This document shows, piece by piece, positions 1-30,854 of a stretch of DNA of 30,854 nucleotides. The DNA is from an uncultured delta proteobacterium (GTDB lineage: Bacteria > Desulfobacterota > Binatia > UBA9968): assembly GCA_963804165.1 (NCBI GenBank), contig CAWDPO010000028.1, forward strand, positions 1 to 30,854. Reading direction: 5' to 3'. The notes beneath the pieces are model-generated. The model saw only the letters and a list, made by a program, of their open reading frames with translations, did no database searches and was not told where the DNA came from. Both the position numbers and the translations under genes were made by a program. How positions within the stretch are numbered: position 1 is the stretch's first letter; each line of letters opens with the position of its first letter.

Positions 1-351
1 AACAATCTCTACAATCTTTGAATCGTTGCCGGCCGGGTTGGAGCCTTAAAACGCGCTTTGCCGAGGCTCCGGCGACGCTGGCTGCTTTGATTTCCCGTAA
101 GGCGCAGCGAGATAATTCTGCTTCTCGGCAACTGCGTGTGTCTGCGCAACTCGCCTAGGACGTCTTGGCAACCTTTCATTCACTCCTTTCTCGTAGGCGA
201 GCACCCTTCTTGACGCTCGGGCGCTCCTGCATGCGCTTGAAATGCGCCACGGTTATTGCATCTCCGCAAACTTTGTTGAATCCTCAAGCTCAGTTTACCC
301 TATACTTTGGTAAATAAAACCATCTCTCTGTCCTGATGATGCTGGGAAAAT

Positions 352-1494
352 ATGATCTCGCGTAACCACGGCTTTGTGAACCTCGCTGCATGCACGGCGA
401 TCTGTGTCGCTCTGTGGATCGCATCCTCCGTTCCGTTCGTTGCCGCCCAGTCGAGTTGGCAAGCGGAGTGGGAAAAAACGCTGCGCGCCGCCGAAGCTGA
501 GGGGCAGTTTGCGCTGTATGGTTGCTGTTACGATTACGACCGCGTGTTGGAAGTATTCAGGAAAAGATACCCTAAGATCAAAGCGAACATCGTCGTTGCC
601 GTCGCCGGCAATTCGCTGGCATCGCGCATCCTGGCCGAACGGCGCGGTGAAAAATATCTCGTGGACGTGGTGAGCTCCGGGGCCAACATGCTGCACGACG
701 CGCTTTACAAGGCGCAGGTTCTCGAACCGATCAAACCCGCGCTCATACTTCCCGAAGTCTTGGATCAAACAAAGTGGTATGAGGGCGAACACCGCTACAT
801 CGATCCGGACAAGCGCTACATTTTTGCCTTTGTCGCCAATTCTCTATCAGGCCAAGTCGCTTATAACTTGAAGCAGGCCACTCCCAGCGAGTTCAAATCG
901 TACTGGGATTTATTGCAGCCCAAGTGGAAAGGGAAAACGGTGTCCCTCGACCCGACGGCCTTCGGCATGGGAGCGACGCTGCAGTTTTTTTACTATCATC
1001 CTGACCTCGGCCCGCCATTTCTCAAAAAACTCTATGGCGACATGCAGATCACCGTGAGCCGTGATCCGCGGCAGATGACCGACTGGCTTTCCGCGGGCAA
1101 ATTCTCTTTGTGTATTCGCTGCAACGCGGGCAGCGAAGTAGGCAAGGCCATGCAGCACAAGCTGCCGATCGGCTACCTCGACGCCGAAGATTGGAAGGAG
1201 GGCGGCAGCAGCAGTGCCGCCGGCGGCACGCTGGGCATCCCGACGCGCGCGCCCCACCCCAATGCGGCGAAGGTTTTCGTCAACTGGCTGCTGTCCCGAG
1301 AAGGGCAGCTTGCGTTGCAGAAATTCGGCCGGGCCGACGCGCACAATTCGCGCCGCATCGATATTCCAAAAGACGAAGTCGATCCCTACAACCGCCTGGA
1401 AGAAGGCAAGAAATATTTCGATCTGGCCAGACCGGAGTACCAAGACCTGACGCCGATATTCAAGTTGGTCAAAGAGGTACTGCCGCAAAAGTGA
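352..1494 (+). CDS. ABC-transporter extracellular solute-binding protein (Fe3+/thiamine/polyamine-like SBP)
   Basis: 380-aa ORF with N-terminal signal-like segment, 'WEKTLRAAEAEG' start, 'KSYWDLLQPKWKGK' and 'APHPNAAKVFVNWLLSREGQ' motifs typical of this SBP family; no permease adjacent. Confidence 0.85.
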   Translation: MISRNHGFVNLAACTAICVALWIASSVPFVAAQSSWQAEWEKTLRAAEAEGQFALYGCCYDYDRVLEVFRKRYPKIKANIVVAVAGNSLASRILAERRGEKYLVDVVSSGANMLHDALYKAQVLEPIKPALILPEVLDQTKWYEGEHRYIDPDKRYIFAFVANSLSGQVAYNLKQATPSEFKSYWDLLQPKWKGKTVSLDPTAFGMGATLQFFYYHPDLGPPFLKKLYGDMQITVSRDPRQMTDWLSAGKFSLCIRCNAGSEVGKAMQHKLPIGYLDAEDWKEGGSSSAAGGTLGIPTRAPHPNAAKVFVNWLLSREGQLALQKFGRADAHNSRRIDIPKDEVDPYNRLEEGKKYFDLARPEYQDLTPIFKLVKEVLPQK

Positions 1495-1502
1495 TGACCG
1501 CC

Positions 1503-1620
1503 TCAGCAAGGTTCTGCCAGCTCCAAGCCGGCCGCGAGCCATGACGGTGCCGCTGCAGGCGACACAATAAATTTGACGAACTCGATCGCCGCAGAAGGAG
1601 ATGCAGAGGCTCCGGTCAAA
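1503..1620 (-). pseudogene. C-terminal remnant of a ModA-like substrate-binding protein
   Basis: Translation 'GASASPSAAIEFVKFIVSPAAAPSWLAAGLE*' resembles the C-terminal helix of molybdate-type SBPs; the upstream part is replaced by the aldo/keto reductase 3' end. Confidence 0.45.
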
Positions 1621-1623
1621 TCT

Positions 1624-2595
1624 TTATGCTTTTGACTCTGCATCTCCCGCGGTCGTCCGAAGCGAACCCTTTTTCCCAAATGGGCCCGCGAAAGTTCTTT
1701 CAAGTCGCGCGAGGATAGAATCTGGCAGCGGCGGTTTGAGAATTGACGCTATATTGGCCTGGAGATGCTCGGGATTCCCCGTTCCCGTTAACACGACATC
1801 CATACCCGGTTCGTAACGGCAGAAACGATAAGCCGCTTCAGGAACAGTTAAAGCGCCGCCGTCACCAATAACAAAATCCAGCGGCTCGTCAGAATTCAGC
1901 GAATCGGAGGCAACAAACCCTTTCTCAACTAGAGATTGGCAAAGTGCCTTGAGGCGAGCCGGTTGGCTCAAGCCGCTGCGCACAGCGTACATACCGATAA
2001 CACCGACGTCCTGCTTTTTGGCGAGAGGGAAAATATTTCTCCGCGCGTAAGGAACCAACAGGTTGAAACCCACCATGATGACGTCCCAGCAGTTATCCTG
2101 GAGCGACTGCTGCAGCATGGTATGCGTGGGATCTTCGACAAAGTGTTCGGTAATCCCGATCGCCCGAATTTTTCCTTCTGCACGGAGTTTCTTCAAAACC
2201 GGCAAGAACCGCTCTTTGGCGTACCCGTAATCTTTAAGATCAACGCCATGCAAATGGTAAATGTCGATATAGTCCGTACGCAACTGTTTCAGGCTCTGCT
2301 CCAGACTTCGCCTGATTTCTCTTTCCGGGTTTTCGCTATCGCTCAAAGTCTTCTTCGTGGAAATCACTAACCGGTCTCGCGGCACATCCGCGATCGCCTG
2401 GCCAACGACATGTTCAGTCCCATACCCTTCAGCGGTGTCGAAAAAATTCACGCCAAGGTCGATCGCCTGGCGCACGAGGCTGATCGAGAGCCCACCGCTC
2501 TTGTCTTGTTTCAGCCCGAGCAGACTTGGCCCACCGCAACCCAAGCCCGCAACGCTAACTTTAATTCCCGTCTTGCCGAGGCACGTGTATTCCAC
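1624..2595 (-). CDS. Aldo/keto reductase
   Basis: 'LGKTGIKVSVAGLGC', 'GVNFFDTAEGYG', 'ISTK', 'SLKQLRTDYIDIYHLH' (D-Y-K-H tetrad), 'GKIRAIGIT'. Confidence 0.93.
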   Translation of the reverse strand: MEYTCLGKTGIKVSVAGLGCGGPSLLGLKQDKSGGLSISLVRQAIDLGVNFFDTAEGYGTEHVVGQAIADVPRDRLVISTKKTLSDSENPEREIRRSLEQSLKQLRTDYIDIYHLHGVDLKDYGYAKERFLPVLKKLRAEGKIRAIGITEHFVEDPTHTMLQQSLQDNCWDVIMVGFNLLVPYARRNIFPLAKKQDVGVIGMYAVRSGLSQPARLKALCQSLVEKGFVASDSLNSDEPLDFVIGDGGALTVPEAAYRFCRYEPGMDVVLTGTGNPEHLQANIASILKPPLPDSILARLERTFAGPFGKKGSLRTTAGDAESKA

Positions 2596-2657
2596 GGAAT
2601 TGTAGTCGCGTATCCGTCCAAGAGTTCAGCGAAAATGAAATCTAACCCGATTATTTC

Positions 2658-4607
2658 TCATTTGTTCTTATCCACGAAGCGGTTTTGGATCTCCTCATCG
2701 GACAAAGATTCGATTTCTTTCAAAATCAGCGCAAGGGCACCCGTGCCGATTTCCTCGCCTCGAGCGAGCAACACATACTCGGCCATTGAGGCCACCGAAG
2801 GCGATTCGAACAAGCTGCTTATGGGGATATTCACCTTGAGTCTTTGTCGCACTCGAGCGATGATTTGCGTTGCCAAAAGGGAATCGCCGCCCAATTCGAA
2901 GAAATTGTCATGGACGCCTACCTGATCCAACTTAAGAACTTCAGCCCATATCGCAGCGACTTCCGTTTCCATCGCAGTTCTCGGTGATACAAACGGGTCT
3001 TCCAAGTCCGGCCGATCTCGGCCGGGAAGCGGCAGACGAAGACGATCGGTTTTCCCGTTCGGTGTCTGGGGAATCGCATCGATCGAGACAAACACCGATG
3101 GGATCATATAGTCGGGCAGCACTCGTGCAAGGCTCTGGCGCAGCTTGGTCACGGTGACGGGCGGATGCGTCGTCGGAACGAAATAGGCGACCAATCGCTG
3201 TTGAGACATGCTATCTTGGCTCCCAACGACAACGGCAGACTCGATACCATCAATGGCGCGCAAAGCAACCTCAACTTCGGCAACATCGATGCGAAAGCCG
3301 CGAATCTTGACCTGAAAATCTTCGCGGCCAACGTGAATCAAGCAACCATCCGGTTCGCGAACGCCCAAGTCGCCCGTTAAGTATATGCGCGCATCGCTAC
3401 CCGTTGGGTCAGGCAAGAAAACGGCATTGGTTCGCTCGGGGTCGCGCCAGTATCCGCGCGAGATATACCGGCTCTTCACAGCGAGCTGACCGACTTCCCC
3501 TGGACCAACTTCTTGACCCGCGTCATCGAGCACGAGCACGTCCTTGTCTGGCAGGGAGTACCCGATCGGCAACTTGCTGCCGGCTACCTGCGCGCCATGC
3601 GGAATAAGAGCCCAACAGACGGTCAAGCATTCGGTTGGTCCGAGGGCATGGACCAGAACGCAATGGGGCAGAAAGTGTTGATTGAAAAAATCGAGATCAG
3701 CTCGAAGCATCGGTTCGCCGCCGACCGATAGCACTCGGACAGCCGGAAATTTCAAGCCTTTTTCCAAAGTGCCCATAAAGTCCCGAAACGTCGTTGGGAC
3801 ACTTCGTACAATGGTTATATCGTTGGCGAGCAACCAATTCGGCAAATCGGCGAAGCCCTCTTTCTTGATATCGTAGGGGTAAACTGCGCCGCCATTGAGC
3901 AGAGAACTGTAGATCGTTCGCACGGAATTGGCGAAACTAACCGAGGTGTGTAACAACCAACGATCCTGCTCCGTGACGCACCACCCGTTGGTCAGGTTGC
4001 GAACGTCGACAAGGACGTTTTGATGCGTGTGCATTACCCCTTTTGGCTGTCCGGTCGAGCCCGAAGTATAGAGCAGTAGGGCTAGGCTGTTCGGCGTCGG
4101 ATAAACGCCTAAATCATCATCGGCAAGATCTAGCTTCACATCAGCGAAATTAACGACGTCTGCTGTTTCACCGCCTAGTTGGCGGGCAAAAGCATAGTTT
4201 TCCGGATCCGTGACGATCAGTCTGGCACCGGAATCCTGCAGCATAGATTGCAAGCGATCGGGTGGATAACCCGCATCCAAGACTAGATAAAACTTGCCGC
4301 TTTTCAGCACCGCCATGATCGCGATGAGAACAGGCGCGCCATGATCGAACAATAGCGCGATCGGCTCTGCCGACTCGTCTCGACGTGAAAGGATCTCTCG
4401 TGCCAGTCGATTTGCGGTCCGATTGAGCGCTGCGTAGGTAAATGTTTCGCGCTCCGATTTAATTGCAACTCGATCGCTGTAAGCGCGCACCTGCTGCTCG
4501 AAGCGCTGCGGAATCGATTGTTCGATCTCTCCATCAGTAAAAATCTTAAAATCTCCGGTCGGCCGGACTGTAATGCGTGGAATCCTGTTGGTTGATGTTA
4601 TCTGCAT
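2658..4607 (-). CDS. Stand-alone NRPS-like adenylation + peptidyl-carrier (A-PCP) protein
   Basis: A3 'YTSGSTGQPKG', A7 'YLTGDL', A8 'GREDFQVKIRGFRI', A9 'LPDYMIP', A10 'NGKTDR', PCP 'DNFFELGGDSL'; no C or TE domain. Confidence 0.92.
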   Translation of the reverse strand: MQITSTNRIPRITVRPTGDFKIFTDGEIEQSIPQRFEQQVRAYSDRVAIKSERETFTYAALNRTANRLAREILSRRDESAEPIALLFDHGAPVLIAIMAVLKSGKFYLVLDAGYPPDRLQSMLQDSGARLIVTDPENYAFARQLGGETADVVNFADVKLDLADDDLGVYPTPNSLALLLYTSGSTGQPKGVMHTHQNVLVDVRNLTNGWCVTEQDRWLLHTSVSFANSVRTIYSSLLNGGAVYPYDIKKEGFADLPNWLLANDITIVRSVPTTFRDFMGTLEKGLKFPAVRVLSVGGEPMLRADLDFFNQHFLPHCVLVHALGPTECLTVCWALIPHGAQVAGSKLPIGYSLPDKDVLVLDDAGQEVGPGEVGQLAVKSRYISRGYWRDPERTNAVFLPDPTGSDARIYLTGDLGVREPDGCLIHVGREDFQVKIRGFRIDVAEVEVALRAIDGIESAVVVGSQDSMSQQRLVAYFVPTTHPPVTVTKLRQSLARVLPDYMIPSVFVSIDAIPQTPNGKTDRLRLPLPGRDRPDLEDPFVSPRTAMETEVAAIWAEVLKLDQVGVHDNFFELGGDSLLATQIIARVRQRLKVNIPISSLFESPSVASMAEYVLLARGEEIGTGALALILKEIESLSDEEIQNRFVDKNK

Positions 4608-4768
4608 AACTAAACAAAACGGCGTTTAGCGATAAAGTGTACTGTTCGATGCGGTTGAAAGCAATCGAGATTCTTTTGACAAGCAGATGAGCAGGACCAC
4701 TTACTCATTGCGGGGTCGCATCTTTGCGGCCTGTTGCCCAAACCTGCGCGCCCGACAGAAGATCTTTT

Positions 4769-4920
4769 TGGAGCCAGCCGTGGGAAAGACTCAAAGGACA
4801 GATTTACTTAGGGAGTGAAGCCTTCGTCGAAAGGCAGTCGCTGCAAAATCGAGAACTCAGGGAGATGCTCCGCGCGCAAGTGAGAGCCGTCCGGCCGAAG
4901 CTGGAGAGGATCCTAAAAGG
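4769..4920 (+). pseudogene. RAYT (REP-associated tyrosine transposase) C-terminal remnant
   Basis: 'QPWERLKGQIYLGSEAFVERQ...REMLRAQVRAVRPKLERIL' matches the post-catalytic segment of long RAYT/Y1 transposases; preceded by GGGGTCGCATCTTTG REP-like motif at ~4712. Confidence 0.6.
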
Positions 4921-5040
4921 AATTCCCGCTTGTTTTGGCTGTCGCACGCAGAGCTTCTCACCCAGGACTCCGTTTGAAGAGCAGAAGCGCGGGTCAGTTT
5001 TTCCGCTCATCCCGAGTAGCGCAAACCGCGTATCGAAGGA

Positions 5041-5068
5041 TTGAACGCTGGAACGGTTCGGAACAAAT
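5041..5068 (+). repeat. Short GGAAC/TTGAAC repeat cluster (copy 1 of 4)
   Basis: ttgaacgctggaacggttcggaacaaat; similar clusters at 20272, 21208, 22758. Confidence 0.55.
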
Positions 5069-5083
5069 GTTTTGGACGTCAGG

Positions 5084-5240
5084 CCTTCCGCCGGTTTCGT
5101 GGGTAATCCCGAAAATTCGTCAAACTGAAACAACAGGACCGCGCTCTCACGTTGACCACGTGGTGAGACCGACGAAAATCCGCGACGCAGAGGATCACTG
5201 AAAAGGTGTTCAGCGAGTTTGTCCAGCTAGTCAACAACGT
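5084..5240 (+). repeat. Dispersed intergenic repeat, longest composite copy (modules C + D)
   Basis: 5121-5162 matches 20172-20213 at 41/42 nt; 5134-5181 resembles 19018-19066; 5186-5240 resembles 16380-16436. Confidence 0.85.
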
Positions 5241-5288
5241 TCCAATGAGTTCCCCCGGCCTGCTCATTCAAAGCGAGCGAGTGGTCTG

Positions 5289-6548
5289 TTAGAGAATTTC
5301 GTTTAGCATGTAGAAAGCGTTGTCTTTCAGTTTGTGCCACAGCCCGCGCTTACGCCACGCCTCAAGCTCAATTTCCTCGCAATCGGGTGCGTACTTCTCG
5401 AAGACTGCATCGAGCCTCTGTGCCGTTTCTGGGTCCCGGATGCCGAGCGTAATTTCATCGTTGGTCTCGAAAGACCGGTCGTCGAAGTTGCTTGAACCGA
5501 CTGCACTCCACACACCATCAATGGTCATCACTTTCTGGTGCAGCAGCGTGTGCGGATACTCGAACAGACGCACGCCGCAGCGCAGAAGCTTTTCGAAGTT
5601 GCGGTGCCCGGCGTGTTGCACCATGGGATTATCGGACCCCCCAGTCGAAGGCATCATCACGCGTACATCGACGCCTCGGGAAACCGCTTCCCCGAACGCG
5701 TCGATCGCTTCAGGTTCGGGAATAAAATAAGGATTCTGAATCCAGATTCGCTTGCGGGCGAGGCATATGGCCGTGTGGTGAAGAATCTTCACGGCAGGCG
5801 CCGAGCCTTCCGGCTTTGCGTATGCCGCATGGATCAACACGTCGCCCGCAGGTTCCAGAGTCGGAAACACATCGTCGCCGAGGAACAACTCCCCCGTTTC
5901 CCCAGCCCAGTTCTCGCTGAACGCGGACTGCACGCTGTTCACGATGGGGCCGCGCAACCTAAGGCTGATGTCACCGAAGTGTTCGCTGTCTTGGGCGTTG
6001 CCCAGCCAACTGTCGACGATGCAATGACCACCCACGAATGCTTCGTGCCCGTCGATGACGACGAGCTTGCGATGGTCGCGGTCGTTTAGCACGCCGATGT
6101 TGCGGAAAGCCTTTTCATGGAAAAGCACGACCCGGCATCCGGCTTCTTCCATCTGTCGCATAGCGGCCTTGCCGACTTCTTTCGAGCCCGTTGCGTCAAG
6201 CAGGACACGCACCTGCTTGCCGGCGCGAGCCGCCTCCGACAGCGCGTCCGCCATGCGCTGACCGAGCACCCCTTCCTTCCAAAGAAAGGTTTCGAAATGC
6301 ACTGACTTTTGAGCCGATCGAATTCGCTGCAACAGCACGTCAAAAAATGCGCCATTCTCCAAGACTTCGACGGAATTGCCGGCAACGGCGGTGCTGAGCG
6401 TCAGGCCAGCTAGGGAAGGAATCAGCTCATCGATCGGCGAACTACATTCAATGTGCAGTTTGGGATCACGGTGACGTTTAATCGACCAAATGACAATCGA
6501 TAGCAGCAAAACCACGCAAACAAGCGCTGCCGCTGCAAAAATGTTCAT
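5289..6548 (-). CDS. cls: Cardiolipin synthase / phospholipase D family
   Basis: Two HKD motifs ('DHRKLVVIDG', 'LHQKVMTIDG'), 'QNPYFIP', 'GSSNFDDRSF'; start taken at ATG 6548 (MNIFAAAAL, N-terminal TM helix). Confidence 0.9.
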   Translation of the reverse strand: MNIFAAAALVCVVLLLSIVIWSIKRHRDPKLHIECSSPIDELIPSLAGLTLSTAVAGNSVEVLENGAFFDVLLQRIRSAQKSVHFETFLWKEGVLGQRMADALSEAARAGKQVRVLLDATGSKEVGKAAMRQMEEAGCRVVLFHEKAFRNIGVLNDRDHRKLVVIDGHEAFVGGHCIVDSWLGNAQDSEHFGDISLRLRGPIVNSVQSAFSENWAGETGELFLGDDVFPTLEPAGDVLIHAAYAKPEGSAPAVKILHHTAICLARKRIWIQNPYFIPEPEAIDAFGEAVSRGVDVRVMMPSTGGSDNPMVQHAGHRNFEKLLRCGVRLFEYPHTLLHQKVMTIDGVWSAVGSSNFDDRSFETNDEITLGIRDPETAQRLDAVFEKYAPDCEEIELEAWRKRGLWHKLKDNAFYMLNEIL

Positions 6549-6712
6549 CGTACCTACTCTATGAGGTCGAATGCAGCGGAGCAAGTTATCGATGGCAAAC
6601 TCATCCGCCTGCTCGCCGAGGGGACCTGGGTGCCGATGGCGACGGTGCAATTTGCCGCCATGACTGGAGCAGTGTTAGCCGACTGGATGGCTGTGCGGGC
6701 CAAGGGTTAGTA

Positions 6713-6760
6713 GTTGATTACGTGCTGAGGCCGAGGAAAATCCGAAATGTCAAAACACAA
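6713..6760 (+). repeat. Dispersed intergenic repeat, module C (degenerate copy)
   Basis: gttgattacgtgctgaggccgaggaaaatccgaaatgtcaaaacac aligns to 5151-5181, 14211-14243 and 19045-19080. Confidence 0.7.
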
Positions 6761-6929
6761 GAGTCGAAACAATTGGATTATGAAATGGAACCGCCGGGCC
6801 GAAAGAAACATCAAACCTGGAACCTTTTGATCAGTCTAATATTCACGATCAAGTATCGCGGCCCAACTCGGCGCGTAATCTTCCGCAGCGGGTAACAACT
6901 GGGGTCAAACAAGTGAGGTCAAACCCGGG

Positions 6930-7209
6930 CTAGTTCAACTTGACCCAAAACGTGCTACGAGAGTCCGGCTCGACTAACTTAGCGCGTAGAGCATTGCGTT
7001 CGACGTATCTCGCCACTGTAATAAAGTGTTCGTCGGTCTGGACAGGAAACGATTTGAACCTCCCCTGATACACAGGACCAGTCCCCGACGAGTGCCTGTA
7101 AGCATGCCAACGCTGCGTGTGCGTTACCGTGATCCAGCGCATGACCGACGCGCCGGTTTAGGACACGATACGCAATACCACCAGTTGATAGACGAGGTCG
7201 ACGCGGCAC
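6930..7209 (-). pseudogene. Internally deleted RAYT / Y1 transposase
   Basis: N-terminus 'MPRRPRLSTGGIAYRVLNR' joined out of frame to 'MRWITVTHTQRWH...VYQGRFKSFPVQTDEHFITVARYVERNALRAKLV'; HUH segment missing; flanked by GGGGTCAAA (6901) and GATTCCCGACCCCTTTT (7255) REP-like motifs. Confidence 0.85.
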
Positions 7210-7324
7210 TTGATCATCGCATCTATCGCAATCACTCCTCCCGCGTTAAGAAAAGATTCCCGACCCCTTTTCTCACCCTTACTATTGCTGCGGCTACCTC
7301 GAAGTCTGGAAGACTTTCCACCGG

Positions 7325-8374
7325 CTAGCGCCTTGGTAACGGCCCCGAGCCGGATAACTTTTTGAATAGATCGATAATTTCCGGTTCACGGGGGATTTCG
7401 CGCAGCTGTTTTTCGAACTCATCGGGGGCGATCGGCATGGCCGGCTCGGAGGTGAGTTTCTCGTAGCTCTTGACGTAATCGGGATCGGCGAAGGCATTGC
7501 GCATGGCTTCTCGCAAAATCTTTACTCGGTCAGGCGGTGTGGCGGGGGGGAGGACAAACGGCTGGCCGGTGCCGCGTGCTCCGCGAAATAGGGCGATCAA
7601 GCGGCGTTCCTGATTAGACCTAGCTAGGGCTTCGATCTCGAGAAGTTTAGCCAGCCGCGGATGGCTGTAACTGATATCTTTGGGGATGTCCATGGTGGCG
7701 TTTATGTCGACCATATCTTTGTCGAGCCAATGGGCATTACGCGTCAGCAAGCTGTCTAGGATGCTCACTCGGGCGTCGATCTCGTTGCGCTCCAAGGCGA
7801 AGTCGATTTCCCGCGGCGTGTAGCCGGTGACGAAGCGCGGCTCTTTTAGGTCGAACATGTAAGCGAACAGCCGCGCCATGGTGTACAGGCTGTGACCGAC
7901 GGAGGGAGCGCCGATACGTATTCCAGTGGCGGCGGCGAGTTTTTCCTTGGTCGTGAGGCTGGCGCCTTTGCGGCTGATGAAGCCGTAGGGCGCGTAGCGC
8001 GCGTGGGAGCCGAGATAGATGAACTTGTCGATGTCGTAGAGCACGTCGCTCTCGCCGAACAGCGTGCCCTGGATCATGCCGGTAATCATGGCGCCCAGGG
8101 TCAAGCCGTCGGGTTTCACCGACCTGTAAAGATAATTGGCCGCTCTGCGGCCGCCGGCGCCGGGCATGTATTGCACGACGATGTTGGGATGGCCGGGAAT
8201 ATGTTTCTTCAGCGGTGCGAGGAGCGCTCGCGTGCGCAGATCGCCGGCGCCGCCGGCGTCGGTGCCGCTGACTAAGAGGATATTTTTCCCTTCGTAAAAC
8301 GGCGCTTGGGCTTGTGCGCCGGCGGCGACGCAGACAAACAAAAGACAACAGGTCAGCTGTGCAAGTTTTATCAT
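7325..8374 (-). CDS. Tripartite tricarboxylate transporter substrate-binding protein (TctC/Bug family)
   Basis: Signal peptide then 'FYEGKNI', 'KHIPGHPNIVVQYMPGAGG', 'KPDGLTLG', 'FVTGY', 'LPPATPPDRVKILREA'; start taken at ATG 8374. Confidence 0.88.
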   Translation of the reverse strand: MIKLAQLTCCLLFVCVAAGAQAQAPFYEGKNILLVSGTDAGGAGDLRTRALLAPLKKHIPGHPNIVVQYMPGAGGRRAANYLYRSVKPDGLTLGAMITGMIQGTLFGESDVLYDIDKFIYLGSHARYAPYGFISRKGASLTTKEKLAAATGIRIGAPSVGHSLYTMARLFAYMFDLKEPRFVTGYTPREIDFALERNEIDARVSILDSLLTRNAHWLDKDMVDINATMDIPKDISYSHPRLAKLLEIEALARSNQERRLIALFRGARGTGQPFVLPPATPPDRVKILREAMRNAFADPDYVKSYEKLTSEPAMPIAPDEFEKQLREIPREPEIIDLFKKLSGSGPLPRR

Positions 8375-8408
8375 CGAACTGGGTATTACAGGTCGGACCA
8401 CGCTATAT

Positions 8409-8690
8409 CTAGGCAGTTCCAGCATTTTCGTTCCATAAGAATGCGTTTTCTAGCCTTAGAGGCTCAGTATCGCCGATTAAATTGCCGTCGTAAACCTCGC
8501 ATTGCTTTCGCAACGTATACGCTCCGTCAATGTGTTCAATGTCGCGATGCATCGCTTTGCTGCCAAGCTTGCTCTTCACGTTGCGGTTCTTACGCCGATT
8601 GTATTCTTGCGCCGTCCGCCCGGCGATTAACTGCATGCTCTGGGCATGACATCCCCGCCTGTGTTTCACTAAGAGATGTACGTGGTTCAA
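8409..8690 (-). pseudogene. Internally deleted RAYT / Y1 transposase (third remnant)
   Basis: HUH motif 'NHVHLLV' and 'SMQLIAGRTAQEYNRRK' fused directly to a C-terminal tail 'VKSKLGSKAMHR...LRLENAFLWNE'; the catalytic Tyr region and the N-terminus are missing. Confidence 0.75.
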
Positions 8691-9421
8691 CGACGCGCCG
8701 CACTCACGTTCGTGCCGTAACCAAGGTCCGCGTTCCACTCACCGCGCCCCTGTGGAGTGAGATCCAGGATATGCCAAACGGGAGACAGCAGATCGATACC
8801 GCGCTCTTTGATGTCGCTCGAGAGAGAAGGATGAACTGAGTAGAAGTGGCGAGGGGTTCCGTCAGTATCTCGAGTGAAAACAGAAATGGTCGAGTCCTGA
8901 TTCCCCTCGCGGTCTTCGCTGCCGAGATCGTATTTGAACGTGTTGGCGCCGCTACTCAGTAGCCTAAGCCTGTGCCACCCGCGCGCGCGTGCATGGGCTC
9001 GCAACGCCACCGGATCGGCCGCGGCCACGATCGCAACGTCGACGTTCTGAGCCAGGTGATGAGCGACACCATTCCAACCATCGATCCGGAGCGTGCACAT
9101 TGGGCACGGCGTGGTGTTCTTCTTTCCGAACATAAACTGATAGACGACCAACGAACGATTAGGCGCGCTGAACAGTTCGCTCAGGCGGACGGTGCGGATC
9201 GACGTGTCGCCGGCATCGAGGTTCGCCGGACCCTCTTCGAATGCGTAATCCTGAATCGCCGCGACTTGCGGAAGCCCGCGGCGAAGTTCTGCTACTCGCT
9301 CTCGCTGGCGCATCAGCTCAATTTCCGCCAGTCGAAGTTCTTCTCGCTTGGACAGATATTTGTCGGATTCGTTCGGCAAATTGGTTTGTCGAAGCGTCGC
9401 GTTGATTTTCTCCTGTGCCAT
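8687..9421 (-). CDS. DUF899 family thioredoxin-like protein
   Basis: 'REELRLAEIELMRQRERVAELRRGLP', 'VYQFMFG', 'CPMCT', 'RGIDLLSPVWHILDLTPQGRG'; GGAGG RBS upstream. Confidence 0.9.
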   Translation of the reverse strand: MAQEKINATLRQTNLPNESDKYLSKREELRLAEIELMRQRERVAELRRGLPQVAAIQDYAFEEGPANLDAGDTSIRTVRLSELFSAPNRSLVVYQFMFGKKNTTPCPMCTLRIDGWNGVAHHLAQNVDVAIVAAADPVALRAHARARGWHRLRLLSSGANTFKYDLGSEDREGNQDSTISVFTRDTDGTPRHFYSVHPSLSSDIKERGIDLLSPVWHILDLTPQGRGEWNADLGYGTNVSAARR

Positions 9422-9650
9422 GGTTGATACCTCCTTAGGCTTTTCGCCAAAATAGTTTTGGAGACATTACTGCTGCATTCGCCCGCCAACACCGAATGCC
9501 TCACTCAATAGCGCGACGAATGAGCGAGCGCTTTTAGAACAGTCGTGCTGAAAATTTTTCCGACTGTTATCAAAGTATGTCAGATTGAAAGGGGATCTGA
9601 AGTATCAACCAAAAAAATCTTGCAATATCAGCCGTGCGTTGCAAAAAGAC

Positions 9651-9673
9651 TTAGTAGATTTAGGCAAGTCTGA
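9651..9673 (+). repeat. Motif B (TTAGTAGAGTTAGGCAAGTC family), copy 1
   Basis: ttagtagatttaggcaagtc matches the reverse complement of 16499-16518 at 19/20 nt. Confidence 0.75.
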
Positions 9674-9727
9674 CTGATCGATGTTACGATGCGGGACTCA
9701 AAGAAAATGAAAGCAGATTGCGGGTGC

Positions 9728-10150
9728 TTAAATAGATCGTTTTTCCATTAACCGCGCCATTTTTGTTTTTAATGTGCTCTTAGCGGTTTCAGATTTATAC
9801 CATAAGAGTAACCTATCAACGAATACAGTCGCCACAAGTTCGCTAGAATAAACATCCGGGATCGCGCGTCCACGCTTATCTAAACGTTGCTGTAATGCTT
9901 GAAGCGTAACAAGCAAACCGTGATCGGTATCATAAAAGCCGATCATATAGTCCATGATATTATTATTTTTGCTGGAAAATGGCTCCTCGCCAATTATTTC
10001 TCTCCCGCAGTTTCCCAAAAGCTTTTGGACATCAGAATTCATTGTTTTCGAAATAAATTCCCGTCTTTCATCTGCACGCAGACCAGGCGCTATCAATGCA
10101 AACAGCAATATTATTTGTAAAAGTAGGGCCGCGGAAAATATTTTTTTCAT
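9728..10150 (-). CDS. Hypothetical secreted protein (AT-rich)
   Basis: 140-aa ORF with signal peptide 'MKKIFSAALLLQIILLFALIAPGLRA'; visibly AT-richer than its neighbours; no family recognised. Confidence 0.6.
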   Translation of the reverse strand: MKKIFSAALLLQIILLFALIAPGLRADERREFISKTMNSDVQKLLGNCGREIIGEEPFSSKNNNIMDYMIGFYDTDHGLLVTLQALQQRLDKRGRAIPDVYSSELVATVFVDRLLLWYKSETAKSTLKTKMARLMEKRSI

Positions 10151-10369
10151 GAAACCACTCTATTTTTATTCCGGTCTTTAAGGCCATCCCCTGCGAGACC
10201 GACTGATCCCTGCACTGAAGCAACCCATATGCCAGCACAAGCGCTTGAAATTTACTGAACAAAACGTTCCGCAGTGTTTGAATAAGTAGACACTCAGAAT
10301 AAGAGTTGGTACGAAATTTACTCACATCTCTTTTAACTCTAACAATGGGCCGCCGGGATTCTGCGGCCG

Positions 10370-10548
10370 ATGGGTCTTCACGCACGGCGTAGGTGACCAC
10401 GGGTTCGGCGATCCCTTTGACGAATTCGGCGGGCATGGGCATGAGCACGAAGCGCGCGTCGAGCTCGGCGCTGAGCGCCTCGGTGACGAGGATGTCCGCC
10501 TGATGGATTCGCATGAGCGTCTGCACGCGCGCGGCCAGGGTTGGCCGG
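10370..10548 (-). pseudogene. Class III adenylate/guanylate cyclase C-terminal fragment
   Basis: 'AN/LAARVQT...ILVTEA...FVKGIAEPVVTYAV' (NxAAR and KG motifs) with an extra base near 10540; GC-rich patch. Confidence 0.65.
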
Positions 10549-10559
10549 GATAACCAAAA

Positions 10560-13500
10560 TCACTCCTCGGGTTCGCTCGAGCTGTTTATTCTCGTTGCCT
10601 CGGCGAGGAATTGCTTCGCTTTTGCCTCCGGATAGGATTCGACTTCAATCAAAATTCGCTCTAACTCCGGTTCGCTGATTTTCTTTGCTTGAGATTCTGC
10701 AATCACAGCCGCCATCTCGGCAACCGTCGGAGACGCGAAAAAGGATCGTACGGGTATCTCCAACTCAAACTGCTTCAGCACCCGGGATGCAATTTGCGTC
10801 GCGGCCAACGAATGACCGCCGAGATCGAAGAAATTGTCATTCATTCCGACACGATCAAGAAAGAGAACTTCAGCCCAGATCGCTGCCAGGTCTTTTTCCA
10901 CCGGAGTTCTGGACATGACGAACGGCGTATCGAGCTCCGGTCGGCAATTATCGGGATCAGGAAGGGCGCTACGATCGACCTTGCCCGCTGGGGACAACGG
11001 CATTACGTCCAGCTTCACAAAGGTCGAAGGGATCATGTAGTCAGGGAGCTTTTTGCTCAAAAACCCTCGCAGCTCGCTAACCGAAGGACCGTCCTGGGAA
11101 GAAGCGACGAAATATGCGACTAACCGAGCTTCCGTCGATTCATTCCGCCGTGCCACGATAACGGTTTCCCGAATGAGAAGATGCTCGTGCAGAGCCTTCT
11201 CGACTTCCGCAATCTCGACTCCGTAACCGCGAATCTTGACCCGAAAGTCTTTCCGTCCCTTGTGCACCAGGCAGCCATCGGGAAGCATGAGACCTAAATC
11301 GCCGGTGAAATAGAGTCGCCTGTCGCCCCCATTGGGATCCGGTTTAAACTTCGCTTCAGTGAGGTCGGGCCTGCGCCAGTAACCGGGAGATAGATATTCA
11401 CTGCTCACAACAATCTCGCCGACCTCGTTGAAGTCGACTCGTTTACCTCGATCATCCAGAAGGAGGGTCTCTTTGTCCTCGACCCTGTAGCCCACGGGTA
11501 AATCGTTCCCGAGAATTTCTGTTTCGTGATCCATCATGAAAGTTCGCAAAAGTCCCGTTTCGCTACCCGTCAGGGCGTTGGAAAGAACCGTGTTGACTGG
11601 GAAATGCTCCTTGAACAAATCAAAATCCGCCCTGCTCGCCTGGTCGCTCGCCAATATCACATGACGAAGGTCAAGGAACTCTTCATCCCCGTTTAGAGTT
11701 TCGCAAAGTTGGCGGAATAAGGGCGCAGTGGTCCAACAAATCGAGATTTTCTCCCGCAAGAACCAACCGACTAGACGTGTCGTGCCTTCTTTTTTGACAT
11801 CAAACAAAACCAGCGTCGCGCCGTTGAGCAAACCAAGAAATGTGTTCATGACGGCATTCGGCGTTCCGGAAGCGAGGACGCTCAGCTTATCGCGCTCGCA
11901 GACGCCAAACGTATTGGTACGCAGCATCATGTTGTGAAGCACGTTGCGATGGCTCTGGATGACACCCTTGGGTTCTCCGGTTGATCCCGAGGTATATAAG
12001 ATAGCGGCACGCTCGCTTGGTGCTATGAGTATTTCGAGGTCGGTATCCGCGGTTTCCACATCACAAGCCTCGATCTCCAGAAAACGATATTGGTTCCGTT
12101 CATTTTTTCCCATCGAAGAAACACTATCTTGATGTGTGATGACGATTCCGGGCCGTAAATCCGCCAACATGTCGGCATTACGCGCCGCCGGGAAAGACGG
12201 GTCCAAGAGCGCAAAAAATTTGCCGGCCTTCAAAGCTCCGAGAATCGCGACAATCTGCTCCAGGCCTTTTTCCAACAGCACCGCGATGGGTTCCGCCTCA
12301 CTCCCTCGCTGCCGCACAATCGCGTGCGCTACCCGATTCGCCATCGCGTTGAGCTCGGCGTAGGTCACGACGTGGTCCGCTGCTTTCACCGCGATCCCCT
12401 GAGGGTTCTTGCGCACGCTTTTTTCGAAACGCTCCGGAATCGACTGCTCGACCTCTTCTTTCGGAAACTCGACAAAGGCGCCCGATGAGTGAAAGCACTT
12501 CGCGCGAATCGAGTCCTGATTCGGGTGCGGGCTCGCGACCCATCGGTTCCCACGGCTCGTCTCTTCTGCTTCGATTCGACCCTGTTCCGCCCGCACGGGC
12601 TGCTGGGCTGTTTCGTCCTTCCGGCTTGTTCGCTCGGTCTGCGCCGGCGCTGTCCGCCCAGACTGCTTCGAGACCGGTTGAGTTAAGGAATTAGACAGAT
12701 CCTGCTCGCCAGGAACGCCATTCTCAGCCTGCGTCAAGTCGCCATGTACGTCGATACCGTCCGCTTTGCGATCATGTTGTGTTTTAACGAGATGAAATTT
12801 ACCGGTACGCGGATCGTTTGCGAGTCGCGCCACGCGCCGGATCTCGAAAGTGGTCTTTGGCGCACCTTTCAAATCAAGGACCCGTTGGAACTCCGTCCGG
12901 ATGACAGCGTCCAGATCACCCATGCCCTCATAGTCGATTCGCACCAAGTCTGACCGAAGAGAAACGTACTGAAGCTTTTCAAGGCCAGGAACATAAAATG
13001 AAACCAATGCGATGGGGTTAAGCGTATCGCGTGTTCCGTCGCCAAGAGTGACAGGCAAGGCGTCGTTTGTGCGCCCTCGGATGTTGTTGATGGTCGCGGG
13101 CACTGAATCCGCATTTGTTTTCCCAAGGGTTACATAATCTCCCAGTTCATACCGCATTATTGGAAGCGCGTAATCATAGAGGTTCGTCAGGACGACTCTT
13201 CCCTCTTGATTTTCTGTAACCGGGCGATTTGCGTCATCCAGAACTTCGAGAATGTTCAGCTCCTCGATGATCGCCATGTCATCTTCGCCGGCCTGCCGCA
13301 TGGCAATATATTTACACTCCGTTGCGGTATAAATGTCATGAATCGCAACATCCCAGGCGTAGCGAATATCTCTTTCCATGTTTTCGGTGAGCTTGTCGCC
13401 GCCAACAAAAATTCGTACCGGCGAGATCTTCAGTTTTCCCCTCATCGCGAGTCGTGACAAATCGTGAACACCGCTGGAATAGCCATGAAGTTGGTGCGGC

Positions 13501-14084
13501 TGGAAATCGTTTAGCTGTCTTGCAACATGTTCATGGGAATCAAGCATTGAAAGAATTAATGATTCGTAAATGCTTTTAGGCAGGCGCGCCGCGGTGGAAA
13601 CTCCGCCGAAGTTGCCATGAGACGCGAGGTAGAAAGCGGCCCTTGTCCTCCCTCCAGGATAGTTTGCCGGCAGTGGCAAACGGCCGGCCATGGCGCTTGC
13701 GGCTATCTGCCAGTCGGCCCGATGGCAAGCAAAGATGCCCTGGGTTCCCGAAGACCCCGATGAATGAACGACGATAAAGTCTTGAAGATAGTTTTCCGCT
13801 GGATTGCGGTGTTCTTGCATCCAGCGCTCCAAATCGGCCTTTTTCAATCGAGGATCTGTAACCGCCCGGTCAAAGTTCTCCATCAAAAGCTTTTTGTCGA
13901 TGATCGGCAGATCCTTGACTGTAACCTCCGGTAATTTGCTCTCGGTGATACCCAAACTTGAATAGAGGTCCCGGTAAAATGACGACCGCTGCCACGCGTG
14001 TCTAAGCAACGCATGAAAAGATTGCCGCCGGGATTCGTGAGTTTGCAGGGCCGCCTCTTTGGCGCTGTCAAGGGATTGAGTCAT
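10560..14084 (-). CDS. PaaK/F390-synthetase-like ligase domain fused to NRPS-like A-PCP
   Basis: N-terminal ~440 aa: 'HSSGSSGTQG', 'DIYTATE', 'VVLTNL', 'RYELGD', 'RGRTND', 'TGKF'; polar linker; then 'YTSGSTGEPKG', 'YFTGDL', 'GRKDFRVKIRG', 'LPDYMIP', 'AGKVDR', PCP 'NFFDLGGHSL'. Confidence 0.88.
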   Translation of the reverse strand: MTQSLDSAKEAALQTHESRRQSFHALLRHAWQRSSFYRDLYSSLGITESKLPEVTVKDLPIIDKKLLMENFDRAVTDPRLKKADLERWMQEHRNPAENYLQDFIVVHSSGSSGTQGIFACHRADWQIAASAMAGRLPLPANYPGGRTRAAFYLASHGNFGGVSTAARLPKSIYESLILSMLDSHEHVARQLNDFQPHQLHGYSSGVHDLSRLAMRGKLKISPVRIFVGGDKLTENMERDIRYAWDVAIHDIYTATECKYIAMRQAGEDDMAIIEELNILEVLDDANRPVTENQEGRVVLTNLYDYALPIMRYELGDYVTLGKTNADSVPATINNIRGRTNDALPVTLGDGTRDTLNPIALVSFYVPGLEKLQYVSLRSDLVRIDYEGMGDLDAVIRTEFQRVLDLKGAPKTTFEIRRVARLANDPRTGKFHLVKTQHDRKADGIDVHGDLTQAENGVPGEQDLSNSLTQPVSKQSGRTAPAQTERTSRKDETAQQPVRAEQGRIEAEETSRGNRWVASPHPNQDSIRAKCFHSSGAFVEFPKEEVEQSIPERFEKSVRKNPQGIAVKAADHVVTYAELNAMANRVAHAIVRQRGSEAEPIAVLLEKGLEQIVAILGALKAGKFFALLDPSFPAARNADMLADLRPGIVITHQDSVSSMGKNERNQYRFLEIEACDVETADTDLEILIAPSERAAILYTSGSTGEPKGVIQSHRNVLHNMMLRTNTFGVCERDKLSVLASGTPNAVMNTFLGLLNGATLVLFDVKKEGTTRLVGWFLREKISICWTTAPLFRQLCETLNGDEEFLDLRHVILASDQASRADFDLFKEHFPVNTVLSNALTGSETGLLRTFMMDHETEILGNDLPVGYRVEDKETLLLDDRGKRVDFNEVGEIVVSSEYLSPGYWRRPDLTEAKFKPDPNGGDRRLYFTGDLGLMLPDGCLVHKGRKDFRVKIRGYGVEIAEVEKALHEHLLIRETVIVARRNESTEARLVAYFVASSQDGPSVSELRGFLSKKLPDYMIPSTFVKLDVMPLSPAGKVDRSALPDPDNCRPELDTPFVMSRTPVEKDLAAIWAEVLFLDRVGMNDNFFDLGGHSLAATQIASRVLKQFELEIPVRSFFASPTVAEMAAVIAESQAKKISEPELERILIEVESYPEAKAKQFLAEATRINSSSEPEE

Positions 14085-14200
14085 GTTGTCTCCATACCTC
14101 TGTGGATGACCAGATGTCGCCTACCGAGGCTCGGACTGTGCGTGCCATACAGCTATCTACCTCGGCCCGTGCTCATCGGGCAAGGCTCGAAGGGGCTCAA

Positions 14201-14253
14201 AGGACCGTAATGAGACTGACGAAAATCCGACATGTCAAAATACGAGTCTTGAC
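14201..14253 (+). repeat. Dispersed intergenic repeat, module C
   Basis: tgagactgacgaaaatccgacatgtcaaaatacgagtcttga aligns to 5164-5181 and 19058-19089. Confidence 0.8.
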
Positions 14254-14322
14254 GCCGGAGACACGCACGCAAACCTCTCACATTCGTGGCGGCCCGCAGC
14301 CGGCGGCACGCGCCGGCCAACA

Positions 14323-15069
14323 TTAGAGCTTCCGCAGATAGCCGTTGAAGTTGAACGTGCCGTTGTAACCAAACAGGTCGGTGAAGCGCGTATCCACCTG
14401 GAACTGCCCAGGGTAGGCACGTGCGAACTCCCGGAGCGCCTCGTGCTTCTCCTGGATGTAGGCGGTGTCCTCAACGACGAGATAGTCGCCCGACTGCATC
14501 GACCGGTTCAAGTGCGTGAGGACTGCCTTCACGTTCACGTGCGCGTCCTCGATCACGAGCCAGGGGTGAGGCGCTTTCGCGAGGACTTCGGCGTCGATCG
14601 TCGACGGAACCATGCTGTCGCAGCGGTGGAACGTTATGCGCGGGTCGTCCGTCACCTTCACCTGGCCCGGATCGATGTCGAAGGAATGGACGTGAAAGGG
14701 CTTGACTCGCATCGCGTCGAGCAGGTCGGCGAACCACAGGGCGCTTCCGCCCTGGAACGAGCCGATCTCGATCACGGTCCGTGGCTTGAGCTCCCAGAGG
14801 AGCAGCGGGTAGAGCGCGAGAGCGAAGGGGTCCTTGATGTTGGGTATCCCTCGCCAGTTCACGCCGCCGTCGCCATGCTTCCACTTCGCTTCCTGCACGC
14901 GCGTGAGGAACTGGCGCGAGAGCGCCAGGTCCGATGCCCAACGCCGGCCGTCCAGCTCCACGAAGCGTCCGTCTTCCTCGCCCGCCCCACCGCGCGCGAT
15001 CGCGCGCAGCGCGGACACGCCGGTATCCACGGCGGAGAACAGCTTGCGCGAGAGTGCCTCGAGGTTCAT
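14323..15069 (-). CDS. CmcI / cephalosporin-hydroxylase-family SAM-dependent methyltransferase
   Basis: 'WRGIPNIKDPFALALYPLLLWELKPRTVIEIGSFQGGSALWFAD', 'VIEDAH', 'GDYLVVED', 'NFNGYLRK'; GC-richer than its flanks; alternative start at 15102. Confidence 0.88.
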   Translation of the reverse strand: MNLEALSRKLFSAVDTGVSALRAIARGGAGEEDGRFVELDGRRWASDLALSRQFLTRVQEAKWKHGDGGVNWRGIPNIKDPFALALYPLLLWELKPRTVIEIGSFQGGSALWFADLLDAMRVKPFHVHSFDIDPGQVKVTDDPRITFHRCDSMVPSTIDAEVLAKAPHPWLVIEDAHVNVKAVLTHLNRSMQSGDYLVVEDTAYIQEKHEALREFARAYPGQFQVDTRFTDLFGYNGTFNFNGYLRKL

Positions 15070-15155
15070 ACGTGACGATGCTTCCAATCCGGCGAAGATC
15101 ACGGGCCAAGATCAGGGTGGCGAACGCCCAAAAATACAGCCCCGTTGTCTCGGCT

Positions 15156-16184
15156 TTATTCTTTTAGCACCGCATTCATTCGTGCGATGACGTCCGGCGG
15201 CTGAGTAACCACCTCGCGCGCCAGCGCTTGAAGCTTTTCGCCGCTCACCGGGTCCGGCTCCCAGCGGCGCTTTTCCGCCTCGGCCAAAAGCTCGGGATCT
15301 TTCATCGCCTTCAAAAAACTGTCGCGCAGAATTTTGACCCGATCAGCGGGGATCGCCGGAGCGCCGACGATCGGCCGGCCAAACGGACCGGGCGAGAGCA
15401 GAACCGTCGCGAGCCGTTTGCCAGAGTCGGGTGTTTTATGTTTTTCCATCGCCTCCCAGATCGTCGGAACGTCCGGCGCCCTCTGATCCCGCTTTGACCC
15501 GCCGATGACGAGTATTCGGACGAATCCGGTTTTTGCCCAGGTGCGGCCCGGCTCCCTTCCGAAAAAAGCGCTGGTCGTGCCGGCGCGGCATTGGACTTCT
15601 CCTTTCTCGATGGCAAGGTCGATGTCGTTTGCTCCGGGATAACCCGTCACGAGGTTGAATTTGAGCGCGAGAACCTCTTCCATGAGTCGCGGAAAATAGT
15701 GGCCAGGCGTGCCGGCACCGGTGGTGCCGCATTTGGGCGGCGCCGATGCCTGGCGAATATCTTCTAGAGTTTTGAAAGGCGTGTCCGAACGCATGGAAAG
15801 CATTTCGCTAGTTTCCTCGGGCGTGCCGATCCACGCGAATTTTGCCCAGTCGAACTTGGCTTCTTTCTGACCGCCCAGTTGATTGAAAAACAGGGCGGGG
15901 GCGATCAAGCCCAGGGTGAGCCCATCGGCTTTTTCGACTCCATAGATGTAGTTGGCCGCGACCATGGTGGCCGCGCCGGGCATATTTTGCACGATGAAAT
16001 TCGGATTGCCTGGAATATACTTGCCCCAAAACCGCGCGATCGCCCGTGCCCAAAGATCGTTAGTGCCGCCCGCGGAGTATCCGATCACCAGTTTGACCGT
16101 TTTACCCTTGTAAAAATCAGCTTGAGCGCCGACGCTCGTGCTGCCGATGGACAAAAGCAATAGCGCGAAAAGAAATGTTCTCAT
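15156..16184 (-). CDS. Tripartite tricarboxylate transporter substrate-binding protein (TctC/Bug family)
   Basis: Signal peptide, 'FYKGKTVKLVIGYSAGGTND', 'IPGNPNFIVQNMPGA', 'VTGYPG', 'LAIEKGEV'; AAGGA RBS before ATG 16184. Confidence 0.9.
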   Translation of the reverse strand: MRTFLFALLLLSIGSTSVGAQADFYKGKTVKLVIGYSAGGTNDLWARAIARFWGKYIPGNPNFIVQNMPGAATMVAANYIYGVEKADGLTLGLIAPALFFNQLGGQKEAKFDWAKFAWIGTPEETSEMLSMRSDTPFKTLEDIRQASAPPKCGTTGAGTPGHYFPRLMEEVLALKFNLVTGYPGANDIDLAIEKGEVQCRAGTTSAFFGREPGRTWAKTGFVRILVIGGSKRDQRAPDVPTIWEAMEKHKTPDSGKRLATVLLSPGPFGRPIVGAPAIPADRVKILRDSFLKAMKDPELLAEAEKRRWEPDPVSGEKLQALAREVVTQPPDVIARMNAVLKE

Positions 16185-16379
16185 CGTCTGAGTTCCTTTC
16201 GTTAAATGGATTGCGGCCATTGACCCAAACCCAGGTTCCGTTGCCAAAGGCACGTATATTTCATGCCGAGGCGAAGTCAACACCGCGAACGCAATCCCAT
16301 TAACGACTCATCAAATTCTTCAAGTAATGAGCGAACCCGATCGGTGGCGCGGCGGCGAGGAGTGCTCCGGTCATTGCGG

Positions 16380-16436
16380 CGCAGAGGATTACTGAAAAGA
16401 TGTTCAGAGCGAGTTTGTCCAGCTAGTCAACAGCGT
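16380..16436 (+). repeat. Dispersed intergenic repeat, module D
   Basis: cgcagaggattactgaaaagatgttcagagcgagtttgtccagctagtcaacagcgt is nearly identical to 5186-5240. Confidence 0.85.
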
Positions 16437-16498
16437 CCCTGGACTCTACCTGAGCTCGCCAAACCCAGCTTTCAAAGATCATGTCCTGTCAGCCGTCC

Positions 16499-16519
16499 GA
16501 CTTGCCTAACTCTACTAAC
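16499..16519 (-). repeat. Motif B, copy 2 (inverted)
   Basis: gacttgcctaactctactaac; its reverse complement matches 9651-9670, 18373-18390 and 20063-20076. Confidence 0.75.
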
Positions 16520-16582
16520 GTTTGATGGGGAAAGATGTTGCCGCGCCATCCGCGAGTCCATGCCCGCGCCTTCGAGGCATCT

Positions 16583-17872
16583 TCAGCGTAGCGCCGTGAG
16601 GACTTCGTTCAAGTAATCGGCAACGGCGGCGCTTTGCAGGATGCTCGTGTGGGTTTCGTCGAAGCCACGCTCCGTGCGAGCTTCCTCTTGCGCCTCTTGT
16701 CGAAGCTGGCTCGACAACGCGACGATCCCGTCGTTGGGCCCCGAGCCACGAAATCCGAACAGCAGGTGATAACTCATGGTCTTGGGCAGGCGGCGGCGTT
16801 TGGTCTTTCCGGCCGGATCGTCGTAGAAGAGTCCGTCGAGATACTCGCTACCTGGGGCCAGCCCGTACCACGAACGAACGACGATTGGCGACGTTTCCAC
16901 GCCTTTGCCGGCCGAGGCCATACCGCCCAGAGGTGACGAGATCGTCACGTAGGTACGTACGACATCGGCTGCGTTGGTCTCGTAGTCTTGGAGCAAGAAC
17001 CCGCGTGTCACGAGCCCGCCCATGCTGTGCGCGACGACCGCCGCCCGGTCGAAGCCGTACTGCACGCGAAGGCGAACGAAGAGTTGGGTCAGCAGAGCAG
17101 CTAGATTCTCCAGGCGGGCTCCGGAAGGATAGTAGAAGACCCAAGGCTGGAAGCGCGTGCGATCCAGCCGGTCGATCAGCGGCGCGAACTCCAGCGGTGT
17201 CCCGGCGATGCCGTGGACGAAGAGCACCGGGATTTTTTTCGGATCGTACGCCTCAAGGAAGTAAATGCCGGGTCGGGTATCGAGCAGGAAGTCATAGAAC
17301 TGCCACATACCCTTGGTGGCAACCTCGCGGCTGAAACGGGGATCGGCGAGGGTCGTCACCTGACCGGCCACACTGAGGGCAAACACACTGACGCGGTGCT
17401 GGTCCGCGGTATCACGGGCCTGGAGGTCGCTTAGGGCAAACTTGTCGCGGGTGAAGCGCCCCTGCAACGGAATACGCAGCTCGACACCTTCCAGCTTCTG
17501 ACCGGCTGCGAGCGCAATGGGCTGGTTCGGGTCGGGACGAAGGGCCGGTTCTTCGTCGTAGCGACCGTCGCCGTTGATGTCCTCGAACGCCCCGAGCCAG
17601 TACGTCCCGGGCTCTACGGCAAAGATCCACGGGCCTGGCTTCTCCGTCACGAAGTGGTCGAGGAGGAACGGACCCGACTTGCCCTGGGCCAGGATCCCAA
17701 CGATGAGAGGACCCCGCGGTTCATGATCGGTCGTCACCGTCCCACTGATGACGGCGTTCTGGTCCGCGCGCCGTTGCTGTTCGCGCACGGCTAGAATGGT
17801 CGAACAGCCGCTGCAAGCGATCGCCGTTCCGGCAAGCGCCAGTGCCAGCACCCCACGACACAAGCTGTTCAC
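16583..17872 (-). CDS. Lipoprotein alpha/beta hydrolase (lipase/esterase-like)
   Basis: Lipobox-like 'IACSGC', N-terminal beta-rich domain with 'EDINGDGRYD', 'PVLFVHG', nucleophile 'AHSMGG', 'NDGIV', 'THTSIL'. Confidence 0.87.
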   Translation of the reverse strand: MNSLCRGVLALALAGTAIACSGCSTILAVREQQRRADQNAVISGTVTTDHEPRGPLIVGILAQGKSGPFLLDHFVTEKPGPWIFAVEPGTYWLGAFEDINGDGRYDEEPALRPDPNQPIALAAGQKLEGVELRIPLQGRFTRDKFALSDLQARDTADQHRVSVFALSVAGQVTTLADPRFSREVATKGMWQFYDFLLDTRPGIYFLEAYDPKKIPVLFVHGIAGTPLEFAPLIDRLDRTRFQPWVFYYPSGARLENLAALLTQLFVRLRVQYGFDRAAVVAHSMGGLVTRGFLLQDYETNAADVVRTYVTISSPLGGMASAGKGVETSPIVVRSWYGLAPGSEYLDGLFYDDPAGKTKRRRLPKTMSYHLLFGFRGSGPNDGIVALSSQLRQEAQEEARTERGFDETHTSILQSAAVADYLNEVLTALR

Positions 17873-18128
17873 GAAAGATCTATAGAAAATTTAAACACCC
17901 CTTTTCTGAAGCGAGCTATAGCGCTGATCCGGTGAGCAGTCAATTTACAGTGTTTGCTAGCTGGGCACGCGGTCGGCAACGACGGCTACAGCCAAGCTTT
18001 TACCTAAGTGATGCCGTCGCCACGTTTGCGACGAACATCAAAAGTAAAAGACTTGACCTGATGCCGACTGTTAAGACGAAGACCAGATGCTATCGTCGCC
18101 GGGTAACACATTCTATATTGGAACCTAT

Positions 18129-18317
18129 ATGGATTTGGAAACTCTCGCGAAACGCATTCGAGACGCATGCTTGGAGTCAGCCATTCAAGCGTACGAGGAC
18201 GCAGGTGTGCAGGGTCTTTGTGCTGAAGGACGATGGGAAGCAGCTATAGGTGCGCTGAAAACAATGGATCTGCCGCCGTTGTTGCGTGCTTTCCACCAGC
18301 CAGTTTCGGACCGCTAA
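18129..18317 (+). CDS. Small conserved hypothetical protein
   Basis: 62 aa; 'AYEDAGVQGLCAEGRWEAAIGAL' is a motif I recognise from a widespread small-protein family often loosely labelled acetyltransferase; function unknown. Confidence 0.7.
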   Translation: MDLETLAKRIRDACLESAIQAYEDAGVQGLCAEGRWEAAIGALKTMDLPPLLRAFHQPVSDR

Positions 18318-18372
18318 TTTCTCGAACGCCACGATCGGATCCCACCGCGCTCCTTTGGGGAACGGTACTGGA

Positions 18373-18390
18373 GTTAATAGAGTTAGGCAA
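18373..18390 (+). repeat. Motif B, copy 3
   Basis: gttaatagagttaggcaa is a 17/18 inverted match to 16502-16519. Confidence 0.7.
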
Positions 18391-18469
18391 CGCAACTCTG
18401 ACACGTCGCAAGTTGAACCTTGATCGTTGGACAGGTCAGTAGTAAGCGCAAGCTACGGAGGACACTTTC

Positions 18470-19018
18470 ATGATCGCGAACGATATCCTGCTTGACGCGT
18501 TTACACGCGTCCACGAGTCGCTGCACCGCACGTTGGGCGACATTACGCCGGAGGAACTGGTTAAAGAGCCGCATCCGTCGATCGGGTGGCTTGCCTGGCG
18601 CATCAGTCGAGTCATGGACAGCAATGTCTCCCGGCTTTCCGGCCGCGAGCAGCTATGGATCGGCGAAGGATGGGCTGCCCGGTTCGCTATGCCGCCCGAA
18701 CCGGAGGACTATGGTCGATCGGCGAGACACACGCGCGAACAAGTCAACTCTTTCCACGCTTCGGCGCAGCAACTCCTCGACTACCACGATGCGACCTATG
18801 AGCGGATGAAAACCTATCTTAACTCGTTATCCGCCGACGAGCTCGCACGAGAGCTCGATGAGCCCCGATATAACCCGCGACCAACGGTAGCCGTGCGCTT
18901 GGTTAGCGTCTTGGAGAACGCCATGACCAACGAGGGGCAGATCAGTTACTTGAAAGCCTACCACCGCCTCGGCGGCTGGTTCCCGCGCGAGGCCAAGGAT
19001 CCGGCGAGCGTCCGCTGA
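18470..19018 (+). CDS. DinB/YfiT-like family protein
   Basis: 'PSIGWLAWRISR', 'QLWIGEGWAARF', 'LLDYHDATYE', 'TVAVRLVSVLE...GQISY'; GGAGG RBS. Confidence 0.8.
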   Translation: MIANDILLDAFTRVHESLHRTLGDITPEELVKEPHPSIGWLAWRISRVMDSNVSRLSGREQLWIGEGWAARFAMPPEPEDYGRSARHTREQVNSFHASAQQLLDYHDATYERMKTYLNSLSADELARELDEPRYNPRPTVAVRLVSVLENAMTNEGQISYLKAYHRLGGWFPREAKDPASVR

Positions 19019-19089
19019 CAGGACCGCGCTCTCACACTGACATGCGTGGTGATCGGCGAAAATCCGAAATGTCAAAATACAGGACTTGA
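19018..19089 (+). repeat. Dispersed intergenic repeat, module C
   Basis: acaggaccgcgctctcac...gaaaatccgaaatgtcaaaatacaggacttga; starts at the DinB stop codon. Confidence 0.85.
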
Positions 19090-19144
19090 ACCGAGCCTTT
19101 GACCTGTTTGCCGCGCTTTACCGCTTCGCTCAGGGGAGTCACCT

Positions 19145-20018
19145 ATGAGATTTGTTTGTTTGCTTCTGGGGAGCACACTGATTCTTTGTGCTTGTGCAGC
19201 GACAGCGAATCAGCCAGCACCACCGCAAAATTACCAGGGACCCATGGCCTCGGAGCCGGTTATCCGAACGGGCGACTATTGGATTTATGAGCGCGGTGAT
19301 TCCACAAGAACGAAATCAACCGGAATGTTCACCAATTTGTCGTTTCCCCTCTGGGTAGGAAAAGCGTGGCGCTATGATACGGCGGCTCGTCGACCCAACC
19401 AACCGCCGAATACGCCCGCAGAGATCCCCGCGTGGGTGGACCTCCGTCGTTGCGCTGAACGATGTCTCAGTGCCCGCAGGCAGCTTCAGGGCATTTCAAT
19501 GCGAGTGCCAATGCTTGATCGTCGGCGGCGAAAGACTTTACCAGGAAGGATGCGGCACATGGACCGCCTGGTACGTGCCAGATGTGAAAAATATCGTCAA
19601 GATGAAGAGCGACAGGCCAACCAACTCGTTCGAACTGTTGGAATACAAAGTCTCCGCCAGGGCGAAAGTAGTTCGGACGATTCCGGATGACGGAAGTGAA
19701 AACGTGTCGACATCGCTGAAGGAGGTTGTCATTGTCTTCGATCAGCCGATGTCGAGGAGTTGGAACATTAATTGCTCACCCGCGTTTTTTCCGGATGCTC
19801 CCGCCGGCCGCAGATGCACCCACGGCGGGACCCATTGGGAAAACGACCGCACTTTCGTGGTGCAACTGACTACGGGACTTAAGCCAAATCAGCGTTACTT
19901 GCTCAGCCTGAACCCAAGCGTAAACCGAGATCAATACGATCCCAAGAGAACGTTCCATGGGTTGAGTGACTCCACGCCCGTTCCGCCCCAGCGCTTTTAC
20001 TTCACCACCGAACCATAG
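19145..20018 (+). CDS. Lipoprotein with C-terminal bacterial Ig-like domain (frameshifted near 19441)
   Basis: Lipobox 'LCAC'; the reading continues in the 19374-20018 frame ('VSVPAGSF', 'WYVPDVKNIVK', Ig-like 'KVVRTIPDDGSENV...IVFDQPM...LKPNQRY...FYFTTE'). Confidence 0.7.
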
Positions 20019-20053
20019 TGCCATCCATCCACCGTAAGCCGTGCAGTGCAAAA

Positions 20054-20079
20054 GCCTTACTCGAGTTAGGCAAGTCTGA
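20054..20079 (+). repeat. Motif B, copy 4 (near-palindromic)
   Basis: gccttac-tcga-gttaggc followed by aagtctga, as at 9666-9673. Confidence 0.7.
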
Positions 20080-20142
20080 AACCACGGCCACTACTCGGTC
20101 TTAAATAGAATGCACGCGACCGATCTCTCGTTACTCGTTAGA

Positions 20143-20213
20143 CCTTCCGCCGGGAATCCAAATAATTCGTTCAAACTGAAACAACAGGATCGCGCTCTCA
20201 CGTTGACCACGTG
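20143..20213 (+). repeat. Dispersed intergenic repeat, module C (5' part)
   Basis: ccttccgccgg...caaactgaaacaacaggatcgcgctctcacgttgaccacgtg matches 5084-5162. Confidence 0.88.
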
Positions 20214-20271
20214 ACACCACTGATGATCGAAAATAAGTCAATAACTCATGCCTGACCACGCAACTGCCCCC

Positions 20272-20345
20272 GCTTGAAACGTTTGAAACGTTGGAACCAC
20301 TGGAACGAGTTGCCCTACCTGAACGGCTGGAACGGCTGGAACCGA
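20272..20345 (+). repeat. Short GGAAC/TTGAAAC repeat cluster
   Basis: gcttgaaacgtttgaaacgttggaaccactggaacgagttg...ctgaacggctggaacggctggaacc. Confidence 0.75.
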
Positions 20346-20453
20346 CTCGCTGAGTTTGCTATTCGATCGCGAGGCGGCGTCTGTCATTGAGCCATGCCTT
20401 GAGCATGTTAAGATTTAGTACTCAGAACGCATCGCCAACAAAGGAGTGCGCCA

Positions 20454-21185
20454 ATGGCCATCACGAACAAAGACTCGGGAACCAACGTTTATGAGATCGC
20501 CGAGCGAATTTACCGGATCAACACGCCCGTCGCCATCGAAGGCGGCCCGGGATCATTCTCGTTCAACCAATATCTGATCGTCGATGACGAGCCGGCGCTT
20601 TTTCACACCGGCCCGCGCAGAATGTTTCCGTTGGTCCGCGAAGCGGTGGCGAGCGTGATACCGCCCGAGCGGCTTCGGTATATCGCTTTTTCACACGTCG
20701 AGGCGGACGAATGCGGCTCGCTCAACGAGTGGCTCGCCGCCGCGCCGCGCTCGGTGCCTCTGTGCGGCAAGATCGCGGCGCTGGTATCCATCGACGACCT
20801 CGCCGACCGGCCGGCCCGGGCGCTCGGCGACGGCGAGACGCTGTCGCTCGGCGCACATTCGCTGCGCTGGTTCGATACCCCGCATCTGCCGCACGCTTGG
20901 GAATGCGGTTTCCTGATGGAAGAACGGACGAAGACACTCCTCTGCGGCGATCTCTTCACCCAGCCCGGCACCGGCGAGCGGCCGCTCGTCGAGTCGGACA
21001 TTCTCGGGCCCAGCGAGGCGTTTCGCCGCGACATGGACTATTACTCACACACGAAAGATGGGCGCGCGATGATCGAAAGACTCGCCGCCGCCGGACCCAC
21101 GACGCTCGCGTGCATGCACGGCAGCGCCTGGCGCGGCGATGCCGCGGCGCTCCTGCGCGCCCTCGGCGATTCGCTCTCGCAGTAA
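20454..21185 (+). CDS. MBL-fold metallo-hydrolase (flavodiiron N-terminal/ODP-like)
   Basis: 'FNQYLIVDDEPALFHTG', 'FSHVEADECGS', 'TPHLPHAW', 'CGDLF', 'CMHG'; AAGGAG RBS. Confidence 0.88.
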   Translation: MAITNKDSGTNVYEIAERIYRINTPVAIEGGPGSFSFNQYLIVDDEPALFHTGPRRMFPLVREAVASVIPPERLRYIAFSHVEADECGSLNEWLAAAPRSVPLCGKIAALVSIDDLADRPARALGDGETLSLGAHSLRWFDTPHLPHAWECGFLMEERTKTLLCGDLFTQPGTGERPLVESDILGPSEAFRRDMDYYSHTKDGRAMIERLAAAGPTTLACMHGSAWRGDAAALLRALGDSLSQ

Positions 21186-21207
21186 GCCACGTCCCGGATT
21201 CCCGAAC

Positions 21208-21243
21208 GCTTGAAACGTCTGGACCCACTGGAATGGTTGGAAC
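21208..21243 (+). repeat. Short GGAAC/TTGAAAC repeat cluster
   Basis: gcttgaaacgtctggacccactggaatggttggaac aligns to 20272-20310. Confidence 0.7.
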
Positions 21244-21322
21244 AAATCTTTAGGCATAAGCACGTAACACGCTGCTCGTGGCCGGCGTTTTCCCTGCAAG
21301 CAGATGCGCTGCGCTAGCGGAA

Positions 21323-22624
21323 TTAGCGCGGCGTTGATTTCGAGAAAACCCGGTACACGGTCTGGGCCGCTTCCAACATTCGGTGATCCTGGTTTCGGTG
21401 ACCGATCAGCTGAATGCCGACCGGCAAACCGGACGGTCCGGTAAACACCGGCAGCGTGATGCAGGGCGTATAGGTCCACGTCGCCAGGTTATTGAACGAG
21501 GTGTCGCCCGTACTACTCAGTCCCGGCGGTGCCTCTCCGAGAGCACTGGGCGTGAGCAGCAGGTCTATATCTTTCATCGCCTCGGCGAGATCTCTGCGGC
21601 ACTGCTCGAGCACCGCCTCGGCCTCCCGGTATTGTTCGTAGGAGACATTGAGCCATCCGGCGAAGTTGTCGCGCTGGAGCTGGCTGATAAGATTCCAGTG
21701 ATGAGTCCGTTCCCAGGTGAGGCCGCGAGAGAACTCGTAATCATGGATGCGCGTGCCCATCGCCTGGAATTGCTCGAAGGGCTTTCCGAGAGCGAAATCG
21801 GCGACCTTCGCTCCAGCCTTCGCCAGCGCGCCGGCAGCCTCTTCGAGAAAACTTTTCGTGTACGCCTCCGCGCGGTCCCAGAGCATGGTGCGGCAAAAGC
21901 CGATCTTTAGCTCGTTCACTGACACGGCGCTTAGAGGTTTCGCGGCGAATCCTGTAACCGCGGCTCTAAAGAGAGCGAGGTCCTCGACGGCGCGGGCGAA
22001 AAGCCCGACGGTGTCGAAGGATGCAGTATTCTGCTTGACGCCCTGCGTGCTCACTTCGCCGTAGCTCGGTTTGTAGCCGATGCAGCCGCAGAACGCAGCC
22101 GGACGGATCACCGATCCGCGCGTCTGGGTACCGAAGGCCAGTGGCACCATGAAATCGGCGACCGCGGCGGCAGAGCCGCTGGAAGAACCGCCCGGTGTGT
22201 GCGCTGGGTTGTGAGGATTGGTCGTGTTGCCCAATGGAGATCGACTGGCAAACTCGGTCGTCACCGTCTTGCCCAATAGCACGCCGCCGCCGGCCGCGCG
22301 GCTCAGCGCCACACAGGCGGCGTCCGCCATGGGACGGTTGCCTTTGTAGATGGGCGATCCGTACTCCGTGGGCAAGTCGGCCGTGTCCATGATGTCCTTG
22401 GCGGCGAATGGCACTCCGTGAATCGGACCGCGGCTGGCGCTCCGGTCGCATTCCCGCGCCTGCGCCAGGGCAAAATCGCGGTCCAGATGGACCCACGCTT
22501 TGACTTGTGGTTCCCGTGCATCGATCCGCTCGAGACAAGAGCGTACCAAAGCTTCGGACGTCAGTTCGCCTTCACGAATGCGCGCCGCCGCTTCGCTCGC
22601 CGACAAGCGAAACAAATCCGCCAT
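21323..22624 (-). CDS. Amidase (amidase-signature family)
   Basis: 'HGVPFAAKD', 'GKTVTTEFA', 'TPGGSSSGSAAAVA', 'GTQTRGSVIRPAAFCG', 'GLPVGIQLIG'. Confidence 0.95.
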   Translation of the reverse strand: MADLFRLSASEAAARIREGELTSEALVRSCLERIDAREPQVKAWVHLDRDFALAQARECDRSASRGPIHGVPFAAKDIMDTADLPTEYGSPIYKGNRPMADAACVALSRAAGGGVLLGKTVTTEFASRSPLGNTTNPHNPAHTPGGSSSGSAAAVADFMVPLAFGTQTRGSVIRPAAFCGCIGYKPSYGEVSTQGVKQNTASFDTVGLFARAVEDLALFRAAVTGFAAKPLSAVSVNELKIGFCRTMLWDRAEAYTKSFLEEAAGALAKAGAKVADFALGKPFEQFQAMGTRIHDYEFSRGLTWERTHHWNLISQLQRDNFAGWLNVSYEQYREAEAVLEQCRRDLAEAMKDIDLLLTPSALGEAPPGLSSTGDTSFNNLATWTYTPCITLPVFTGPSGLPVGIQLIGHRNQDHRMLEAAQTVYRVFSKSTPR

Positions 22625-22757
22625 ATGATTCTCCTTCGAAAATAAAAAAGGAATTCAACTCCACGTTGGAATCCGAAAAACGTCTGCTAACATAACCGAG
22701 CACGCGCTGTGACTGCAACAAGAGTCGGCCTAGTCCTTCGCTGGTTCTGATGGCCTC

Positions 22758-22817
22758 GCTTGAAAGGTTTGAAATGTTTGGAACCATTGGAACGAGTTTG
22801 GTGGAACGTTTGGAACC
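22758..22817 (+). repeat. Short GGAAC/TTGAAAC repeat cluster
   Basis: gcttgaaaggtttgaaatgtttggaaccattggaacgagtttg closely matches 20272-20312. Confidence 0.75.
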
Positions 22818-23020
22818 AATCGTTGGCGAAACGCTGCGGATGCTGATTGGTCAATCGTGAATCAAAGATCCAATTGTTTAATATAGATTCTGCTGAAGAA
22901 CCCCTCATTTTGATTTGTGATCGACGTTAAGAATGGTGCTACGACGAGGGTAATGTTGCCGAGCGAGAAATTTTGACCTGCTACGGCGCCACAAGCAAGA
23001 GAAGTGGCTCGCTCTTAGCC

Positions 23021-24636
23021 TTAGGCAGGGCTCAGAGCCGATGTTCTCATCTGGAAGGCGAGCAGATTTAGATATCGTTTCACATTGCAAGCGGCTCCCA
23101 TCAAATAATGCGATAGCCCGACTCGGCTCAGCCCCCGATATTTCGTCGTCTCAGCCCGTGCCCGCGCACCAACTCGCTGTGGGTCCCCTCTATCCCGTTT
23201 CGCGGATGCATGCTCTTTGAGAACCCGCTCTGTTTCATTTCTCTGCGCCGCTGCTCGACCAGATCATGGCGCAGTCCCACGACCAAAGTTCTCCGTCCAC
23301 TCTTGGAACGTGTACACTGATTTTGTACAGGACAACTATCACATTGATTACCCCACTCGATGCGATAGTACTCGGTTCCCATGTAGCTATCTTTGATGCG
23401 GCTGCACTGCGTGCTGAGTTTGCCCTGGGGACAAACCGCCTGGCGTTTGTCGATATCAACATGGAACGCATCGCTATTGTACGCTCCCTTGTGCGGGTCG
23501 GGACGCGTCGGGCCTAATAACTCGATGCCGTTTTGTTCAGCTTGCGTTAAGGTGTTCTCGGTGACGTAACCGGCATCGGTATACATCGCCTGGGGTGTGA
23601 TCTCATGGTGCTGCTGTTCTCTTTTGAGCGTCTCGGTTAAACCCGCCATCTCGTCCTGGGCCGCCTCGGTGGTCAGTATCTCGGTAATAAAATGCTCGGC
23701 GGGCTCGCCTTTTTTCTTGATGGGTTGTTGTGGATCGACGCTCTCCGCCACATGCACCTTGTAGCCGGTCCACTGCTTGGTCCTCTTATCGGCATAATGC
23801 GCATCGGGATCATGCGGGTTCTGTACCGCGCGGGGCGGCCGCTTGGTGGCGGGCTCAAGCTTTCCCTCGACCACCTCAAAGTGCTCCTCAAAGACCCGGC
23901 GCAAAAGTTTCACCGCCTCCCGTTCCCTGAGCTTAGAATCATTTCTGTCTAGCCACTCCAAAAGCTCTCTCATGTGTTGCCCACACTGCCGATAGCGCCT
24001 ATCGTGCTCGGTCTTGCTTAATCGCCAATCGAGTTTGCTCTGCACGTACAACTCCCATAGTCTGTCCCAAAACTCGGGCCGCTTTTTCTTCCCAACTTCA
24101 TGTTCCAAATCCTCCACCGCCAAGCGCAGCGTCTCCATCGCGCACTCCAAGTAGCTCATCGCTTTCACGTATCCCACGATATGGGTGCTATCGAGCCGCT
24201 GCTTGCCCTTTTTCTTCACCAATCCCAACTCCACCAGGAGCTTTAAGATCCCGTCAAAAATCATCCGCTCGGCTTTTTTCTTTTCCAGCCGGTCGCGAAA
24301 ATAAACCAACACCGTGGAATGAAACCCGTCGTAGTCCAGTTCCAAATCCAGGGCGTACTTCCAACCCAAGTGATACACCACCTGCTCGGTGGCCGAGCGG
24401 TCGGCCGCTTTCTCCATGAACTGCAGCAGCGTCACCCCGCATAACAGCACCGGATCGATAGCCGGTCGCCCGTTATCCTCGCAGTAAAGCGCATGAAGCT
24501 TAGCTGAAAGCTCTAAAAGCTTGGGCCAGATCTTTTCCCTAAACAGCCGGTAGCGGTTGGCCGGACCGAAAAGATTTCCAGCAAGATAGTCGGTATGATA
24601 AAAGCTTCTCTGGGCATCGGCGGCTCTTACGCTCAT
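23021..24636 (-). CDS. IS1182-family DDE transposase (frameshift near 23147)
   Basis: 'GRPAIDP', 'QRLDSTH', 'WTGYKVH', 'YTDAGY', 'CDSCP..C', 'RNGIEGTHSEL'; the shifted frame restores 'TKYRGLSRVGLSHYLMGAACNVKR...' to TAA at 23021. Confidence 0.88.
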
Positions 24637-24642
24637 GGAAAA

Positions 24643-24671
24643 ATCATGAAGGCAACATCTTCGCTTGTCAA
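24643..24671 (-). promoter_or_regulatory. Putative sigma70 promoter of the IS1182 transposase (leaderless transcript)
   Basis: TTGACA (24671-24666), 17 bp, CATGAT (24648-24643); the ATG lies 7 nt downstream with no RBS. Confidence 0.55.
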
Positions 24672-24699
24672 CGTCTATTTAATTAACTAGAGTCGCCAA

Positions 24700-24882
24700 A
24701 TGAACTATCCCACTAAAGTCCAGGCCATCCGCCGCAAAAAGGCCGTCTCTCAGTGTTATGTTAACTTGCCGCTGCCTCTAGCTGCGGCCATTGATATCGA
24801 ACCAGGGGAGATGGTGCAGTGGAAAGTCGACACCCGTTACAAACTCTTCCTCATCCGCCAACGACCTAAGAAAAGAAAATAA
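24700..24882 (+). CDS. Small AbrB/MazE-like DNA-binding protein inside the IS
   Basis: 60 aa 'TKVQAIRRK...YVNLPLPLAAAIDIEPGEMVQWKV' fits the swapped-hairpin pattern; its stop abuts the inverted repeat. Confidence 0.7.
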   Translation: MNYPTKVQAIRRKKAVSQCYVNLPLPLAAAIDIEPGEMVQWKVDTRYKLFLIRQRPKKRK

Positions 24883-24997
24883 CCATGAGGGGTTTTTCAG
24901 CAGAATCGATATACAGGCCTGATAATCATCTAGCCGGTTTCTCCAGTAGGCCGTAAGTTTGAGCGATCAAACTTTAGTGTCGAAGGAGGAGACGGAG

Positions 24998-26013
24998 ATG
25001 AAGTTGTACGGAGCGATCGATCTGCACTCGAATAACAACGTGACGGTGTTGATCGATGAACAAGATCAGGTTGTGTATCAAAAGCGGCTGCCCAACGATC
25101 TGCCATTGATCGTCCAGCAGCTCTCAGGCTATCAGGACGCGCTCCAAGGCATTGTCGTGGAGTCGACCTTCAACTGGTACTGGCTGGTCGACGGCCTGAT
25201 GGACCAAGGGCATCGTGTTCATCTGGCCAACACGGCCGCGATCCAACAGTACGAAGGGCTCAAATACACCGACGATCATTCCGACGCCCGCTGGCTTGCC
25301 CACATTCTGCGGCTGGGAGTTTTGCCTGTGGGCTACATCTATACAAAAGAAGAGCGGGCGGTACGGGATCTTTTGCGCAAGCGCGGCCAGATGGTCCGTC
25401 AAAGAACCACCAACTTGTTAAGCCTACAGAATCTGATCACGCGTAACACGGGGCGATCGATCAGCTCGAATCGAATCAAGACCCTCGATGCACAGCAGAT
25501 TGACGATCTGCTACCCAACCCGGACTTAGCGCTGGCAGTCAAAGCCAACCTGGCCATGATCAAGTGCGCCGCTGAACAGATCATTATTTTGAGAGAACCG
25601 TCACCGAAAGGATAAAACTGAGAGAGGAGTTTAGCTTTCTCAAGACCGTGCCGGGAATTGGGCAGATTCTGGCGCTCACGATCATGCTGGAGACCGGAGA
25701 GATCCAGAGATTTCCCACGGTGGGAGACTACGCCTCGTACTGTCGCTGTGTCGGGAGTCAGAAGTTAAGCAACGGCAAGAAAAAAGGCAGCGGCAATACC
25801 AAGAACGGCAACAAGTATTTGGCTTGGGCGTTTGTCGAAGCGGCCAACTTCGCGATCCGATACGAGGCGAGGATCAAAAGCTTCTATCAGAGAAAGAAGG
25901 CCAAGAGCCATGGTGTGTTGGCGCTCAAAGCGGTGGCTCACAAGCTGTGCCGGGCTTGTTACTACATCATGAAAGAACAGGTGGCCTTCGATGTCGCCAA
26001 GGCGTTTGCCTGA
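24998..26013 (+). CDS. IS110-family recombinase/transposase (frameshift near 25591)
   Basis: DEDD RuvC domain ('AIDLHS', 'VVEST', 'TDDHSDA') plus Tnp domain ('TVPGIG', 'KLSNGKKKG...KNGNKYL'); AAGGAGG RBS; one missing base joins the two ORFs. Confidence 0.92.
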
Positions 26014-26029
26014 ATAAGTATTTACGGCT

Positions 26030-26365
26030 GGGATGGGGCAGTGAGCTCGCATAGGGGTTGGTTCACAACCACGAGGCCTGATTAGCCGCTGCTCCGTCCC
26101 TGAAATCTAGACAACTCGGGAATGATTTGATCAGATGGTACGCCCACGCCGTGAGCCACATTTGGGTTGGACACCCGAAAGGGTGAGCCAGAGGATCTGT
26201 GAATCCTATAACCTTGGACACGGCGTGGTACCGACAGTTTTCTGGGGCAAGCTAAATTGCCAGGGGCGGGAAGAAAATTCTCTCTCGAGTATTCTCCCAC
26301 AGCCTTGATCCTGATGGGTGACTGGTGCGGACCAAAATCCGACACCGACCGATTGAAAACAGGGG
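26030..26365 (+). ncRNA. Putative bridge RNA / seekRNA
   Basis: Stem 26030-26047/26084-26100 encloses GGGGT and AGGCCTGA (target matches); a second loop carries ATGGGTGA and GATT (donor-junction matches) around hairpin 26324-26346; boundaries approximate. Confidence 0.7.
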
Positions 26366-26841
26366 TGCGTGACCTAGACAATCAAACGGCTGTCTAGTTG
26401 AATCAACCGGAGAAGAAAAGAAATCCTTCTCCGCGGGAAGGTCTGTGCCTACTTGACCTGCCGGCTAATGGGTGACCCCGATTCCTTCGCCGAATAGTGG
26501 AGATCCCGGAAGGATGCGATGCCAGCGGCAAGATTTCAGTCATGCTATAAAATGCCATAATACAAATTACTTACGGGACGATACGAAAACGAAACTGCCT
26601 TCGATACCTTCAAGAAATTCTCAGACGCGATGGCGTCGCACGTGAAAAACCGCCAAAGCCAGAGAAGGTTTCCAGCTCCGTGCAAGAGCCCGTGCGCTTG
26701 CGTTTGATGCTTAGGCCGCCCATCAGCTCATCGACCGATCAGTTCAATCAGCGTGATCCGCACCTCGGGGGCTCGTTGTTATTCAGTCCTAATATCTGTA
26801 CATATCACCGAGCCGCTAAGTAATCGGCAGTCACGTAAGTT

Positions 26842-28782
26842 ATGGAAAAACCTGTAGTGAAGGCTCAGACCGAAGACAACACGCCAACTGAGCACGGAGA
26901 TGACTCGGCGCCATCCAAGCCGTTTCCCTTTGAACGTGTCGGTCCATATCAATTGATCGACCGTTTGGGCGATGGCGGGTTAGGTGAAGTCTACCTGGCC
27001 GAGCAGGAGGAGCCGATCAGGCGAAAGGTCGCCCTCAAGCTCATTAAAACCGAGATGAACACGCCGGAAGTCGCGGCCCGCTTCGAGACGGAAATTCGCG
27101 CGGTAGGAATTCTCGACCACCCGAACATTGCCCGTGCCCTGGATGCCGGAACCGTAGGGGACGGCAGGCCCTATTGTGTGATGGAGTACGTACCGGGAAT
27201 TTCCATCACTGATTATTGCGACCGCAATCGTTTGACCGTGCGGGAGCGATTACAGATGTTCGTCCAGGTGTGTCGAGCGATGCAGCATGCTCATCAAAAA
27301 GGCATCATCCACCGTGATATCAAAGCCTCAAACGTGCTGGTGACGGTGCAGGACGGGGTTGCGACGCCCAAGATCATCGACTTCGGCGTCGTCAAGGCGC
27401 TCCACCAACGTCTCACCGAGCAGCCCGCTATCACCCTGCATGGCGAGCTTGTCGGCACACCCGAGTACATGAGCCCGGAACAGGCTGAGATGTCGGGACT
27501 GAACATTGATACACGAACTGACATCTATTCGCTCGGAGTGCTTTTGTATGAGTTGCTCGTTGGAAGTCTTCCCTTTGACCCCACTACCCTCCGTCAATCA
27601 GGCCTGGACGGGATCAAACGGATTATCCGTGATATTGAACCGGTTAAATTAGGCCAGCGTTTAACTGGTCCCGGCTCGAAGCCGGAGGACGTGGCCCACA
27701 AACGCCGCACGGACTTAAAGACACTGAAACGTCAGATTCATGGTGATTTGGAATGGATCACGTCGAAAGCGATCGAGAAAGATTCGACGCGCCGATATAA
27801 CTCCGCCTCGGAGCTCGCCGCCGATATCGAGCATCATTGCAACAGTGAGCCGGTCACGGCCGCCCCGCCATCGGCGACCTACCCGCTGAAAAAATTCATA
27901 CGCCGGCACAAACGCATTGTCAGCGCCGGAGTCATTGTCACAGCGCTTCTCCTGGTGGGCATCTTCGAAATCACAACCGGGCTGCTCCTGCAGCGCCAGG
28001 CGCGCATCGAGGCACAAAAGGAGGTCGAACGTGTGCGGGCGGTTATGGACTATATGCTGCGCACAGTTTCGGTAATGGAGGATGCCAAACGCTCAGAAGT
28101 CAAGGCCGCAGCCATCCTCGATGCCGCCGCGTCAAAGATCGACATCGTTTATTCGCACCAACCGGAAGTCGAGGCGGGCGTGCGCTCGACCATCGGCGAA
28201 TTTTACATGGAGCTTGGTCTGCATGGCCCGGCCGAGCAGCATTTACGGCGCGCCCTAGGCATCAGAAAAAAAATCTTGGGCGACGAAGCGCCCGACTCGC
28301 TCTACTCGATGAGAAAGCTGGCAGCACTGCTCAGGATGCAAGGCAGGCTCGATGAGGCGGAGCTGATCTTAGGGCAGGAAGTCGAGACCAGCCGCCGTGT
28401 TCTCGGGCGCAATCATGATGAAACCATCGCAGCGCTGGCCGAAATGGCTCATCTGCGAGAAGCACAGGGCCGAATTGCCGACGCCGCAGAGCTTTCGCGC
28501 CAGACGGTCGAACAAGCGCTGCGGGCCAAGCTAAAGGACGACTGGCAGATGGCCGTCTACTGGCTGGATCACGGCAGATATCTCACCCGGATACGACAAT
28601 TTCCGCAGGCCGAGAAGTCCTTGCTGGAAAGTCTCGCAGCACTGAAAACCCTTCTCGGTCAGGACCATCCCCTGGCAAAAAAAGCAACGCGACATTTGGT
28701 GGAACTTTATGAGGCATGGAGCAAACCAGCGCAGGCCGCGGAGTACCGTACCTTACTCAGCACCAAGTCAACTTCAAAATGA
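26842..28782 (+). CDS. Hanks-type Ser/Thr protein kinase with TM helix and TPR repeats
   Basis: 'LGDGGLGEVY', 'VALKLIK', 'HRDIKASN', 'DFG', 'GTPEYMSPE', 'DIYSLG'; TM 'IVSAGVIVTALLLVGIF'; TPR-like 'ALGIRKKILGDEAPD', 'LLGQDHP'. Confidence 0.95.
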   Translation: MEKPVVKAQTEDNTPTEHGDDSAPSKPFPFERVGPYQLIDRLGDGGLGEVYLAEQEEPIRRKVALKLIKTEMNTPEVAARFETEIRAVGILDHPNIARALDAGTVGDGRPYCVMEYVPGISITDYCDRNRLTVRERLQMFVQVCRAMQHAHQKGIIHRDIKASNVLVTVQDGVATPKIIDFGVVKALHQRLTEQPAITLHGELVGTPEYMSPEQAEMSGLNIDTRTDIYSLGVLLYELLVGSLPFDPTTLRQSGLDGIKRIIRDIEPVKLGQRLTGPGSKPEDVAHKRRTDLKTLKRQIHGDLEWITSKAIEKDSTRRYNSASELAADIEHHCNSEPVTAAPPSATYPLKKFIRRHKRIVSAGVIVTALLLVGIFEITTGLLLQRQARIEAQKEVERVRAVMDYMLRTVSVMEDAKRSEVKAAAILDAAASKIDIVYSHQPEVEAGVRSTIGEFYMELGLHGPAEQHLRRALGIRKKILGDEAPDSLYSMRKLAALLRMQGRLDEAELILGQEVETSRRVLGRNHDETIAALAEMAHLREAQGRIADAAELSRQTVEQALRAKLKDDWQMAVYWLDHGRYLTRIRQFPQAEKSLLESLAALKTLLGQDHPLAKKATRHLVELYEAWSKPAQAAEYRTLLSTKSTSK

Positions 28783-29594
28783 ACACTGCTGACAAAAACT
28801 CCGCAGAACCCGCAGCGGAAGGTCGATCCCAAAGGACGGGCAGAATCGTTTCTATCCATTCCTATCGTGGCGGCACCGGCAAAAGCAATATCTCCGCCAA
28901 TCTGGCGTATCTTGCTGCGCGCGCGGGTAAGCGTGTCGCGGTCTTGGACTCGGATCTGCAAGCGCCGGGAGTCCATGTGCTCTTCGGCTTTGACACAACC
29001 CGGATGCCTCACACATTATCCGATTTTTTCTTCAACCGATGTGGACTCGAGGAGGCTGCCTACAACCTGAAAGGATTGGCTGAGCTGGAAAATATCGATG
29101 GTTCGATATTTCTCTTGCCGTCCCGGATGACTGTCGACGCGATCATGCAGGTGGTCGCCGAAGGCTATGATGTCGGAAAACTTGACGGCCAGCTAAACAA
29201 ACTTGTTGACGACTTGAAACTCGATCTGTTGCTGATCGACACTCACCCGGGTTTCAACGAGGAAACGCTTCTCACCATCGCCATCTCCGACACTCTCATA
29301 ATCGTTCTGCGGCCGGACAAGCAGGACTATCACGGAACGGCCGTGCTCGTGGAGGTCGCGGGGCGCATGGCGGTTCCCCACGTCCATATGCTGGCCAACA
29401 AAGTCGTGGGTCAGGTAGATCGGCAGGACATCGTTCAGAAAATCAAACAAGGCTATGGCCATGATGTCGTCGGTATTCTACCCTTCGCCGAAGAAATGGC
29501 CAGGCTGGGAAGTGATGGAGTGTTCGCTGCCCGTTATCCAGACCATCCGCTTTCGAAAGAACTGGCGGCGATTGCCCAACGGATCATGGAATAA
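28779..29594 (+). CDS. MinD/ParA-family ATPase
   Basis: 'IVSIHSYRGGTGKSN', 'VAVLDSDLQAPG', 'LLIDTHPG', 'LANKV'; ATG overlaps the kinase stop (ATGA). Confidence 0.9.
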   Translation: MNTADKNSAEPAAEGRSQRTGRIVSIHSYRGGTGKSNISANLAYLAARAGKRVAVLDSDLQAPGVHVLFGFDTTRMPHTLSDFFFNRCGLEEAAYNLKGLAELENIDGSIFLLPSRMTVDAIMQVVAEGYDVGKLDGQLNKLVDDLKLDLLLIDTHPGFNEETLLTIAISDTLIIVLRPDKQDYHGTAVLVEVAGRMAVPHVHMLANKVVGQVDRQDIVQKIKQGYGHDVVGILPFAEEMARLGSDGVFAARYPDHPLSKELAAIAQRIME

Positions 29595-29607
29595 GGAACC
29601 TGGGTGG

Positions 29608-30476
29608 ATGAGGAGCAGCGCGGTTACCCACGAATCCTCAGCTCTGCCACCTGGCGCCAGCGATCCCGGTCGTATCGAGTCGTTTGAGGGAAGCGGCGGG
29701 CGGTGGCTGCGCTATCGAGTCGTTGCTTCGCAGCTACCTCGATATCACCTCCTTTACCTTCACGGCATCGAAAGCCACGGCGCGTGGTTTCTTCCTGCCG
29801 CTGAAAGTCTTCGCGAGCTTGGCTTTACGACCTATCTATTGGATCGCAGAGGCTCAGGGCTTAATATGAATTCGTTGCCTGGGGATGCCTCGTCTGCACG
29901 GGTTCTGCTCGAAGATGTGCGGCGGTTTCGCCACCATCTCGGCGATCCCAAGTTGCACCTGTTGGGCTTATCATGGGGTGGCAAGCTTGCTGCCGCCGTG
30001 GCGCTCGATCAGCCCGAAGGCCTTCAGAGCTTGATCCTTATTACGCCCGGTCTGCGTTCCAAGAGGGATTTGTCGTTGTCAAGTAAGGCAAACGTGCTTC
30101 TCAATCTGCTAGTTGGGGGAAAAGGCTGTTTTAAGGTTCCTATTGAACCGGAAATGTTCACCCACACCCCGCGCTTTCTCGACTTCATTCGCGCCGATCC
30201 GTGGCGCCTGCAAAAGGTCACCGCTCGGTTTCTTCTCACCAGCCGCGTTCTGGACCGAATGATCAACAAAGAGATCGCGAACCTTCGACTGCCGATGCTG
30301 CTTTTTTTAGCGGGCAAAGATTCGATTATCGACAATCGGGGCGTCCTGGATCTCTCTCTAGGAACGAAGTCCGAGTGCGGACCTTCGATGATGCGATCCA
30401 TGCTATCCAGTTCGATCAAATGGAACGGTTGGTAGGAGACATCGTAAATTTTGTTGAAGAGGTCGAAGGTCGGTGA
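29608..30476 (+). CDS. Lysophospholipase/monoglyceride-lipase-like alpha/beta hydrolase (frameshift near 30355)
   Basis: 'YLHGIESH', 'DRRGSG', 'GLSWGG', 'AGKDSIID'; the catalytic-His segment 'FDDAIHAIQFD' lies in the frame ending at 30476. Confidence 0.85.
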
Positions 30477-30591
30477 TCACCGTGCGGCCAGCATGCGATT
30501 CATGACGAGAGGATTCGGAGTGAATCGGAGCGTTGGAGAATATTTCGTAACGAATCAGCTTGTTTTCTGAACGAATGATTGGCACGGAGCA

Positions 30592-30854
30592 ATGTCGATA
30601 CTTTTTCAGGCTTTGATTGCCATCGCGGGCGGAGCGGCTGCGCGCCGCTTTGAGGCTGCTGCGTCTGATCCGATTGGCACGCAGCACAAGAAGCTGATGG
30701 CCATCGTCGAAAAAAATCAACACACTGAATACGGCAAACAATGCGGTTTCGCCAACGTCAAAACCCTCAAGGACTGGCAAAAAGCCGTTCCGATCGTCAA
30801 TTACGAGGACCTGCGTGAACGAGTCGATAGAATGACCCGGGGCGAGAAGAACGT
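30592..30854 (+). CDS. GH3-family acyl-acid amido synthetase, N-terminus (runs off window)
   Basis: Not in the ORF track; my translation is MSILFQALIAIAGGAAARRFEAAASDPIGTQHKKLMAIVEKNQHTEYGKQCGFANVKTLKDWQKAVPIVNYEDLRERVDRMTRGEKN, with GH3 hallmarks Q..L..I...N..TEYG and VPI..YEDL...GE.N. Confidence 0.85.
   Translation, partial: MSILFQALIAIAGGAAARRFEAAASDPIGTQHKKLMAIVEKNQHTEYGKQCGFANVKTLKDWQKAVPIVNYEDLRERVDRMTRGEKN

Follow-up and report, generated by a model that had tools for sequence, protein, structure and literature searches.

The bridge RNA of the insertion sequence IS621 is about 177 nt long. It is encoded 5' of the transposase gene, has a target and a donor part that each use both strands, and presents its guides in simple internal loops in which the 5' side pairs with the bottom strand (Durrant et al. 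2024, PMC11208160). The IS621 guides contain a dinucleotide core, and in the right guides the two bases beside the core-pairing part, once the strands have been exchanged, pair with the non-cognate DNA, with which they also covary (Hiraizumi et al. 2024, PMC11208158). Far less worked out are the guide RNAs of the IS1111 group, which is marked by subterminal inverted repeats and a long non-coding region 3' of the gene (PMC11187229, PMC11208160). In the seekRNAs tested in this group the top-strand match comes first, 5' of the bottom-strand match, whereas IS110-type RNAs have the opposite order; an 82-nt ISEc11 seekRNA comprising the target loop alone moved a mini-IS (PMC11187229). Published views of IS1111 RNAs differ: one holds that a short target-only RNA is enough (PMC11187229), whereas the other predicts a bispecific RNA, with potential donor-binding bases in a multiloop in many IS1111 orthologues (PMC11208160). 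Junction promoters have also been described for the IS110/IS1111 family (PMC11187229, PMC12288879). The available passages of PMC13604230 draw no link between IS1111 and the handshake guides, and in PMC13626964 IS1111 occurs in the reference list only.

The locus described here lies in a 30,854-nt stretch of DNA (the window) from an uncultured delta proteobacterium of the Binatia. Its sequence makes it likely that the locus is an IS1111-group element whose 3' non-coding region encodes a bridge RNA or seekRNA with a target loop and a donor strand. Like the seekRNA elements ISEc11, ISKpn4, ISPa11 and ISPst6 (Siddiquee et al. 2024, PMC11187229), it combines a non-coding region 3' of a DEDD transposase of ~340 aa with subterminal inverted repeats, natural re-targeting among relatives, and a top-strand match 5' of a bottom-strand match, covarying with the target. 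The published seekRNAs measure 82-96 nt (short) or 148-172 nt (long), whereas the structure here extends about 300 nt past the target loop, and the extended region contains, unlike those seekRNAs, a strand that would read the right end. The right-end location and the donor-binding bases in a multiloop agree with the IS1111 bridge RNAs predicted by Durrant et al. 2024 (PMC11208160). With IS621 the locus shares a two-part RNA for target and donor that uses both strands, guides containing a dinucleotide core, and two core-adjacent bases matching the non-cognate partner (PMC11208160, PMC11208158). It differs in that the RNA is encoded 3' rather than 5' of the gene, the target-loop order is reversed relative to the bottom-strand-first guides of IS621, the donor strand sits in a multiloop instead of a simple internal loop, and no left-end guide was found whereas IS621 reads both donor arms (PMC11208160); moreover, the handshake-like bases stand on same-sense strands, unlike in IS621 (PMC11208158).

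Structure of the element

Positions 24922-26474 of the window are a 1553-bp IS1111-type insertion sequence of the IS110 family (Table 1). The ends assigned to it in a first-pass annotation recur in a complete second copy in the source genome, which is 91% identical, has different flanks and confirms the boundaries. The genome also contains four solo right-end pieces and one solo left-end piece (C26:28486-28693, C46:77149-77195, C39:55529-55601, C26:7973-8021 and C23:45219-45324); all four right-end pieces end ..AATGGGTGA, followed by C-rich flanks, and the left-end piece is 105 nt long. Subterminal inverted repeats of 7 bp lie seven bases inside each end, and their two sides co-vary in relatives (TAGCAGG/CCTGCTA, TAGAAGG/CCTTCTA, TGACGGG/CCCGTCA). 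The non-coding sequence is divided into 75 nt upstream and 462 nt (26014-26475) downstream of the gene; this split and the subterminal repeats fit the marks given for the IS1111 group (PMC11187229, PMC11208160). Both junctions carry TG with no duplication beyond the short core, and the two full copies and many relatives lie at guide-matching sites.

The transposase reading frame is present in two pieces, 24998-25615 and 25648-26013. Across these two pieces, PF01548 (DEDD_Tnp_IS110, the IS110 N-terminal, RuvC-like DEDD domain) was matched on 24998-25612 (E 1.4e-12), as was the C-terminal domain PF02371 (Transposase_20; E 1.1e-16), and comparison with PDB sequences recovered ISCro4 (E 6.6e-12) and IS621 (E 1.2e-8). 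Residues D8, E55, D93, D96 and S258 are invariant in 10 diverse relatives, and the transposase Ser aligns with the ESG Ser of the ISCro4 and IS621 transposases. The local catalytic motif, CRCVGSQK(L/I)SNG, does not match the expected GL-P----SG / G--P----S(t)G pattern. In the alignment of relatives, the C-terminal motif of the clade (columns 247-264) is SYCRCV.S...SNGK.KG, with two invariant cysteines. Relative to an intact relative, the window copy lacks one base near 25581-25595, and the gene of the sister copy also lacks one base, at a different place; the missing bases may reflect decay or a homopolymer error of assembly. Because each gene lacks one base, both copies are probably inactive, barring assembly error. 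Intact genes of 338-341 codons were found in 8 related loci.

Just upstream, a 502-aa DDE transposase of another IS family (PF13751, PF05598) occupies 23128-24636 on the minus strand and is followed by a 60-aa reading frame without a Pfam match (24700-24882, plus strand). Downstream, 26842-28782 (plus strand) encodes 646 aa that by eye resemble a Ser/Thr protein kinase followed by repeats at the C-terminus. The source genome contains 15 empty target-like sites of the form AG[GA][CT]CTGACCC (e.g. C17:2749, C17:80269, C43:54578, C34:33422). Repeated sequence (GAATCCAGATTCAGGCCTGACCC, TTGCAAGACCTGACCCT) surrounds several of these sites, so that the element may naturally target a segment of some other repeat or of an element end. 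TGACCCCTTTT-type repeats frequently adjoin relatives of the element.

Table 1. Positions of the element's features within the window
Feature	Position	Strand	Basis
Left TG core copy; target flank ..ACAGGCC 5' of core	24920..24921	+	junction comparison
Left end: ATAATCATC, then TAGCCGG (24931-24937), small hairpin, ribosome-binding site	24922..24997	+	
IS110/IS1111-type DEDD transposase gene, two frames	24998..26013	+	Pfam, intact relatives
Loop 1, putatively target-binding	26030..26101	+	fold, covariation with flanks
Long-range helix 26136-26143 / 26327-26334 and enclosed domain	26136..26334	+	covariation
Central domain: helix 26144-26153 / 26219-26228, hairpin 26246-26261, helix 26263-26267 / 26302-26306		+	inside long-range helix
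Putative donor/handshake strand ATGGGTGAC	26314..26322	+	match and covariation
Local hairpin 26324-26331 / 26338-26346	26324..26346	+	covariation; rivals long-range helix for 26327-26331
Right end: TTGACC 26453-26458 (-35-like), CCGGCTA 26461-26467, ATGGG 26468-26472	26453..26472	+	
Right TG core copy; right target flank ACCCCGATT from 26475	26473..26474	+	

Relatives and transcription

Among 90 genomes from the same family, 54 contain a match to the non-coding region, a tally that includes three unpublished genomes. Named genome records yielded 58 loci, down to about 53-60% protein identity, in assemblies that carry the labels Candidatus Binatia, Deltaproteobacteria, Nitrospirales, Burkholderiales, Verrucomicrobia and others. 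A metagenome scan returned 594 relatives, and the 80 best were retained for analysis. The same set of parts, namely loop 1, the central domain, the strand ATGGGTGAC and the right end, is preserved throughout the collected relatives (individual loci are given L numbers below).

Contigs of relatives from soil and rhizosphere RNA libraries (4 runs, 85% likeness, uncovered parts carrying no meaning) cover the non-coding region; such libraries can hold DNA. Two of the contigs cross the gene stop into the non-coding region, DNA carry-over being possible. The shares in the RNA libraries with relatives were small (0.05-0.14), and the depth peaks at 26203-26324 in one RNA run cannot rank expression. 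A promoter and terminator scan of 24850-26560 returned a single promoter-like site and a single terminator-like site, numbers that do not exceed those in shuffles. The TTGAC of the right end is kept in 20 of 21 diverse sequences and, once the right end is joined to the left, would be separated from a downstream GATAAT or GATGAT by 15 nt (17 in the beta-proteobacterial clade). We read TTGACC-15 nt-GATAAT across the circle junction as a candidate promoter, in agreement with the junction promoters already published (PMC11187229, PMC12288879).

Target recognition by loop 1

All the strings reported in the first-pass annotation are present where it placed them. The octamer AGGCCTGA at 26074-26081 is identical to the left flank plus core at 24915-24922, and GGGGT at 26054-26058 is followed by TGGTTCACAACCA at 26059-26071. 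The proposed enclosing stem (26030-26047 / 26084-26100) folds and is maintained by compensatory changes in relatives, the outer stem of the loop consisting of 13 pairs, mostly with such changes. Among 20000 mononucleotide shuffles of the non-coding region, AGGCCTGA occurred in 0.7%, the donor octamer ATGGGTGA in 0.86% and both in 0.005%; any target 8-mer together with any donor 8-mer, in either sense, occurred in 2.5%. GGGGT alone, present in 48% of shuffles, is at chance level.

The proposal that loop 1 binds the target is borne out by permutation tests in which both strands covary with the flanks: across relatives the 3' strand tracks the left flank and the 5' strand the right flank. Loop 1 was parsed in 49 regions (38 distinct) of loci L001-L106. 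On the left side (26 elements, 14 guides), the 5 nt before the core match their own flank at 3.85 positions on average, compared with 1.85 for the flanks of elements with another guide, and none of 20000 flank permutations reached the observed sum; on the right side (31 elements, 20 guides) the values are 6.61 and 5.25, again with 0/20000 permutations, and in the closest clade the right-flank guide beyond a constant ACCC is weakly cognate (2.16 versus 1.66, reached by 265/20000 permutations), all of these permutation counts overstating significance because kin are not independent. L039, in which the right-end tip is duplicated, was dropped from the right-flank test. The loop-1 parse caught 22 of the 80 metagenome loci; the other 58 were unscored, and 15 of these were read by eye. 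In a later junction parse loop 1 was mis-registered in L020, L120, L123, L149 and L160 and failed in L072, L158 and L153; the evidence from L149, L153, L160 and L165 is a reading by eye.

Individual elements illustrate the correspondence. Guide and flank words are identical in L009 (AGGTC), L019 (AAAGTC) and L020 (TGGTC), and each guide with AGGCC, AGGTC, AAAGTC, TGGTC, AGATT, GGACT or AAAAG adjoins an identical flank word. Right-flank guides include ACCCCTTTT, matching 9/9 in L016, and GTCCGCTGTC, matching 10/10 in L079, with further matches by GACTGCTT (L072, L078), ACACCTTTC (L158) and GACCGGAGT (L183); in L015 the right-flank guide matches 8/8 if one base is counted as lost. In the window copy the 3' strand of loop 1 matches its flank at 8/8 and the 5' strand, CATAGGGGT, at 7/9, and the right-flank guide is therefore longer than the GGGGT first proposed. 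Several natural copies lie at imperfect sites (L011, L012, L014). The guide order, which had been flagged as an oddity for being swapped between the two loops, is in loop 1 the published order of IS1111 seekRNAs (PMC11187229). The two bases following the core in loop 1 are AT everywhere (..TGAT) except in L165, where a single event has given AG (..TGAG) and the left end also begins with AG.

Core dinucleotide

The first-pass annotation took TGA as the core, and TGA is indeed common to both junctions of the window copy. The left end always begins with A, and the right flank begins with T, G or C in L079, L085, L091, L137, L149 and L160, where TG alone is shared; the core is therefore the dinucleotide TG. 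Its first base may differ between junctions: in L016, L078 and L079 the left junction has TG and the right one CG. One clade has CG on both sides as well as in the loop-1 guide (L017, L020, L054). In L009, L014 and L015 the right TG core should be followed by A, but this base is absent or replaced (..ATGGGTGCCC..).

RNA structure

The non-coding region folds better than its shuffles (z = -3.75), and a scan of 24700-26800 against Rfam at E up to 1 gave 0 matches. RNAalifold on 21 diverse sequences (L063, with a mis-set end, was left out) returned 53 pairs, 28 of them with compensatory changes, and the G-U pairs in the stems are consistent with the plus strand only. The long-range helix is paired in 97.9% of cells with 29 double-change cells, and none of 500 shuffles reached its covariation score. 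It closes a multiloop that presents ATGGGTGAC on the strand just 5' of the 3' half of the helix. The local hairpin described in the first-pass annotation is itself supported, with 91.2% of cells paired and 10 double-change cells. The two folds are mutually exclusive because the hairpin uses 26327-26331, which are common to both, and the competing helices may constitute a conformational switch.

Donor strand and right end

The identity between ATGGGTGA at 26314-26321 and the right end at 26468-26475, noted at the outset, extends to 9 nt (ATGGGTGAC, 26314-26322 = 26468-26476) and covaries with the right end in relatives. The 9-mer consists of the last 5 nt of the right end, the TG core and the first 2 nt of the right target flank. 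The strand was found 108 times in the collected loci (80 distinct rows), and 53 right junctions were parsed without using the guide. In 46 of these junctions bases 1-5 are identical to the right end, mostly as the same ATGGG, and bases 8 and 9 equal the first and second flank bases in 47/53 each. Base 8 fails to match in six junctions: inspection by eye traces three of these to the parse (L075, L080, L111), and L009, L015 and L039 are genuine exceptions, with A at base 8 and C as the first flank base.

Base 8 is T together with a T-initial flank in L074, L079, L085 and L149, and also in L091 and L140; in L137 bases 8 and 9 are C and T, as in the flank; and base 8 is G in L160 and A in its near relative L153, a pair that also differs in the final base of the loop-1 right-flank guide. 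Non-A states of base 8 agree with the flank throughout, and bases 8-9 track it in four nucleotide states and at least 4 separate lineages. Since the flank lies outside the element, descent or conversion within the element cannot explain bases 8-9; insertion-site selection through pairing can. Right-end variants are mirrored in the strand in L136 (ATGGC) and L141 (AAGGG), and an ATGGA right end accompanies a ..GGA strand in L079, L080 and L085. L142 is discordant (guide AAGGG, end AATGG), and the L079 group retains, at base 2, a C that faces T. Because the donor ends hardly vary, the covariation of bases 1-5 stems from few events (L136, L141 and the L079 group).

Several elements carry rearrangements in this region. 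A hairpin of ~32 nt is inserted inside the donor strand in L019/L055 and in L024, which belong to different sub-clades, and one of the elements with such an insert has an intact transposase gene. In L146, L147 and L156 the same foreign sequence with a reading frame interrupts the right end just after TTGAC; it looks like another site-specific element targeting the IS. The right-end tip, the last 10-20 bases, is tandem-duplicated in three separate elements (L039/L051, L075, L082).

Search for a left-end guide

The left end is ATAATCATC in nearly all relatives, with the variants ATGATCATG, ATGATCATC, ATAATCATA and AGGATCATC. GATT at 26351-26354, proposed as the right-donor guide, is present in 13 of 22 close and 3 of 21 diverse relatives, the left end being nearly invariant, and it occurs in 79% of shuffles, that is, at chance level. 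The closing stem suggested for the second loop, CCTG (26310-26313) with CAGG (26360-26363), is paired in 75% of cells with one compensatory cell, compared with 69-71% for slid controls. The 3' strand of loop 2, considered as a left-end guide, does not track the left-end variants, and the single strands of the multiloop (26229-26245) track neither these nor the variants of the subterminal repeats.

A search of 11 diverse non-coding regions with 5-mers of core plus left end, in either sense, found none that was consistently complementary. The sole recurrent match is TGATT(A), at the 3' terminus of the loop-1 guide; the core and the near-palindromic TGATAATCA make it inevitable, and it shows no change corresponding to the left-end variant ATGATC. 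Of the two arms that a donor loop would read, the right-end arm is read and the left-end arm is without a covarying strand.

Discussion

According to the mechanism we favour, the plus strand of the 3' region would encode a bridge RNA or seekRNA of ~300-440 nt in which loop 1 binds the target and, ~230 nt downstream, ATGGGTGAC is presented in a multiloop closed by the long-range helix. The two same-sense strands would thus spell the two post-insertion junctions, following the handshake-guide logic of IS621 viewed from the other DNA strand: arm, core and two partner bases. The left end would probably be placed by the protein together with the subterminal repeats, or via its continuity with the right end in the circle junction. 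To the sequence matches, the covariation with flanks and ends and the covarying helices observed here, work on ISEc11, ISKpn4, ISPa11 and IS621 adds the expectation, by analogy, of an RNA that is produced, binds to the transposase and directs recombination. The donor strand may be dispensable in IS1111 elements, aiding rather than being needed, because the 82-nt target-loop RNA of ISEc11 sufficed (PMC11187229).

The sufficiency of this short seekRNA (PMC11187229) would also fit an alternative in which loop 1 is the sole guide and ATGGGTGAC serves structure or protein binding within a conserved 3' domain, its resemblance to the right end being inherited or otherwise constrained, for example by a promoter-like context CTTGA..CCTG shared by both copies. 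CTTGA does precede both the segment and the right end, the identity in 46/53 junctions is chiefly that of a nearly invariant ATGGG on both sides, and the 11 diverse non-coding regions held no partner guide for the left end. We nevertheless consider this alternative unlikely, since bases 8-9 track a target flank outside the element through four nucleotide states in at least 4 lineages, which excludes descent or gene conversion, and the right-end variants ATGGC and AAGGG are mirrored in the segment.

The IS621-like internal loop put forward in the first-pass annotation, closed by CCTG/CAGG and holding ATGGGTGA on its 5' side as left-donor guide and GATT on its 3' side as right-donor guide, is consistent with the presence of all its strings in the window copy and with the covariation of the local hairpin. 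We regard it as highly improbable: GATT is expected by chance and is lost in relatives with the same left end, the closing stem does no better than its slid controls, and the better-supported long-range helix takes part of the local hairpin. A bridge RNA or seekRNA with a target loop and a multiloop donor strand is the preferred reading of the locus.

The locus is a natural example of a known IS1111 guide-RNA system in a probably dead copy, with a loop-1 order that has already been published, and for its host genome it is an ordinary, probably dead, insertion sequence. Its interest for specialists lies in the flank-reading bases of the donor strand and in the two competing helices. Tentatively, IS1111 guide RNAs in general might be mirrored handshakes (arm, core and two partner bases) with a multiloop donor strand and mutually exclusive, selected helices acting as a switch, a generalisation that we regard as possible rather than probable. 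If true, the mirrored handshake would reconcile the view that a seekRNA alone suffices with the bispecific-bridge-RNA view of IS1111, and the switch could control processing, or decide whether the element inserts or excises. The clade is frequent among bacteria of soil and groundwater that carry the labels Binatia, 'Deltaproteobacteria', Nitrospirales and Burkholderiales, and its many naturally re-targeted relatives allow each guide position to be read against its DNA. They offer testable rules for programming an IS1111-type recombinase, namely the TG core, the guide lengths and the two flank-reading bases of the donor strand.
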